Origin: an uncultured bacterium
Lineage (GTDB): Bacteria; Actinomycetota; Acidimicrobiia; Spongiisociales; UBA5794
Length of the DNA stretch: 64,000 nucleotides
Direction of reading: 5' to 3'
Assembly: GCA_963801165.1 (NCBI GenBank)
Contig: CAWDDT010000009.1
Span: 96,001 to 160,000, forward strand
Under the pieces are notes generated by a model, which was not told where the DNA came from, did not search any database, and saw nothing but the letters and a program-made list of their open reading frames with translations. The position numbers and the translations under genes were made by a program. Shown in pieces: positions 1 to 64,000 of this stretch (positions are counted from its first letter, which is position 1; each line of letters opens with the position of its first letter).

Positions 1-1
1 G

Positions 2-1036
2 GTTCAGCGAAACGAAGACTTGACGATCCCCAGGCAACGACTGAAGTCGATTCATCCAGTAGGTGACAGCGACGGCGCGGTCGGCGTCACCGGTCACGGC
101 GCCGGCTACGTTCCACGAGGCCCACGCCCGGCGTCGACGTGGCATGAGCCGCTCGTCGCTGTGCACCACCGCCCGGTTGGGGGCGTACCGGAACGCGCCG
201 ATGATGCGTCGCTCGGATGCGGTGGCCGCGGCACCCAGGATGCGCGTCGTCGTGTCGGCATGGGTGGCGAACACCACGTGGTCGTATTCCCGGGTGTCGC
301 CGCGGGCGGCGGTCAAGAGCACTGCATCAGGGCGACGGTCTACTGCGACTACCGGCGTGTCGAGCAGGATCTCGTCGACGTGGCCCAACGCTTTGTCTAC
401 GTACGTCCGGCTGCCTCCCGCCACGGTGCGCCATTGGGGGCGATCGGTGAGGCGGAGCAGACCGTGGTTGGCGAGGAAGCTGAGAAAGGTCTGTGCGGGC
501 ATGTCCGAGACGTCCTCACCGGCTCCGGACCAGACGGCGGCGGCCAGCGGGAGCAGGTAATGCGAGGCGAAGGCGCTCGGGTAGCGGCGGTGGGTCAGGT
601 ACTCGCCGATGGAGAGCCCGTCGGGCACCTCACCGGCTTCGAGACGCTCGTGTTCGGTTCGGAACTCCCTGATGGCCCGGAGCAGCGACCACATGCGGGG
701 TCGCACCAGGTTCGATTTGTCGGCAAGGATTCCGGCGAGGCTCCCCGCGTACTCGAGGCCGGTGGCCGGGTCGCTTACCGAGAACGACATGCTGCTCGGC
801 TTGGTCTCGATGCCGAGTGTGCGGAAGAACTCGACCAGGTTCGGGTAGTTGCGGTCGTTGTAGACGATGAATCCGGTGTCGACGGGCAGGTGGTAGCCAC
901 CCATATCTACGTCGATGGTTCTGGTGTGACCGCCCGGTCGATTCTCCGCCTCGTAGACGGTGACCCGATGTTCCCGGCTGATTGCCCAGGCGGCTCCGAT
1001 TCCGGTGATCCCGGAGCCGACGACTGCGATGTTCAT
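2..1036 (-). CDS. FAD/NAD(P)-binding oxidoreductase (COG2907 / Rv0449c-like amine oxidase family), truncated at the left window edge
   Basis: Hand translation from ATG at 1036: MNIAVVGSGITGIGAAW...VYEAENRPGGHTRT...VDTGFIVYNDRNYPNL, giving a Rossmann GxGxxG, GGH and the DTGFIVYN family signature. AAGGAG RBS upstream. Absent from the ORF track because it runs off the edge. Confidence 0.9.
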   Translation of the reverse strand, partial: MNIAVVGSGITGIGAAWAISREHRVTVYEAENRPGGHTRTIDVDMGGYHLPVDTGFIVYNDRNYPNLVEFFRTLGIETKPSSMSFSVSDPATGLEYAGSLAGILADKSNLVRPRMWSLLRAIREFRTEHERLEAGEVPDGLSIGEYLTHRRYPSAFASHYLLPLAAAVWSGAGEDVSDMPAQTFLSFLANHGLLRLTDRPQWRTVAGGSRTYVDKALGHVDEILLDTPVVAVDRRPDAVLLTAARGDTREYDHVVFATHADTTTRILGAAATASERRIIGAFRYAPNRAVVHSDERLMPRRRRAWASWNVAGAVTGDADRAVAVTYWMNRLQSLPGDRQVFVSLN

Positions 1037-1061
1037 TGACTCTCCTTGATTTCGCTACTGG

Positions 1062-1088
1062 TTCGGAGCGGGGGCGCCGCTTGGATTG
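1062..1088 (-). promoter_or_regulatory. Putative SigK-type ECF promoter (CAATCC-N16-CCGAA) upstream of the FAD oxidoreductase
   Basis: Minus strand reads caatcc aagcggcgcccccgct ccgaa. This resembles the mycobacterial SigK consensus as I recall it (CCATCC...CCGAA), and a SigK-like gene lies 3 kb away. Confidence 0.55.
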
Positions 1089-1153
1089 CCGAAGGCACGT
1101 ACAGAACGGCGTCGGCTCCGAACAAGAAGGGAGAAACCAAGGAGAACAACACC

Positions 1154-1594
1154 ATGACCCGTCTTGTCGAGACAGCGCACACGTCGCTCGATCCGGCTGC
1201 GGCCTTTGCCAAAGTTGCCGAGTTCGCCAATATCGAACAGTGGGACCCCGGTGTCACTCGCTCTGTGAAGGTATCCCCGGGACCTACCGACGTCGGCACC
1301 AGCTATGCACTGGAGCTCGAGTACGGCGGACGGAAGCTGGATATGACGTACACGGTCACCGAGTACCGGCCGAACGAACGGGTCGTACTCCGCAGCCACG
1401 GCGGCCGTGTTGAAGCTGTCGACACGATCACTTTCGGGGCCAACGGTGCCGGAACCCTCGTCACCTACGAGGCCGACCTACAACTCACCGGTATGGGGCG
1501 ACTGGTACAGCCCCTCCTGAAGAATCGTCTCGAGGCTATCGGCCGGGCTGCCGGTGACGGCTTGCGTGAATGGCTAGCCGGGTTGGAAGGCTGA
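1154..1594 (+). CDS. SRPBCC (START/polyketide cyclase) family protein
   Basis: AF..VAEFANIEQWDPGV...GP..VGTSY...YTVTEYRPNERVV pattern; AAGGAG RBS before ATG 1154. Confidence 0.85.
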   Translation: MTRLVETAHTSLDPAAAFAKVAEFANIEQWDPGVTRSVKVSPGPTDVGTSYALELEYGGRKLDMTYTVTEYRPNERVVLRSHGGRVEAVDTITFGANGAGTLVTYEADLQLTGMGRLVQPLLKNRLEAIGRAAGDGLREWLAGLEG

Positions 1595-1683
1595 CTCCCG
1601 TCGGCCCGTCTGAGTAGGCCGGCGGCGTCGAGGCGAATGCATGGGTCGTTGGCTTCGAGGCGGTCGCGGGCAATCATGCGGGC

Positions 1684-2802
1684 ATGGAGTCGCGAATTCT
1701 CCGTTGTTCTCATGAAGGCTCAGTCTCCGTCGCGGCCGAGCTGCCCGAAGGTGCCGTGGCCGGCAGATGGGTGTGGCTCGATATCGTGGCCGCCACCGGG
1801 GACATGGAAGCAGTAGCCGACCTGACCGCCACTTTCGACTTCGACAAGATGGCGCTGCGTGATGTGGTCGAGGATGTCGACCTCTCCAAGGTAGACGACT
1901 TCGGTCGGCACCTGCTCGTCATCCTCCACGGTCTCCGGGAGGACGAGATCGAGACGTACGATGTCGGGTGCTTCGTCACCGAGCAGTATCTGGTGACGGT
2001 GCACCGCTGCCCTTCGCCCGCGCTCGATTTCCTCTGGGACCGGATTCTCGAGAATTCCGAGCTGGCCAACGGAGGCGTCGATCATCTCCTGGCCCGCATC
2101 GCCGACGTGTTGACCAGGCGGCTGCTGGCAGTGGTCGATGCGTTTGACGACGCGGCCGATGCGCTCGTCGACGGCGCACTCGCCGCCGACCCGGAGCTGC
2201 TCACCGAGCTGACCGCGATCCGAGCGGATCTGGCAACGGTACGCCGGGTGGTGCATCCCCAGCGGGAGACGCTGGACCTGTTGCGGCAGAGCCCGTCCGC
2301 GCTCATCACCGATACGGGTCACCGCCGCTTCTCAGATGTGTTTGACGTTGCCGTGCGTGCCACCCAGGGTCTCGAGGCGGCCCGGGCTTCGCTTGCGGAG
2401 ATCCTCGACGCCTACCGGGGTGCCGAGGCTCACAAGGCGACCGACGTGACAATGGTGCTAACCGTCTATGCCGCGATCATGCTGCCGCTGTCGCTTGTCG
2501 CAGGGTTCTTCGGGATGAACTTCGTCAATATCCCCGGTTTCAACAGCAATTGGGGCTGGATCGTCGTAACGCTCATCATGGCCGCGATCGCCGTGATCTC
2601 ACTCGGCATATTCATCTCCGTCGGCTGGGTACGTCGCCCCTCCGGCCGGCGAGCCGGACGGGTGCTGGGCCGTGGTCTCATCGAAGCAGCCCGGGCGCCG
2701 GCACAGATCGTGGGCGCCGCGTACGAGATTTCGACGATGCCACTCCGGGCAACGGTGCAGAGAAACCGCCGCGGCGGCGAAGGGCCCGGCATCGAAGACT
2801 GA
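1684..2802 (+). CDS. corA: CorA family magnesium transporter
   Basis: WLD motif near the N-terminus, GFFGMNF signature, two C-terminal TM helices. Confidence 0.9.
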   Translation: MESRILRCSHEGSVSVAAELPEGAVAGRWVWLDIVAATGDMEAVADLTATFDFDKMALRDVVEDVDLSKVDDFGRHLLVILHGLREDEIETYDVGCFVTEQYLVTVHRCPSPALDFLWDRILENSELANGGVDHLLARIADVLTRRLLAVVDAFDDAADALVDGALAADPELLTELTAIRADLATVRRVVHPQRETLDLLRQSPSALITDTGHRRFSDVFDVAVRATQGLEAARASLAEILDAYRGAEAHKATDVTMVLTVYAAIMLPLSLVAGFFGMNFVNIPGFNSNWGWIVVTLIMAAIAVISLGIFISVGWVRRPSGRRAGRVLGRGLIEAARAPAQIVGAAYEISTMPLRATVQRNRRGGEGPGIED

Positions 2803-2874
2803 GTGTCTTCGCATATCGGGTTTCCTCCTTCCATACCGGGAAGTCGTACACCGGAAGCGAAAATTAGGGCAGAT

Positions 2875-3882
2875 TCATCTCCCGCCGGCCAGCTGATCCG
2901 CCGTCTCGGTGAGCTTCGCCCACAGCCGGTCCCGATCGGCCGGGGTCTCGACGGTGCTCTTCAGGCGGTACTCAGCCCGCACAGCCCGGTCGTGCCACAG
3001 CTTCCCGGTCGCTTCCACCCCGACCGGCGACGTCGCCAGCCACAGCACCGTGTCGGCTCCCTGCTCGGGAGTTCTCAGCAGCGGTCTGGCGATGCGATGG
3101 AACATAGGGAGAGAGTTGCGTACTCCCGGGGTGTCTACCCAGCCGGGGTGAACGGCATTTGCGGTGACCCCGGTGCCGGCAAGCTGGTCCGCCCATATCT
3201 TGGTGAGCACCATCATCCCGCGCTTGGCTCGGGCATACGCAACGCTGCCGTGGTAGTCGCCCTGTGCGTAGTTGGGATCTTCCAGCTCGAGCCCCTGTGT
3301 GTACATGCCTCCGGATACAACGCTGATGATCCGCGCCGGCGCCGAATCGACCATCCGCTTCCTGAGACGGTTGGTGAGGAGAAAGGGCCCGAGGAGATCT
3401 GTGGCGTAGGCAAGCTCGAGGCCCTCCGGGGTCTCGATCCGCTGTTGCGGAAGGACTCCCACGTTGTTGATGAGGACGTCTATCCGGGGCTCGGTGTCGA
3501 GTATCTGTTGGCTCACGGCCGAGACCTGTGACATGACCGAGAGGTCGGCAAGGTAAAAGCTGATGTCGCCGTGGGGCGACTGCTCCCGGAGAAGGCGCTC
3601 GAGGTCGGAAGCCTTGTCGGGATCGCGGGCGACAAAGCGCAGCCGGGCACCCAGACGTGCGGCCCCGGTTGCCACTGCTCTCCCGATTCCGGAGGTCGCT
3701 CCGGTGATGACGACGACCCGATCGGCGAGCGCATCGCCCGGTATTCGCTCCCAATCGGGCGAGCGGAGTCTGTATCCGATCGAGCCGAAGCTGCCGACGA
3801 CGGACCATTCGAGAAGGGCGTCGCAGCGGCCGTGGCGGGATACCACGCTCCCGGTGCGGTCACCCGGCGGGATGGTGGTCAT
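2875..3882 (-). CDS. SDR family oxidoreductase (DHRS12/retinol dehydrogenase-like)
   Basis: TGATSGIG, INNVG, VSGGMY, YARAK, HPGWVDTPG. Confidence 0.9.
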   Translation of the reverse strand: MTTIPPGDRTGSVVSRHGRCDALLEWSVVGSFGSIGYRLRSPDWERIPGDALADRVVVITGATSGIGRAVATGAARLGARLRFVARDPDKASDLERLLREQSPHGDISFYLADLSVMSQVSAVSQQILDTEPRIDVLINNVGVLPQQRIETPEGLELAYATDLLGPFLLTNRLRKRMVDSAPARIISVVSGGMYTQGLELEDPNYAQGDYHGSVAYARAKRGMMVLTKIWADQLAGTGVTANAVHPGWVDTPGVRNSLPMFHRIARPLLRTPEQGADTVLWLATSPVGVEATGKLWHDRAVRAEYRLKSTVETPADRDRLWAKLTETADQLAGGR

Positions 3883-4154
3883 ACGGATGCCTCAGGAGGC
3901 GATGTCGAGTCGGCCGTGCGGTGGGTGCGATTGGCACTGATCCCGGACGATTCCGCGATGCGATCCCAGAGCGCCTCGGAAACGGGCGGGGCGATTTCGG
4001 GTAGACCGTCTATCAGAACGCCAGCGACCCTTCGGAAAGAGGCGAGCGCGCCTTCGAGATCCGCGGACAGGCCGTGCTCGAAGCTTGCTGCCTCGTCCGC
4101 GGGCAAAGCGTGTACTGCGTGTGTCGCCGCGGTATCCAGCTCAAACCATTCCAT
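3879..4154 (-). CDS. Short anti-sigma factor (RskA N-terminal ASD-like only)
   Basis: Overlaps the ECF sigma stop. A.HAVHAL..DE...FE..L and PP..LWDRI pattern typical of RskA N-termini. No TM segment. Confidence 0.6.
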   Translation of the reverse strand: MEWFELDTAATHAVHALPADEAASFEHGLSADLEGALASFRRVAGVLIDGLPEIAPPVSEALWDRIAESSGISANRTHRTADSTSPPEASV

Positions 4155-4737
4155 GTAGCTCGGTTCCCAGCATGTCGCGAAGTTTCGCCAACCCGGAACG
4201 AATTCGACTCTTCACGGTTCCCTCCGGGACCCCGAGCACTTCGGCGACCTTGCGGTAGGAGTAGCCGAGGTAGAAGGCCATAGCGATCGGTTCCCGCTCG
4301 CTGTCTTTGAGCAGGGTGAGCGCGCTACGTACCCGTTCCGAGGTGATTCTGCTCATCGCTTCCTCTTCGGCGCCGACCTGATGTTCGGATGAGCGCCGCT
4401 CTTCGGCGTTCTCGCGTCGACTGCGAGCCTCTTCGCTGCGGATCAGGTCGATGCTACGCCCGTGTGCGTCGAGTTGGAGGAACGAGGCCAGCGACCCCCG
4501 GTAGGGATCGAAGCGTTCCGGCTTCCGCCACAACCGGACAAACACATCCTGGGTGATGTCCTCGGCGAGCTCTTCGCGTCGCAGGAGCCCGTAGGCGACC
4601 CGGTACACGCGCCGGCCGTGACGGCGGTAGGCCTCGTGGAGGGCGTCGGGGTCGCCAGCGCGGAGCTGTGAGGCGATCGGGGCGTCGTCTTCCCGCCGGG
4701 TGAACGCCGTGTGGTCCTTGTGCAGAGTCTGTGTCAT
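4141..4737 (-). CDS. ECF RNA polymerase sigma factor, SigK-like
   Basis: AEDITQDVFVRLWRKPERFDPYRGS (region 2) and SYRKVAEVLGVPEGTVKSRIRSGL (region 4). GGAGG RBS before ATG 4737. Confidence 0.9.
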   Translation of the reverse strand: MTQTLHKDHTAFTRREDDAPIASQLRAGDPDALHEAYRRHGRRVYRVAYGLLRREELAEDITQDVFVRLWRKPERFDPYRGSLASFLQLDAHGRSIDLIRSEEARSRRENAEERRSSEHQVGAEEEAMSRITSERVRSALTLLKDSEREPIAMAFYLGYSYRKVAEVLGVPEGTVKSRIRSGLAKLRDMLGTELHGMV

Positions 4738-4748
4738 GTCCCTCCGAG

Positions 4749-4762
4749 ATTTAGTACTAAAT
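4749..4762. promoter_or_regulatory. Perfect 14-bp palindrome ATTTAGTACTAAAT, putative operator 1
   Basis: AT-rich perfect dyad just upstream of the sigma gene; a near copy lies at 4847-4860. Confidence 0.65.
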
Positions 4763-4846
4763 AAAGCACAGACTGATGAGATAGTCAAGACCTGAAACTC
4801 AGCCTCTGTGGCCGGAACGTCGGTATAGGCACTTGCATAGCGCGAC

Positions 4847-4860
4847 ATTTGGCACTAAAT
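4847..4860. promoter_or_regulatory. ATTTGGCACTAAAT, putative operator 2
   Basis: 12/14 identical to the palindrome at 4749; ends 9 nt before the regulator ATG. Confidence 0.6.
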
Positions 4861-4869
4861 AGAGGGATC

Positions 4870-5679
4870 ATGAAATCAATGACCCTGCACGAGGTCGCCG
4901 CTGAGTTGGGCGTCCACTACATGACCGTCTACCGATATGTGCGTCTCGGATACCTGGACGCACACAAGGAAGGCGGCACGTGGCGTGTTGAACACCAGGC
5001 ACTCGTCGACTTCAAGAAGCCGCCGGCGGCGGCCGGGCACGGCGATGGCTCGGCCGCCTGGGATCAACGGTTGCTACAACGCCTGCTCGCCGCCGATCAA
5101 GCGGGTGCGTGGAGAGTCGTGGAGGCCGCCCAGGCGTCCGGCAAGGCGCTACGTGAGCTGTACGTCGAGATGGTCATACCCGCCATGTATGCGGTCGGCA
5201 AGAGATGGGAGCAGGGAATCGTGACGGTCGCCGAGGAGCATGCCGCCACGCAAGTGATGATCAGAATCGTGTCGCGTCTATCGGCGCAGATTGCCAGAAG
5301 GGGCATCTCGAAGGGCACCGTCGTCATGGGTACGACGGCCTCAGAGCTTCACGTGCTGCCCCTCATGATCGCCGCCGATCTGATCCGGTGCGAAGGTTTC
5401 GAGGTCCTCGACCTCGGCTGCAGACTCCCGGCAGACTCGTTCGCCGCGACCGCGGCCAAGCAGCAACGGTTGGTTGCTGTCGCGGTGAGCGCCACCTCGC
5501 CCGGTCAGGTCGGTGAGATCCAGGCGACCATCCATGCGTTGCGCAATTCAGTCGATGCGCCCATCTTCCTCGGCGGTGCGGCAATCGACGGTCCTGAACA
5601 CGCCAAGCTGTTGGGCGCCGACATCGGTGCCGCCACCGTCGACGAGGTAATCCCCCGACTACTCAGCCTCGTGGGGTGA
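4870..5679 (+). CDS. Cobalamin-binding transcriptional regulator (CarH/LitR-like; HTH_17/MerR-type HTH plus B12-binding_2 plus B12-binding)
   Basis: N-terminal MTLHEVAAELGVHYMTVYRYVRLG HTH, W-x9-EH motif (WEQGIVTVAEEH), ELHVLP B12 motif, C-terminal GG. Confidence 0.85.
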   Translation: MKSMTLHEVAAELGVHYMTVYRYVRLGYLDAHKEGGTWRVEHQALVDFKKPPAAAGHGDGSAAWDQRLLQRLLAADQAGAWRVVEAAQASGKALRELYVEMVIPAMYAVGKRWEQGIVTVAEEHAATQVMIRIVSRLSAQIARRGISKGTVVMGTTASELHVLPLMIAADLIRCEGFEVLDLGCRLPADSFAATAAKQQRLVAVAVSATSPGQVGEIQATIHALRNSVDAPIFLGGAAIDGPEHAKLLGADIGAATVDEVIPRLLSLVG

Positions 5680-5696
5680 GGCCCCCCAAATACCGC

Positions 5697-5742
5697 TTCT
5701 GGCGTAGCTTGTGCCGGTATCCCGGCACGGTCTACGCACGAA
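5697..5742. repeat. REP-like imperfect hairpin between convergent genes (possible bidirectional terminator)
   Basis: gcgtag-ctt-gtgccgg / ccggcac-ggt-ctacgc arms with TTCTGGCG outer end. Confidence 0.5.
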
Positions 5743-5750
5743 AAGGACTG

Positions 5751-7961
5751 CTAGCCCGCGGCCAGGCCCGCCGCCATCTGGCGGAAGGACTCGAGACCCT
5801 GGGACAGGGACTCGGCCAGGGTGGCCAGCTCGGTCTGGGAGATGTCGATGGAGATGGGGACGTCGAGGTCGACCGGAACCTCCGTCTTGATCGGGATCGT
5901 CTCGTTGACCGGGATGGCGACGGTGAGGTCGATTGGCAGGTCCAGCTTGATCGGCACGGTGATGTTGAGGGGGATATCGATGCCGAACGGTCCGTTGACG
6001 GTAATCGTTGTGTCGAACTGCTCGTCGATGGGGACCGTCGTGTTGATGGGCACCTGGAGGGTCCGGTCGAGCACGATCTCGGTGTCGATCGGCACGGTTT
6101 GGTTGATGCTCACGTCGAAGGTGATCGTCGAGTTGGCGAACTCGTCGATGCCGCTGACTGCATCTCCGAGCGCCGAATCGATTGCCGGCCCCAGCTGGCC
6201 GAGTTTGTCCTGAAAAGCGGTCACCTGCGCCGCGTAGATCGCGGCGCCGCCCTCGACCCGGCTCATGTCCGTGGTGAGTTGCTCTTGCTGCGCCCTGGTC
6301 TCGTTCAGCTCGCTCGACAGTGAGCCAACCCTGGCGACGAGGAACAGCGTCGTCACCACCAGCACCGCAAGCAACACCCCGCCCGCGATGATGATGGGTG
6401 TCAAGTTGCGGTTGGGCTTCATGGGTGCTCCCTCGGCTTGGTCCGTCGCGGCGGGCGGCGATTCCGGTGACATGTGATGGGGGGCCCGGCGCATCATGGT
6501 CGCCACCAGCCAGGCAACGATCAGGACAAATCCGGCTGCGACAAAGGTCTGGGCCATCGCCCTGGTGGTCAGGTCGGCGGAGGCCTCTGCGGCCAGCTTG
6601 CCGTAGTTGGGGTCGCTGAGCGACGGGAGGTCGATCTGGCCGCGTAACTGGTTGAAGCGGTACAGACCCCATGCAGTCAAGCCTGAAAGACCGACGGAGA
6701 GACCGATCAGCCGCATCACCATGACCAGGCTGGCGGCGCTGCCGCGCCGATCGGGCGGGGCGGAATCGACAACTGCCGCGGTGGTGGGCGCCATCACCAG
6801 CCCGAAACCGACTCCGAGGAAGGCGAGTTGCCACGCCATCACCCAGTAGCCGGTGCTGGTGTCCCAGCCGTATCCCATCAGAAGAAAGGCGAGAGACGCC
6901 ACCCCCAGCCCGATCAGCACCGGGGGCCGGTACCAGCGGCTCTCAGTGACCCGGCCGCCGACATACGACGCCAGCGACATCGAAGCCGTCATGGCGCTCA
7001 GCACCCAGCCGGTGATCACCGCGGCGCGCTCCAGATCTACCTCGACCACGTTGATGAACAGCGGGACGTTGACCATGGCGATGGCCAGGGTCCCACCCAG
7101 CAGGAAGTTGACCGACACGGCGGAGACCAGGTTCCGCCCCCGGAACAGGTATGGGTCGATCAGCGGGTCGTCGATTCGTTTTTGCCACCACACGAACGCC
7201 GCTCCGGCGGCGATGGCCAACAGATACAGCCACCGCAATGCGCCCCGGCTGCCGCCGGTGAGCTGTTCGAGGCCGGTGACGCTCTGAATCTGCGCGGGGC
7301 CGAGTAGCGCCAGGTTCAACGAGACCAGCCCGATGGTCAGCAGCGCAGCACCCACCCAGTCGATATGGGCGTGCCGGTCCTCCTCGGGGGCGTCACCGAG
7401 CACGAACCAGCCGGCGACGATGCCGATAATCGCCAGTGGGATGTTGAGGTAGAACTGCCAGCGCCACGCCAGGAAGCGGATGAGCATCGCCCCGTACAGC
7501 GGCCCCCATACCCAACCCAGTGTGTCGATCGCCGCCAGCACCCCGAGCGCCCGTGCCCGGCTGCGTGGCTCGTAGGAGTCGCTGACGGCCGCCATCCCGA
7601 TCGGGACCAGCGCCCCGCCGCCCATTGCCGTCAGCACCCGTCCGACGAGGAAGGGGCCGAGCGTGTGCGTCGTGGGGATGATGACCGAGCCCACGAGGAA
7701 CAACGACAGTGCCCCGATGAACACCCGGCGGCGCCCCAGCACGTCGCTGAGCCGGCCCATGAACGGCATCACCGCCACATAGGCAATCAGGTAGACGTTG
7801 ACGATCCAGGCGGCATCGCCGATACCGTCGGGCAGCACGATGTTGAGGTCGTTGATGATCGGCCGCAGCATCGTCGTCACCACGGTCAGGTCGTCGGCGG
7901 CGATGAAGATGCCAAAGGCGACGACGATCAGGATGGCGCGAGGTGAGGCCAGCTTTCTCAT
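5751..7961 (-). CDS. DHA2-type MFS transporter (Rv1410c/P55-like) fused to a C-terminal TM, coiled-coil and beta-rich domain
   Basis: D.TVV.T.L, W.V..YL..Y...MP..GRLSD..GRR, GPLYG and WRWQFYLNIPL motifs, then about 220 extra residues in frame. Confidence 0.85.
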   Translation of the reverse strand: MRKLASPRAILIVVAFGIFIAADDLTVVTTMLRPIINDLNIVLPDGIGDAAWIVNVYLIAYVAVMPFMGRLSDVLGRRRVFIGALSLFLVGSVIIPTTHTLGPFLVGRVLTAMGGGALVPIGMAAVSDSYEPRSRARALGVLAAIDTLGWVWGPLYGAMLIRFLAWRWQFYLNIPLAIIGIVAGWFVLGDAPEEDRHAHIDWVGAALLTIGLVSLNLALLGPAQIQSVTGLEQLTGGSRGALRWLYLLAIAAGAAFVWWQKRIDDPLIDPYLFRGRNLVSAVSVNFLLGGTLAIAMVNVPLFINVVEVDLERAAVITGWVLSAMTASMSLASYVGGRVTESRWYRPPVLIGLGVASLAFLLMGYGWDTSTGYWVMAWQLAFLGVGFGLVMAPTTAAVVDSAPPDRRGSAASLVMVMRLIGLSVGLSGLTAWGLYRFNQLRGQIDLPSLSDPNYGKLAAEASADLTTRAMAQTFVAAGFVLIVAWLVATMMRRAPHHMSPESPPAATDQAEGAPMKPNRNLTPIIIAGGVLLAVLVVTTLFLVARVGSLSSELNETRAQQEQLTTDMSRVEGGAAIYAAQVTAFQDKLGQLGPAIDSALGDAVSGIDEFANSTITFDVSINQTVPIDTEIVLDRTLQVPINTTVPIDEQFDTTITVNGPFGIDIPLNITVPIKLDLPIDLTVAIPVNETIPIKTEVPVDLDVPISIDISQTELATLAESLSQGLESFRQMAAGLAAG

Positions 7962-7965
7962 TGCG

Positions 7966-8673
7966 CTAGCTCCCGGTGTCGGGCGGTGTTATCTCGACCG
8001 GCTTGCCAAACTCGGAGAACTCGATGAGCCAGTCGGTCGTTTGACCCTCGAAAACTGTGGGAAGTTCCGCTTCTCGCACATACCCCGTCTCGGGGTCGAT
8101 CCACATGTCGAGCTCGACGGGTTGCTTGTCGATCAGTCCGGCGAGGATAAGCGCTACCCGGTCCTCGTCGGCGGTGGCCCGGATGTGGTAGCGCGGCGCC
8201 CCGTTGTGATCTTCCGCGCCGATCCACACGACGTCGCTGAGACCCTCGGCGAGCAGGGGTCGCCAGCCCTCCTCCGGGTCGAACAGCGTCGCCGGGTCGA
8301 ACTCGTATCCCGCGGGCGCTTCTTCCCAGTCACCGGAAATAGGGTTGGTCAGCCAGGTCTGACCGTTGATGGCGATCGCCCCGATCTGGGCGTTGATGTT
8401 GCCGACCGCGAGCGTCACCACCGCGTCGGCGGAGCTCGGTGCGGCGAATTGGCCCTCGGCGAGCTTGAAGTTGAGGGTGTCCAGCGGGTCGATGTAGACG
8501 GGAGCTCCGCTTCTCTCGATCTTGAACCTGACGTAGTCGATGGTTCCCATCGCCTGGGCGGCGGCGTCGAGCACCGGCCCCGGTTCGGGGGGGAGTGTGG
8601 TCGCCGGTGCCGCCCCACCGCACGACGAGGCGAAGAGAGTGGCCGCAACCAGAAGACGCCACGCGGTTTTCAT
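7966..8673 (-). CDS. LppX/LprAFG family lipoprotein (LprG-like)
   Basis: Lipobox LFASS-C, FDPATLFDPEEG, G.E..NG...YHIRA, C-terminal FSEFGKPVEITPP; directly upstream of the P55-like MFS. Confidence 0.8.
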   Translation of the reverse strand: MKTAWRLLVAATLFASSCGGAAPATTLPPEPGPVLDAAAQAMGTIDYVRFKIERSGAPVYIDPLDTLNFKLAEGQFAAPSSADAVVTLAVGNINAQIGAIAINGQTWLTNPISGDWEEAPAGYEFDPATLFDPEEGWRPLLAEGLSDVVWIGAEDHNGAPRYHIRATADEDRVALILAGLIDKQPVELDMWIDPETGYVREAELPTVFEGQTTDWLIEFSEFGKPVEITPPDTGS

Positions 8674-8756
8674 GGCGTCACCCTAACCGACCAACGTTCT
8701 TGCGGATATCCGTCGCCCTCTGCTGTTGTGGCGGTCGATTGAGCGAGAATAGAGGG

Positions 8757-9269
8757 ATGATAACCCCCGTGAACATCCGTGCGGCGGACGCTGCCGACGT
8801 CGGCGCTCTGGCGTCTGTGCAGCTCAACAGCGCCCTGGCCGCATTCGCCCACATCTTCCCGGCCGCGATGCCAAAGCCGACCCGGATCGGATTGGAGAAG
8901 GAGTGGCTGGCGAGGCTCGCCGATCCCGAGCAAACCGTGCTCGTTGCCGAGACCGAGGACAGCCAGGCCGGGGTCGTCGCCTACGGGCTGACCCCCGAAG
9001 TGGCCATTGCCGGTGGCATCCTGACCAAGCTGTACGTCGCGCCGGAGCACGAAGGGCGCGGTATCGGGTCGAGGTTGCACGACGAGGCGGTCGCCGGTCT
9101 CCGTGTCTCGGGCTGTACCAGCGCACACTTGTGGGTACTAGAACGCAACATCGCGGCGAGGCGGATGTATCTGCGACGGGGATGGAAGCTACAGCCGCGG
9201 TCCAAGAACCTGTGGCCGGGGAGTGGGATCCTGGAGCTGTGCTACATCCTGGATCTGGTCGGCTGCTGA
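8757..9269 (+). CDS. GNAT family N-acetyltransferase
   Basis: LYVAPEHEGRGIGSRL motif A and LWVLERNIAARRMY motif B. Confidence 0.85.
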   Translation: MITPVNIRAADAADVGALASVQLNSALAAFAHIFPAAMPKPTRIGLEKEWLARLADPEQTVLVAETEDSQAGVVAYGLTPEVAIAGGILTKLYVAPEHEGRGIGSRLHDEAVAGLRVSGCTSAHLWVLERNIAARRMYLRRGWKLQPRSKNLWPGSGILELCYILDLVGC

Positions 9270-9359
9270 ATACCTGGGAGACACACGCGATGACGTGGTT
9301 GACAACACTGGGCGCCGGCGGGGTTGCCCCCAACGCCGGTCGCGCAACGGCTGGATGAT

Positions 9360-9596
9360 CTATTCGTCCTCGACGTACCGATCGATGTGCTCGTGGATCC
9401 ACTCCATGACACCGATTTCCAGACCACGTAACACCCTGACAACGGCCAGATCGTACGCGATTCGGTCATCGCTGTGGTTCTCTGGAGCGTGTGCATTCAT
9501 CCGGTACGTCTTTCCGGATAGCTCCAACGCTCCTGTCGCATCGACGCCGGCGTCGGTCTCCTCCAACTCGATCGAGATCGCAATTGCCTCGCTCAT
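9360..9596 (-). CDS. Small protein, possibly DUF1876/Rv2632c-like
   Basis: AGGAGG RBS; beta-rich N-terminus, then D.RIAYDLAVVRVL helix. Confidence 0.5.
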   Translation of the reverse strand: MSEAIAISIELEETDAGVDATGALELSGKTYRMNAHAPENHSDDRIAYDLAVVRVLRGLEIGVMEWIHEHIDRYVEDE

Positions 9597-9686
9597 GCGA
9601 GCCTCCTGTCGCGTAGGTATCCACAATCATCGGTTGCCGGACCCCGTGTGTTTAGTGCCGTATGGCACGAGTTCCGCGCTGGCCGG

Positions 9687-9878
9687 CTACCGGTCGTCAC
9701 GGTCCCCGGTCCGGCCCCCGACCCCGGACAGCACTCCGATCCCGAGGGCGATGAGCAGGAGCGGCCAGAGCGTTGTCGGGGACAGTTCGTAGAGGCCGAG
9801 CGCCTCGAGCAAGAACATCACCCCCAATGCGAGGAAGACGATGCCGGATACAAGCGTGCGACGCTGGCTCGGTGTCAT
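9687..9878 (-). CDS. Small membrane protein (LiaF-TM/DUF5668-like)
   Basis: G..F..LG..FLL and LWPLLLIALG; ATGA coupling with the upstream gene. Confidence 0.7.
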   Translation of the reverse strand: MTPSQRRTLVSGIVFLALGVMFLLEALGLYELSPTTLWPLLLIALGIGVLSGVGGRTGDRDDR

Positions 9879-10516
9879 CGGTATACCTCTACCTTTCCGA
9901 CTCCGACCCGTGCGTCGATGATCAACCGGTTGGACGCCTCCGCGAAGCCCGGATCGACTGCCTGCTGCTCGATGCTGACCCCATCCTGGAGGGAGTCGAG
10001 CAAAACCAACTCACCCGCCGCCGCCCTGCCGTCGATGGACACGGCGACGTCCGGGCCGATCCCGTCGATGACGATCCTCCCAAAGGTGACGCCCACGGAG
10101 AGTTGAGTCTCCCCGGCCGGGAAAACCACGTCGTCAAGGTGGAGAAGCAACTCCCCGGCGACCAGGTGGTAGTCGGCATCGAGCGTCTCGATCGTCGGCT
10201 GGTAGCTGCGATTCCCGACACCGCCCGAAAGCGGGACGGAAAACGCGGCGCTGAATGTGCTCATCAGCGCCAGGATGATCGACAGTGCGATGCCCGCACC
10301 GAACAAACCTTCCGGGCGATCCTCACGGTTTGAGGCCGCGACCATGACGATCCCGACAATGGCGAGAACGGCCGCAATGAGGGCTCGCCACGGAACGTCG
10401 GCGATGTCGAGAGCGCCAAGCAGCCACCCGGAGCCAACCACGACGAGGATGGCTCCCCAGACCAGCGGTCCGTAGGCGATGGTCCGGGCGTGCTCGGGCG
10501 AGTACGGATCTCTCAT
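9875..10516 (-). CDS. LiaF/DUF2154-like cell-envelope stress protein
   Basis: N-terminal TMs plus C-terminal beta domain (GELLLHL, FGRIVI, VGVGKVEV). Confidence 0.7.
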   Translation of the reverse strand: MRDPYSPEHARTIAYGPLVWGAILVVVGSGWLLGALDIADVPWRALIAAVLAIVGIVMVAASNREDRPEGLFGAGIALSIILALMSTFSAAFSVPLSGGVGNRSYQPTIETLDADYHLVAGELLLHLDDVVFPAGETQLSVGVTFGRIVIDGIGPDVAVSIDGRAAAGELVLLDSLQDGVSIEQQAVDPGFAEASNRLIIDARVGVGKVEVYR

Positions 10517-10920
10517 TTCTTCAGCGAGTAGATGATCACCCCGGTGCCTGCCGCGATCAGTACGGCCGGGAGCCAGAGATCCTTCATCCAGGGCAGGTAC
10601 CTATTGGCCAGCATCGACGTGCCCCCGAGGATGAGCAGACCGCCCAGGATGATCTTGCCGTTGTCACCTGTCGAGACGGCCCGCACCCGGGTTGCCGTGT
10701 CGTTGTCGGCTTCCGGGATCGCGATCCAGGCAATGATGTAGAGGGGCACGCCCGGGCCGAGGAATAGCAGGACGAGCCAGGCGAGCCGCACCCATGCCGG
10801 GTCGATGTTGAGGTAGGCCGCCATGCCACCGGCGACGCCGGCCACCATCCGATCGCCCCGACTCCGGGTCAGCCGCGCCGGCTGGGTCGGTTGTTGGGTC
10901 ACTTCAGCCTCCCTGGACAC
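10513..10920 (-). CDS. PspC domain-containing membrane protein
   Basis: LTRSRGDRMVAGVAGGMAAYLNIDPAWVRL...LYIIAWIAIPE. Confidence 0.9.
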   Translation of the reverse strand: MSREAEVTQQPTQPARLTRSRGDRMVAGVAGGMAAYLNIDPAWVRLAWLVLLFLGPGVPLYIIAWIAIPEADNDTATRVRAVSTGDNGKIILGGLLILGGTSMLANRYLPWMKDLWLPAVLIAAGTGVIIYSLKK

Positions 10921-10935
10921 ACGAAGTCGCAGCGC

Positions 10936-11154
10936 CTACCGGACCGTGAATGCCAGCTTCACGTCGGCCTTGTACTGGACGACCTTGCCGTCGCTGACCC
11001 GGGCGCTGAAATGCTGTACCTCGACACCGGTGATGCCGCTGATGCTCTCCGCCGCCTTCGTAACGGCGTTGGATACCGCCGCCTCGAAGCTCTCCGCTGA
11101 GATGCCGATGACTTCGATGACTTTGACCGCACCCGAATCGATGAAGTCACCCAT
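10936..11154 (-). CDS. Dodecin family flavin-binding protein
   Basis: KVIEVIGISAESFEAAVSNAV...DGKVVQYKADVKLAF; GAAGGA RBS before ATG 11154. Confidence 0.9.
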   Translation of the reverse strand: MGDFIDSGAVKVIEVIGISAESFEAAVSNAVTKAAESISGITGVEVQHFSARVSDGKVVQYKADVKLAFTVR

Positions 11155-11245
11155 TGTGTTCCTTCCGGTAGCTCGAAGCCCGATGCTACTCGGCCGTTGG
11201 TGCGGAGAATCGGGCTGAATTCCGGCAGCGGTTAGCCTTGCGTTC

Positions 11246-11656
11246 GTGACCACCGGCATTGACTTCACGGGACGCCACCGAGGTCTCCCCCGCTGGGTCG
11301 GGGGGATCCTCGCCTTTGCTTACCCGCTCATTCTGGTGGCCGGTGCACTCAGTGTCGGATTCAGCCGAACGGGCGACATGGCCGACCTGGCCGCGTCGGT
11401 GCTGGCGGTGGGGTTGTTCCTCATCGCAGCACCGACGGCCTGGGTGTTCACCGCAGACTTCATCGTGGCCGGCCGGCTGTTGATCGTGACCTCGGCGCTC
11501 GTCACGTCGCTGCCGTTGTGGTACCTCGTCGGCTCCCGGCTCGCCTTTGCCGCAAACGGTTGGCTCGCCTGGCTGAGGCACTACATCATCATCTGCATCG
11601 TCTGGAGCGTTATCAACGTTCTGGTGTTCGTCCTGATCGGCTCTATCGCCGGCTGA
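11246..11656 (+). CDS. Hypothetical 4-TM membrane protein
   Basis: Hydrophobic ORF filling the gap; TAGCCT-N7-GTG leaderless-type start. Confidence 0.65.
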   Translation: MTTGIDFTGRHRGLPRWVGGILAFAYPLILVAGALSVGFSRTGDMADLAASVLAVGLFLIAAPTAWVFTADFIVAGRLLIVTSALVTSLPLWYLVGSRLAFAANGWLAWLRHYIIICIVWSVINVLVFVLIGSIAG

Positions 11657-11659
11657 CGG

Positions 11660-12112
11660 TCAGCCCACGCCGAGCTTGCTCACCATCGCATAGATCGTGA
11701 GTGCGACGAGGGCGGTGTCGAGGTAGCCCCACATCGCCAACCTGCTCTGGACGGCAGCGGCGCCCTGCTCGTCTCCGCTCTCGTGGAGATCGGCCGCCTT
11801 GCGGCCCAGCGGGCCGAAAATACGGGCGCCTAGCACGCCGCCGACGATGACGGTGATGATCCCGAGGGCTACGAAGAACTGCTCGAACTGGTACTGGGGC
11901 TCACGAAACACCATCCAGAACCCGGTGATCAGAGCAACTACGGCCGCGGGCGTGTAGAGGACGACACCCATACGCACGGTCTGCCGCATCCATGCGGCCG
12001 CGGGTGCGCCTCCGGTCTTCTGCATGATCGGGTTGACGACGATCTGTGTGGCGTTGGCGCCGAGCCAGGTGGCGGCGGCGAGGATGTGGATGAAGAGCAG
12101 TACGTTGTGCAC
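11660..12112 (-). CDS. DUF2269-like membrane protein
   Basis: LLFIHILAAATWLG N-terminus, four TMs, C-terminal MVSK. Confidence 0.65.
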   Translation of the reverse strand: MHNVLLFIHILAAATWLGANATQIVVNPIMQKTGGAPAAAWMRQTVRMGVVLYTPAAVVALITGFWMVFREPQYQFEQFFVALGIITVIVGGVLGARIFGPLGRKAADLHESGDEQGAAAVQSRLAMWGYLDTALVALTIYAMVSKLGVG

Positions 12113-12183
12113 CTGAGTCTCCGGTGGTGGTTTGCGGTCGGGCCCGTCAGCCTACGGCAAATCGACAGCCACGCAGCCGCCTG

Positions 12184-12693
12184 TCAGCTCTCGCGCCAGA
12201 TCGTTTCCGGCGGCGAGTCCCCGAACGCAGCGAGGGTGACCCAACCAAGAGTCTTGCCCGTCCAGGAGCGCCATCTGCCGGGGGTGATCTCGATGCATAC
12301 GTCGTCGAGATCGTCCCACAACCCGTTGACCACCGGCAGGGCCTCGTCTATGACGTACTTGGCCCGCAATCGGTGGTTGATTTGATTGGCGGTGTCGCCG
12401 GTGAGGATTCGCGTCGTTCCCGATGCGGTCGCCATGAGATGCGTGCCCGTCGCTGCTGCCCCGTCCACGATGAATGAGATGGTCGGGTTGGCGGCGACGT
12501 TCTTCGCCTTGCGTGTCGACGATCTGGTCTCCCAGTAGATCTTGCCGGACTCGAACAGGAAGAGCACGTAGGCGAGATGGATCGACCCGTCCGGATTGAG
12601 AGTTGCCACCACCCCGTTGATCGACTGGCCGAGAACGTCGTCGATCTCCTCCTGGGTTGGGCGTGCGGTATAGATCTCACTTGCGACTGACAT
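12184..12693 (-). CDS. Pyridoxamine 5'-phosphate oxidase family (possibly F420-dependent) protein
   Basis: VATLNPDGSIH, RKAKNVAANPTISFIVD, LRAKY, ITP..WRSW. Confidence 0.85.
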   Translation of the reverse strand: MSVASEIYTARPTQEEIDDVLGQSINGVVATLNPDGSIHLAYVLFLFESGKIYWETRSSTRKAKNVAANPTISFIVDGAAATGTHLMATASGTTRILTGDTANQINHRLRAKYVIDEALPVVNGLWDDLDDVCIEITPGRWRSWTGKTLGWVTLAAFGDSPPETIWRES

Positions 12694-12762
12694 GGTTCCC
12701 CTCCTCGGATACCCGGCCGACCCTACCCGACCATCGTCGGTTAGGACCCTGAAATATCCCTG

Positions 12763-12793
12763 TTGACTCTCGAGTAGCTGGAGACTGCATACT
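12763..12793 (+). promoter_or_regulatory. MerR-type promoter TTGACT-N19-CATACT with dyad operator
   Basis: Exact 19-nt spacer containing the dyad TCTCgAGtagCTgGAGA, upstream of a MerR gene. Confidence 0.85.
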
Positions 12794-12838
12794 GGGTCCG
12801 AAGGCCTTCACGAGACAAGAAGGAAGCGGAGGTGGTTC

Positions 12839-13651
12839 GTGCATCGGATAGGTGAGTTCTCAAAGCTGAGCCGCGTGCCCGTATCGGCTCTGCGCTACTA
12901 CGGCGACCTGGGGCTTTTGCCCGCGGCGGTCATCGACCGGGAGTCCGGATACCGGTATTACACGGCCGCACAGCTGCCCCGGCTCAACCGGATCCTCGCA
13001 TTGAAGGATCTCGGGCTCTCGCTCGATGAGATCGCATCGATCCTCAATGACGAGCTCACCGCCGAGGAGTTACGCGGGATGCTTCGGTTGAAGCGTGCCG
13101 AGATCGGCCAGGCCGTGGCCGACCAGCAAGCTCGGCTGACCCGGGTCGAGAATCGGCTCCGCCTGATCGAGAGGGAAGGAACCATGCCAGATCAGGAGAT
13201 CGTCCTCAGGGAGGTCGAACCTACCCATGTTCTCTTCCTACGTGAGACCCTGCAAGGCGTCGACCGGATCCCGGCCATGATCCAGGACGGATATATCGGC
13301 CTCATGTCGAACGGAGTCAACCCGACCGCACCGGCGTTCTCCGTCTACCACGATCCCGAGTTCAAGCCCGAGGAATTCGATCACGAGATTGCCTACCCGG
13401 TCCCCGATGGGACTCCGCCGTTGGAGACGCCGGCCGGCCGCAAGTTCAGCGAGCGGGTCGTCCCCGGCGGCACGCACGCGATTCTCGTCCATCGGGGGCC
13501 CTACGAGGAGATGGACGAAGCCTATGGGCGGATCGGGCAGTGGATCTCGGACAACGGTCTGCAGATCGCCGGCCCTCCCCAGGAGGCATATTTGACCGCA
13601 CCCGACGACCCCGCCGGGCCGATCACCGAGATCCGTTGGCCGGTGGCCTAG
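12839..13651 (+). CDS. MerR family regulator with GyrI-like effector domain (BmrR-like)
   Basis: IGEFSKLSRV...LRYY..LGLL...SGYRYY; C-terminal HRGPYEEM..AY, GPPQEAYL. Confidence 0.9.
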   Translation: MHRIGEFSKLSRVPVSALRYYGDLGLLPAAVIDRESGYRYYTAAQLPRLNRILALKDLGLSLDEIASILNDELTAEELRGMLRLKRAEIGQAVADQQARLTRVENRLRLIEREGTMPDQEIVLREVEPTHVLFLRETLQGVDRIPAMIQDGYIGLMSNGVNPTAPAFSVYHDPEFKPEEFDHEIAYPVPDGTPPLETPAGRKFSERVVPGGTHAILVHRGPYEEMDEAYGRIGQWISDNGLQIAGPPQEAYLTAPDDPAGPITEIRWPVA

Positions 13652-13660
13652 CCGCCTCTA

Positions 13661-13696
13661 GCGTCGCAAACCGGAACATATTCCGGTTTGCGACGC
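13661..13696. repeat. Perfect 16-bp inverted repeat (REP-like hairpin)
   Basis: gcgtcgcaaaccggaa-cata-ttccggtttgcgacgc. Confidence 0.8.
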
Positions 13697-13715
13697 CAAA
13701 GCGAAAGGAGCAACG

Positions 13716-14324
13716 ATGGCGAGCATCGACCTCAAGAAGGTCTACAAGGAGTCGTACACCGCCCGGGTAGGCGAGCCGGCACTGGTGAAGCTGCTGCCCC
13801 GGAGGTTTCTCATGATCGACGGCGCAGGTGATCCGAACACAGCTTCGGAATACGCTGATGCGGTTGCCGCCCTGTACCCGATCGCCTATGCGTTGCGCGC
13901 CACGATCAAGGCCGAGACAGGAGACGCCTACACGGTGATGCCACTCGAGGGTTTGTGGTGGGCAGACGATATGGACACCTTCTCCCAGGGTCGCAAAGGC
14001 GACTGGAGGTGGACGGCGATGATCGCGGTGCCTGAGGTGGCAACGCCTGCGGGCGCGGCCGGTGTCATTGCCGAAACCACGAGCGAGAGGGGCCTGGTCG
14101 CCGGCCGGAGGGTCCGCTTCGAAGTGCTCGACGAAGGGATGTCGGCCCAGGTGATGCACGTCGGTCCCTATACGGCAGAGATGCCGACGATTGATATGCT
14201 GCACCGGTACATCGCCGGGCAGGGGTTGACGCTTCGTGGCCACCACCACGAGATCTATCTCAGTGATCCCCGCCGCACTGCTCCCGAGAAGCTGAAGACG
14301 ATCATCCGCCAGCCCGCCGCCTGA
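13716..14324 (+). CDS. GyrI-like domain protein (Lin2189-like)
   Basis: FLMIDGAGDPN, VMPLEGLWW, HVGPY, HHEIYLSDPRR..PEKLKTIIRQP. Confidence 0.9.
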   Translation: MASIDLKKVYKESYTARVGEPALVKLLPRRFLMIDGAGDPNTASEYADAVAALYPIAYALRATIKAETGDAYTVMPLEGLWWADDMDTFSQGRKGDWRWTAMIAVPEVATPAGAAGVIAETTSERGLVAGRRVRFEVLDEGMSAQVMHVGPYTAEMPTIDMLHRYIAGQGLTLRGHHHEIYLSDPRRTAPEKLKTIIRQPAA

Positions 14325-14344
14325 TACGGCCTCTTCTTTGGGGG

Positions 14345-15124
14345 TCAGCGACGGCGGCCGACCACCCAGGCCGCCAGGAGCCAGGACAGGCAGGTCCAGA
14401 TGGCGAGAACCAGCCAGGAGGTAGCAACGGAGTCGACGAGACCTGTGCTCAGCCCCGCCCGGATCACGTTGGCCATGTGATAGAACGGCAGGACGCGGTG
14501 CACCGCCGCCCACCAACCGGGGAACTGATTGATCGGCACCACGATCGGGGAGAACATCAACGCCAGGAAGATGATCAGGTTCGTGACCAGATTGGTGAGG
14601 CGCGGTTCGGGGATAGCGTGGGCGAACGAGAACCCGACCGATGTCGCCATCAACGATGTGAGCAGGATCGCCGGGACGATCGACCAGGAGATATCGAGCG
14701 TCACCGCATAGCGGATGTGGGCAATCCACAGCGAGACGATGGTGCCCGGGATCGCCAGCGTCGTGAACAGGGTGAATGTCGCTGCGGCCGAGGCCAGCCG
14801 CGGGACAGGCAACGACCACACGAAGTCGTAGGTGTCTTTGATCTTGTGGTTCATGATCGCACCGGGAACCATGACGAACCCGACCGGGATCAGTGCCAGC
14901 GCCGGGATGCCAGTGACGATGAAGGTCCTGGCCACATTGGAGATGTCCCCGAAGTAGAAGCCGTACATGTAGGCCATGCCGCCACCCATGAGGATCTGGA
15001 CCACGAGAACCAACCCCAGGTATATCCGTAGGTTCACCATCTCGAACCGAAGCATGTTCCCGTACGACGCCAGCCAGTAGCCGACTCCGGAGCGGATCCT
15101 CACCTCAGCTGTGGCCGTCGTCAT
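14345..15124 (-). CDS. ABC-2 type exporter permease
   Basis: True start MTTATAE at an ATGA overlap; six TMs; FSPIVVPINQFPGW, LPFYHMANVIR. Confidence 0.85.
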   Translation of the reverse strand: MTTATAEVRIRSGVGYWLASYGNMLRFEMVNLRIYLGLVLVVQILMGGGMAYMYGFYFGDISNVARTFIVTGIPALALIPVGFVMVPGAIMNHKIKDTYDFVWSLPVPRLASAAATFTLFTTLAIPGTIVSLWIAHIRYAVTLDISWSIVPAILLTSLMATSVGFSFAHAIPEPRLTNLVTNLIIFLALMFSPIVVPINQFPGWWAAVHRVLPFYHMANVIRAGLSTGLVDSVATSWLVLAIWTCLSWLLAAWVVGRRR

Positions 15125-15915
15125 TTCCGCCTCCTCAAGACTGCTGCGCTGACTGCTATCGCCACAACGGACCAAATGGCGAGCACGAGATAGGAGTGGG
15201 CGACGTCGGTGGCGATCCCGTCGACGAGCGAGTCGCGGATGATGTTGGCCATGTGGACAAAAGGTAGATACTGGTGCGTGGTCGCCATCCAGCTCGGCAG
15301 GTTCTCTGCAGGGAAGGCGATGGGCGCAAAGCCGAAGATGACGAAGATGAGTATCTGCGATACCAGCAACGTCACCTCGGGTTTGGGGATGGCATGCGAC
15401 AGCGCATATCCGAGGAGGGTGCCACTGACGATCGTGATCAGCACTGCTGGGACCACCATCGGGGTGATGGCGAAACTCACGTCGAATCGCAGGGCGCCCG
15501 CGACCAATGCGGCCACCATCCCGGGGACCGCGATGATCGCGTTCAATGTCACCCAGGACATCGCGGCGGCGCTTCTCGGAACCGGAAGCGACCACATGAA
15601 GTCGTACGACCCCTCCATCTTCTGTTGGGCAACCAGCTGAGGGCCGACCGCGGCGCCGACCATGATCAAGGTCACGACGGCCGCCCCGGTGACCAGGTAG
15701 GCCGCGACGAGCGGTGGCAGCGATGGTATGAGCAGACCAAAGCCGAGCACGAGACCTGCCCCGCTGATCGCCTGGGCGAACGCGAGGATGGGAATCATGA
15801 GACGGGTGTTTGTCATGTCCCACCGCAGCATTGCCAGGTACGACCGAACCCAGTTGGCAACGCCTCTGCGTTTCATGGGAAGGGGAATGCCGTCGGCGAG
15901 CGATACGGCCGTCAT
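15121..15915 (-). CDS. ABC-2 type exporter permease
   Basis: Paralog of the downstream permease (DFMWSLPVPR, LPFVHMANIIR). Confidence 0.85.
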   Translation of the reverse strand: MTAVSLADGIPLPMKRRGVANWVRSYLAMLRWDMTNTRLMIPILAFAQAISGAGLVLGFGLLIPSLPPLVAAYLVTGAAVVTLIMVGAAVGPQLVAQQKMEGSYDFMWSLPVPRSAAAMSWVTLNAIIAVPGMVAALVAGALRFDVSFAITPMVVPAVLITIVSGTLLGYALSHAIPKPEVTLLVSQILIFVIFGFAPIAFPAENLPSWMATTHQYLPFVHMANIIRDSLVDGIATDVAHSYLVLAIWSVVAIAVSAAVLRRRK

Positions 15916-16913
15916 GTCTCTACCTCAATGGCGGAGGCATGGCCGGTCAGGCGGACATACACGTCCTCGAGGGTGATCGCTCCGAGCGCGTACTCATCGG
16001 CGACACCGAGTTGCATCTGCTCCTGAGCCCAGGCGATGCCGGTTGCCGCCGCGTCCTCGCTGATGACTGTGATCAGGTTGTTGCCGACGCGTGTGTCGTG
16101 GGCCACGAACTCGGGCAGCGACGGGGTGTCGGTCCCCGGGCTCAACATGAGTTGCAGACGGAGATGCTGGCGGTCTTCGGCCTTCAACGAGGACGGAGTC
16201 CCCTCGGCAACCAGCTTTCCCTGGTCGATGATGGCGAGCCGGTCGACGGACTTCTCCGCCTCCATGACGTTGTGTGTCACCAGGAAGACCGCAACCCCGT
16301 CGTGGGCGAGCTTGCGGATCTGCTCCCACATGAGACGGCGGCGGAGCGGATCGACGTCGTTGGTGGGCTCATCGAGGATGACGACCCGTCCGGGCCACAC
16401 CGTCGTCATGATGAAGCCGACCAGCCGGCGCACGCCACCCGACATCTTGGTGCCCAGCGTGTTCCGCCACTCCTCGAGCTCCAGCGCCGCGATCAGCTCG
16501 TCGGTTCGTTCCCTCACGGCCTCAGGCGGGCCGCCGCGGATCGCACCGGTGATGGTGATCGCCTCGTGTGCCTTGAACGAGTCGATCGGCATTTGCGCCT
16601 GCGGCAGATAGGAGCACAGCTGACGGGCCACGTCGGGATCCTCGATGAAGTCGTAAGGACCCAGGGTGATCGACCCGGAAGTCGGCTTGAGCAGACCGAT
16701 GACCTGCTTGACGAGCGTGGTCTTGCCGGCGCCATTGGGGCCGAGCAGCCCGTAGACCTCACCCGGGTGCACCCCGAGGGTGATCCCGTCGTTTGCGAAC
16801 GTCTTGCCGCCGTCGTAGGTCTTGACGACATCGGTCGCCTGAAACGCCGACGAACCGACGTTTCGAGGGGGCGGTGGGGGGGTACTGCCGTTCACTTCGA
16901 TCCTCGTTTTCAA
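15912..16913 (-). CDS. ABC exporter ATP-binding protein
   Basis: GPNGAGKTT, MSGG, ILDEPT, THN. Start uncertain. Confidence 0.9.
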   Translation of the reverse strand: MKTRIEVNGSTPPPPPRNVGSSAFQATDVVKTYDGGKTFANDGITLGVHPGEVYGLLGPNGAGKTTLVKQVIGLLKPTSGSITLGPYDFIEDPDVARQLCSYLPQAQMPIDSFKAHEAITITGAIRGGPPEAVRERTDELIAALELEEWRNTLGTKMSGGVRRLVGFIMTTVWPGRVVILDEPTNDVDPLRRRLMWEQIRKLAHDGVAVFLVTHNVMEAEKSVDRLAIIDQGKLVAEGTPSSLKAEDRQHLRLQLMLSPGTDTPSLPEFVAHDTRVGNNLITVISEDAAATGIAWAQEQMQLGVADEYALGAITLEDVYVRLTGHASAIEVET

Positions 16914-16928
16914 TCCTCGACACTATGG

Positions 16929-16967
16929 TGACGTCACAATGATGTCATAGCGATGTCCCCTTGTCAA
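16929..16967 (-). promoter_or_regulatory. Sigma70-like promoter TTGACA-N17-CATCAT overlapped by three GA(T/C)GTC repeats at 11-bp phasing
   Basis: Plus strand gacgtca / gatgtca / gatgtcc, with GTC at 16933, 16944 and 16955. Confidence 0.55.
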
Positions 16968-17052
16968 TTGGTGTCTCGTTCTTGCGTCCGGAATGGCTCG
17001 ATATGGCGGGTTTGGATGCCGGCGATGACCGCTGCGCGGTTGCCGGGCGCAA

Positions 17053-18051
17053 TTAGAAGAGTCGGGGGCGGTACAGGTGGTCGTGGGTGTGGATTGCAAA
17101 GCGATCTGTCATGCCGGCGACATAGTCGATGACCTGGGTGAGTGTGTCGGCCTCGTTGTGGCGGTAGCTGTCGGGGATCTCGGTCGGGTAGGTGACGAAG
17201 TAGTTGACCAGATCCCTGACGATTCCCATCGCCCGCCGGCGCTGGTTCTCGGTACCAGCGCGCAGGTACACGTTCTGAAACATGAAGTCGCGTAACTCGT
17301 TCATCACCTCGAGTGACTCACCGTCCATGGCGATGGCGCCGCGGGTGAGGGACTCGTTGACGACGGCGCGGATCATCGAGGCCACCCACTCCCCGCCCGG
17401 CTCGCCAAAACGGGCCAGCGCCGCAGTCGGCAGATCGTCCCGCTTTGTAATGCCCGCACGCATCGCGTCGCCGACATCGTGGGTCAGGTAGGCGATCCGG
17501 TCGGCAAAGCGGCAGATCCAGCCTTCGGCAGTTGCAGGTGGGGCCACGATCTTCCACGAATGAGCCCGCACCCCGTCGAGCACCTCCCACGTGAGGTTCG
17601 CCGGTTCGAGAACTTCGAATACGCGCACCCCCTGCTCTGAGTGCAGCCACTCGCCATCGACGAACTCGCTGAGCGCGTCTTCCCCCGTATGCCCGAATGG
17701 GGAGTGACCCACGTCGTGGGCAAGACATATCGCTTCTGTGAGGTCTTCGTTGAGCGACAGGTTTCTGGCGATGCTTCTGCCGATTTGAGTGACCTGCAGG
17801 GTATGGGTGAGACGGGTGACGTAGTGGTCACCCTCCGGGTTGATGAACACCTGGGTCTTGTGCTTGAGCCGGCGAAACGCCTTGGAGTGAACGATGCGGT
17901 CGCGATCACGCTGAAAGACGGTGCGGTAGGCGTCCGGTAGCTCAGGCAGCCTGCGCCCCCGTGACCCGGCCGCCCGGGTGGCCGCGGGTGCGAGCGTCTC
18001 GGTCTCGAGACGCTCGCTGTCCTCGCGGGTCCTCCTCCGGAACTCAGCCAT
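17053..18051 (-). CDS. dgt: dGTP triphosphohydrolase-like HD protein
   Basis: RTVFQRDRDRIVHSKAFRRLKHKTQVF, RLTHTL, HDVGHSPFGHTGE, DYVAGMTDRFA. Confidence 0.92.
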   Translation of the reverse strand: MAEFRRRTREDSERLETETLAPAATRAAGSRGRRLPELPDAYRTVFQRDRDRIVHSKAFRRLKHKTQVFINPEGDHYVTRLTHTLQVTQIGRSIARNLSLNEDLTEAICLAHDVGHSPFGHTGEDALSEFVDGEWLHSEQGVRVFEVLEPANLTWEVLDGVRAHSWKIVAPPATAEGWICRFADRIAYLTHDVGDAMRAGITKRDDLPTAALARFGEPGGEWVASMIRAVVNESLTRGAIAMDGESLEVMNELRDFMFQNVYLRAGTENQRRRAMGIVRDLVNYFVTYPTEIPDSYRHNEADTLTQVIDYVAGMTDRFAIHTHDHLYRPRLF

Positions 18052-18062
18052 GCGGCCGGGCC

Positions 18063-20300
18063 CTAAACGAGCCGCTCACGCAGCCGGGCGCTGATCCAGT
18101 CCATCGTCGCCACCACAATCGCGATGGCCAGCATCTGCGCCGCGGCATCACGATAGTGGAGAAGGTTGATGTTCTGCTGAAGCAGGAACCCGATACCTCC
18201 GCCGCCGGCGAATCCGATGATGGTCGACATGCGGACGTTGATGTCCCAGCGGTACATCGTGAACGACATATAGGGCGGGACGATCTGAGGCACGACACCG
18301 TAGATGATCGTCTGCATCCTGGTGGCGCCGGTGGCGCGTACCGCCTCGATCGGACCGGTTGCGATGCTCTCCACCTGTTCCGAGTAGAGCTTGGCAAGCG
18401 AGGCCGCGGTGTGCAGGGACAGGGCCAGCGAACCGGCGAACGGTCCGAAGCCGACCCACACGACGAACACGATGACCATGACCAGCGGCTCGATCGAGCG
18501 CAGGGTGTTGAACAGGGTTCGTGCCATGTAGTACACGATCATCCCGACACTCACTCCCTCCGACCGTTTTCGTCCCGCCAGGTAGAGACCGATGAGCGCT
18601 CCGACGATCATGGGGATCCAGAACGTCGGCAACGAGCTCTCGAACTCGTAGAACCAGTCGACGATGGCCCCGAGCATCACGGCGATGATCGCTCCGGCGG
18701 CTGCTGCAAGGGGCAGATTGATCGACCGGATCGCCGTCTCGGACATGTGGTCGTTGAGGGCGAACCCCAGCTTGGACCCGAAGTTCATCATCAGGCCGAT
18801 GGTGCCTGCGATGGCCAGGACCGGGAGCAGCAGTTTCCCGACCTCACCGATGATGGCGATCAAGTTCCCGATGAAGCCCAATAGCCCGAGGTGGGGCTGG
18901 ATCGCACGCCCGACATGCTGCAGCAGCGACCCGGTGACATATGTCCAAATAGCAACCACGAACCCCGACGCGATGGTGATCCCCATGGTGATGGCGCGTT
19001 CCCGGCTGGTCGGGGCCGTCGTGTCCTCCTCTCTCAGTACCGCCCGGAGTGTCATCACAAGCGCGATCGGGAGCGCGATGGCTAACAACAGGTTCAACCA
19101 ATCACTGCCGACCAGACCCGCCAACCCCCGTGCCCAGCGGCTCACCCACAGCCCGACGAACCCGCCGACCGGGATAGCCAGGAGGTTGAGGGCCAGGTTG
19201 GTCACAGTCGTCCTGATGTCACGCATCAGGTTGCGTGCCGCCATGAAGGAGAGGGGGAGTGCGATGAGCGTACCGAGGGTCGTAGCCAGGAAGGCCATGA
19301 ATACTGTCTCGATGATCTTGTCGAGAGTGTCGGTTCCGTTCTTCGAGATCCGTGGCGACAGCTCGAAAGAGTCCGTTATCGCCTGGATCGCGGTTCGCTT
19401 GCTGTTGGAAGGGTCGTACACCTGGATCTCGGCGCCGCTCAGTTCGGTGCCGGGCGGAGCCGCGATAACGACCGATCCCTCCGGTGTGACCGACGCGATC
19501 GTCAATGCGGGATCGCCGATGATTCCGGCATTCATTTGCATACCCGCGGCGGGGCCGTCGAGCGCTGTGAAGTCGCCCCCGGTGGTGATGGTCTGCACCA
19601 CAGCCTCGTGAACGACCAGGGCGAGACCGGCTCCCGGGATCCCGGCTGCCGCCGGTACCTCGAGAGTCAGTTGCCCATCGGGCCCCATCTGTTCCTCGTC
19701 GCGGACACCGTTGTTGTTGGCGTCGGTCCACACCGTCACCCGATGCAGCCACGAACCGACCTGGACGCGTGTCGTAGCTTCGATCTTTTGCGGGATGTCC
19801 GACTCCCGATTGGGGACTTCGGCGGTCGTTGCGAAGTTGCCGTCGGCGTCTGCTGTGAACGTCCCGATCCGTCTCGTCACGTCGAAATCCGAGTCGGGCC
19901 GGAATTCGATGGTGCCTTCGCTCTCGGGCTCGAAGCCGTGACCCTCGATCGTCACCGTGTCACCGGGGGCGATACAGGACGGCGTTACCAGCAGATACGT
20001 GTTCTGGCTGGTGTCGACAGGCGGGACGTCGCCACCGTCGGGGCAGGGTACGAGTACGTCCGCCGATACGATTACAGCCTCGGTGTCGTACGTTATGAGG
20101 TTGGGGTGTGCGAGCGCACGCATGATGCGCACCAGGCTCACGCGACGCTGGGCGCTCTGAATCTCAGCAAGATCTACTCTGGTCTTCTGCACGGCGACGC
20201 CGTAGAGCAGAAACACAATCAGCCCGCCCAGGATGAGTATCCGCCGCCGCCGCCGCTTTTTCGGTTTTTGGTCAGCCAACTCGCTCGGCCTCCTGCCCAT
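18063..20300 (-). CDS. phnE: PhnE/PtxC-type ABC permease with large extracytoplasmic and membrane insertions
   Basis: IIETVFMAFLAT...ARN; C-terminal RSIEPL, AKLYSEQVESI..GPIEAVRATGA, YRWDINVRMSTIIG..GGGGIG; 745 aa. Confidence 0.85.
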   Translation of the reverse strand: MGRRPSELADQKPKKRRRRRILILGGLIVFLLYGVAVQKTRVDLAEIQSAQRRVSLVRIMRALAHPNLITYDTEAVIVSADVLVPCPDGGDVPPVDTSQNTYLLVTPSCIAPGDTVTIEGHGFEPESEGTIEFRPDSDFDVTRRIGTFTADADGNFATTAEVPNRESDIPQKIEATTRVQVGSWLHRVTVWTDANNNGVRDEEQMGPDGQLTLEVPAAAGIPGAGLALVVHEAVVQTITTGGDFTALDGPAAGMQMNAGIIGDPALTIASVTPEGSVVIAAPPGTELSGAEIQVYDPSNSKRTAIQAITDSFELSPRISKNGTDTLDKIIETVFMAFLATTLGTLIALPLSFMAARNLMRDIRTTVTNLALNLLAIPVGGFVGLWVSRWARGLAGLVGSDWLNLLLAIALPIALVMTLRAVLREEDTTAPTSRERAITMGITIASGFVVAIWTYVTGSLLQHVGRAIQPHLGLLGFIGNLIAIIGEVGKLLLPVLAIAGTIGLMMNFGSKLGFALNDHMSETAIRSINLPLAAAAGAIIAVMLGAIVDWFYEFESSLPTFWIPMIVGALIGLYLAGRKRSEGVSVGMIVYYMARTLFNTLRSIEPLVMVIVFVVWVGFGPFAGSLALSLHTAASLAKLYSEQVESIATGPIEAVRATGATRMQTIIYGVVPQIVPPYMSFTMYRWDINVRMSTIIGFAGGGGIGFLLQQNINLLHYRDAAAQMLAIAIVVATMDWISARLRERLV

Positions 20301-21024
20301 AGATGTCCCGGAACTTCTCGTCGTCCAATTCCGCGGCCGTTCCCTGGAAAACGAGCCTTCCCTCGTTCAGGGCGATGACCTGCTGCGAATAGCGCTCAAC
20401 GAGGTCGAGGAAGTGGAGGCTGCAAAGGACAGTCACCCCGTCCTGCTGATTTATCTGCTCGAGGTACTGCATGATCGAGTGGGCGAGCACCGGGTCGAGG
20501 CTGGCCACCGGCTCGTCGGCCAGGATCATCTCGGGCTCCTGGATCATGGCTCTTGCGATGCCGACTCGTTGCTGTTGACCGCCGCTCAAAGCGTCGGCGC
20601 GATGGTGATCGCGGTCGATCAGACCGACCCGGTCGAGTTGCTTGCGGGCTCGGTCGTGGTCCTCCGCAGAGAAGCGGTTGAGCAGGGCGAACGCCGGGTT
20701 GGTATAGCCGAGACGACCGGCCAGCACGTTTGTCGTGACCTTGGAGCGGTTGACCAGGTTGAAGTGCTGGAAGACCATCCCAATCCTGCGCCGGATGCGG
20801 CGAAGGTCCTCTTGCGATGCGCTGGTGACGTCGACCCCGTTCCAGATGATGCGCCCCTCGGTCGGCTCGATCAACCGGTTGATGCAGCGGAGCAGGGTCG
20901 ACTTACCCGATCCGCTCAAGCCGATCACCGCGAGAAACTTGCCGTCTTCGACCTCGAAGGAGACATCATCGAGGGCGAGTGTCCCTCCCTCATAGATCTT
21001 TGTCAGGTGTTCGACTTTGAGCAC
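20272..21024 (-). CDS. phnC: Phosphonate/phosphite ABC ATP-binding protein
   Basis: GLSGSGKSTLLRCINRL, LSGGQQQRVGIARA, ADEPVASLDP, SLH. Confidence 0.92.
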   Translation of the reverse strand: MLKVEHLTKIYEGGTLALDDVSFEVEDGKFLAVIGLSGSGKSTLLRCINRLIEPTEGRIIWNGVDVTSASQEDLRRIRRRIGMVFQHFNLVNRSKVTTNVLAGRLGYTNPAFALLNRFSAEDHDRARKQLDRVGLIDRDHHRADALSGGQQQRVGIARAMIQEPEMILADEPVASLDPVLAHSIMQYLEQINQQDGVTVLCSLHFLDLVERYSQQVIALNEGRLVFQGTAAELDDEKFRDIYGQEAERVG

Positions 21025-21078
21025 AGCACCTTCCTCACGCGGCTGCGCACATTCAAGTCTGGCAAGTCGGAAAATGCC

Positions 21079-21110
21079 ATACGGGCGGGGCAGTGATGCC
21101 CCGCCCGTAT
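21079..21110. terminator. Perfect 14-bp stem-loop after phnD (terminator or mRNA stabiliser)
   Basis: atacgggcggggca-gtga-tgccccgcccgtat between the binding-protein and ATPase genes. Confidence 0.7.
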
Positions 21111-21133
21111 AGGAGCGTGAATGGGTCGTTCGT

Positions 21134-22267
21134 CTAGAAGTCTTCGAGCGAGAAGCCGAGGGCGTTCAGCAGAGCCCGGATCGAGTCGAACTCCGAGTCG
21201 CTCGTTGTCGAGACGCCGTTCCAGCTGTACGCCGCGAAGGCGGCCGCAAAACCCTCAGGATCGTTGGTGGCGAAGTCCTGCATCGCCTGGACGATCTGGT
21301 CCTCGAGATCCGACGGGAAGTCCGGACCGAAGGCCATGCCATCGTTCGGGATCTCGTCGGACAGCGTCAGGATCGCAACCTTCTGGATCACATCGGGCGC
21401 CTCGGAGGCGAGGTTGGCACGAGCGTCCTTGGGAAGAACGCCATTGCACTCGATCGCTCCGTCTGCGTTCACGGCGCACGAGTCGACATCGTCTGGATTG
21501 ATGTCGGCGTTCTCCTTGGTGCCGTCCCAGGCGACCTCGCCCTCGGTGGTCACCGGCGGGCTGTAGTAGACGGTACCGAAGTCGGCTTCGCCGTTGTAGA
21601 CCGCACGCACCGCCTCGGTGTGGCCGCCTGCCTCGAACGAGTCACCAACCTTGATACCCGACTTGGCAAACTGGCCGGAGGGGATCAGATAGCCGGACGT
21701 CGACGCCGGATCGGGATACGCCCACTTCTTGCCCGCCAGATCGAAGATGCTGGTGTAGCCGGAGTCACGCGGAACGATGTACTCGGTCCAGTAGACGTCG
21801 AATCCGAACCGCTGTGCTTTCAGCCTGATGTTGACGTTGCACAGGTCGCTGGCCAGCACGTAGCCCTGCGCCGGGATGAAGCCGATCGACTTGTCAGGCG
21901 AGGCGCACATCTCCTCGATGGTGGCCGCATAGGACGACCCGACCTTCACGTCGAATGTGAGGCCGGTGGCATCGTTGAGCGCCTTAGCGAGCAACTCGCC
22001 GCCGCTTGTGATCTCGTCGGCGCTGACCGAAGGAACGTACAGCACCTCGATTGGGTTGTCGGCGGTGCCGATGGTCGGCTCTGCCATTGCCGTTGTGGTT
22101 GTCTCTGCCATTGCCGTTGTCGTTGTCTCTGCCATGGCGGTGGTTGTGGTCGCAGCCGGTGCTGCTGTCGTGGTCGTCGACGAGCTGCTCGAATCATCGC
22201 CGCCTCCACAGGCGGCAACGAGTAGCGCGAAGACGGCAAATAACAGAGATATCTTCCGAACTGTCAT
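21134..22267 (-). CDS. phnD: PhnD-type substrate-binding lipoprotein
   Basis: Lipobox LVAA-C, Thr-rich linker, SYAATIE, DPASTSGYLIP, GGH..AV.AVYNG..D, IPND. Confidence 0.88.
   Translation of the reverse strand: MTVRKISLLFAVFALLVAACGGGDDSSSSSTTTTAAPAATTTTAMAETTTTAMAETTTTAMAEPTIGTADNPIEVLYVPSVSADEITSGGELLAKALNDATGLTFDVKVGSSYAATIEEMCASPDKSIGFIPAQGYVLASDLCNVNIRLKAQRFGFDVYWTEYIVPRDSGYTSIFDLAGKKWAYPDPASTSGYLIPSGQFAKSGIKVGDSFEAGGHTEAVRAVYNGEADFGTVYYSPPVTTEGEVAWDGTKENADINPDDVDSCAVNADGAIECNGVLPKDARANLASEAPDVIQKVAILTLSDEIPNDGMAFGPDFPSDLEDQIVQAMQDFATNDPEGFAAAFAAYSWNGVSTTSDSEFDSIRALLNALGFSLEDF
22079..22150. repeat. 3 x 24-bp tandem repeat encoding a (TTTTAMAE)3 linker
   Basis: Unit ctctgccattgccgttgtggttgt, read directly. 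Confidence 0.9.
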
Positions 22268-22416
22268 TGCGAATGTACTCCCTTTGGTTAGCCCGCGTTT
22301 GTCTCACTCGCGTGTGCCCCTAACACTAGACCCGATGACAGGTTGCGCCTATTCACTTGCCCGCGTTTTCGCGACTCTGCCCGGGGGCTTGCAACGCACC
22401 GCAGTAGGCTGCCGGA

Positions 22417-23634
22417 ATGAATCGGCTCGCGTCGCGGCGCTCCCTCATCGCCGTGTCGTTCTCACTCTTCATCATCCTGGGTGTCTCGACCGGAGTGACC
22501 GGGGTCGTGTGGCCCTCGCTACGGTCTGACTTCTCCCGACCCCTCGCGGATCTGGGGGTGCTGCTCGCCGTCGGCACCGGTGGGTACTTCCTCGCCGGGC
22601 TAACCGCCGGATGGTTGACGCGACGGTTGGGGATAGGCCGGGTCCTCATCGTCGTGCTTGCCCTCGGCTCCGGTTGTCTCGGTGGATATGTATTGGTGCA
22701 GTCGTGGCTGTTGTTGCTGGCGTGCTCGGTGGGCGTCGGCTTCGCCGGCGGCACGATCGACTCGCTGATGAATGCCTACGTCGCCCTGCGCCACGACACG
22801 AGAATGATGAATCTCCTCCACGCGTTCTTCGGGATTGGGGCGACGACCGCCCCCCTGCTGGTGACCGTGGTTCTGTCGGGCGGTTTGTCATGGAAGGTCT
22901 CGTATCTCGTCGTCGTCGCCGCCGAGCTGGCGCTTCTCGTCGCCGTGATCAGGATGCGCAGCCGGTGGCCGGATTCAGCTGCGCTGGTCCTGCCCGGAGA
23001 GGGACACCATCGACTGGGCGGTTCGGTAATCGGGCTGCTTGGCATGTTCTTTCTATATGTGGGCATCGAGATCACCGCCGGTCAATGGTCCTTCTCTGTG
23101 CTGACGGAAGGCAGACGAATCGGGGAGTTTGGCGCCGGTATCTGGGTGGCGCTGTTCTGGGGCGGGCTCACCGGGGGTCGTCTTGCTCTGGGGGTGATCG
23201 GCGACCGGTACCCCCCGCGTCGCCTCCTGCTCGTAAGCATGGCCGGGTCGGTCGCGGGTAGCGGCCTCTTCTGGCTCGATCCGCTTGGTCTCGGGGTCGT
23301 GGGATTACCGCTGCTCGGATTCAGCCTTGCCGGCATATTCCCGATCCTGGTTGCCTTGACGCCTGGTTGGGTCGGCGAGGAGAGAGCGGAGACGGTGATC
23401 GGATTTCAGATCGCCGCCGCCGCGGCGGGCACTGCTCTGATGCCATGGTTGGCGGGCCGGATCATCGCAGCAGGAGGTCTCGAGTCACTCGGCCCGTATC
23501 TCGTCGTTCTCTGCCTGGCGATGGCGAGCCTCAACTGGCTCGTCGGTGTTGTGGTGCGCCGTCAGACCGGTACGGAGCACTCTCGCTCGGCCGCCACCCG
23601 CTCCACGAGGGACACGAACTCGTCCCAGTCGTAA
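22417..23634 (+). CDS. MFS transporter
   Basis: About 12 TMs; WPSLRSDF, MNLLHAFFGIG, FFLYVGIE, FWGGLTGGR. The 3' end overlaps the convergent gene. Confidence 0.88.
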   Translation: MNRLASRRSLIAVSFSLFIILGVSTGVTGVVWPSLRSDFSRPLADLGVLLAVGTGGYFLAGLTAGWLTRRLGIGRVLIVVLALGSGCLGGYVLVQSWLLLLACSVGVGFAGGTIDSLMNAYVALRHDTRMMNLLHAFFGIGATTAPLLVTVVLSGGLSWKVSYLVVVAAELALLVAVIRMRSRWPDSAALVLPGEGHHRLGGSVIGLLGMFFLYVGIEITAGQWSFSVLTEGRRIGEFGAGIWVALFWGGLTGGRLALGVIGDRYPPRRLLLVSMAGSVAGSGLFWLDPLGLGVVGLPLLGFSLAGIFPILVALTPGWVGEERAETVIGFQIAAAAAGTALMPWLAGRIIAAGGLESLGPYLVVLCLAMASLNWLVGVVVRRQTGTEHSRSAATRSTRDTNSSQS

Positions 23635-24137
23635 ATGTCGGTGGCGCCCGGCACGGGGTCGTTCCAAGCGCGGACGTAACGACAGACGATTGCTTCCGGC
23701 CGGTGCTTCGCCAGGGCCGGGAGGGTGAAGGGAGAGTCGTCGAGGTAGAGGTCGCAGCCGACTTTCCATTTGTCGCGGAGTAGATGGACCTCGCGGGTCG
23801 GGATGTGTTGGTCGCCGATCCACTTATAGGTGTCTGCTGCCGCCCAGTCGCACTTCATCGACAGGATGACGAGGTCGTGGTCTCGAGCCAGTTCGGCGAG
23901 GGCCGCGATGGCGCCGGGGTACGGCTCGAGGTTGCGAAAGACGGTTGGACCGTTTCCGGATGCTCCCGCCCATTGCCAGAAGTCGTCCAGGTTGTCGAAG
24001 TGCGTGAGGTCGAGGGCGGCATCCCAGTGAGTGACCTGCGCCTCGGTGAGATGGGTGCCGAATTCCAGGTTGTAACGCAGCATCCATCCCCTGATGAAGT
24101 TGGCGACGACACCGTCCAGATCAATTCCGAGTCTCAT
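23562..24137 (-). CDS. 5'(3')-deoxyribonucleotidase (NT5C/HAD family)
   Basis: GIDLDGVVANF, F..L.PYPGA, YLDDSP, WN. Confidence 0.85.
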   Translation of the reverse strand: MRLGIDLDGVVANFIRGWMLRYNLEFGTHLTEAQVTHWDAALDLTHFDNLDDFWQWAGASGNGPTVFRNLEPYPGAIAALAELARDHDLVILSMKCDWAAADTYKWIGDQHIPTREVHLLRDKWKVGCDLYLDDSPFTLPALAKHRPEAIVCRYVRAWNDPVPGATDIYDWDEFVSLVERVAAERECSVPV

Positions 24138-24987
24138 GTTCGCTCTCCGTCGGCCATCCGTTTGCGAGGCATTGCCCCAAGCCCTTTGTCTGTTGCATCA
24201 TCACCGGTGCAGGCTGTCCCGCCCCGGGGCACGCCGCGTGGCCCCTGCCCAGGAAGTGACCTACCTCGTGGTTGATCAGGTACTGCCGGTACGTCGTGAG
24301 GTTTCCCCGGTAGTCATCGGTCCCCGTCTCCCATCTCATTAGGTTGATGACGACGCGATTTCCCCGACGGCACGAGTAGATGCCTGCGGTGTCGGCCGGG
24401 GAGCAGAGCCTGTCTGTGGTCGCCGGCGACGCCAGCACCAGACGCAGGTCGTAGGACTCATCGGCGACCGCTGCGAACGCGGCGCCCCAGCTTCTCGCAT
24501 CGTTGAGAATCTCGAGCACTTCACCGGCAAAGCATTCGCCGTCGATGCCGAGCCCGCGTTCTACCTCGATGCGAATCCGATAGGCCCCCTCGGGAACCGG
24601 GCCGTCGGCGGGGATGGTGTCGGTGGTGCCGGTCGGGGTCCGGGTCTCTCCGTCGGCGCAGGACCCCACCACGTCTTTCGGTGTGGTTCGAGGCGCCGGC
24701 ACCCCGTCGCAGTAGTCGCGCGCGAATGCCTCACACGGGTCGTCCGGATCCGTGGCGGCGGTGGGCACGGCAACCGCGACGCGGGCCGACGTGGGGCCCG
24801 CGACGGCATCTGGAGCGACACCATTGGGCGCGATAGGGTTTGTGGTCACCGCGACGACGGGACTAGTGAAGTCCGCAGTGTCGAGGCCAACGACGACCGT
24901 AGATGATGCTATTGAGGCGAATACTGTTGCGCCCACAATGGCTGCTCGTGCCATGCGGAGGCGCCGGGTACCCGGGGAAGCGCCCAT
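24121..24987 (-). CDS. DUF3152 domain secreted protein (HExxH)
   Basis: VERGL, LNDARSW, LASP..TD.LC, YSCR, YRQYLINHEVGHFLGRGH, APVMMQQTKG..C..N.WP. Start uncertain. Confidence 0.85.
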   Translation of the reverse strand: MGASPGTRRLRMARAAIVGATVFASIASSTVVVGLDTADFTSPVVAVTTNPIAPNGVAPDAVAGPTSARVAVAVPTAATDPDDPCEAFARDYCDGVPAPRTTPKDVVGSCADGETRTPTGTTDTIPADGPVPEGAYRIRIEVERGLGIDGECFAGEVLEILNDARSWGAAFAAVADESYDLRLVLASPATTDRLCSPADTAGIYSCRRGNRVVINLMRWETGTDDYRGNLTTYRQYLINHEVGHFLGRGHAACPGAGQPAPVMMQQTKGLGQCLANGWPTESEHETRN

Positions 24988-25069
24988 GAGGGGAAGGGTA
25001 AGCGCGAATGAATGACACGCGTGTTATTTCGCGGCGTCATGTCACCGGTGTCGGTTACCATCGCCGTCG

Positions 25070-26782
25070 ATGGAGTATCAGGCGTTATACCGCAAATACC
25101 GGCCGCAGCGGTTCGACGAGGTGGTGGGTCAAGACCACATCACGGGGACATTGGCCAGGGAAGTCGTCGACGGCAAGATCGCCCACGCCTACCTTTTTGC
25201 CGGCCCGCGTGGCACCGGCAAGACGACTACCGCACGCCTGTTGGCCAAGTCGCTCAACTGTGTCAACCGGGGCGCGGACGGCGAGCCCTGCAATGTGTGC
25301 GACTCCTGTGTTGCGGTGACCGTGGGCAACTCGCTCGACGTCATCGAGCTCGATGCCGCCTCCCACAACAAGGTCGAGGACGTGCGCGAGATCCGGGCCA
25401 ACGTGGGGACAGTCGCCGTCGCTGGTGGCGCCAAGAAGATCTACATTCTCGACGAGGCCCATATGCTGTCGCGAGCCGCGGGCAACGCCCTACTCAAGAC
25501 GCTCGAAGAGCCGCCCGAGCACGTTGTCTTCGTCCTGGCCACGACCGAGCCATACAAGCTGCTCGACACGATCCGTAGCAGGGCCCAGCGTTTCGACTTT
25601 CTCCCGGTCCCGGTCGAGGTGTTGATCGACCATCTCCAGGACATCGCCGCACGGGAGAGCTTCACGGTCGCGGCCGATGGTTTGGCGAGTGTGGCTACCC
25701 ATGCTCGGGGTTCCGTCCGCGACTCGATGAGTCTCCTCGAGCAAGTAGCGGCGCTCGGTGGTGGCACGGTCGAAGCCGAGACGGTCGTGCGGGCGCTGGG
25801 TCTCGCCGACCGCGACGCCTTCACGAGGCTTGCAGCCGCCATCGCCAATCAGAACGCACCCGCGGCGCTGACGCTCGTTGCCGAATTGGCGGCGCGTGGC
25901 GGTGACCTGCGGCGTTTCGTCGCGGAGGCGATGGCCTTCTTCCGCGGCGTGTTCCTCGCCCAGTACACCCCGAACATCGAAGAGATCGTCGACGAGCCGG
26001 TCGACGTGATCGAGGAATGGCGGCGTCAGGCCAAGACACTGTCGGCGGTGGAGGTGCTGCGGGCGGTCGATCAGCTGTCCGAGGCGCTCGTGCAGCTTCG
26101 GCAGGGCCGCGAAGAGCGTCTGGTCACAGAGCTGGCACTGATCCGGCTGACCAGACCGGAGACGGCATTTGACCCTGAGGCACTGGCGGTGCGTCTGGAG
26201 CGTCTCGAAAAGCGCGGTGCGGCCCCGCCTGCAATGCCTGCGCCGGTGACAGCGCCGGTGCCGCCTTCGAAGACGAGCACGCCGGAACCGGTTGTGGTCT
26301 CACCGCCGGCTGCAGCGGCGACTCCGCAGCAGTCGGCGCCACCGATACCGGATGTGTCTCCACCGACACCGGGAGCAGCGGCGGACGTTGACATCGCCAA
26401 GTACCAGGCGGCCTGGCCGGCGATCGCGGCCAGAATGCGCGATCTGGCTGGTCCTTCGAAACATGCTCTGCTGCTCGAGGCCAGTCCCGCCACGGTCGCC
26501 GACGGAACCGTGACCTTCGAGCTGCCGTCGCACCTGCCTTTCCATCTCGAACGGCTAAAGGTCGATACCCAGCTCCACCAGCTGTTGGCCCAGGCCTCCG
26601 CCGAGTTCGTCGGAGGGAGCCTCCGGGTCGATTTCCGCGCAAAGGGCGACCCCGTTGCCGACGGCGAACATGAGCCCGAGCGAGCTCCTGAAAAGGAAGA
26701 CCTGGACGAAGGGGACGAAGGCGCTATAGACCCGACCTCGCTGATCGTCGACATGCTCGACGGCGAGATCATCGACGAGTGA
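25070..26782 (+). CDS. dnaX: DNA polymerase III subunit gamma/tau
   Basis: YQALYRKYRPQRF, GPRGTGKTT, ELDAASH, DEAHML, LLKTLEEPP. Confidence 0.97.
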   Translation: MEYQALYRKYRPQRFDEVVGQDHITGTLAREVVDGKIAHAYLFAGPRGTGKTTTARLLAKSLNCVNRGADGEPCNVCDSCVAVTVGNSLDVIELDAASHNKVEDVREIRANVGTVAVAGGAKKIYILDEAHMLSRAAGNALLKTLEEPPEHVVFVLATTEPYKLLDTIRSRAQRFDFLPVPVEVLIDHLQDIAARESFTVAADGLASVATHARGSVRDSMSLLEQVAALGGGTVEAETVVRALGLADRDAFTRLAAAIANQNAPAALTLVAELAARGGDLRRFVAEAMAFFRGVFLAQYTPNIEEIVDEPVDVIEEWRRQAKTLSAVEVLRAVDQLSEALVQLRQGREERLVTELALIRLTRPETAFDPEALAVRLERLEKRGAAPPAMPAPVTAPVPPSKTSTPEPVVVSPPAAAATPQQSAPPIPDVSPPTPGAAADVDIAKYQAAWPAIAARMRDLAGPSKHALLLEASPATVADGTVTFELPSHLPFHLERLKVDTQLHQLLAQASAEFVGGSLRVDFRAKGDPVADGEHEPERAPEKEDLDEGDEGAIDPTSLIVDMLDGEIIDE

Positions 26783-26816
26783 ATGCGAGCCAGCCGCGTT
26801 CGTCGAGCGACTCTGC

Positions 26817-27998
26817 GTGTCGTGGCGGAGTGCCCTTGCGATTGTCGCCCTCTCGCCGACCGCGGTGTGGTGGATCGAGCGGTTGGTGGCGATCCCGACA
26901 TCAGGCTGGTTCGCCGGTGCGACGACATTTGGCATCGGTGGTGACTTCGCGACTTTCCATGCGGCTGCCGCACTCGTCGTGACCGGACGCGGAGATGTCA
27001 TCTACGAGCCGGCTGTCTTCCAATCGATCTTGCGGCCGGAGCTCGGGGTGTACGGCCCGTTCGGGAATCCACCTCCGCTGGCACTCTTGCTGTCACCGCT
27101 TGGTCATCTGTCGTTCGAGACAGCCTGGTTCGTGTGGTCTGCCGTCGCAGTGATCGGGATCGGCGTGGCCGCTTGTCTGCTGGGATCGAAACACCCTCTG
27201 ATTTTCATAGCTTGGTCGTTGCTCCTTCCCGCCCGTGTACTACACGCTCACTTTCGGCCAGCTGAGTGTGTTGTGGCTGGTGATCCTGTCGGGTACGTTA
27301 TCAGCTGCTGAAGCGACGGACATTTCATCGCGGGCGGAGCTGTTGCGGGCCTGCTGGTCATGAAGCCGACCCTGGCGGTGGGCCTCGCGGTATGGTGGCT
27401 CGTCCGGTGGCGAAAATACCGACTCGCCGTGGTATCAGCCCTCGGCACTGCGCTAATCGCTCTTGGAGCCAGCTATGTCATTTACCCGGCTATCTGGACG
27501 AACTACTGGGTTCGGTTTCTGCATTCGTATCGTTGCGCGATGTCGTAGAGACCAATGGGCACAGTTCTCGCTGTGGGTGGCGTGGGGACCTCCTCTCCCC
27601 GGTGCCGTTGCTTGCCATGGTTCTCGGGATGGTGTCCGCGGGATCGGCATCTTTGCCTGTCCCGCTATTGCGGTGTGGCAGCTGCGCAGGATGAATCGTT
27701 GGACCGGTTCGATGATCGTTGCGGTGCTATTCACGCCTTCTCGTCATGCCTCATCTCCTGGCCTCGACTGGATGCTGCTTCTGGTTGCCCCGGCGTCGCT
27801 CCTGGTCGAGAGGTCGAAATCGGGATGAGCTTGCATGGTTCGTGGTCGCCGGGTTCAGCGTGATCTCTGCTGCACTTGGACTCGTTCTGACTGATTGGAT
27901 GCTTGCTTCGGCGGGTTTGCCGTTCAGATGGCACCACTGGCGCTACTCGGCCGATATGGCTGCTGGGCACAGTGGGAAGATCTCAGGCGCGATGTCAT
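26817..27998 (+). pseudogene. Glycosyltransferase family 87 (DUF2029), multiply frameshifted
   Basis: Motifs spread across frames: GGDFATF, FGNPPPLALL, TFGQ, GLLVMKP, PHLLA/DWMLL. End approximate. Confidence 0.7.
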
Positions 27999-28061
27999 AG
28001 AGCGGAGCGAGCGCCTACGGTGACAACGGCCGCGCCGCTCATTGCATCTACTCTCTTACCT

Positions 28062-28388
28062 ATGGGACGATTGCCAAAAGACATGCGCCAGCTCATGCAG
28101 CAAGCGCAGAAGATGCAAGAACAGATGCAGCAGGCGCAGGCCGACCTCGCCGAGCGCACATACGAGGCAACCGCCGGTGGCGGTGTCGTCAAGGCTGTGG
28201 TCAAGGGAACGGGCGAGCTCGTCGCGGTCGAGTTCGATCCGTCGGTGCTCGATCCGGATGACCCGGAGATGGCCGGTGACCTGGTCGTTGCGGCCGTCAA
28301 CAGCGCACTCAAGCTCGCCTCCGACGATGCTGGAACCGCGATGGGAGGTCTGGCCGGAGGTCTTGACCTGGGTGGTTTGCTCGGCTGA
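28062..28388 (+). CDS. ybaB: YbaB/EbfC nucleoid-associated protein
   Basis: MRQLMQQAQKMQ, ATAGGGVVK, DPDDPEM..DLVVAAVN; TGATG coupling to recR. Confidence 0.93.
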   Translation: MGRLPKDMRQLMQQAQKMQEQMQQAQADLAERTYEATAGGGVVKAVVKGTGELVAVEFDPSVLDPDDPEMAGDLVVAAVNSALKLASDDAGTAMGGLAGGLDLGGLLG

Positions 28389-28981
28389 TGTTCGAGCCTC
28401 CAGTGCAACGTCTGGTCGATGAGCTCGCCCGGCTCCCCGGGATCGGGCGCAAGAGCGCCCAGCGGTTGGCCTTTCATTTACTCAACGTGGAGCAAGCCGA
28501 CGCCGAGCGGCTCGGCCAAGCCATCATCGATCTCCGCCGGCAGGTGCGGTTGTGCGATCGATGCTTCAACATCACCGCAGGGATGGAGTGTTCGATCTGT
28601 CTCGACCTGCGGCGTGATCCAACCACGGTCTGTGTCGTCGAGCGTGCCCAGGACATCGCGGTTCTCGAGCGGACCCAGGAGTTCTCCGGTCGCTACCACG
28701 TGCTGGGCGGTGCAATCTCGCCCATCGCCGGCATCGGACCCGAACAGCTGCGGATGAAGGAGCTCGTGGCCCGCGTCGGCGCCGAGTCGATCCAGGAGGT
28801 CATCGCCGCCACCAACCCCACCGTGGAGGGCGATACGACCGCGATGTACATCGCCAGACTCCTCAAGCCGCTCGGGGTGCGCGTGTCCCGGCTCGCCAGT
28901 GGCTTGCCCGTCGGCGGCGATCTCGACTACGCCGACGAGATAACCCTCGGCCGCGCCATCTCCGGTCGCAAGGACCTCTAG
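28388..28981 (+). CDS. recR: Recombination mediator RecR
   Basis: LPGIGRKSAQRLAFHLL, C4 zinc finger, YHVLGG.ISP, GLPVGGDLDYAD. Confidence 0.97.
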   Translation: MFEPPVQRLVDELARLPGIGRKSAQRLAFHLLNVEQADAERLGQAIIDLRRQVRLCDRCFNITAGMECSICLDLRRDPTTVCVVERAQDIAVLERTQEFSGRYHVLGGAISPIAGIGPEQLRMKELVARVGAESIQEVIAATNPTVEGDTTAMYIARLLKPLGVRVSRLASGLPVGGDLDYADEITLGRAISGRKDL

Positions 28982-29075
28982 CCCCGCATTCTGGTGCAAA
29001 TCACTTCCGCATTTGGGAGTGCGCTACACACTGGCAGGGAGGGCGTAGCGGATCGGGGTCGCCTATCGTTGTCGC

Positions 29076-30164
29076 ATGAGGATTGCGATTGTCGAGCCGT
29101 ATTTCGGGGGGTCACATGCGGCCTGGGCGGATGGGTATCGCCGCTTCTCGGAGCACGATGTCGCCGTCTTCTCGCTGGCCGATCGTTTCTGGAAATGGCG
29201 GATGCATGGTGGTCATGTGACGCTGGCGGGCGAGTTCATGGCCGCGGTCCAGGTTGGCGGTCCCTTCGACACCATCGTCTGCTCCAGCATGCTCAACGTC
29301 CCGGGCTTCCTCGGGTTGGCCCGGTCTGCGGTGGGCTCAGCCCGAGTGGCGCTGTTCATGCACGAGAACCAGCTCGGCTACCCGCTATCTCCCCGGGATC
29401 ACTCCGACCTCACCTACCCGATGATCAACTGGACCTCGATGCTCGCCTCCGACCTGGTGGTGTTCAACTCGCGCTACCACCATGACCAATGGTTCGAGGA
29501 CATACCCGGTTTTCTCCGGCAGTTCCCCGATCACTCCCAACACGGTCTGATCTCATCAGTTGCGGCCCGGTCGACAGTCGAGCCCGTCGGCGTCGACCTG
29601 CGGCGTTTCGACACGACGGTGCCGAAACAAGGTCCCGTACCCCGGATCATCTGGAATCAGAGATGGGAGTACGACAAGGGGACCGATGACCTGGTGGCGG
29701 CATTGCTGGCGCTGGAGCGACGGGGTGTCGATTTCGAGGTCGTGCTCGCCGGCCAGCAGACGCCGACGGACCCGGACGAGATGGTGAAGCTGCGAAGCGA
29801 GCTCGGCGATCGGGTCATTCACTACGGGTGGGCCGAGGACGACGAGTATGTCCGGCTGCTGAGCTCTGGCAGTGTCGTCGTCTCGACCGCTCATCACGAG
29901 TTCTTCGGGATATCCGTTACGGAGGCCGTGTACGCCGGGTCGTTCCCGGTGCTTCCCAACCGGGTGGTGTACCCCGAACGGATACCCGAGCATCTCCACG
30001 CCCACTGTCTCTACGACGACTCGACCGACCTCATAGACAAGCTCACCTGGGCGACGACGCACGACGTGGCCGCAAGCGAGATCGTTGCCGCGCTCAAACC
30101 GGTGATGCGGAGGGCCGACTGGAGTGAGGTCGCGCCCCGCTACGACGAACTGTTCCTGGGCTAG
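29076..30164 (+). CDS. GT4 glycosyltransferase with DUF3524 (GTDC1/QTMAN-like)
   Basis: EPYFGGSH, FWKWRMHGG, FMHENQLGYP, FNS, WNQRWEYDKG, STAHHEFFGISVTEA, LPNRVVYPE. Confidence 0.85.
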   Translation: MRIAIVEPYFGGSHAAWADGYRRFSEHDVAVFSLADRFWKWRMHGGHVTLAGEFMAAVQVGGPFDTIVCSSMLNVPGFLGLARSAVGSARVALFMHENQLGYPLSPRDHSDLTYPMINWTSMLASDLVVFNSRYHHDQWFEDIPGFLRQFPDHSQHGLISSVAARSTVEPVGVDLRRFDTTVPKQGPVPRIIWNQRWEYDKGTDDLVAALLALERRGVDFEVVLAGQQTPTDPDEMVKLRSELGDRVIHYGWAEDDEYVRLLSSGSVVVSTAHHEFFGISVTEAVYAGSFPVLPNRVVYPERIPEHLHAHCLYDDSTDLIDKLTWATTHDVAASEIVAALKPVMRRADWSEVAPRYDELFLG

Positions 30165-30757
30165 CCCGCCGGCGATAGGCTGGTCAGGGCTTCCCGGCGT
30201 GCGTAGAGATCGCGCAGCAGGGCCACCTCGGCCATGTGGTGGATGAACTCGCGATTGACCCAGCGCACGATGCCAATGAACGGGAGCTGCGGGTCGAGGC
30301 CCCACGGATACTGCCCGAAACCCGGTACGTCGAGTTGTTCCGCGGTCATTGCCTCGACGGATGCGATCCACCGTTCGGTTGTCGACCACAGGGCTGTGAG
30401 CGTCTCGCCGGCTCCTGGGGAGAACTCGACTAGCTCGGCCGGGTCGATCGAGCGCGAGCCAAAGGTCCATTCCCACCTGCCCGCGATGCCCGACAGCAGG
30501 TGGTTGAGACGCCAGGCGATCGTGGTGAGCGGGCCGGGAGCAAACGGGTCGATCCGCTCCCGGTCGAGTTTCCATCCGCCCGGGCCATAGGCCGCGCCGG
30601 TGCGAACATCGGCGGTGCGGCGGAGCGACCACATGGCGGGTGCGGGTTCCCACAGGCACTCGGCGTCGCTGAGCCCGTCCACCCGGTCTTTCGACAGGTT
30701 CATCGAGTCTGCCAGTTGCTCGACCAGCAGCCCGACACGATCCGTCCGAATCTCCAT
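30161..30757 (-). CDS. DinB family protein
   Basis: GLSDAECLWEP, TTIAWRLNHL, EFIHHMAEVALLRDLY. Confidence 0.88.
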   Translation of the reverse strand: MEIRTDRVGLLVEQLADSMNLSKDRVDGLSDAECLWEPAPAMWSLRRTADVRTGAAYGPGGWKLDRERIDPFAPGPLTTIAWRLNHLLSGIAGRWEWTFGSRSIDPAELVEFSPGAGETLTALWSTTERWIASVEAMTAEQLDVPGFGQYPWGLDPQLPFIGIVRWVNREFIHHMAEVALLRDLYARREALTSLSPAG

Positions 30758-30821
30758 TCTGCGCTCCCCGGCTTGTCTCGTCGCAGCCTACGGCGTAATG
30801 CGGCCGGCGTCTGTCCGCATC

Positions 30822-31871
30822 TCAATCGAAGAGCCGTAGCGCCGGCTGTGTTCTCGGAGCGACCTCGTCCAATGGGATGTAGCCGGGTACCTCGCGGTGC
30901 GGGGTGTCCAGGTACACCTTCGCTTCGGGGGAGGGTCCGAATCGACCATGCGACCACCTGATCTCGACGTGGCCCTCGACCGTTTCGTCCAGCCCGGTCG
31001 TGGTGTTGCGGACGACGGCTTTCCAGTGGACGACCGGCTGCTGTGCCTCGCGATTCGGCGACACGAACAGATCCCGGAAGCTGTACCGGAGCCGGAAATC
31101 CCATGGGGTGGCGACCCGGTAGCGGAGCGGTTGGTTGTCCGCCGACTCGCCGAGCACGAAGTACGGCGCCGACTCCAGCCGGAGCAGACGCCACAGCATT
31201 GTCTCCCGGCGCCGCGCCGTCGTCATGTTGGAGGCCCAGCGCTTGGCGGTGGCGGCGGCAACGGTGTGGGAGAACTCGGTGTAGGCGCGGCCCAGGTCTC
31301 CCCCCAAGCGAGCGGGCAGGCCGTCACGGATGTGTTTCAGATCGCGGTCGCCGAGTTGGGAGACCTGCGGCGGGAGATCTGCGTCGATCTCGGCGCGGCA
31401 TGCGGTGTAGAACACCTGGTAGGCATCGGGCGCAACCTCCTCGTACCAGCCGTTCTCACTGCGGTAGTCACGATCGAGAAGCAGGTTGACGAATAGGTTG
31501 CCGGGTGAAGGGTTGTGCAGGATGTTCGATCCGTATTTGCACGAGATCAGATAGACGTGATCGATGCGAAGGTCGGCCGGGATCTGCTCGTAGCCCGGCG
31601 GGCGCTGGTTGCCTTTCCACTCCACCGACCATGGTGGTCGCCCCCGCAGACCGTCGGCGGCACGGGCAAAGGCGATGCCGTTCGCCCAGGCTGTGGCGAA
31701 CTCAGATGCGAACTCGCCGGCGGCAAACGACTCGGCGAGGGCGTCGTAGTGGCTGTCCTCGACGTTGAGAAAGTTGCGCGGTCGCACCTCGAGGGCCCGG
31801 GCGACATCCGGGAAGCCCATGGTTGCCATGCCGGTGATTATCTCGGTGACCTCGGTTCGCGGCGCCGGCAT
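30822..31871 (-). CDS. Hypothetical protein, putative restriction endonuclease (PD-(D/E)xK variant)
   Basis: IPADLRIDHVYLISCKYGS (D...SxK); third gene of a methylase operon. Confidence 0.55.
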   Translation of the reverse strand: MPAPRTEVTEIITGMATMGFPDVARALEVRPRNFLNVEDSHYDALAESFAAGEFASEFATAWANGIAFARAADGLRGRPPWSVEWKGNQRPPGYEQIPADLRIDHVYLISCKYGSNILHNPSPGNLFVNLLLDRDYRSENGWYEEVAPDAYQVFYTACRAEIDADLPPQVSQLGDRDLKHIRDGLPARLGGDLGRAYTEFSHTVAAATAKRWASNMTTARRRETMLWRLLRLESAPYFVLGESADNQPLRYRVATPWDFRLRYSFRDLFVSPNREAQQPVVHWKAVVRNTTTGLDETVEGHVEIRWSHGRFGPSPEAKVYLDTPHREVPGYIPLDEVAPRTQPALRLFD

Positions 31872-31873
31872 GG

Positions 31874-32197
31874 CTAGGGCTCAGCGAACAGCGGGGAGAA
31901 CTGCATCTGGACACCCAGCAGCGCCGGGGGGAACTCCTCGGCGGTGAAGACGTCCTCGGTGTAGACGTCGATGGGGATACCTGTGTTCTTTATCCACATG
32001 GCCACCGCGTCGCTCCACTTCTCTTCGAGCAGGGCGTGTTGCAGCTGGCCGAGCACCTCGGGTGAGAAGATCCGTCGATCGGCCCGGGCGACGAGACGGA
32101 CGGCGAGTGCCCGGTGGAGGACGGCGAAGTCCTCAGCCACCAGGACCCCCGGCGGGTTGTCGCGGATGACAGCTACCGCAACGGTGGGATGGCTCAC
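31874..32197 (-). CDS. Hypothetical 107-aa protein
   Basis: GTG start in a GTGA overlap with the methylase stop; ends 2 nt before the next start. Confidence 0.75.
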   Translation of the reverse strand: MSHPTVAVAVIRDNPPGVLVAEDFAVLHRALAVRLVARADRRIFSPEVLGQLQHALLEEKWSDAVAMWIKNTGIPIDVYTEDVFTAEEFPPALLGVQMQFSPLFAEP

Positions 32198-33702
32198 GAG
32201 AAACCTTCCACTTCCTCGTCGCTCCAGAAGCCGGGCAGCGGGCGGTCCGCCTCGCCGGTGGCGTATGACCTGAGACGTTTCCGGCCGGCATCGTTGAGCA
32301 TCTCTATGGCGTCCCAGAACGCCCCACCCTTGCCGGCGGCGCGCAGGGCGTTGTCTCCCTCGCTGCCGGGCTGGGGGAGGTGAGACGTGAGCAGCAGCAG
32401 CCGGATAGGTGGTGCGGATGGTCCGTCGCGTTGCTCGCTCTCGCGTAGCACCAGAGCCCGCCCGAGCGTCTTCCATACCGTGTCGGTGCGGCGTAGACCG
32501 CCGCGGGTGGTGGTGAAAGCCCCGGAGACGTCGACGTACCAGGCGTTGTCGGTGCGATCGGTGACGAGGAAGTTGAACTGTGCGCCGGTGCCCTTGACCC
32601 GGTGGCCGCGTTTCTGGACGGTGAACCCGGCCGCCTCCAACGTGTCTTGTGCAATCTGCTGGGCTGCCTTGCCCTCCCTGGTGGCGCGGGCCTGGAAGTC
32701 GTCGCTGTTGTCGATCTGGGGCGGTTCGATGGCCTCGGCAGGCTCGTCGTTGGAGACCGCATGTGCGATGTCGATCTTGCGCTGGTGCTCGCGCTCGGCG
32801 GCAACACGCTCACGCGCGATGTCGACGTAGGCGGGCTCCAGGTCGTAGCCGACGGCGCGTCTCCGTCTCTTGATGGCAGCTACGAGCGTCGCCCCCGACC
32901 CCATGAATGGATCGAGCACGAGGTCGTCCTCGTAGGTGTATAGGTTGATGAGCCGCATCGGCAGCCCGACCGGGAACGGTGCCGGGTGGCGTGCGCGCTG
33001 GGCGCTCTCGGCGGGGATCTCCCAGATGTCGAGCGTGGCCTCCATGAACTCGTCCGCGGTGATCTTGGTGTCGAACGGGAGGTCCAGTGCCTGACGCTGC
33101 TTGGGTGACTTGGCCCGATCGAAGCGCCCCTTGCTGGCGATGATGACACGCTCGGTGATGTCTCGCAGAACGGGGTTGGTGGCCTTGCGGTATGAGCCCC
33201 AGGCCACCGAGCCCGAGGCGCCGTCGGCCTTCTTCCAAATGACCTCCCCGCGCAGCAGGAGGTGGAGCCGGTCCTGGAGGATATGGATGACATCGGAGGC
33301 GAGACTCCGGTATGGCTTACGGCCCAGGTTGGCGACGTTGACCGCGATCCGCCCACCCGGCTCGAGCGTGCGGACACACTCTGCGAAGACATCGTGGAGC
33401 AACTCGAGGTACTCGAGGTAGGAAGCCGGCACGCCGTCCTGGCCGAGATTCTCCTCGTATTCCTTGCCGGCAAAGTAGGGCGGTGACGTGACGACGAGGG
33501 CAACCGAGCGGTCCGGGATCGCGCTCATGTCCCTTGAGTCGCCGAGCATGCACACGTCGCCGAGCCGGGGCCGCTCACCGATCTCGTCGTCGTCTGAGAT
33601 GACCGGCGCCTGGAACCGTGCGTAGAACTTCGACGCATCGTGGCTCTGACGTCTGCCCACGCCGAACGATGATGTCGATGTCGGTTCTCGGTTGATCGTC
33701 AC
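32194..33702 (-). CDS. Site-specific DNA methyltransferase (beta class, SPPY) with C-terminal nuclease-like domain
   Basis: VVTSPPY precedes HPAPFP and VLDPFMGSG; about 170-aa C-terminal extension. Start assigned to GTG 33702. Confidence 0.9.
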   Translation of the reverse strand: MTINREPTSTSSFGVGRRQSHDASKFYARFQAPVISDDDEIGERPRLGDVCMLGDSRDMSAIPDRSVALVVTSPPYFAGKEYEENLGQDGVPASYLEYLELLHDVFAECVRTLEPGGRIAVNVANLGRKPYRSLASDVIHILQDRLHLLLRGEVIWKKADGASGSVAWGSYRKATNPVLRDITERVIIASKGRFDRAKSPKQRQALDLPFDTKITADEFMEATLDIWEIPAESAQRARHPAPFPVGLPMRLINLYTYEDDLVLDPFMGSGATLVAAIKRRRRAVGYDLEPAYVDIARERVAAEREHQRKIDIAHAVSNDEPAEAIEPPQIDNSDDFQARATREGKAAQQIAQDTLEAAGFTVQKRGHRVKGTGAQFNFLVTDRTDNAWYVDVSGAFTTTRGGLRRTDTVWKTLGRALVLRESEQRDGPSAPPIRLLLLTSHLPQPGSEGDNALRAAGKGGAFWDAIEMLNDAGRKRLRSYATGEADRPLPGFWSDEEVEGFS

Positions 33703-33771
33703 AATGCTTGAACCATACCCGGAGGGTGTGACACGGTTGGTGATCGGCGGTCGAGAGCGCAACCGTATGGT

Positions 33772-33820
33772 TTGACACGCCGTCATGCAGACTGTAACTT
33801 TTACTCGTTGGAACGTTCCA
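33772..33820 (+). promoter_or_regulatory. Sigma70 promoter TTGACA-N17-TAACTT followed by LacI-type operator TGGAACGTTCCA
   Basis: -35 at 33772, -10 at 33795, perfect 12-bp palindrome at 33809-33820 upstream of a sugar operon. Confidence 0.75.
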
Positions 33821-33850
33821 CAGATCGACCATGAGACCGGAGGAGAGACC

Positions 33851-34738
33851 ATGGGCGGCTTTCTCGACAGGATTGCCGGAGCTCCAATTACTTGGGGTGT
33901 CGACGGTAGCCCGGGCTGGGGTCACCTCATGGACGCCGACCGTGTGCTCGCCGAGATGCAAGAAGTCGGTTTGAAGGCGACGGAGCTCGGGCCCGACGGT
34001 TATCTCCCCGCGAACCCTGCGGAGCTTGCCGACAAACTCGCTGGCTACGAGCTGGAGCTGGTCGGCGGATTCGTACCGGTGGTTCTCCATCTCCCCGACC
34101 GTGTTGCAGATTCCCTCGACTACTTCGCCCGGGCCTGCAAGACGCTTGCCGGCTGTGGCTCGGATGTCGTGGTGCTTGCCGCCGGATCGGGTCTCGACGG
34201 CTACGACCGGTCGATCGACATGAGCGAGGACGAATGGAAGGTCTTCCTCGAGAACATGGAGAAGGTCGTCGACATCGCCGAAGACGCAGGTCTGGTCACG
34301 GCTTTTCACCAGCACTGGGGGATGGCCATCGAACAGCCCAAGCACGTCTACCGTCTCATCGAGGACAGCACCGTGGACTTCTGTCTCGACACCGGCCATT
34401 TGTTCCTGGGCGGCGCCGACCCGACCGAGATCGCCAGGGCGGCCGCAGGCCGGGCGTCACACGTCCATCTCAAAGACGTCGATGGCGCCATGGCTGAGCG
34501 GGTACGCGCCCATACGCTGCCGTTCCGGCAGGCGAACATAGACGGCATTTTCGTTCCGCTCGGTGACGGAGCGATCAACTTCCAGACATTTATTCAGACA
34601 CTCGAGGACGCCGGCTTCGACGGCTGGTACGTGCTCGAGCAGGACTGTGTCCTCGACGCCGATCCGGCGCCGGGCGAAGGTCCGATAGAGGACGCCATGA
34701 AGAGCATCGACTATCTGAAGTCACTGAGTATCGCTTGA
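33851..34738 (+). CDS. iolE: Myo-inosose-2 dehydratase-like TIM-barrel protein
   Basis: IAGAPITWGV, ATELGPDGYLP, CLDTGHL..GG.DP, HVHLKDVD, GWYVLEQD. Confidence 0.8.
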   Translation: MGGFLDRIAGAPITWGVDGSPGWGHLMDADRVLAEMQEVGLKATELGPDGYLPANPAELADKLAGYELELVGGFVPVVLHLPDRVADSLDYFARACKTLAGCGSDVVVLAAGSGLDGYDRSIDMSEDEWKVFLENMEKVVDIAEDAGLVTAFHQHWGMAIEQPKHVYRLIEDSTVDFCLDTGHLFLGGADPTEIARAAAGRASHVHLKDVDGAMAERVRAHTLPFRQANIDGIFVPLGDGAINFQTFIQTLEDAGFDGWYVLEQDCVLDADPAPGEGPIEDAMKSIDYLKSLSIA

Positions 34739-34933
34739 GGCATTGATCCTCGTCGTGCGGAGGAGGCGCACGGCTGGTCATGCAATAGAGGAGTATTTCC
34801 CACCGTATGAGTGGGTCCAACGAGATTGGCCTCGGTATTCGAGGTCGACGTGTTGTCCGGTGAAGTGTTTCTATTCGCCGGACCTGGCGACCCCGCAGAG
34901 TGCGGGCGTCTCAACACTGAGGAGGAAGAGAAT

Positions 34934-35968
34934 ATGAAGAAGAGGATCATTCTGATCCTTGTCCTCGCTTTCGCACTGCTTGTAGCGGCATGTGGCGGAG
35001 ACGACGGTGCAGCGTCGACAACGACGACCGCCGGCGGCAGCGAGGGATCGACCACCACCGCGGCGTCGGGCGACACCGGCGCCGTGACCCAGCGCGGATA
35101 TCACTTCATCGTTGTTTCCCATGGTCAGTCATCCGACCCGTTCTGGTCGGTAGCTGCCAACGGGGCCAGCGATGCTGCCAAGGACATGGGTGTCCAGGTC
35201 GACTGGCAGGCACCCGGAACCTTCGACATGGTCGAGATGAGCAACCTCATTGACGCCGCCGTCGCCGCCCATCCCGATGGGCTTGTCGTGACGATCCCGG
35301 ACGCCGACGCGCTCGGTGCTTCCATCAAGAGCGCCGTTGCCGCCGGTATCCCGGTCATCTCGATGAATTCGGGCAGTGATGTCTTTGCCGATCTCGGAGT
35401 GTTGGTCCACGTTGGCCAGACCGAGTACGAAGCCGGTTTGATCGCCGGTCAGAAGTTCAAGGACGAGGGCGTCACAAGCGCCATCTGCCTGAACCAGGAG
35501 GTCGGCAACGTCGCGCTCGACCTACGTTGCCAGGGCTTCGAGGACGGTCTCGGCGTTCCCGTCAAGGTCGTTGCAGTCGAGCTTTCCGATCCGACTGGTG
35601 CCCAGCAGACGGTCGGGGCCGAGCTGCAAGCAAACCCTGTCGACGGCATCCTGACCCTCGGTCCCACCGGTGCCCAGCCCACGCTGGCCGCACTGGATGA
35701 GGCCGGAATGCTCGGGCAGGTCAAGTTCGCCACGTTCGACCTGTCCCCGGAGGTGCTCCAGGCGATCGTCGACGGCAACATGCTGTTCGCCATCGACCAG
35801 GCCCAGTACCTGCAGGGCTACCTGCCGATCGTGCTGCTGACCAAGTATCTGGAGACCGGGGCGCTCCCGCTGGGTAGCGTCGACCGGGTCATCCTGACCG
35901 GTCCGCAGATCGTGACGGCAGATAAGGCCGCAGACGTGATCAAGTACTCTGAGGAAGGCCTCAGGTAA
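34934..35968 (+). CDS. Sugar (probably inositol) ABC substrate-binding lipoprotein
   Basis: Lipobox LVAA-C; [50 protein letters not shown]. Confidence 0.9.
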
Positions 35969-35977
35969 GTACTCGAC

Positions 35978-36018
35978 GCCGCTTTCGGGGGCCTGCCTAA
36001 GGTAGGCCCCCGAGCGGC
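35978..36018 (+). terminator. Stem-loop after the binding-protein gene
   Basis: gccgct-ttcgggggcctgcc-taa-ggtaggcccccga-gcggc. Confidence 0.65.
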
Positions 36019-36038
36019 TATTTCGGGAGGAGGATCAC

Positions 36039-37115
36039 GTGGTAAGCAACACGGCGCCACCGGCCCCACCGACACCGAGTGTCGATGAGCGTGTCAGACA
36101 GGTGGGTGTGCTCAGCAAGCTTCTGACCCGACCGGAGTTGGGTGCCGTCGCCGGCACCGTCCTCGTTTGGGTGTTTTTTGCGGTCATTGCCCATGGGAAC
36201 AACTTCGTGAGTTGGCTGACCCTCGCCTCCATTCTCAACCGGGCGGCCCCACTCGGCATCCTCGCCGTTGCGGTGGCTCTGCTGATGATCGGTGGTGAGT
36301 TCGATCTCTCGGTCGGCTCACTGATCGGGTTCTCCGGGATGACGATCATGGTCCTCGTCTTTCCCACCGATGGTGGCGGGTTCGGCTGGTCGCTGTGGCC
36401 GGCGATGGTGCTAGCCCTCCTCATCGCAGTGGCCAGCGGGATCTTCAACGGCACCCTGGTGATGACCACGAAGCTGCCCTCTTTCATCATCACCCTGGCC
36501 ACTCTCTTCATTTTCCGGGGGCTCACGATTGCTCTCACCCGGTATTTCACCGACCGCACTCAGCTAGGTCATCTCGACACTGTCTCGGGATACGGTCTCG
36601 CCAACACGCTGTTCTCACAGAAGATCACGATCCTGGGTGCCAGCTACAGCGTGTCAATCCTATGGTGGATTGCCCTCACCGTGCTCGCTACCTGGGTGTT
36701 GCTGCGCACCAGGTCGGGTAACTGGATCTTCGGGTCCGGCGGCGACGCCGATGCCGCCCGCAACCAGGGGGTTCCCGTAAGCCGTACCAAGATCGCACTG
36801 TTTGTGGCGACCGCGATGGCGGCGTGGCTGGTTGCCGTGATCCAGGTCGTCGAATTCAAGTCGGCCGACACGCTGCGAGGGACGCTCCAAGAGTTCTATG
36901 CGATCATTGCCGTCGTAATCGGCGGCACCCTGCTGACCGGAGGCTACGGCTCGGCGGTCGGGGCGTTCTTGGGAGCACTCATCTTCGCAATGGTGCAGCA
37001 GGGCATCGTCATCACGGGTGTCAACGGCGACTGGTTCCGCGTGTTCGTAGGTGTGGTGCTGGTGGTGGCCGTGGTGTTCAACCAGTACGTTCGGCAGCAG
37101 GCGGCGAAACGATGA
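36039..37115 (+). CDS. Sugar ABC permease
   Basis: [39 protein letters not shown]. Confidence 0.92.
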
Positions 37116-37987
37116 GTGACAACGGTACTCCCCTCCTCGAAATCAAGAACATCTCGAAGTACTTCGGTAGCGTCATCGCCCTGCAGGATGTCTCGGCGTT
37201 TGTCCGCGCCGGTGAAGTGACCTGTCTGTTGGGTGATAACGGCGCCGGCAAGTCAACCCTCATCAAGGTTCTCTCCGGTGTGCACGCACCATCCGAGGGG
37301 CACTACTTCTTCGACGGCCAAGAACAGCAATTCGACTCGCCCCGCGACGCTCGTGACATGGGCATCGCCACCGTCTACCAGGATCTGTCGATGATCCCGT
37401 TGATGGCGGTGTGGCGCAACTTTTTCCTCGGGGCCGAGCCAACCAAGGGTTGGGGTCCATGGCGCCGGTATGACGTTGATTTCGCTAAGACGACGACGCT
37501 CGACGAGCTGCACAAGATGGGGATCGAAATCCGTGACCCGGATCAGTCGGTTGGCACGCTATCGGGTGGTGAGCGGCAGTCCGTCGCCATTGCCAGGGCC
37601 GTCTACTTCGGTGCCAAGGTCCTGATCCTCGACGAGCCGACCGCGGCCCTCGGGGTCAAGCAGGCGGGTGTCGTGCTCAAATACATAGTCCAGGCGAAAA
37701 ACCGGGGCATCGGCGTGATCTTCATCACCCACAACCCGCACCACGCTTACCCGGTTGGGGATCACTTTGTGATCCTGCGCCGTGGTCAGGTGTCCGGCGA
37801 CTTCGCCAAAGCCGAGCTACCGCTCGAGCAGCTCGTGCAGATGATGGCGGGCGGTGCCGATCTCGAGGTGCTCCAGCATGAGCTCGAGGCTGAGTCACAG
37901 AGTGGAGGCGAGGACGCCGATGCGATAGCGGAGACCGCCAAGAGCATCAGTGCAGAGCTTCACGACCTCGGTGCCGAATCGGACTGA
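37112..37987 (+). CDS. Sugar ABC ATP-binding protein
   Basis: [27 protein letters not shown]; ATGA coupling. Confidence 0.92.
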
Positions 37988-38553
37988 CTGGTGGCCCAAT
38001 TGCGTACGACGGCGATGGCGTCGTTGGTCAGGTCGATGCCCTGACGCAGCGTGCGGTCGCCGAGGACGTATTGCACCGTCGCCTCTGCATACTGCTCGGA
38101 CGGGGTGGTTTTCCAATCGGCGCCGTCAAACCATGCGGTGTCGGTGGGAAACCCCTGTGCCGAGAGGAACGCCGGCCGCAGTTCTTCTTGCTGGGGGCAG
38201 GTGAACTCGACGTTATGGGCGAACTCGTGAACCAACTCGTCGCTGAGGGTTGCCGGGGTACCAGGCACCCTCACGACGACGGTGGCGGTGTCCGGTTGGT
38301 ATTCGCCGCGGGTGTCGAGTTCCCAGGCGGCGTGCAAGGTGACATCGCCGATGCAGTCGAGGCGTGCCGGATGGTATTCGAGGAATTGTGCCCAGACGTC
38401 GGTGGCGAGCTCCTGCAAGTCGGAGGGAACGCTGGAGTCGAAACGCAGCTGCGGGGGCGACTCGGCACAGCCGGATGCCAAAGACCCCGTGAGGAGAGCG
38501 GCGATTGCTAGAGAAACGATACGGCGCACATCAGCGAGACTAATGGTGGCCAC
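37960..38553 (-). CDS. Hypothetical lipoprotein with zincin-like HExxH motif
   Basis: LASG-C lipobox; LVHEFAH followed by PSEQYAE. Confidence 0.6.
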
Positions 38554-38594
38554 GGTGGGCCTAACGGGCCCGGACTGATATCAAAGGAGTCGCA

Positions 38595-39362
38595 ATGGAT
38601 CTGTACCCAGACTTCAGACTCGGCGGCAAGGTGGCGGTGGTCACCGGGGCCAGCAAGGGCATCGGCCGAGATCTGGCGAACGCGCTGGCCGGGGCCGGCG
38701 CCCGCGTTGCCGTGACCGCCCGGAGTGAGGCCGCCCTTGCCGAGCTGGCGGCTGAGATCGAGCGCTCCGGCGGTGAGGCCTACCCGGTTGGGCTCGATGT
38801 TGGGAACGTTGCCGCTATCGGCCCCGTGTTCGACGACATCCGCGGTCACTTCGGCTCGGTAGACATTCTCGTTAACAATGCCGGTCTCGGTGCCAACCAT
38901 CCTGCCGAGGACGTGACCGAATCCGCCTGGGATGCGATGATGGACGTCAATCTGAAGGGTCTCTTCTTCTGCTGCCAGGCGGCTGGTCGCATCATGCTGG
39001 AGCAGGGATCGGGCCGGATCGTCAACATGAGCTCGCAGGCGGGCGTTGTCGGCATCCGCGACCACGCTGTCTATTCCGCCAGCAAGGGTGGGGTGAACAT
39101 GCTCACAAAGGTGCTCGCTCTCGAGTGGTCGAGCCGGGGAGTGACGGTGAACGCGGTGGCGCCAACCTTCATCTATACGCCTGGCACTGCCGAGCGGTTG
39201 GACCAGCCCGAATATCTGGCCGGGGTACTCGACCGGCTTCCCATCGGCCGGGTGGGCTCAACCACCGACGTGGCCGCCGCCGTCATCTACCTGGCCTCGC
39301 CGGCCGGCGGCCTCGTCACCGGCCACGTCCTACTGGTCGACGGCGGCTGGACGGCGCAATAG
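38595..39362 (+). CDS. SDR family oxidoreductase (KduD/gluconate dehydrogenase-like)
   Basis: TGASKGIG, NNAG, YSASKGG, VDGGWTAQ. Confidence 0.92.
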   Translation: MDLYPDFRLGGKVAVVTGASKGIGRDLANALAGAGARVAVTARSEAALAELAAEIERSGGEAYPVGLDVGNVAAIGPVFDDIRGHFGSVDILVNNAGLGANHPAEDVTESAWDAMMDVNLKGLFFCCQAAGRIMLEQGSGRIVNMSSQAGVVGIRDHAVYSASKGGVNMLTKVLALEWSSRGVTVNAVAPTFIYTPGTAERLDQPEYLAGVLDRLPIGRVGSTTDVAAAVIYLASPAGGLVTGHVLLVDGGWTAQ

Positions 39363-39734
39363 GTCCAGGTGACGGCAGCCCACCATCCCTAGACACAATG
39401 CTGTGGTGGTGCTCGGCAAGCGGCATCGCTCCGCATGGATCCGAGACCGATGACGTATGGCATCTGCGGCGGGCGACGCCGAGCGCCACGAGCTCTCTGG
39501 GCGGACAGCGATGCGATAGGCTTTGGTTTCTGATGGGAATCTCGTCGTTCCGGCTTCTGTGGGGCAGAGGGTGACCAGGCCGGTGTCTGGCGAGGCAGCG
39601 CTCACCTGCGAGGCCCCCCTCGGCGGGTGTACGCCCTTTGCGTTCGGAGCTGGACTTATCGTCCTCGGTGATAGCGCTGGCGAATCTATCTTGGCTAGGC
39701 TCGTTGACCGTCCGCCTGGCTTGGTGCAGCACTG

Positions 39735-40292
39735 ATGACGAGTCATATCGAGTTGGTTGAAGTTCGTGTCCGGGGGTGGGCACTCGGAGCACTTGCCTCA
39801 AGTCTCACGGTCGTCTGGCTGCTGATGCTGTTTCTAGTGCACGTATACGTTCCGTCGGACCTCGGCGGTCTCTCTCGGCCGATGCGGCCACTCCTTCCGT
39901 ACGTCGCGGTGACCATACTTATCAGTATCTGGAGGTTCGACACGGCCAGCAACGTTGGAAGGATCGTGATCGACGACCACGGTCTTTCTCTGCCCTGGTT
40001 TTGGTGGGAAACGCATCGGCTCACCCTTTGGTCCAAGGTTGCTAGGGCCGAGGTCGATGCCGTCGCCGGGAGTGGTGTGCGGGCGCAGCGGCTCCGTCTG
40101 TTTGGACCTCGTGGGTCGGTATGCGCACTTGTTGGAAGAAGGTGGGTCGACGACTGGGATCTGTTGCTGCAAGCGGTCCGGGACCGTGACGTGGAGATCC
40201 ACGTGACCCCTGCGGTGAGCGCCTGGGATGCCGCTGCCGCCGATGGCCTCATCAGGCCCCGACCTCGGTGGCTGTCTCGACGACGGAAATGA
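39735..40292 (+). CDS. Hypothetical membrane protein (2 TM plus PH-like beta domain)
   Basis: Two hydrophobic segments, then RIVIDDHGLSL...W..V pattern. Confidence 0.5.
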   Translation: MTSHIELVEVRVRGWALGALASSLTVVWLLMLFLVHVYVPSDLGGLSRPMRPLLPYVAVTILISIWRFDTASNVGRIVIDDHGLSLPWFWWETHRLTLWSKVARAEVDAVAGSGVRAQRLRLFGPRGSVCALVGRRWVDDWDLLLQAVRDRDVEIHVTPAVSAWDAAAADGLIRPRPRWLSRRRK

Positions 40293-40653
40293 CCACGCGA
40301 TCTTCATCGCCGCGTCAGGGCTGGGCCGCATGCTGATTGATATCGAACGCGTTCTCGGGTTTGGTGCAAGGTCTGGCGCTTGGGCCGCCTGCCCGAACGG
40401 TAGGGGAACCACAAGCTCACCGGGGTTGTCGATGGCGGAACGCGTGCTCTTCCCCGTCACCGAGTTTCGGCGCGGACTAGGTCGATGCGACGGAACCGCT
40501 GTCGGTTACCTTCGAGCTCTCCCGTGGTGAGGACGAGCCGACGGTCGTCACCAAACGCAGGTACCCCGTCCGCTGTCGCATCGTCATATTGTGCCAAACC
40601 CGGCGTGATCGGGCGAGTTCGTGAGACGGCCACTGAGGTGGGTTCCCGCGTTG

Positions 40654-41811
40654 TCAGCTCGCAGCCAGAGTCTCGTGCACGGCGGTTGCCGCCAGCGCCG
40701 TAACCCGATCATCCATCGGGAAGGTGTGCTCCCCGGCGTGGACGACGTATGCACGGTCGAGCCGGAGGGTGTCGAGTGCCGAGTGCAGCGACTTGGTCAT
40801 CCGGGGCGCGGTAGTGCGTTTCATCTCGAATCCGAGACGATGTCCGTCCTGGATGGTGAACAGGTCGAGCTCGGCACCGGCGTGGGTCGCCCAGAAGTAC
40901 AGGTCCCGGGGAGCTGCTCCAAGCGCGGCGGCGATTTCGGCAATCAACAGCGATTCCCAGGAGTACCCGGCCACGGGGTGTGCCAGCACGGCGTCGAGAT
41001 CGCTCAGGCTGAGAAGCGTGTGAAGTAGCCCCGTGTCAGCCACGTATAACTTTGGTGACTTGACCTGCCGTTTCTTCACGTTCTCGAACCACGGTTGGAG
41101 CTGCCGTACCACCAGCGCCGAGGTCAGCATGTCGAGGTAGCTGCGGACCAGGTGGCCCGATAGGCCGAGTGCTTTCGAGAACGCTGCCGCGTTCCAGGTG
41201 GTGCCGTGGCTGTGGGCAAGCATCGTCCACAGCCGGCGCATGGTCTGTGAAGGGACGGTGATTCCGAGCTGGGGCAGGTCACGCTCGAGAAAGGTTCTGG
41301 TGAAGTCTTCTCTCCACTTGAACGACGCACCGTCGTCCTCGGCGAGGAAGGAGCGAGGGAACCCGCCCCGATTCCACAGCCTGTTCAGGTGTGCGACCCC
41401 CACTTCGTCGCTGGTGAACGGGGTGAGGTCCAGGTAGGCGATCCGGCCCGCCAGAGTCTCCGACGTCTGCCGGAGCAGGGCACCCGAGGCACTCCCCAGG
41501 ATCAGATATTGGGCGGTGGTACCAGGACGGTCGATCAGCACCCGGAGCACCGCAAAGACCCCGGGGAGACGCTGAACCTCATCGAGGACCACGAGTCCCG
41601 TGAGCGACGACAGCGCCAACTCCGGATCCTGCAGACGCGCCAGGTCGGCTGGCGACTCGAGGTCGAAATGGTGCACCGGACCGGTGCACGCCTCGGCGTA
41701 TTGCCGAGCCAGAGTCGTCTTCCCGACCTGTCTAGCACCGAGGACGGCCACAGCCGGGTTGTGGTCGAGTAACCACGACAGGCGGCGCAGGTGCACATCT
41801 CGGGCAATCAT
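40654..41811 (-). CDS. AAA_14 ATPase with DUF4143 domain
   Basis: GARQVGKTT, VVLDEVQR, LGSAS, ETLAGRI, RGGFP, KSPKLYVADTGL, ELDL...GFEMK. Confidence 0.92.
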   Translation of the reverse strand: MIARDVHLRRLSWLLDHNPAVAVLGARQVGKTTLARQYAEACTGPVHHFDLESPADLARLQDPELALSSLTGLVVLDEVQRLPGVFAVLRVLIDRPGTTAQYLILGSASGALLRQTSETLAGRIAYLDLTPFTSDEVGVAHLNRLWNRGGFPRSFLAEDDGASFKWREDFTRTFLERDLPQLGITVPSQTMRRLWTMLAHSHGTTWNAAAFSKALGLSGHLVRSYLDMLTSALVVRQLQPWFENVKKRQVKSPKLYVADTGLLHTLLSLSDLDAVLAHPVAGYSWESLLIAEIAAALGAAPRDLYFWATHAGAELDLFTIQDGHRLGFEMKRTTAPRMTKSLHSALDTLRLDRAYVVHAGEHTFPMDDRVTALAATAVHETLAAS

Positions 41812-41994
41812 CTCACCAGGATACTAGAAAATCTCAAATCCCCTTGCATATTTTCAAGGATGGAATCGGCGGTCTGCTCCGTGTCGGTGATCCTGCCTTG
41901 CTGGTCACTCACGTCACGGAGGACGGGCTCAGACCGATCTGGTACGCAAGAACGTCTCGAACCCGCCTGTGTCAGACCGGTAAGGGCGCATTCA

Positions 41995-42978
41995 CTACAG
42001 CTCGAAAGCTGACAGGTCGCGGAGTTGCTCGATCCGGTGGGTGGCCTCTATGTAACGCACGGTGCCCGTCTTGGCGCGAAGGACCAGCGAGTGGGTGCTT
42101 ACCGTGTGGCTTGCAAAACGAACGCCCCGGAGCAGTTCGCCTGACGTCACCCCGGTGGCGGCAAAGAAGGTGTTGTCGGAGTTGACGAGGTCGCGCGTGG
42201 TCAGCACCTGGGTGAGATCGAGACCTTCCTGGGCTGCATAGTCGCGCTCGCTGTCGTCACGAGGCCACAGCTTCGCCTGAATCTCTGCGCCAAGCGCCGT
42301 GAGGGCACATGCGGAAACGACCGCCTCCGGTGACCCGCCGATGCCGAAGAGGATGTCGACACCGCTATCGGCTTTAGCCGTGGCGATGCTGCCCGAGATG
42401 TCTCCGTCGCCGATGAGCACGATGCGGGCGCCGGCCTTACGCACCGCGTCAATGTACGGTTCGTTGCGGGGCCGGTCGAGGATGATCGCGGTTACATCCG
42501 ACACCGGTTTCTCGTAGGCTCGGGCCACCTGGGCGAGGTTGTGGGCCACCGGCGCCTCGATATCGATCATTCCGGCGGCCGCCGAGCCCACTGCGATCTT
42601 GTCCATGTAGACGAGACTGCCCGGGGCGTACATCGACCCCCTTGGGGCGAGTGCGATCACGGCAAGCGCACCGGGCAAGCCACGGGCAGTCGGCCGGGTG
42701 CCGTCGACGGGATCAACGGCGACATCCACACGGGGCGGGTTGCCGTTGCCGACCCGCTCGCCGTTGTAGAGCATCGGGGCTTCGTCCTTCTCGCCCTCAC
42801 CGATGACGACAACGCCGTCCATGTCGATAGTCGAGAGAACCTGACGCATCGCATCGACCGCCGCCTGATCGACCGCCTCTTTGTCTCCCCGGCCCTGGTA
42901 ATGGGCGGCCGCGATGGCGGCCACCTCGGTCACCCGCACCAGGTCGAGCGCGAGGTTTCTCTCTGGCTTCTCCGGCAT
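41995..42978 (-). CDS. glpX: Class II fructose-1,6-bisphosphatase
   Basis: VRVTE.AA, VVIGEGEKDEAPMLYNGE, DPVDGT, YMDK, FAATGVT.G. Confidence 0.96.
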   Translation of the reverse strand: MPEKPERNLALDLVRVTEVAAIAAAHYQGRGDKEAVDQAAVDAMRQVLSTIDMDGVVVIGEGEKDEAPMLYNGERVGNGNPPRVDVAVDPVDGTRPTARGLPGALAVIALAPRGSMYAPGSLVYMDKIAVGSAAAGMIDIEAPVAHNLAQVARAYEKPVSDVTAIILDRPRNEPYIDAVRKAGARIVLIGDGDISGSIATAKADSGVDILFGIGGSPEAVVSACALTALGAEIQAKLWPRDDSERDYAAQEGLDLTQVLTTRDLVNSDNTFFAATGVTSGELLRGVRFASHTVSTHSLVLRAKTGTVRYIEATHRIEQLRDLSAFEL

Positions 42979-42988
42979 CGATGTCCTC

Positions 42989-44167
42989 CTACGAGACTCG
43001 AACGATCAACGCGTCGCCCTGGCCCCCGCCGCCACACAGCCCGGCGGCACCGATGCCGCCTCCCCGGGCGCGCAGCGCGTTGATGAGGGCGATGGTGATC
43101 CGCGCACCGCTGGCACCGACCGGGTGGCCTAGTGCGACGGCCCCGCCGTTCACGTTCACCTTCTCCGGGTCCAGTCCCAGCATCTTGGTGGACCACAGCG
43201 CCACCGCAGCGAACGCCTCGTTGATCTCGACCAGGTCGAGGTTGCTGGGATCCAATCCGGCTGCGGTGAGGGCACGGTCGATTGCCTGTGCGGGACGCTC
43301 CTGCAAAGTGGCGTCGGGTCCTGCGGTCTGCCCGTATCCGAGGATCTCGGCCAGGATGGGAAGACCGGCCGCCTCGGCGGCGGAGCGGTCGGCGACGATG
43401 ACGGCCGCTGCACCGTCGGAGATCTGTGACGAGTTGCCCGCAGTAACGGTGCCGTCGGCGACAAACGCCGGCCGCAGCTTGCCCAGGCTCTCGACCGTGG
43501 TGCCCGGGCGCATCCCCTCGTCCTCCTCGACCAGCAGCGGATCGCCACGTCTTTGCGGAACCTCGACCGGCACGATCTCTTTGCCGAGGACGCCCGACTT
43601 GGTGGCATTGATGGCACGCTCGTGTGAAGCGGCAGCCCACTCGTCCTGCTCTTGCCGGCTGATGCCGAGCGTGACGTTTTTGCGGTCCGTGGACTCGCCC
43701 ATCATGCACTCATCGAATGAGCACATCAGCGCGTCGTGCTGCAGTGAGTCGGCCAGAGTGGCATCTCCGAGCCGGAACCCCTGGCGGGCCCCTATCAACA
43801 GATGAGGAGCGTTGGTCATCGACTCCATCCCTCCGGCGAGGACGAACCTGGCCTCGCCGAGCCGGATTCGCCTGCCGGCCTCCTGGATTGCGGTCATGCT
43901 GGAGAGGCACGCCTTGTTGATGACGGTCGACGGCACGCTCATCGGCACGCCGGCGGCAAACGCTGCCGGTCGGGCGCTCACCTGACCCGAGCCTGCCTGG
44001 ATCACTTGCCCGAAAAGGACCTCGTCGAGCTGAGCCGGATCGAGGCCGGCGCGGTCGACGGCCCCTCTCATTGCGACGGTGCCGAGCTCCGCAGCCCGGA
44101 GCGGGGTGAATGCTCCGTTGAGCTTGCCAAACGGTGTGCGGGCAATCGAGCAGATGACCGGGTTCAT
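42989..44167 (-). CDS. Acetyl-CoA C-acyltransferase (thiolase)
   Basis: ARTPFG, INKACLS, GGMESM, TAGNSSQISDGAA, EINEAFA, GHPVGASG, CGGGG. Confidence 0.95.
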   Translation of the reverse strand: MNPVICSIARTPFGKLNGAFTPLRAAELGTVAMRGAVDRAGLDPAQLDEVLFGQVIQAGSGQVSARPAAFAAGVPMSVPSTVINKACLSSMTAIQEAGRRIRLGEARFVLAGGMESMTNAPHLLIGARQGFRLGDATLADSLQHDALMCSFDECMMGESTDRKNVTLGISRQEQDEWAAASHERAINATKSGVLGKEIVPVEVPQRRGDPLLVEEDEGMRPGTTVESLGKLRPAFVADGTVTAGNSSQISDGAAAVIVADRSAAEAAGLPILAEILGYGQTAGPDATLQERPAQAIDRALTAAGLDPSNLDLVEINEAFAAVALWSTKMLGLDPEKVNVNGGAVALGHPVGASGARITIALINALRARGGGIGAAGLCGGGGQGDALIVRVS

Positions 44168-44397
44168 CCAATCCTTCCTGGTCGCTACCTGCGATGGTAC
44201 CCGGTGACGGGGGCTGCGATCCCGCGTTCGGGCGACCAATTCGTCTCGTCAGCCCAGATCTCCGTCTTGCGCTGGTGGTGTGACCGGTGGCTCACCTCCG
44301 CTCTTGCCAACTAGATACACCGCGCTTCAGTGGTCGGTCTCGCATGACGATGGTGCACCTATGTGCACTCTGCCACGACGTTGACAATACCCAAGGG

Positions 44398-46383
44398 ATG
44401 GGGATCAGATTGCTGTCACCAGAGCGGGGCTCAGGGGGAGAATCGCACAGACGCAACGTGATGTTGATGGGTGGATCGCTTGCCGACCGCGACGTCATTG
44501 CCCGGTTGCTGTCGGAGGCGGGCAGCGACGCGTACGACCTCGACTGGGTGCAAAGCGAGTCCGCCATTGTCTGGGGGCTCGGCGGCACACAGGTGATCCT
44601 CTGGCGGCTCGGCGAGGGAGCGAGGCTGGCAGAGTTCGTAGAGTGGGTCGATGCTGCCGAGCACACCGCACCGGTAGTGGCGGTCATGGATCCGGGTGAG
44701 GATGACATCGCGGCGATACGGTGCGGTGCGACAGACGCGGTGATCTTCGACCATCTCGACGCCGGCACGCTGAGTCGATCCATCCGCTACTCCGTGGAGC
44801 GGCACAGGCTGATCACAGAGCTAGAGCGTGAGCGTCAGCTTCTGCACGCCCTTCTCGACACCCTTCCCTCTGCGATCTACTTCAAGGACGCCGAGAGTCG
44901 CTTCCTGAGGATCAGCCGGAAGCTGGCCAATGACTTCAATCTGGCTCATCCATCGCAGGTGATCGGCAAGACGGACTCGGACTTCTTCGCAGAAGAGCAT
45001 GCGACCAGGGCATTTCGCGACGAGCAGGCGCTCGTCGGAGGCGAAGTGGACGTGATCCGGAAGGAAGAGCGGGAAGTCTGGGCCGACGGTCGGGTCACCT
45101 GGGCTGCTACTAGCAAGCTGCCGCTACGTGACCGGATGGGCAGGATCGTCGGCACCTTTGGCATGTCCCTGGACGTTACGGACAAGAAGGCCGCGGAGTC
45201 ATTGCTACGTAGTGACAAGGAGGCGGCCGAGGATGCCAGCAGGGCCAAGTCCGACTTCGTCGCCAATATCAGCCACGAGATCCGGACCCCGATGAATGCC
45301 ATCCTCGGGATGACGGATCTCGTCCTCGAGACCGATCTTGACGCCACCCAGCGCGACTACCTCGAAATGGTCCGCGAGTCTGCGGAAGCTCTCATGGTGA
45401 TCGTCGACGATGTTCTCGACTTCTCGAAGATCGAAGCAGGCAAGATGGACCTATCGCCGACCACGGTCGACATTCGCGCGCTATGTGCTCAGACCCTCAG
45501 CCCGCTCTCGGTTCGCGCCGATCGAAAGGGCATCGAACTCGTTGTCGACGTTCACGAAAGCGTGCCGTCACTGCTGGTTGTCGACAGTGTGCGGCTCCGC
45601 CAGGTCATTGCGAATCTGGTGGTCAACGCCGTCAAGTTCACCGACACGGGAAGCGTGACGTTCTCGCTGGCATTGGCTGCCGAGTCCGACGAGGAGGTTG
45701 TTGTACGGTTCGCCGTTCGCGATACCGGCATCGGCATTCGCCGGGCGAAGCTCGGTGAGATCTTCGCTGCATTCGAGCAGGCAGATGCGTCGACGACCCG
45801 CCGATTTGGGGGTACGGGTCTCGGCCTGAGCATCTCTTCGCGCATCGTGACGCTGATGGGCGGTGTCCTGGTGGTGGAGAGTGAGGAGGGTGAAGGGAGC
45901 ACATTCCATTTCTCCGTTGCCGTTCCCAAGGGCGAGCAGCTGGCGGTGATGCCTCAGGCTCAGGCGGTCAACCGCGAGGCAGACGATCTTGCCGCGGCTC
46001 TCGCACTGAAAAGCGTACTCATCGTCAACGACTCGCACGCCAGCCAGCGTGTGCTCCAGGCCCAGCTGCAGCGCCATTCGATCCAGACGGACTGTGTTGC
46101 CGATGGCGTCGCCGCTGTAGAAGCAGTGAGGAGGGGCGGTGTCGATTTGGTGCTGATGGACGTGCAGATGCCCGTTCTGGACGGCCTGGCCGCGACCCAG
46201 CTGATCCGTCGAGAGGAGCAGGGCTCGGGGTCCCGGATTCCCATCGTCGCGGTCACTGCGCGTGCTATGAAGGGGGATCGGGATCGATGTCTTGCCTCGG
46301 GCATGGACGAGTACGTTGCGCTGCCGACGACAACGGTGCGTCTGCTCCGTGCGATGGCAGCTGCGACAGATGGTTCGCCCTGA
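44398..46383 (+). CDS. Hybrid sensor histidine kinase (degenerate REC, PAS, HisKA, HATPase, REC)
   Basis: IYFKDAESRF PAS, ANISHEIRTPMN, NLVVNAVKFT, DTGIG, GGTGLGL, LMDVQMP. Start uncertain. Confidence 0.9.
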   Translation: MGIRLLSPERGSGGESHRRNVMLMGGSLADRDVIARLLSEAGSDAYDLDWVQSESAIVWGLGGTQVILWRLGEGARLAEFVEWVDAAEHTAPVVAVMDPGEDDIAAIRCGATDAVIFDHLDAGTLSRSIRYSVERHRLITELERERQLLHALLDTLPSAIYFKDAESRFLRISRKLANDFNLAHPSQVIGKTDSDFFAEEHATRAFRDEQALVGGEVDVIRKEEREVWADGRVTWAATSKLPLRDRMGRIVGTFGMSLDVTDKKAAESLLRSDKEAAEDASRAKSDFVANISHEIRTPMNAILGMTDLVLETDLDATQRDYLEMVRESAEALMVIVDDVLDFSKIEAGKMDLSPTTVDIRALCAQTLSPLSVRADRKGIELVVDVHESVPSLLVVDSVRLRQVIANLVVNAVKFTDTGSVTFSLALAAESDEEVVVRFAVRDTGIGIRRAKLGEIFAAFEQADASTTRRFGGTGLGLSISSRIVTLMGGVLVVESEEGEGSTFHFSVAVPKGEQLAVMPQAQAVNREADDLAAALALKSVLIVNDSHASQRVLQAQLQRHSIQTDCVADGVAAVEAVRRGGVDLVLMDVQMPVLDGLAATQLIRREEQGSGSRIPIVAVTARAMKGDRDRCLASGMDEYVALPTTTVRLLRAMAAATDGSP

Positions 46384-46399
46384 CGCGTCGGGTCGACAA

Positions 46400-49300
46400 T
46401 CAGCTCATTTCGATCTCGTCGAGAAATCGACGAACCCGTACCGTGCTGACCTTGCCGCGGGTACCCAGAGTCTGGGCGAACAGGCTGACCCGCAATTCCT
46501 GGATCATCCATGCAGCATCCATCAGGCGTACGTCATCTGGAACCGCAGCCGCAATGCGATCCAGCTCGGCTTCGAGGCTATGAATGACCGCCATGTTGGC
46601 CGTGTCGCGGGCCGAATCTGACGCCACCCGGTCGATTCGCAGAATGATTGCCTCCAGATAGCGTGACACGTCGGCGATCCGGTCGGAGCCGATCCTGGTG
46701 AGGAAACCGGGGTATACGAGGGCGGCGACCTGGTTGGCGATATCGTCGATGACCGGGCGATGGCGCTCATCGTCGAGACGGTTGAAGGCTATCTCGGCTT
46801 CCTCGAGGGCGGTCAGCAACTCGAGCGACTCAGCAGCCACCCGGGTCACTAGCGGATGGAGCTCATCACGGGCCACGGCCAGCAGTCGATCGAACCCGGT
46901 TGCATCCCAGGCAGGGCCGCCGGCACGGGCGATGATTTCACCGAGGGCACAGCCGAGACAGTCGTCGACCCATTCGGTCTGATCTCGATGCGGTCCCACC
47001 CCGAGCGCCGCCTTGGCGTCCCGGTCGAGCATCGGGCGGAGCAGCTTGCCGGGTGAAGGTAGGTTGAGCAGCAACAGTCGGATCGTGCCCTGCCACATCG
47101 CGGCGGACTGCTCCTCCGGGGTCGCTAGCAGCCGTACACCCACCGAGTCTCCCTCGTCGACGAGTGCCGGATACGCATTGACGGTGTGGTCCGCCCCGGA
47201 GACGGCGAGGACCTGCGGCAGCTCGCCGATGCTCCATTCGGTGAGCCCGCTGGTTTCGAGATCATGGGTCGTTGCATCGACGGCGGCGGCGGTCTCTGCC
47301 CGTACGTCCTCCTTCAGGACGCGGAGATCACGACCCTCGACGACGACGCTGCCGGTGTCGTCGACGACCCGGAACGTGGGCCGGAGATGCGGGGGCAAGG
47401 AGTCGAGATCGAATGCATCCACCGGAATAAGCTCATTGCCGATCCGGTGCAGTTCACGACGCAGCGTGTGCAGCAAACCTGCGTCGTCACTATCGGAGAT
47501 AGCCGCAAGCACTGTGCGTGCGGTGTCCGGCACCGGGGCGAAGTTCTTTCGCAGTTTCTTGGGAAGGCTCCGGATCAGCTCGATGACGAGCTCCTCGCGG
47601 TAGCCGGGTACATGCCATTCGAAGACCGCCGGGTCGATCCGGTCGAGCCCACGCAGCGGGATGTCGACCGTCATGCCGTCGTGTGCGCTACTCGGGTCGA
47701 ACTCGTAGTCGAGAGGGAGCCCGAGATCTCCGTACTCCCAGACTTCGGGATACGCGTCAGGGTCGGGTGGGGCCACCGTGCGGTCGATTAGAACCTCGTC
47801 GCTGAGGTGGAGGAGATGGGGCTGAACCCCCTTCATGTCCCGCCACCACCGATCGAAGCGGCGAACGTCCGCGACGTCCTCGGGGATACGTGCGGCGAAG
47901 AAAGCCACGAGAGTGTCGTCGTCGACGAGCAGGTTGGCTCGGCGCTCTCTTGTCTCTATCGCGAGCACGTTGTCGATCTGGTTGCGGTTGTGTTCCACGA
48001 AGACATGTGCGGCGTCCCACTCGCCTGCGACCAGTGCGTGCCGGATGAAGAGCTCGCGGGCCGTCCGTGGGTCTATCCGGCCGTACTGAACGACGCGATC
48101 AACATGCAGTTGCATCCCGAACAACGACACCGACTCGCGGGCAACCGCGGCGCCGTGCTCGGTGTCCCACCACGGGTCGGAATAGGATCGGTTGATCAGG
48201 TGGCTCCCCGCTTCTTCCACCCATTGCGGTGAGACGCCGGCGACGGTGTGCGCCCACAGCCGGGTGGTCTCGACCAGCTCGCCCGCCATGACCCACTCGG
48301 GTGTCTGCTTGAACAGGGTCGAGCCTGGAGAGATGAAGAACCGGGCAGAGTGGGCACCGCGATACTCATACCCGTTCGGGTCCTTCTTGCCTACGTGCGA
48401 GAGCAGCCCAGTGAGCAGCGTCCTGTGAATGACGTCTTGGTCGGCCGGTTTCCGATTGCGGTGGAGCCCCAGCTCGTCGGAGATGTCGCGCAGCTGCGAG
48501 TAGACGTCCTGCCATTCGCGCACCCGCCTATAGCTCAGATACTCGTCGCGGCACAGCCTGCGGAACTGGTTGGAGGTACGAGCCCTCCGCTCGGTTCGAA
48601 GGTAATCCCACAGCGAGAGCCAGCCCAGGAAGTCGCTTCGCCCGTCGCGGAACCGGGCGTGCATCTGATCGGCTTGCTGTTCCTTGTCGACCGGTCGCTC
48701 TCTCGGATCCTGGATGGAGAGGGCGGCGGCGATGACCTCGACTTCAGCCAGGCAGTCGTTGCGATGGGCCGCAAGCACCATCGTTCCCAGCCGGATGTCG
48801 ATCGGGAGACGGGCAAGTTGCCTTCCGATTTTCGTCAACCGGGGCTTGCCTTCTCCGCCGGATTCGAGTGCCCGAACCTCCTCCAGTAGCGCATAACCAT
48901 CGCGGATGGAACGCGAGTCGGGCGGGTCGAGAAACGGGAACGACTCGATGTCACCGAGATCGAGGGCCACCATCTGCAAGATCACGGACGCCAACCCGGT
49001 GCGGAGCACCTCGGGTTCGGTGAATTCGGGACGGGTGGCGAAGTCGTCCTCCGAGTAGAGGCGGATACACACCCCGGGGCCGAGCCGGCCACAGCGACCG
49101 GCCCGCTGGTTGGCCGACGCCTGTGAGATCGGTTCGATGGGAAGCCGCTGCACCTTGGTGCGTCGCCCGTAGCGGGAGATACGTGCGGTGCCGGCATCGA
49201 CGACGGCCCGGATGCCGGGGACGGTCAGGGAGGTCTCGGCCACGTTGGTGGCGACAACGATCCGGCGTCCGGTGTGAGCGGCGAAGACACGGTTCTGCTC

Positions 49301-50296
49301 GCCCGTGGACAGCCGCCCGTAGAGAGGGACGACCTCCGTGTGGCGCAGACCGAGATCGTCGATCGCCTCAGCGGCGTCCCTGATCTCCCGCTCGCCGGAG
49401 CAGAAGACGAGGATGTCCCCGTCCTTTTCGGTGAACAGCTCGACGACGGCGTCGCAGATGCCCTCCGGTTGGTCCTTTGGCTCGGGTAGCGCAACGTCGT
49501 CGAGAGGCCGGTACCGCAGCTCGACCGGGTGGGTGCGCCCGGAGACCTCGACGATCGGAGCGTTGTCGAAGTGGGCGGCGAACCGCTCCGTGTCGATGGT
49601 GGCCGAGGTGATGATGACCTTCAGATCGGGCCGCTTCGGGAGCAAGTTCTTGAGATAGCCGAGGAGGAAGTCGATGTTGAGGCTGCGCTCGTGAGCCTCG
49701 TCGATAATGATGGTGTCGTAGCGGTTTAGCCGGCGGTCGTGGTGTATCTCGTTGAGGAGGATGCCGTCGGTCATCAGCTTGACCAGGGTCCTGTCACCAA
49801 CCTGGTCGGAGAACCGCACCGTGTACCCGACCAGCCCGCCGACCGAGTCACCCAGCTCCTCGGCGACCCTGGTTGCGATCGAGCGGGCGGCGAGCCGGCG
49901 GGGCTGGGTGTGTCCGATCCAGCCTTTGACCCCGCGCCCGAGCTCGAGACATAGCTTGGGGATTTGCGTGCTCTTCCCCGAACCGGTCTCCCCGGCCACG
50001 ATCACGACCTGATGGTCACGGATCGTATCGAGCAAGTCCTGCCTGCGACCGGTGATGGGGAGCTCGGCCGGATAGGAGATCTTGTCGGGGAGCGCTTCTT
50101 GCCGTGCGGCGAGCTTGCGAGTCGCGGCCTCGATCTCGTGCTCGAGTGCATCGAGCACCCGGGCACGTTTGTCGGGCGCGGCGATCCTGGCCGCACCCGA
50201 GATCCTCCGCTGGAACTGGCGGCGGTCGGCCGGCGTGAGCCCGTCACTTCGGGCGCGCAAATCGGAGATGCGTACGGACATTCGGATCGGTCGCAT
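46400..50296 (-). CDS. hrpA: ATP-dependent RNA helicase HrpA
   Basis: GETGSGKSTQIPK, TQPRRLAA, DEAHERS, SAT, QRAGRCGR, C-terminal ELRVSLFAQ.LGT. Confidence 0.96.
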   Translation of the reverse strand: MRPIRMSVRISDLRARSDGLTPADRRQFQRRISGAARIAAPDKRARVLDALEHEIEAATRKLAARQEALPDKISYPAELPITGRRQDLLDTIRDHQVVIVAGETGSGKSTQIPKLCLELGRGVKGWIGHTQPRRLAARSIATRVAEELGDSVGGLVGYTVRFSDQVGDRTLVKLMTDGILLNEIHHDRRLNRYDTIIIDEAHERSLNIDFLLGYLKNLLPKRPDLKVIITSATIDTERFAAHFDNAPIVEVSGRTHPVELRYRPLDDVALPEPKDQPEGICDAVVELFTEKDGDILVFCSGEREIRDAAEAIDDLGLRHTEVVPLYGRLSTGEQNRVFAAHTGRRIVVATNVAETSLTVPGIRAVVDAGTARISRYGRRTKVQRLPIEPISQASANQRAGRCGRLGPGVCIRLYSEDDFATRPEFTEPEVLRTGLASVILQMVALDLGDIESFPFLDPPDSRSIRDGYALLEEVRALESGGEGKPRLTKIGRQLARLPIDIRLGTMVLAAHRNDCLAEVEVIAAALSIQDPRERPVDKEQQADQMHARFRDGRSDFLGWLSLWDYLRTERRARTSNQFRRLCRDEYLSYRRVREWQDVYSQLRDISDELGLHRNRKPADQDVIHRTLLTGLLSHVGKKDPNGYEYRGAHSARFFISPGSTLFKQTPEWVMAGELVETTRLWAHTVAGVSPQWVEEAGSHLINRSYSDPWWDTEHGAAVARESVSLFGMQLHVDRVVQYGRIDPRTARELFIRHALVAGEWDAAHVFVEHNRNQIDNVLAIETRERRANLLVDDDTLVAFFAARIPEDVADVRRFDRWWRDMKGVQPHLLHLSDEVLIDRTVAPPDPDAYPEVWEYGDLGLPLDYEFDPSSAHDGMTVDIPLRGLDRIDPAVFEWHVPGYREELVIELIRSLPKKLRKNFAPVPDTARTVLAAISDSDDAGLLHTLRRELHRIGNELIPVDAFDLDSLPPHLRPTFRVVDDTGSVVVEGRDLRVLKEDVRAETAAAVDATTHDLETSGLTEWSIGELPQVLAVSGADHTVNAYPALVDEGDSVGVRLLATPEEQSAAMWQGTIRLLLLNLPSPGKLLRPMLDRDAKAALGVGPHRDQTEWVDDCLGCALGEIIARAGGPAWDATGFDRLLAVARDELHPLVTRVAAESLELLTALEEAEIAFNRLDDERHRPVIDDIANQVAALVYPGFLTRIGSDRIADVSRYLEAIILRIDRVASDSARDTANMAVIHSLEAELDRIAAAVPDDVRLMDAAWMIQELRVSLFAQTLGTRGKVSTVRVRRFLDEIEMS

Positions 50297-50383
50297 GGTA
50301 ATAGCGTGGCTACCGGGCCGGATGGCCGGAGAACTCTCCCGGCTTGTCCGGGGCTGCGCCGGGGGCGTAGTACCTTTATGCGA

Positions 50384-50791
50384 ATGTTCGCCTACAACTT
50401 GCATCACGTAGCTCTGGCGGTTCGTGACCTCGATGCGGCAATCGCCGACTACGCCAGGCTGTATGGCGCCGAGCCGATGTCCCGCGAGGTGGTTGCCGAG
50501 CAGGGTGTCGAGGAGGCGATGATCCCGGTGGGCGGTTCGTACATACAGTTGCTACAACCGCTGGGATCCGATACGCCGGTGGGTCGATTCATCGAATCCC
50601 ACGGTGAAGGGATGCATCACATCGCTCTTGCCGTCGCCGACATCGAAGCCGCGCTTGCGCATCTGAAGGCGGAGGGCTCCCGACTCATAGACGAGCAGCC
50701 CCGCATCGGAGGCCACGGCGCCCGCATCGCATTTGTGCATCCCAAGTCGTTCGCCGGAACGCTTGTCGAGCTCTTAGAGTCGGTCCAGTGA
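50384..50791 (+). CDS. mce: Methylmalonyl-CoA epimerase
   Basis: HHVALAV.DL, EQGV, QLLQP, GEGMHHIA, AFVHPK...GTLVEL. Confidence 0.9.
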   Translation: MFAYNLHHVALAVRDLDAAIADYARLYGAEPMSREVVAEQGVEEAMIPVGGSYIQLLQPLGSDTPVGRFIESHGEGMHHIALAVADIEAALAHLKAEGSRLIDEQPRIGGHGARIAFVHPKSFAGTLVELLESVQ

Positions 50792-51030
50792 AGTACGAGG
50801 TATCAGGTCGTCCGAGCCACGAGGAGACCGCAGCCATAGCCGCGGTCATCGATGCGGTCATCGAGGAGGAGTCACGGGCGCTGGCCACGCCGGCGCAGGT
50901 GCCACGACAGAGCTCCTGGGTGCTCGCCTGGCGACCCCGGGACGTGCCGGCGCCGCTTCCCTCCCATACCTACGACTCCAGGTCATGGGCCGATGCTGAG
51001 CCCGTTGCCCGTCTCGAGTCGACGGAGTAG
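50788..51030 (+). CDS. Acyl-CoA carboxylase epsilon subunit-like small protein
   Basis: G.PS.EE.AAI.AV and S.W..A.R pattern; GTGA coupling to mce. Confidence 0.6.
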   Translation: MKYEVSGRPSHEETAAIAAVIDAVIEEESRALATPAQVPRQSSWVLAWRPRDVPAPLPSHTYDSRSWADAEPVARLESTE

Positions 51031-51063
51031 CGGTCTCAGAAGGTCCAACATCCTCCTACCGGC

Positions 51064-52428
51064 TCACGCCTCCGTAGACTCGACCGACTCGTCCTGTTCG
51101 TCGTCCGCGGTCTCCTGGTGGGTCGTACCGGCTTGCGGGATGATCTTCGACAGCTGCAGCGAGAAGCGGAATGAGGCACCCCTGGGGAATCGGGGTGCGT
51201 ACCAGACGTCACCGCCCATGGCCCTCGCCAACTGGCGGGCGATGGGCAGCCCGAGTCCGACACCGTCGGCGGCCCGGCTGTCTCCCTTGTTGAGCTGCTC
51301 GAAGTGCTCGAAAATCCTCTCCCAGTCGCCCTCGGCGATACCCGGACCGTTGTCCGCCACTGTCACCGTATAGATGTCGGTGCCCTCCTCGCCTGCGATC
51401 TGCACCGAATCGCCCCCGTACTTCCTTGCGTTGTCGAACAGGTTGCGCAGGATCTGTCCGGTCCGGCCCCGGTCGGCCTTGACGATCACCCCGCCGGGAA
51501 CGGAGGTGTCGATCTCCTTGCCGGTCTGCGCAAAGACGAGCCGCGCCGTTGCCGCTATCTCGTTGGCGAGATCGAACTCCTGGGGGCGGAGCCGGAGCCG
51601 GCCGGCTTCGATACGTGGGATCACCAGAATGTCCTCGACCAGGTCGCTCAGATGATGTGCCTCCTGCCTCATGATGATGAGGAACTCATCGATCTCTTCG
51701 GGATCTAGATCGGCCCAGTTCGACCGCAGAGTCTCCGAGAACCCGGCAATGCTGGTGAGCGGGGTCCGGAACTCGTGGCTGACCATCGATACGAATTCGT
51801 CCTTCAGCTCGACGGCACGCCGCTCCGCAGCCAGCGCCGCCCGATGGCGCATAGTGGATGCGTGGAGTGCCTGGACGGCACCGTACAGCAGTGAACCCAC
51901 GAGGAGCGACATCAGGACAACCGAGACGATATCGAATACGCTCGCCTTGGTCTCACTCAGCTGTGGGTCTCCAAGCGGGGCAAGGATCGCAACCGGGATC
52001 CCGACGGCCAGCGCCGTCCCGACCAACGCCGCAGCCTGGGGAATGGGCAGCAGAAGGAGGGCACCGGTGAGCAGGTACAGGAATGTCGCCGCAAGCGAGA
52101 TGCCGACTTCTCCCTTGAGCAGCTCGATCCCGGCAAATACGACCGTGTCGGTCAGCAACATCGGGAGGGCGCTTGTGCCGTGGTTGCGGCGCATTAGACC
52201 ATCCCCAACGAGGTAGGCCGCGACAACCGCCGACCAACGTGAGTTGGTCTCGATCATCCCGGCGAGCGCAAGCGTCACCAGCACGACGCCGAGCAGGGCA
52301 CGCACGGTGTTCACGCGTTTGCGGACCTCGGCATAGGCGACGGGCGCCTGGATTCTGGCAAGGTCAGGGGTGCTCACGGGTGTAACGCCCTTTGTTGACG
52401 GCTCCCTGTCGCTTGCAGGATACGACAT
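51064..52428 (-). CDS. Membrane sensor histidine kinase
   Basis: Multi-TM N-terminus; VSHEFRTPLT, NLFDNARKY, DNGPG, GVGLGL. Start uncertain. Confidence 0.9.
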   Translation of the reverse strand: MSYPASDREPSTKGVTPVSTPDLARIQAPVAYAEVRKRVNTVRALLGVVLVTLALAGMIETNSRWSAVVAAYLVGDGLMRRNHGTSALPMLLTDTVVFAGIELLKGEVGISLAATFLYLLTGALLLLPIPQAAALVGTALAVGIPVAILAPLGDPQLSETKASVFDIVSVVLMSLLVGSLLYGAVQALHASTMRHRAALAAERRAVELKDEFVSMVSHEFRTPLTSIAGFSETLRSNWADLDPEEIDEFLIIMRQEAHHLSDLVEDILVIPRIEAGRLRLRPQEFDLANEIAATARLVFAQTGKEIDTSVPGGVIVKADRGRTGQILRNLFDNARKYGGDSVQIAGEEGTDIYTVTVADNGPGIAEGDWERIFEHFEQLNKGDSRAADGVGLGLPIARQLARAMGGDVWYAPRFPRGASFRFSLQLSKIIPQAGTTHQETADDEQDESVESTEA

Positions 52429-52441
52429 AGCAGCAGCGTAC

Positions 52442-53305
52442 TCACTGCTCCGGTGCTGGAGGGATCGGTTGCCGGGCCGCCTCGAGCTGATCGACAACAT
52501 CGTCGGGGACACGCAGATCGCCCTTGCCGGAGCCGATGCGAAGGTGCGGCTTGTACTTGCCGTGATAGTCGGAGCCGCCCGTGGCGACGATGTGGAGGTC
52601 GTCGCATATTTGGGCGATGTGGGTTCTCATTTCGGGGGTGTACTCGCCGTAGTAAGCCTCGATCCCTCCCAGCCCGAGCGATACGAGCTCACGGAAGCCT
52701 GTGGCGAATTCCCGGGCGTTGAGGTTGAGCGTGTGCGGGTGGGCGATCACCGGCACTGCGCCGCATTCCCGGCTCAGTGTGATTGCCTCCGCCGCCGTGA
52801 GCCTCATCCTGGGAACGTATCCGGGGCGGCCCGCCGCGAGGTAACGGTCGAAGGCCTCGGGGACCGTCTCCACGTACCCCTTCTCGATGAGGACACCTGC
52901 GAAGTGCGGGCGACCGACAACCCCGGTGCCGGCCTCGCGGCGCACCTCGTCCATTGTGATGTCGAGGCCCAGTGCGCATAGTCGGGACACGATCTCGTCG
53001 TTGCGGTGGGCGCGGGAGTCGCGTAGTCCTGCAAGACGATCCTGCAATGCCCCGGGTCCCGGCTCGAGAAAGTACACAAGCATATGCATCGCTTCGGTGC
53101 CCCATGCCACCGAGAGCTCGGTGCCACCGATGAACCGGATACCTTGCTGCCGTGCCGCAGCCGCGGCCGCGGGGAGGCCGTCGAGAATGTCGTGGTCGGT
53201 CAATGCGATACCGGTGAGGCCGGCGGCATGGGCTTGTGCGACGATGTCCTCAGGTGTATCGGATCCGTCCGAGTACACGCTGTGCAGGTGAAGATCAACC
53301 GTCAC
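52442..53305 (-). CDS. PHP domain protein (TrpH/YciV-like)
   Basis: DLHLHSVYSDG, LTDHD, GTELS, GRPH, AHP, GGSDYHG. Confidence 0.92.
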   Translation of the reverse strand: MTVDLHLHSVYSDGSDTPEDIVAQAHAAGLTGIALTDHDILDGLPAAAAAARQQGIRFIGGTELSVAWGTEAMHMLVYFLEPGPGALQDRLAGLRDSRAHRNDEIVSRLCALGLDITMDEVRREAGTGVVGRPHFAGVLIEKGYVETVPEAFDRYLAAGRPGYVPRMRLTAAEAITLSRECGAVPVIAHPHTLNLNAREFATGFRELVSLGLGGIEAYYGEYTPEMRTHIAQICDDLHIVATGGSDYHGKYKPHLRIGSGKGDLRVPDDVVDQLEAARQPIPPAPEQ

Positions 53306-53312
53306 CGGGCCT

Positions 53313-53480
53313 TCAGCCCCAGACTGCGTTGGCCACGATCAACAGCACGAAGAAGACCACTACCCATATCGCCACGCGTTTCGCGGTGCTGAGGACCTTC
53401 TCGCGTCGGTTCACCTTGTTGAGCTCAACTTGCTTGACGGCCCGGTTCTGCCGTTGCCGCTCGCGTTTGTCAGTCGCCAT
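53313..53480 (-). CDS. Small basic membrane-anchored protein (55 aa)
   Basis: MATDKRERQRQNR...KRVAIWVVVFFVLLIVANAVWG; fills the gap between the cyclophilin and PHP genes. Confidence 0.7.
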   Translation of the reverse strand: MATDKRERQRQNRAVKQVELNKVNRREKVLSTAKRVAIWVVVFFVLLIVANAVWG

Positions 53481-53512
53481 GCTGCCCAGAGCATAGCGAG
53501 CGAGCGATCGGG

Positions 53513-54280
53513 CTATCCGTTGATGATGACCCGTTCTATGTACAGGGTCTCGAGCGGGACGCTCTTCTCGCCGAAGGGGTTGACGCCGAGCGGGATCCCG
53601 GCGATGGCGTCGAGGGCATCGAAGCCGCCGACGACCTTTCCGAAGTAGCTGTAGTCGTTGGGAAGCGGGGCGTCGGCGAGTGTGATGAAGAACTGCGATC
53701 CGCCCGTGTTTGGTCCCGAGTTGGCCATGGCCAGGGAGCCCGTCGCGTATACGAACCCGGCTTCGGGCAACTCGTCGGGGATGACGTAGCCGGGACCGCC
53801 ACGCCCGGTGGCCGTCGGGTCGCCGGCCTGAACGACGAAGCCGGGCACTATCCGATGCGACACCGTCCCGTCGAAGTAGCCGCTGCGGGCGAGGAAGACG
53901 AACGAGTTGACGGTCTCCGGTGCGATTGACGGGTCGAGCTCCACGACGATGTCGCCACACGAAGTCGTGATGGTGGCCTTGACCATCTGTGCCGGGTCGA
54001 GCCCCTGGTCTTCCGGAGCGTCGAAGGTCATCTCCCGCGCCGGTTCCGGTGCCGTCGCCCCGCACGCGGTTGGCTGGGCCGTGAAGCCCGCATAGTCGGA
54101 TGGGGGAACGCTGGGGAGGGTGATCTCGGGGAGGCTGCCGGTCGTCGTTGTGGAGTCGGCCGTTCCTGTCGATGTGTCGGAAGACGCCGCGCCGGCGTAT
54201 TTGTCGCCCCCGCCGCACGCCGCAGCGAGAAGGGCCACGCTGAGCGCGAGGAGGGCGAGCCGTGTGGTGTGGGAACGCAT
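53513..54280 (-). CDS. Cyclophilin-type peptidyl-prolyl isomerase, lipoprotein
   Basis: LAAA-C lipobox; AP.TVNSF, HRIVPGFVVQAGDP, LAMANSGPNTGGSQFFI. Confidence 0.93.
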   Translation of the reverse strand: MRSHTTRLALLALSVALLAAACGGGDKYAGAASSDTSTGTADSTTTTGSLPEITLPSVPPSDYAGFTAQPTACGATAPEPAREMTFDAPEDQGLDPAQMVKATITTSCGDIVVELDPSIAPETVNSFVFLARSGYFDGTVSHRIVPGFVVQAGDPTATGRGGPGYVIPDELPEAGFVYATGSLAMANSGPNTGGSQFFITLADAPLPNDYSYFGKVVGGFDALDAIAGIPLGVNPFGEKSVPLETLYIERVIING

Positions 54281-54336
54281 GAGAGGGGATGGTAGGGCAC
54301 CCGGTCACATACAGGTGCGCGCCGCCGGCCTCGGGC

Positions 54337-54819
54337 TCAGTCGCCTTTACCCGTTCGGGCTCGCCAGCGGGCGAGCATCTCGGGGATCTCGGCGGCCATG
54401 AACTCGAAGAAGTCCGCCATCTCGGTGAAGCGCCCACCCGCTGCCGTTGTAGGCCCACCCAGCGTTTCCGCTCCGCGGCGAGCCCGTCCGGCGACCCGGC
54501 TGAAGAAGTCGGTCTTGAGGATCGATGCCTCGTACCAGGCCGAGTTGGGTATCGCATAGGTGGCGCGGCGGCGTCCGGGATGGGGACGTGGTACCACCAG
54601 CCCGACATCGACGAGGTAGCGGACGGCACCTGAGATGGCGGCTGGGCTGACGCCGAGGCTCTCGGCCAGCTCTCCGGCGTCGAGGGACTCCCGCTCGGTC
54701 GCCATGAGCAAGAAGAGCACCCTGCCCGGCATCCGCGGAAAACCCCACGATGCCATCAGCAGCGCCGTCTCCTCGACCAGCTCGAGGAGGGCGGGATCCT
54801 CGGGTGTTTGCTCGGCCAC
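54337..54819 (-). CDS. GbsR/MarR family transcriptional regulator
   Basis: [37 protein letters not shown]; TATGGT-N6-GTG leaderless-type start at 54819. Confidence 0.88.
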
Positions 54820-54847
54820 ACCGGGACCATAGGTGAATTTCACAACC

Positions 54848-54863
54848 TTCACAAGTTTATGAA
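54848..54863. promoter_or_regulatory. Putative GbsR-family operator TTCA-N8-TGAA
   Basis: ttcacaagtttatgaa in the AT-rich divergent spacer, with an extra TTCACAA half-site upstream. Confidence 0.55.
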
Positions 54864-54882
54864 AGTAGTATATGTTCGGAGC

Positions 54883-55773
54883 ATGGAAGATGTAATCGAA
54901 GTTCGGGGTCTCGAGAAGAGGTTCGGGTTAACTGTTGCCCTGGACGGTCTCGACATGTCAGTTGCCGCCGGCGAGGTGCATGGGTTTCTCGGTCCAAACG
55001 GTGCCGGCAAGTCGACGACGATCCGGGTCCTGCTCGGGCTGATCCGGGCAGCCGCCGGCTCGGCTCGTGTGCTTGGCAGCGACCCGTGGCGCGACGCCGC
55101 TGAGTTGCACAGGAGGCTTGCCTACGTGCCCGGTGACGTCGCCCTATGGCCGATGCTATCGGGTGGAGAGGTCATCGATCTGTTGGGTCGAATGGGTGGG
55201 GGCCTCGACGGCCGGCGCAAGACGAGCCTGATCGACCGATTCGAGCTCGATCCCACCAAGAAGTGCAAGACGTACTCGAAGGGCAACCGGCAGAAGGTGG
55301 CCCTCATTGCTGCCCTCGCCTCAAACGCCGAGCTACTCATTCTCGACGAGCCGACCTCCGGGTTGGACCCGTTGATGGAGGCCGAGTTCGGTCGGGTGAT
55401 CAGAGAAGACAGCGGGAACGGGCGATCGGTGCTGATGGCGAGTCACATCCTCTCCGAGGTGGAGGCATTGTGCGAGCGGGTGAGCATCGTGAGAGCAGGG
55501 AAGATCGTCGAAACGGGGTCTCTCGACGATATGCGCCATCTGACCAGGACCACGATCTCGGCAGAACTCGCCGCATCACCGGCCGGGCTCCCTTCTCTCG
55601 AGGGCGTGCACGATCTGTCTGTTGACGGGGCTACGGTCAGTTTCCAGGTCGATCAGACTTCGCTCGACGCCGCCTTGAAGGTTCTCGCCTCGGCCGGTGT
55701 CGTGTCGTTGGTCAGCAGGCCGCCAACGCTCGAGGAGCTGTTCCTGAGGCACTACCAGGAGGCCTCGTCGTGA
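54883..55773 (+). CDS. ABC exporter ATP-binding protein
   Basis: [34 protein letters not shown]. Confidence 0.93.
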
Positions 55774-57365
55774 GCGAGATCGCCGGTCTCGGCCGGATGA
55801 TCAGGATGATTCTGCGGCGGGACAGGATCCAGCTCCCGGTGTGGATCCTCGTCATCGGGTTGCTTCCGGCGGGGGTCGCGTCTGCGTTCACCGGGCTCTA
55901 CCCGACCACTGCGGCCCTGAGCACCGCGGCCGCCACTATCGCCTCGAACACCGCCTTTGTGGCGTTCCTCGGCCCGATCCAATCTCCAACCCTCGGCGGT
56001 CTTGTCGTGTGGCGCGTGGGTGCAGCCCTCTCGGTCCTCGCCGGCGTGATGAGCGTGTTGCTCATCACCCGCCACACGCGGGCGGAAGAGCAGACAGGGC
56101 GGAGAGAGCTGATCGGGTCGACCACCATCGGACGCCAGGCGCCGCTGGCGGCCGCGATCGTGGTCGGGGCGGCAGCCAATCTGGTCGCCGGGCTGCTTAT
56201 TGTGGCAGGGCTGCTCAACGCCGGGCTGGAAGCGAAAGGAGCGGTGGCCTTCGGGCTCGCCATCACTACGGTCGGATGGCTTTTCACGGGTATCGCCGCG
56301 TTTGCCGCCCAACTGCCCGACAGCAGCCGGACCAGTAATGCAATCGGCATGGCGGTGATCGGTGCATCGTTTGTGCTTCGGGTAGCCGGCGACGCGGCCG
56401 GTACCGGCGGAGCGGGATGGCTGTCGTGGATCTCGCCTATCGGGTTGGCCGCACGGGTAGGGGCGTTTGCCGGCGAGCGGTGGTGGCCCGTCCTGGTGCT
56501 GACGATCGTGGCCCTGGGGCTTGTGGCGACTGCTTTGGCAATCTCCAACCGGCGGGATGTCGGATCGGCGGTCATCCGCACCGGGCGCGGTCCTGCCGAA
56601 GCCGTGCCGTCGCTCCGGTCTCCGTGGGCGCTCGCCTGGCGCCTACAGCGCGGCCTCGCTCTTTCGTGGACGGTCGCCTTTGCCGTGTTCGGGTTGCTCC
56701 TCGGCGCGTTCGCCGAGGGTGTCGGGACGCTGATGGAGGAGACCCCCACCCTCGCCGATGTGATAGCCCGTCTGGGTGGTTCGTCAATCATCTCCAACGC
56801 CTATCTCGCCGCCATGCTCAGCGTCGCCGCGGGTATCGCGGCGGCACACGGAGTGCAGGCGGTGCTCAGACTGCATGGGGAGGAGACCGACCAGCATGCC
56901 GAAATCGTTCTCGCCGGTGCCGTCGACCGCCGTAGCTGGGTCGGTAGCCACCTGCTCTTCGGCGTGATGGCGCCGGTTGTGGACATGGTCGTATTCGGGG
57001 CGGCGATGGGGTTGGCGTACGGGATATCTACCGGCGACGCCACTGAGGTCCTCCGGGTGGCCGGGGCAGCAATGGTCTACGTGCCCGCTTCCTGGGTGAT
57101 GGTTGGATTGGCCCTGCTCGTGTTTGCGGTCGTCCCGCAGCGCGGCGCCCTCGGCTGGAGTGCGCTTGGCGCCGCGCTGATCCTGACACTGCTGGGCAGC
57201 GCGCTCAACCTCGACCAGTGGCTGCTCGATCTGTCGCCTTTCACCCATTCACCGAGTGTGCCCGGGGGTGCGGTTCGTGCGCTTCCCCTGGTTGTCTTGA
57301 TAGGCCTCTCCGGATCGCTCGCCTGGTCCGGGCTAATGGCCTTCGGACACCGCGACCTGGAGTGA
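55770..57365 (+). CDS. ABC exporter permease (tetronasin/polyketide exporter-like, duplicated ABC-2)
   Basis: [41 protein letters not shown]. Confidence 0.88.
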
Positions 57366-57431
57366 CCCGGACATCATCCGCTACATCGGCGGTGATTACT
57401 CACCTCTCGCGTACCCCGTTACACTCGCCGA

Positions 57432-58670
57432 ATGCCGTTCGTAGTGCAGAAATACGGTGGTACCTCCGTCGCCGACGCGGAGCGTATTCGAGCCGTTGCC
57501 GCCCGAGCCGTTGCCACCCACAGGTCGGGACATGACGTTGTTGTGGTCGTCAGTGCGATGGGCAAGAGCACGGACGATTTGATCACTCTGGCTGGTGAGG
57601 TGACGCCGAACTCGCATCCCCGCGAGATGGACATGCTGCTCACGGCGGGGGAGCGGATCTCGATGGCGCTGGTGGCGATGGCCATCCAGGATCACGGGGC
57701 CGGCTCGATGAGCCTCACCGGTTCCCAAGCAGGGATCCTCACCACCGAGGAGCACGGGCACGCCGAGATCATCGGCATCCGAGGGGACCGGGTCCGAGAG
57801 GGGCTTGCCGAGGGGAAGATCGTCATTGTGGCCGGTTTCCAGGGGGTGAACCCGGAGACCCGCGACGTGACCACGCTGGGTCGGGGTGGCTCCGACGCAA
57901 CCGCGGTCGCCCTGGCCGCAGTGCTGGGAGCCGACGTCTGCGAGATCTATACCGACGTCGACGGTGTTTTCACGGCCGACCCTCGTCTCGTCCCTCATGC
58001 AACCAAACTCGATGAGATCACGTTTGAAGAGATGCTCGAGTTGGCCTCGGCAGGCGCCGGGGTTCTGATGGCTCGTTCGGTCGAGTTCGGCCGCCGCTAC
58101 CACATACCGATACACGTTCGCTCGTCGTTCCACGGCGGGGTCGGGACGTGGGTCAAGGAGGAAACCATGGAAGAGGCGATCATTCGGGGTGTAGCCCATG
58201 ACGTTTCGGAGGCCAAGGTCACGGTCCATGGTGTTCCCGACGCACCGGGTCTGGCGGCACAGCTGTTCGAGCCGCTGGCCGATGCCGGCATCACTGTCGA
58301 CATGATCGTTCAGAACGTGTCTCGGGCAGGTGTGACGGACATCAGCTTCACGGTCCCGAGGACCGATTTGGCCACGGCCGAAGATGTTGCCAAGACGACC
58401 GCCGCCGCCATAGGTGCAGCCGGTGTGGATGTCGACCACAACATCGCCAAGGTGTCCCTGGTTGGCGCCGGTATGAAGCACGAGTTCGGTATCGCCGGCA
58501 AGATGTTCCGGATCCTCGCCGACCATCACGTCAATATCGAGATGATCAGTACTTCTCCGATACGTATATCCTGCGTGGTTCGAGGCGATGACGTCGCGGC
58601 CGCGGTGCGCGGCCTCCACGATGGGTTCGGGCTCGGTGCACGCGGAGAGGAGGGTGCGGACAATGGGTAA
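57432..58670 (+). CDS. lysC: Aspartate kinase
   Basis: [31 protein letters not shown], two ACT domains. Confidence 0.96.
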
Positions 58671-59673
58671 AAGGACTGCGATTGTCGGTGCGACCGGTGC
58701 CGTCGGCACCACCATGCTCTCGATTCTCGAGGAGCGCGACTTCCCGGTTTCGGATTTGCGTCTGCTCGCCTCGAGCCGGTCGGCGGGACGGGTGATCCCC
58801 ACCCGGTGGGGTGAGGTCACGGTCGAGGATCTGGCCACCGCAGACCCTGCCGGCATCGAGGTGGCGCTGTTCTCAGCCGGCGGGAGCCGGTCGAAGCAGT
58901 ATGCCCCCGTGTTCGCCGGCGCAGGTGCCGTGGTCATCGACAACTCCTCGGCGTTCCGGCAGCAGGACAACGTTCCTCTGGTGGTGGCGCAGGTCAACGA
59001 CCATGCCATCAAGGAGCACGAGGGCATCATCGCCAACCCGAATTGCACCACGATGGTGCTCATGATGGCGGCAGGGCCGCTCCACCGCGCCGCCGGGTTG
59101 CGGGCGATGACGGCGACCTCCTACCAAGCGGTGTCCGGGACCGGGCAGACCGGTATGGAAGTGCTCGCCCACGAGATAGACGTCCTCGGCAAGGACCGGG
59201 AGCTGCTCGCCAGGGGTGGTTGGACCGAGCCGGGCAGCGACGTATACAGCCGGCCGATCGGCTTCAACGTGCTGCCGCATGCGGGGTCGTTCACCGAGCA
59301 GGGATACACCGACGAGGAGTGGAAGCTGGTCAACGAGACGCGCAAGATCCTCGAGGCTCCCGACATCCGGGTCGAGCCGTTCTGTGTGCGGGTACCGGTG
59401 ATGGTCGGGCACGGGATCGCGGCCACCATGTTCTTCGACCGCTCCGTCTCCGTGGACGAAGCGAAGGAGATTCTCGCCGACGCTCCGGGTGCTCAGCTGT
59501 GGGACGATTCGAAGGTACCGACGCCGCTCGACTCGGCAGGCATCGATGACGTTCTCATCGGTCGAGTCCGCACCACGGTGGGAACCGGGGGCGGGATCAG
59601 CCTCTGGACCGTGGGCGACAACCTGCGCAAGGGGGCGGCTCTCAACGCCGTCCAACTCGCCGAGCTGATCTAG
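58663..59673 (+). CDS. asd: Aspartate-semialdehyde dehydrogenase
   Basis: [50 protein letters not shown]. Confidence 0.96.
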
Positions 59674-59697
59674 GCCACTCGCCGGGAGTTGTCCTTG

Positions 59698-59883
59698 CTA
59701 CTCGTCCCCGGCCGAGCTGCGCCGGGCGAGGAGGAACACGATGCCCGCCGCCAGCGCCAGGGCGGCCCCGGCGAGACCCACGAGGGGTGGAACGACGTCG
59801 GGGCCGAGCACGACGTGTCCCAGCAGCACCACTATTCCCACGGCGCCTAATCCGGTTGCGATCTTGTGTTCGGTGAACGGCAT
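59698..59883 (-). CDS. Small 2-TM membrane protein
   Basis: TGATG coupling to TetR, GAGGAG RBS, hydrophobic. Confidence 0.65.
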   Translation of the reverse strand: MPFTEHKIATGLGAVGIVVLLGHVVLGPDVVPPLVGLAGAALALAAGIVFLLARRSSAGDE

Positions 59884-60542
59884 CAGTTCTCCTCTCCTCT
59901 GTCTGTCTCGGGGGCGACGATGGCGTCGCAGATGAAGTCGATCGGTCCTTTCATCGCATCGGAGTCTGTGGGCGTGCCGTGAAAGAACTGGAAGAACGCA
60001 CGCTCATGACACAGGCTCAGGATGAGCGAGGACGCGGCGCCGCAGTCGACATCGGATCGGACCCGCCCTAGCTCCTGCTCGGCGCGGAGGTACTGCTCGA
60101 GGGGATGGGCGTCGAACCCTCCGGCGGCCTCGCTGCCCGCCCCGAAGATCCTCCGCAGGGCTGCGAGGAGTCCCTGGTCGGAGAAGACAGAACCAAAGAG
60201 CGGGACCAATCTGTCGAGGACGCCGCTGATCTCGCCTGCCGCCCGCCGCACGTTGGCGCCGACCGTCGCCCTGCCTGCTCGCCCCGCGATGGCCTGCAGC
60301 GGTTGCGATGCAGTGTGCGCTTGCCGGATCATCGCAGCAACGATCAGGTCGTGCCGGTCGCTGAAATAGTTGTAAAGCGTACCGACGGCGACACCCGCCT
60401 CCTCTGCGATGACCCGTGTCGAAGCCGCCGCGAGACCATCGCGGACGATGACGCGGTGGGCGGAATCGAGGATGTGAGCCTTCACGGCGTCCGAGTCGCC
60501 ATCGGTCGACGCCATCAAGTGAGGTGGTAGTGGTCTAGGCAT
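59883..60542 (-). CDS. TetR/AcrR family regulator
   Basis: ILDSA...GL...STRVIAEEAGVAVGTLYNYF. Confidence 0.92.
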   Translation of the reverse strand: MPRPLPPHLMASTDGDSDAVKAHILDSAHRVIVRDGLAAASTRVIAEEAGVAVGTLYNYFSDRHDLIVAAMIRQAHTASQPLQAIAGRAGRATVGANVRRAAGEISGVLDRLVPLFGSVFSDQGLLAALRRIFGAGSEAAGGFDAHPLEQYLRAEQELGRVRSDVDCGAASSLILSLCHERAFFQFFHGTPTDSDAMKGPIDFICDAIVAPETDRGEEN

Positions 60543-61275
60543 CCCGGTAACGCTCCCATACGATCGCGGCCGCCATTATCACCGCGGCATATGCGATCAG
60601 AACAACGGCGGCGGTAGCCGGACTCAGCAGGTCGGGGGTCCCGATGCCGCCGACGAGTGCTCGTCCCGCCCCCATTGGAAGCCACCGGCCGAAGCTCGGG
60701 AAGAATCCTTCGGCGATATGCTCAACCACGGCCATCCAGGAAAGCCACCCGACGATTGCGACCACCTGGTTGCGGACCAGGCTCCCCGTGGCGGCGCCGA
60801 TGCCACAGAAGAGAGCGGCATAAAGGGCTGTGGCGCCGAGGGTCGACCACGAGGTCGACGGGCCGAGCGGGAAACCGAGATCCCTGACTCGATACATGAG
60901 CAGGGCCGTCGCAAGTGCGGTGCCGGAGGCCAGGAGCCCGAAGATCCCGCCGGTCGTCAGGGCCGTTGCCAGCTTCACAGCGATAACCCGCGGTCTGCGT
61001 GGTGTCGTCAGGAAAGTGTCGATCGCAGTGCCGTGCCGGTACTCGCCGGCCGAGATGATGATCCCGAGCACGAGGACGAATATGGCGCCGGCGACCGATA
61101 CGCCGAGAACGTCACGCGCCCCATTCGCCGACTCCAGATCGATGCCGGCACTGTCGGCTACGAGGACTGTGCTGGCCACGGCGAGCCCGCTGAGAGTGAC
61201 CGTGGTCACCAGCAGGGCCCATGGTGTTCGCACCGTTCTCAGCTTGAGAAACTCCGCGGCGAGTAGATCCCTCAT
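60535..61275 (-). CDS. ABC-2 permease
   Basis: AEFLKLRTVR, GEYRHGT...T.L.TPRR, G.LVRNQ, RDA. Confidence 0.88.
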   Translation of the reverse strand: MRDLLAAEFLKLRTVRTPWALLVTTVTLSGLAVASTVLVADSAGIDLESANGARDVLGVSVAGAIFVLVLGIIISAGEYRHGTAIDTFLTTPRRPRVIAVKLATALTTGGIFGLLASGTALATALLMYRVRDLGFPLGPSTSWSTLGATALYAALFCGIGAATGSLVRNQVVAIVGWLSWMAVVEHIAEGFFPSFGRWLPMGAGRALVGGIGTPDLLSPATAAVVLIAYAAVIMAAAIVWERYRDA

Positions 61276-62165
61276 GGCTTCACCTCCGTACTCGTGAGCT
61301 CGAGAAACACATCCTCTAGCTGCCGCCCTCCGGTGGCGCGGGCCAGTTCCGACAGGACGATGTCCTCGCGAGCCGCCAGCCGACCGATATCCTCGGAAGT
61401 GGCACCTCGGATGATGAGGCGACCGTCGCCGTTGCTACTGACGGTCCAACCGCTCGATTCGGCCAGCGCCGTCAGCCTCTCCTTGTCGGGGGTGCGCACA
61501 GCCACGCCACCAGCGCCTGCCGTTACCTCTGTTGTTGTGCCGCGCCGGATGACTTGCCCGTTGTTGATGATCACGATCTGATCGGCAACGGTCTCGACCT
61601 CGGCGAGCACGTGGCTGGAGAAGAGCACGGTCCGCCCCTGGTCTGCCCATTTTCGCATCTGGGTGCGGAGCCAGGCAATCCCGGCAGGGTCGAGACCGGT
61701 GGCCGGCTCGTCGAGGACGAGCACGGGTGGGTCTCCGAGGAGAGCAGTCGCAAGAGCTAGACGCTGCCGCATTCCTTGTGAGTACCCGCCGACCTTGCGC
61801 CGCTTTGCCGAAGTCAGGTCGGCGAACTCGAGAACCTGGTCGACGCGCCGGCGTGGCAACCCGGCGCCACGAGCAACGATGCGCAGGTGTTGTTCTCCGC
61901 TCCGTCCGGGATGGAACCCTGCATGGTCCAGCACGGCCCCGACTTCGAGGCGTGGTCGAGCGAGATCGCCGTAGCGTGTCGTATCGATGAGCGCGGTGCC
62001 CGAGTCGGGGCGTGCCAGGCCGAGAAGCACCCGGAGGGTTGTCGTCTTGCCTGCCCCGTTCGGTCCGAGGAAGCCGGTCACGGCGCCGGTGGGTGCCGTG
62101 AAGCTCACCCCATCGACGGCACGGGTGGTTCCGTAGGTCTTGGTCAACGAATCTATCTCTATCAC
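61272..62165 (-). CDS. ABC exporter ATP-binding protein
   Basis: GPNGAGKTT, YSQGMRQRL, LVLDEP, SSH. Confidence 0.93.
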   Translation of the reverse strand: MIEIDSLTKTYGTTRAVDGVSFTAPTGAVTGFLGPNGAGKTTTLRVLLGLARPDSGTALIDTTRYGDLARPRLEVGAVLDHAGFHPGRSGEQHLRIVARGAGLPRRRVDQVLEFADLTSAKRRKVGGYSQGMRQRLALATALLGDPPVLVLDEPATGLDPAGIAWLRTQMRKWADQGRTVLFSSHVLAEVETVADQIVIINNGQVIRRGTTTEVTAGAGGVAVRTPDKERLTALAESSGWTVSSNGDGRLIIRGATSEDIGRLAAREDIVLSELARATGGRQLEDVFLELTSTEVKP

Positions 62166-62177
62166 GTCCCCTCCTTT

Positions 62178-62236
62178 ATGAGCGGTCGTTCATTATCTTG
62201 TCGGGGCATTATGAACGAGCGCTCATTACCTGTCAA
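62178..62236 (-). promoter_or_regulatory. Promoter TTGACA-N17-CATAAT with two 16-bp TetR-type operators
   Basis: ATGAGCGGTCGTTCAT (62178-62193) and ATGAACGAGCGCTCAT (62211-62226) are inverted copies with one mismatch; the operon contains a TetR gene. Confidence 0.85.
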
Positions 62237-62290
62237 GGTGTTGTCCGGAACCCGATACCCGCGATAGGACCGGGGTTGGCCGTTTCCGAG

Positions 62291-63529
62291 CTAGCGAGCC
62301 GGGGAGTTCCGGTAGGCGGTGAGAGCGATGATGGCAAAGGCGGTCAGCTCGCCGATCCCGAAGGCGTAGGCAGCCCTGGTGAGCGGATCGGTTCCCGAGA
62401 CAAGGAGCACCACCGCGGCGACTAGCGCCGCTAGGACCCATCCGACGGCCAGGTCCCGGGTACGGCCGCGGGCAACGAGGATCTGAGTGACGAACACGAT
62501 GGTGAGGGCGGCCACCGCACCGGCGCCGCCGAGCCCGGCCACCAGAGGAGTCGGACGGAACTCGGCTCCATACATCACCTCGATGATCGTGGGGAGGATC
62601 GCATAGCTGGTGACACCACCGACGAGCGCAGCCGTCCCGCCGAGTGCGGCGAGTCGGGCCGCCCACTTGTGGAGCACCTCAGGTTGGTCGTCGCTCAGAG
62701 CGGTTGTCATCGCCGCAAGGAACCGTGTCGCCAGCGGGTACGACGCGGTGATCGGTCCGCGCAGCAACGTGAACGTGATGAAGTAGATGCTGACCTCGGC
62801 GGCGGTTCCGCCGATCAGGCCAACCACGAGCGGGCCGCCCGCCAGGATGAGCTGGGAAAGGGCCGAGGCGACGACGAGAAGCTGGAGCAAGCCCGTGGTC
62901 TTGGGAACCTCACCCGGGCTACGGTTCGGATGGATCTGCACGCGGTAGGGACGTACCAGCAACAGTGTCAGCGGGGCGGCTCCCAGCGAGAACGCAAACC
63001 AGAACGAGCCGGCGCTTCCGACCGAGAAGACGATGCCGAGAGTGACGAGAGCAAGCGCCTCGAGCATCATCGTGCCACCGTACGCAGTGAAGCGGCGGCG
63101 CCCGGCCATGACGCCCCGGGCGACGGTCATCAGCGTCCTGGCAAACAGCAGCAGGGCGATGGCGATGACGAAGATCGCACGACCCTCAAAGAAGCGGTCT
63201 ATGCCGAGGGCAGCCACGGCGACCCCGATGGTGACCCCGGATCCCAGCGTGACGGCGATCTGACGGCGCGCATGAGAATCGAGCGCCTCGCCCGCCCGTA
63301 TGGTCACGGACCGGGTCGTTGTCTGCTCGACCGGCAACATCACGATGGTGTAGACGAGGAACCCGATGGTCCACACGGTGGCGACCGGAGCGAAGCCCTC
63401 GGCGCCGAGCGAGCGGCCACCCACGACCTGGAAAACGTATGCGCTCAGCGACGCAACGATCGCCCCCACGGCGATTGCCCAGGTGCCGTCGTTGGTGCGC
63501 GGCGTGTCGGTGCTGATTACCTGGTTCAT
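62291..63529 (-). CDS. Polysaccharide flippase/MATE-like membrane protein
   Basis: About 12 TMs; Y.FQV..GRSLG..GF, PVEQ, RG..AG.RRF..YG. Confidence 0.75.
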   Translation of the reverse strand: MNQVISTDTPRTNDGTWAIAVGAIVASLSAYVFQVVGGRSLGAEGFAPVATVWTIGFLVYTIVMLPVEQTTTRSVTIRAGEALDSHARRQIAVTLGSGVTIGVAVAALGIDRFFEGRAIFVIAIALLLFARTLMTVARGVMAGRRRFTAYGGTMMLEALALVTLGIVFSVGSAGSFWFAFSLGAAPLTLLLVRPYRVQIHPNRSPGEVPKTTGLLQLLVVASALSQLILAGGPLVVGLIGGTAAEVSIYFITFTLLRGPITASYPLATRFLAAMTTALSDDQPEVLHKWAARLAALGGTAALVGGVTSYAILPTIIEVMYGAEFRPTPLVAGLGGAGAVAALTIVFVTQILVARGRTRDLAVGWVLAALVAAVVLLVSGTDPLTRAAYAFGIGELTAFAIIALTAYRNSPAR

Positions 63530-63681
63530 CCGGGGGACATTAACCGTACCCGGACACAGCCGTGCGTGTCGGTTTGGCCCACTGACCGACGCTTTGTCAA
63601 CGCGTCCGGCCGCGGTCAGTCCCGCCTCCGGGTTCGCAGGCGCTGCCTGGAACCGGGACGAATCTGCGGATAGCCCAAGCG

Positions 63682-63855
63682 CTACTCGAGAGGCGCGACG
63701 CAGGGTCGGAGTTTGGTGTCGATCTTGATGATGTGATCCCGTACCCGGTTGCTCACCTCTTGCTGGGTCTCGATGGCGAGCGCATCGGTGACACCCTCGG
63801 ACTCGACCCGCTCGCTGATGCCCTTGAAGACCTCGAAAAAGGCGGCATGAGCGCG
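63682..63855 (-). pseudogene. Bacteriohemerythrin C-terminal fragment
   Basis: Hand translation RAHAAFFEVFKGISERVESEGVTDALAIETQQEVSNRVRDHIIKIDTKLRPCVAPLE*, containing H..F and HI..ID motifs. The N-terminal half is not recognisable. Confidence 0.6.
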
Positions 63856-63954
63856 GATCGACCGATGTTGGGGAAGAGCCGATCTCGCCCTTATGCGATG
63901 GGTGCAGTATGCCGATAGGTGATGTACCGTAGGTAATGCCGTGTGAGGTGGCGC

Positions 63955-64000
63955 ATGAATACCAAGAACTCGATAGTCATCGACCGTCCCATTGACGAAG
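63955..64000 (+). CDS. Probable SRPBCC family protein, truncated at the right window edge
   Basis: GAGG RBS; MNTKNSIVIDRPIDE is a typical SRPBCC N-terminus. Confidence 0.55.
   Translation, partial: MNTKNSIVIDRPIDE

Follow-up and report, generated by a model that had tools for sequence, protein, structure and literature searches.

For envelopes of the Gram-positive type, the route by which hydrophobic molecules get out of the cytoplasmic membrane and through a thick wall is still a matter of debate. At the locus considered here, a long amphipathic stalk is attached to the C-terminus of an exporter that resembles the mycobacterial pump Rv1410. All coordinates below refer to the window, i.e., the whole stretch of 64,000 nucleotides of an uncultured Acidimicrobiia bacterium that was analysed. 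The locus is a two-gene operon, consisting of an lprG-like gene and a gene for an Rv1410-like MFS transporter, which carries a captured envelope module at its C-terminus. The first gene (7966..8673, (-)) encodes a 235-aa LprG-like protein, which matches PF07161 LppX_LprAFG (Pfam, E 8.3e-21) and whose N-terminus reads as a signal peptide with a lipobox-like FASS|C at its end. Its stop codon is separated by 5 nt from the ATG of the second gene, a single open frame of 736 aa plus stop (5751..7961, (-)). Contigs of two runs from two studies span the junction between the MFS and stalk parts without indels, which rules out an assembly error as the origin of the in-frame fusion. The source sample may be one of these two runs.

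That the lipoprotein is followed by a P55-like MFS protein, as the sequence-only reading had proposed, was borne out by the profile and structure searches. The core of the transporter (residues 1-487; 6501..7961, (-)), assigned from the match to 8pnl and the AlphaFold2 (AF2) model, is of the Rv1410/P55-like DHA2 type with 14 TM helices; TM11 and TM12 are long (H403-440 and H453-487 in the full-length AF2 model, 38 and 35 residues) and are predicted to have periplasmic helical extensions. The MFS_1 match (Pfam) spans residues 15-424 of the 736-aa protein, and the nearest solved structure is 8pnl, that of the Rv1410 homologue MHAS2168 (E 6.6e-44, query residues 15-461), with which the AWGLYRFNQ segment of the pump aligns. 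The second-best solved match of the core is EfpA (E 1e-22), and TIGR00711 (NCBIfam) matched the protein with E 3.3e-53, below the curated cut-off of this family. D24, R108, and R417 are invariant among 52 orthologues; the first two align with D35 and R118 of MHAS2168 and correspond to the carboxylate-arginine pair D22-R108 in Rv1410 numbering. The functional roles of D22, R108, E147, and R417 in Rv1410 are treated in passages of PMC10576003. As to the ion-lock site E147-R417, its arginine is aligned and invariant, whereas the Glu column of Rv1410 is occupied by an invariant threonine (T147) in the Acidimicrobiia pump, with an acid one residue before it, at position 146 (D here, E in the consensus).

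The LprG-Rv1410 (P27-P55) pair, which exports triacylglycerides and lipoglycans in mycobacteria, shares with this operon the order of genes, an LppX_LprAFG lipoprotein followed by a DHA2 MFS, and both pumps have 14 TM helices, of which TM11 and TM12 are long, and the equivalents of D22, R108, and R417. In the Rv1410 model, the MFS protein extracts the lipid and hands it over to LprG; the step after the hand-off from Rv1410 to LprG in mycobacteria is not described in the passages of PMC10576003 consulted. The Acidimicrobiia pump differs from the Rv1410 type in having an extra, 15th TM helix and an extracytoplasmic stalk of ~190 aa. The 543-residue chain of 8pnl has no counterpart of the stalk, and its alignment stops at query residue 461, in agreement with the earlier statement that Rv1410 has no such extension. 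In the Acidimicrobiia protein the core is followed by a cytoplasmic low-complexity linker (residues 488-519; 6405..6500, (-)), which is disordered in the full-length AF2 model (pLDDT <50 over residues 500-517) and in the orthologues can be as short as 7 or as long as 238 aa. TM15 (residues 520-543; 6333..6404, (-)) is the hydrophobic stretch LTPIIIAGGVLLAVLVVTTLFLVA; coming after 14 TM helices and having K515 and R518 on its cytoplasmic side, it is predicted to carry the remaining chain to the outside of the cell.

The extracytoplasmic part was modeled by AF2 as a helical stalk (residues 544-609, kinked at 588-590; 6135..6332, (-)), an amphipathic beta-hairpin (residues 612-656 and 662-706 with the turn 657-661; 5844..6128, (-)), and a C-terminal helix (residues 711-735; 5757..5831, (-)). 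The full-length model (pLDDT 77.3; 47-84 in the hairpin) comprises 14 TM helices, the disordered segment 488-519, H520-587, H591-609, E612-656, E662-706, and H711-735, and the model of the module (residues 514-736, 57 homologues; pLDDT 88.7, pTM 0.46) contains, in its own numbering, a helix at 7-96, strands at 99-143 and 149-193, and a helix at 198-222. The ~190 residues outside the cell should thus form a helix of ~10 nm and a two-stranded beta-ribbon of ~15 nm. The sequence-only reading had described a TM helix, a coiled coil, two arms of about 45 residues around NGPFG (the turn G657-I661 follows N656), and a closing helix; all of these recur in the models except the coiled coil, which is unconfirmed, a long helix being predicted in its place.

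The hydrophobic/polar alternation of the hairpin, also pointed out previously, is far beyond chance: hydrophobic residues occupy 36 of 44 even positions and 1 of 46 odd ones, and across 57 homologues the content of V/I/L/M/F/W is 73-91% at even and 3-8% at odd positions. All 10 hairpin prolines are at odd positions, that is, on the polar face. The predicted hairpin fold is supported, besides AF2, by an independent covariation scan, in which the anti-diagonals 290, 292, and 294, corresponding to the arm-to-arm register, had values of 0.043, 0.040, and 0.026 (background, -0.0005 +/- 0.010), and 18 of the 30 strongest covarying pairs fell on these three anti-diagonals. The strongest pair of all is R633-E687, both residues being invariant among 52 orthologues; in the hairpin this pair sits on the hydrophobic face. 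Weak antiparallel covariation was detected between the C-terminal helix and module residues 60-96, and this helix probably packs antiparallel on the pre-hairpin helix.

The stalk module is a separate, sizeable and uncharacterised family of envelope proteins (1042 cluster representatives), whose architecture has no solved counterpart. It has no match in Pfam, NCBIfam or PDB: among the PDB sequences only vimentin coiled-coil noise was retrieved (E 0.64), the NCBIfam matches were sub-threshold and coiled-coil-like (e.g., FtsL, E 0.014), and in the 736-aa protein no Pfam family besides the MFS types was found at E <= 0.01. HlyD-type lipoyl, beta-barrel, and alpha-hairpin domains are absent according to Pfam and NCBIfam searches with both the 736-aa protein and residues 500-736. 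The MCE domain was likewise absent from the Pfam and NCBIfam results, and the region following TM15 is helical in the AF2 model. An LEA_2/WHy-like module was considered and rejected, there being no LEA_2 profile match, an extended hairpin in the AF2 model, and no fold-back covariation. Matches in the ESM Atlas are unnamed "hypothetical protein" clusters of Actinomycetota, Chloroflexota, and Verrucomicrobiota. A non-exhaustive literature search returned nothing relevant on LprG of Acidimicrobiia or on the stalk domain.

In Acidimicrobiia, the distribution of the module supports its tight association with the LprG/MFS pair. Related loci were searched for with a 16-row alignment, and 76 species-level loci were compared: the module is fused in frame to an MFS at 55 of them, in several families, and an Rv1410-like MFS lies directly upstream at 8 more, LprG being upstream in 49 of the 55 fused and 7 of the 8 split loci; since related loci are kin, these counts overstate the independent support. 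In a scan of the class, seven of 11 relatives had the fusion, and in one the module was an ORF of its own that overlaps the stop codon of the MFS gene. Seven split genes make up one clade (99% SH-aLRT) nested within the fused forms, and the two forms interconvert yet remain adjacent. The metagenomic protein P0110 is a topologically coherent LprG-TM-MFS-TM-stalk triple fusion, and at two loci (L043 and L055) the module stands behind an unrelated TetA(P)-like MFS, without LprG. The genome studied here harbors a single copy of the module. It is absent from 18 of 28 LprG-bearing Acidimicrobiia genomes, and 11 of the 14 LprG loci examined in module-less genomes contain a plain LprG-MFS pair, which means that the pump does not need the stalk. 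In one Acidimicrobiia genus the module is found among genes of pirin, DUF6982, subtilase, and an ABC exporter; PF07161 was not found in two of three genomes of this genus.

Outside Acidimicrobiia the picture is different. Of 201 Anaerolineae genomes sampled, 75 (37%) carry the module in stand-alone form, but no MFS or LprG gene occurs within 1.5 kb of it at any of 25 loci; none of 10 neighbors scanned with Pfam is an MFS, and an all-against-all BLAST of the ORFs in the 1.5-kb flanks revealed no conserved neighbor. The module is therefore not specific to LprG/MFS: it forms a large family in its own right, whose members elsewhere mostly stand alone without linkage to these genes. The co-occurrence with LprG/MFS that the sequence-only reading had proposed to examine is seen within Acidimicrobiia, at the fused and adjacent loci, and there in part, given the plain pairs; it was not seen at the Anaerolineae loci scanned.

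The stalk is best read as an accessory extracytoplasmic module recruited to MFS exporters. The natural fusions name a candidate for a third part of the export system, since in them an Rv1410-like pump, and once LprG as well, is physically joined to the amphipathic stalk. From the disordered cytoplasmic linker the chain would pass through TM15 to the helix and the beta-ribbon outside the cell, the closing helix returning to the base. As the hydrophobic face of the hairpin cannot stay exposed to water, the stalks should associate through that face, and the product may be a rod or a narrow tube. Tentatively, we regard it as possible that such self-associating stalks provide a hydrophobic route from the periplasmic exit of the pump toward the outer layers of the wall, or a rail along this stretch on which LprG docks. 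In this way a bacterium that has no mycomembrane could move lipid off its membrane surface once the MFS protein has extracted it and passed it to LprG along the lines of the Rv1410 model. The added VPI units by which the hairpins of homologues differ in length fit an extended rod. Against this reading count the single copy of the module in this genome, its mostly unlinked occurrence elsewhere, the plain LprG-MFS pairs, the pLDDT of 47-84 in the hairpin, and the threonine in the Glu column of the ion lock. A four-copy prediction of residues 546-736, made without control runs, gave an ipSAE of 0.01 in both runs, which counts neither for nor against self-association.

The gene also contains a putative separate start of the stalk (6420..6434, (-)), consisting of the SD-like GAGGGAG (6434-6428), a 5-nt spacer, and the ATG of M514 (6422-6420), the position at which the stand-alone homologues have their N-terminus. 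A start with an SD no more than 30 codons from TM15 is present at 29 of 46 fused loci (24 with ATG), vs. 93 of 726 control windows (18 with ATG). The conserved internal SD and start suggest that a free stalk subunit is probably made alongside the fusion; with free stalks supplied beside the fused one, several stalks per pump would be possible. If the internal start is used, one gene yields the subunit in two forms, tethered and free.

A rather unlikely, albeit serious, alternative is that the stalk is a structural pillar or spacer, i.e., a rigid wall-spanning element that anchors or positions membrane proteins or touches a sheath or S-layer, conducts no lipid along its length, and in Acidimicrobiia only tethers or localises the pump. 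The mostly stand-alone occurrence of the family with variable neighbors, in Anaerolineae and some Acidimicrobiia, would be natural for such a pillar, as would the ruler-like variation of arm length (the hairpins of homologues differ by added VPI units, and some are doubled), the conserved prolines, which may make the ribbon stiffer and shield its edges, and the existence of sister families whose LprG-MFS pairs work without a stalk. However, a continuous face of ~44 large hydrophobic positions needs a hydrophobic partner, and the capture of the module by two unrelated MFS exporters, together with the triple fusion with LprG, points to a role in an export route rather than to generic anchoring.

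It is improbable that many hairpins close into a beta-barrel, as the stems of pore-forming toxins or the FliF/SpoIIIAG rings do, and thereby perforate an outer envelope layer. The nearest Foldseek neighbors of the module are indeed proteins that build barrels from long hairpins (phi29 and Andhra tail proteins, lysenin, the anthrax PA pore, aerolysin, FliF, and SpoIIIAG), and the alternation of the hairpin is strictly two-residue; toxin stems and phage tail tubes share with the stalk very long two-stranded hairpins of alternating polarity. Nevertheless, not one of these matches rises above chance (best E 0.018, TM-scores <=0.20, none at E <= 0.001), and the stalk differs from those proteins by a full-length hydrophobic stripe and a proline-rich polar face. 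The stripe covers the whole 15 nm, far exceeding any membrane, and ten outward-facing prolines would remove backbone NH groups required for strand bonding between subunits, so that the weakened edge-to-edge hydrogen bonding suggested by the proline positions argues against a classical closed barrel. The host genome, which is 98% complete, yielded no Emb-type arabinosyltransferase. It has one WS/DGAT gene, which gives some context for the substrate of the exporter. This gene content fits a lineage that has no mycomembrane, as had been supposed, and may still be able to make neutral lipid.

Even less probable is a compact monomeric beta-sandwich, LEA_2-like or other, in which the hairpin would fold onto itself or onto the helices so as to hide its hydrophobic face within the chain. 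A two-stranded ribbon standing by itself would be uncommon, and a few covarying pairs link the base (95 and 198) to positions 134-138 (module numbering), but the within-arm fold-back and helix-arm diagonals reach only 0.010-0.018 vs. 0.043 for arm-to-arm pairing, both AF2 models contain continuous 45-residue strands, homologues with a short helix retain the full hairpin while others double its length, and Pfam gave no match beyond MFS at E <= 0.01; the extension is accordingly predicted to be extended and extracytoplasmic, as first proposed. Finally, an incidental fusion, in which loss of a stop codon lets the MFS frame read through into an unrelated downstream gene, is barely credible, for although the internal SD and ATG are retained and stand-alone forms of the module exist, the in-frame fusion is kept at 55 of 76 loci, which belong to several families and have linkers of 7-238 aa, changes between the fused and the split form leave the two parts side by side, the topology with its odd extra TM helix is coherent, and the LprG-MFS-stalk triple fusion exists.

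Returning to the accessory stalk recruited to an exporter, a bolder version of it would be a trans-wall lipid conduit of a new kind, found in bacteria that have no outer membrane. Several membrane-anchored hairpins, the one on the pump and others from the internal start, would come together with their hydrophobic faces wrapped into a 15-nm tube or rail standing on a 10-nm helical pedestal and loaded by the MFS protein and LprG, R633-E687 would act as a gate or an inter-subunit lock, and the stand-alone proteins of Anaerolineae would be the same device with other partners. We consider this version decidedly unlikely in its entirety; the ectodomain, being small and soluble, makes the conduit idea testable.

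Among known systems, EmrA of EmrAB-TolC is the periplasmic adaptor (membrane fusion) protein of an MFS pump, EmrB, chains of which are among the solved matches of the Acidimicrobiia protein. Like the stalk, the EmrA-type adaptors are single-TM-anchored, elongated extracytoplasmic partners of DHA2-type MFS transporters, encoded beside the pump, and both may exceed the pump in copy number. However, no homology between them was found, the elongated element is a beta-hairpin in the stalk and an alpha-hairpin in EmrA, and, unlike EmrAB-TolC, the stalk has no known outer-membrane channel partner. In Mce1, according to passages of PMC9882608, a six-helix-bundle needle is driven by an ABC importer, and at the tip six highly tilted strands make up a barrel that is hydrophobic inside. 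The stalk, in contrast, has no MCE domain and is a beta ribbon on an MFS exporter, its oligomer being hypothetical; still, both it and the Mce1 needle/portal are membrane-anchored and might provide a hydrophobic route through the envelope.

Two closely spaced genes were read as open reading frames on the minus strand of the window. The first (7966-8673) encodes a protein of 235 aa with a match to PF07161 (LppX_LprAFG, E = 8.3e-21) and a signal peptide ending FASS before C, while the second (5751-7961) begins 5 nt past the stop of the first and encodes 736 aa. Residues 15-424 of the latter match MFS_1 of Pfam, and its top solved relative in the PDB sequence search is 8pnl, the structure of the Rv1410 homologue MHAS2168 (E = 6.6e-44, residues 15-461), after which rank EfpA, QacA and EmrB, each at about 1e-22. 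These matches bear out the sequence-only reading of an LppX/LprAFG lipoprotein gene followed by a P55-like MFS with a C-terminal extension. PMC10576003 names as functional the Rv1410 residues D22, R108 and R417, which are D35, R118 and R426 in MHAS2168; in the window protein the aligned residues are D24, R108 and R417, each invariant among 52 orthologues. As to E147, the fourth functional residue of Rv1410, its column holds an invariant T147 in the window protein, with an acidic residue one position before.

For residues 500-736, neither Pfam nor NCBIfam gave a family above threshold, and no sequence of the PDB matched. The AlphaFold2 model of residues 514-736, the stalk module, built with 57 homologues (pLDDT 88.7), consists of a long helix (module residues 7-96, M514 being residue 1), two strands of 45 residues each (99-143 and 149-193) and a last helix (198-222). 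The full-length model, for which 52 fused orthologues were the input (pLDDT 77.3, pTM 0.69), shows 14 TM helices, with TM11 (403-440) and TM12 (453-487) being long, then a disordered linker (488-519), helices at 520-587 and 591-609, hairpin strands at 612-656 and 662-706, and a closing helix at 711-735; confidence in the hairpin is only 47-84 here. Since 14 TM helices leave the C-terminus of the MFS in the cytoplasm, helix 15 (520-543) should carry all later residues outside the cell. Judging by residue counts, the helix of the stalk would measure about 10 nm and the hairpin about 15 nm. Foldseek retrieved no match in the PDB at E <= 0.001 (best E 0.018, no TM-score above 0.20), the chance-level neighbours of the module being long-hairpin barrel formers.

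The hairpin is also visible in covariation, calculated as APC-corrected mutual information over 249 non-redundant family members. The antiparallel arm-to-arm diagonals i+j = 290, 292 and 294 score 0.043, 0.040 and 0.026 and alone rise above the background (-0.0005 +/- 0.010), 292 being the AlphaFold2 register; they account for 18 of the top 30 long-range pairs, and no fold-back diagonal inside an arm or from helix to arm exceeds 0.018 in the same set. The top pair (0.34) is formed by module residues 120 and 174, i.e., R633 (6063-6065) and E687 (5901-5903), invariant in the 52 fused orthologues and among the few polar residues of the hydrophobic face of the hairpin; this pair may serve as a lock or gate. 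Among the 57 homologues, even hairpin positions are V/I/L/M/F/W in 73-91% of cases, and odd ones are hydrophobic in 3-8%, polar in 64-75% and proline in 14-30%. In the window protein itself, 36 of 44 even positions are hydrophobic versus 1 of 46 odd ones, and all ten prolines (10/10) are odd. The extended amphipathic hairpin proposed earlier is well supported by predicted strands, covariation and residue pattern. We infer that the prolines occupy outward-pointing, non-bonded sites of an antiparallel ribbon and protect its edges, which would make a classical hydrogen-bonded barrel less likely and packing via the hydrophobic face more so. Any particular assembly state of the stalk, and any lipid-conducting role such as the previously suggested trans-envelope conduit, would be conjectural.

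The module makes up an envelope protein family in its own right, as yet uncharacterised. A word-indexed search revealed 101 relatives, many of them complete proteins of 210-230 aa on long contigs, and a profile search across 1.84 billion representatives gave 1042 matches at E <= 1e-3, of which 562 reach E <= 1e-10 and 111 reach E <= 1e-30. None of the six shorter members scanned contains a Pfam domain, and the Atlas neighbours are clusters without names. In some homologues the beta region is about twice as long, or a single open frame contains several profile matches; one or the other was seen in the metagenomic proteins P0201 and P0210 and at G303:C62, G367:C21 and G466:C177. Added VPI-type units appear to account for the differences in hairpin length.

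Regarding the link with LprG and MFS, 76 species-level loci were analyzed, almost entirely from Acidimicrobiia MAGs. The module is in frame with an Rv1410-like MFS at 55 of them (LprG upstream at 49), follows a directly upstream MFS in another frame or ORF at eight (LprG at seven), and has no Rv1410-like MFS within the flank at seven; six were not evaluable, and LprG lies upstream at 0/7 and 0/6 of the last two groups. Two of the seven, the tree sisters L043 (4638-6633) and L055 (4461-6633), carry the module directly after an MFS that resembles TetA(P)/Tet(40) and is not related to the Rv1410 type, and LprG was found at neither. A MerR-TipAS regulator adjoins the module-MFS pair at L043. Among 11 class-scan relatives, seven are fused, one has its own ORF, which overlaps the stop of the MFS gene, another lies 2 kb downstream past two opposite-strand genes, and two, of one genus, lie amid pirin, DUF6982, subtilase and ABC-exporter genes. 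PF07161 was not found in two of the three genomes of this lone-module genus. A DUF6982 gene and a pirin gene enclose the module in both genomes examined (L023:6024-6485 and L025:6815-7201), with two subtilases close by and, at L023, also an ABC exporter. With Anaerolineae as the root, a quick maximum-likelihood tree requires at least seven transitions between fused, split and stand-alone modules, and a split clade of seven genes (SH-aLRT 99%) is nested among fused ones. In the metagenomic P0110 (1056 aa), a single chain runs from a lipoprotein LprG domain through an extra TM helix, MFS, linker and another TM helix to the stalk. MFS exporters of Acidimicrobiia have acquired the module repeatedly, once with LprG in one chain.

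However, the module is neither universal nor obligatory in LprG-MFS systems, so that the earlier tie to this pair holds only in part: against the fused loci and the triple fusion stand LprG loci with a plain pair. Among 301 sampled Acidimicrobiia genomes the module (single-protein query) occurs in 13 and LprG in 28: both in 10, module only in three, LprG only in 18. Of 14 LprG-only loci fetched, 11 have an Rv1410-like MFS (45-65% identity) ending soon after TM14 and one more has a distant pair; no module HMM match at E <= 1 was found in the 8.5-13 kb fetched around LprG at these 14. A phylum scan of 401 genomes gave strong matches only in the five Acidimicrobiia genomes with matches, and a single partial one (30 bits) outside this class. 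In the class of L103, a locus labelled Anaerolineae, 75 of 201 genomes have 1-4 copies each, in open frames that mostly measure 170-280 aa and combine a TM helix with a shorter helix and a full hairpin; at 25 such loci neither MFS nor LprG was found within 1.5 kb, no neighbour is conserved, and none of ten neighbours scanned is an MFS.

The motif GAGGGAG with a 5-nt spacer precedes M514, and stand-alone homologues start at the equivalent position. Linkers of fused orthologues (7-238 aa) are otherwise unconserved. In 29 of 46 fused orthologues (24 ATG), a start codon accompanied by an SD-like motif lies within 30 codons of TM15, compared with 93 of 726 thirty-codon control windows of MFS cores (18 ATG), counts that are suggestive rather than a statistic because the loci are kin. 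Such an internal start would fit a free stalk made beside the fusion.

The MFS-stalk junction is spanned by contigs of two sequencing runs, X1 (5713-7178) and X2 (5700-7004), with no indels listed and, for X2, zero differences from the window. In run X6, a single contig of low depth connects 6182 with 6360; the 177 nt that it skips in frame would, in a related strain, shorten the extracytoplasmic helix by about 59 residues. The genome (completeness 98%) has one WS/DGAT gene and several MMPL genes; an Emb-type arabinosyltransferase was not found in it, the control being matched in Corynebacterium. A gene for an ECF-type sigma-70 factor, 4141-4848(-), stands back to back with a regulator gene, 4849-5679(+), which encodes a MerR-HTH and a two-part B12-binding region (CarH-like by domain content) and converges on the MFS-stalk gene, ending 72 nt from its stop. 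The lprG-like gene has, about 1.2 kb upstream, two envelope-stress genes on the minus strand, PspC-domain (10513-10920) and LiaF-like (9875-10516), which overlap by 4 nt.
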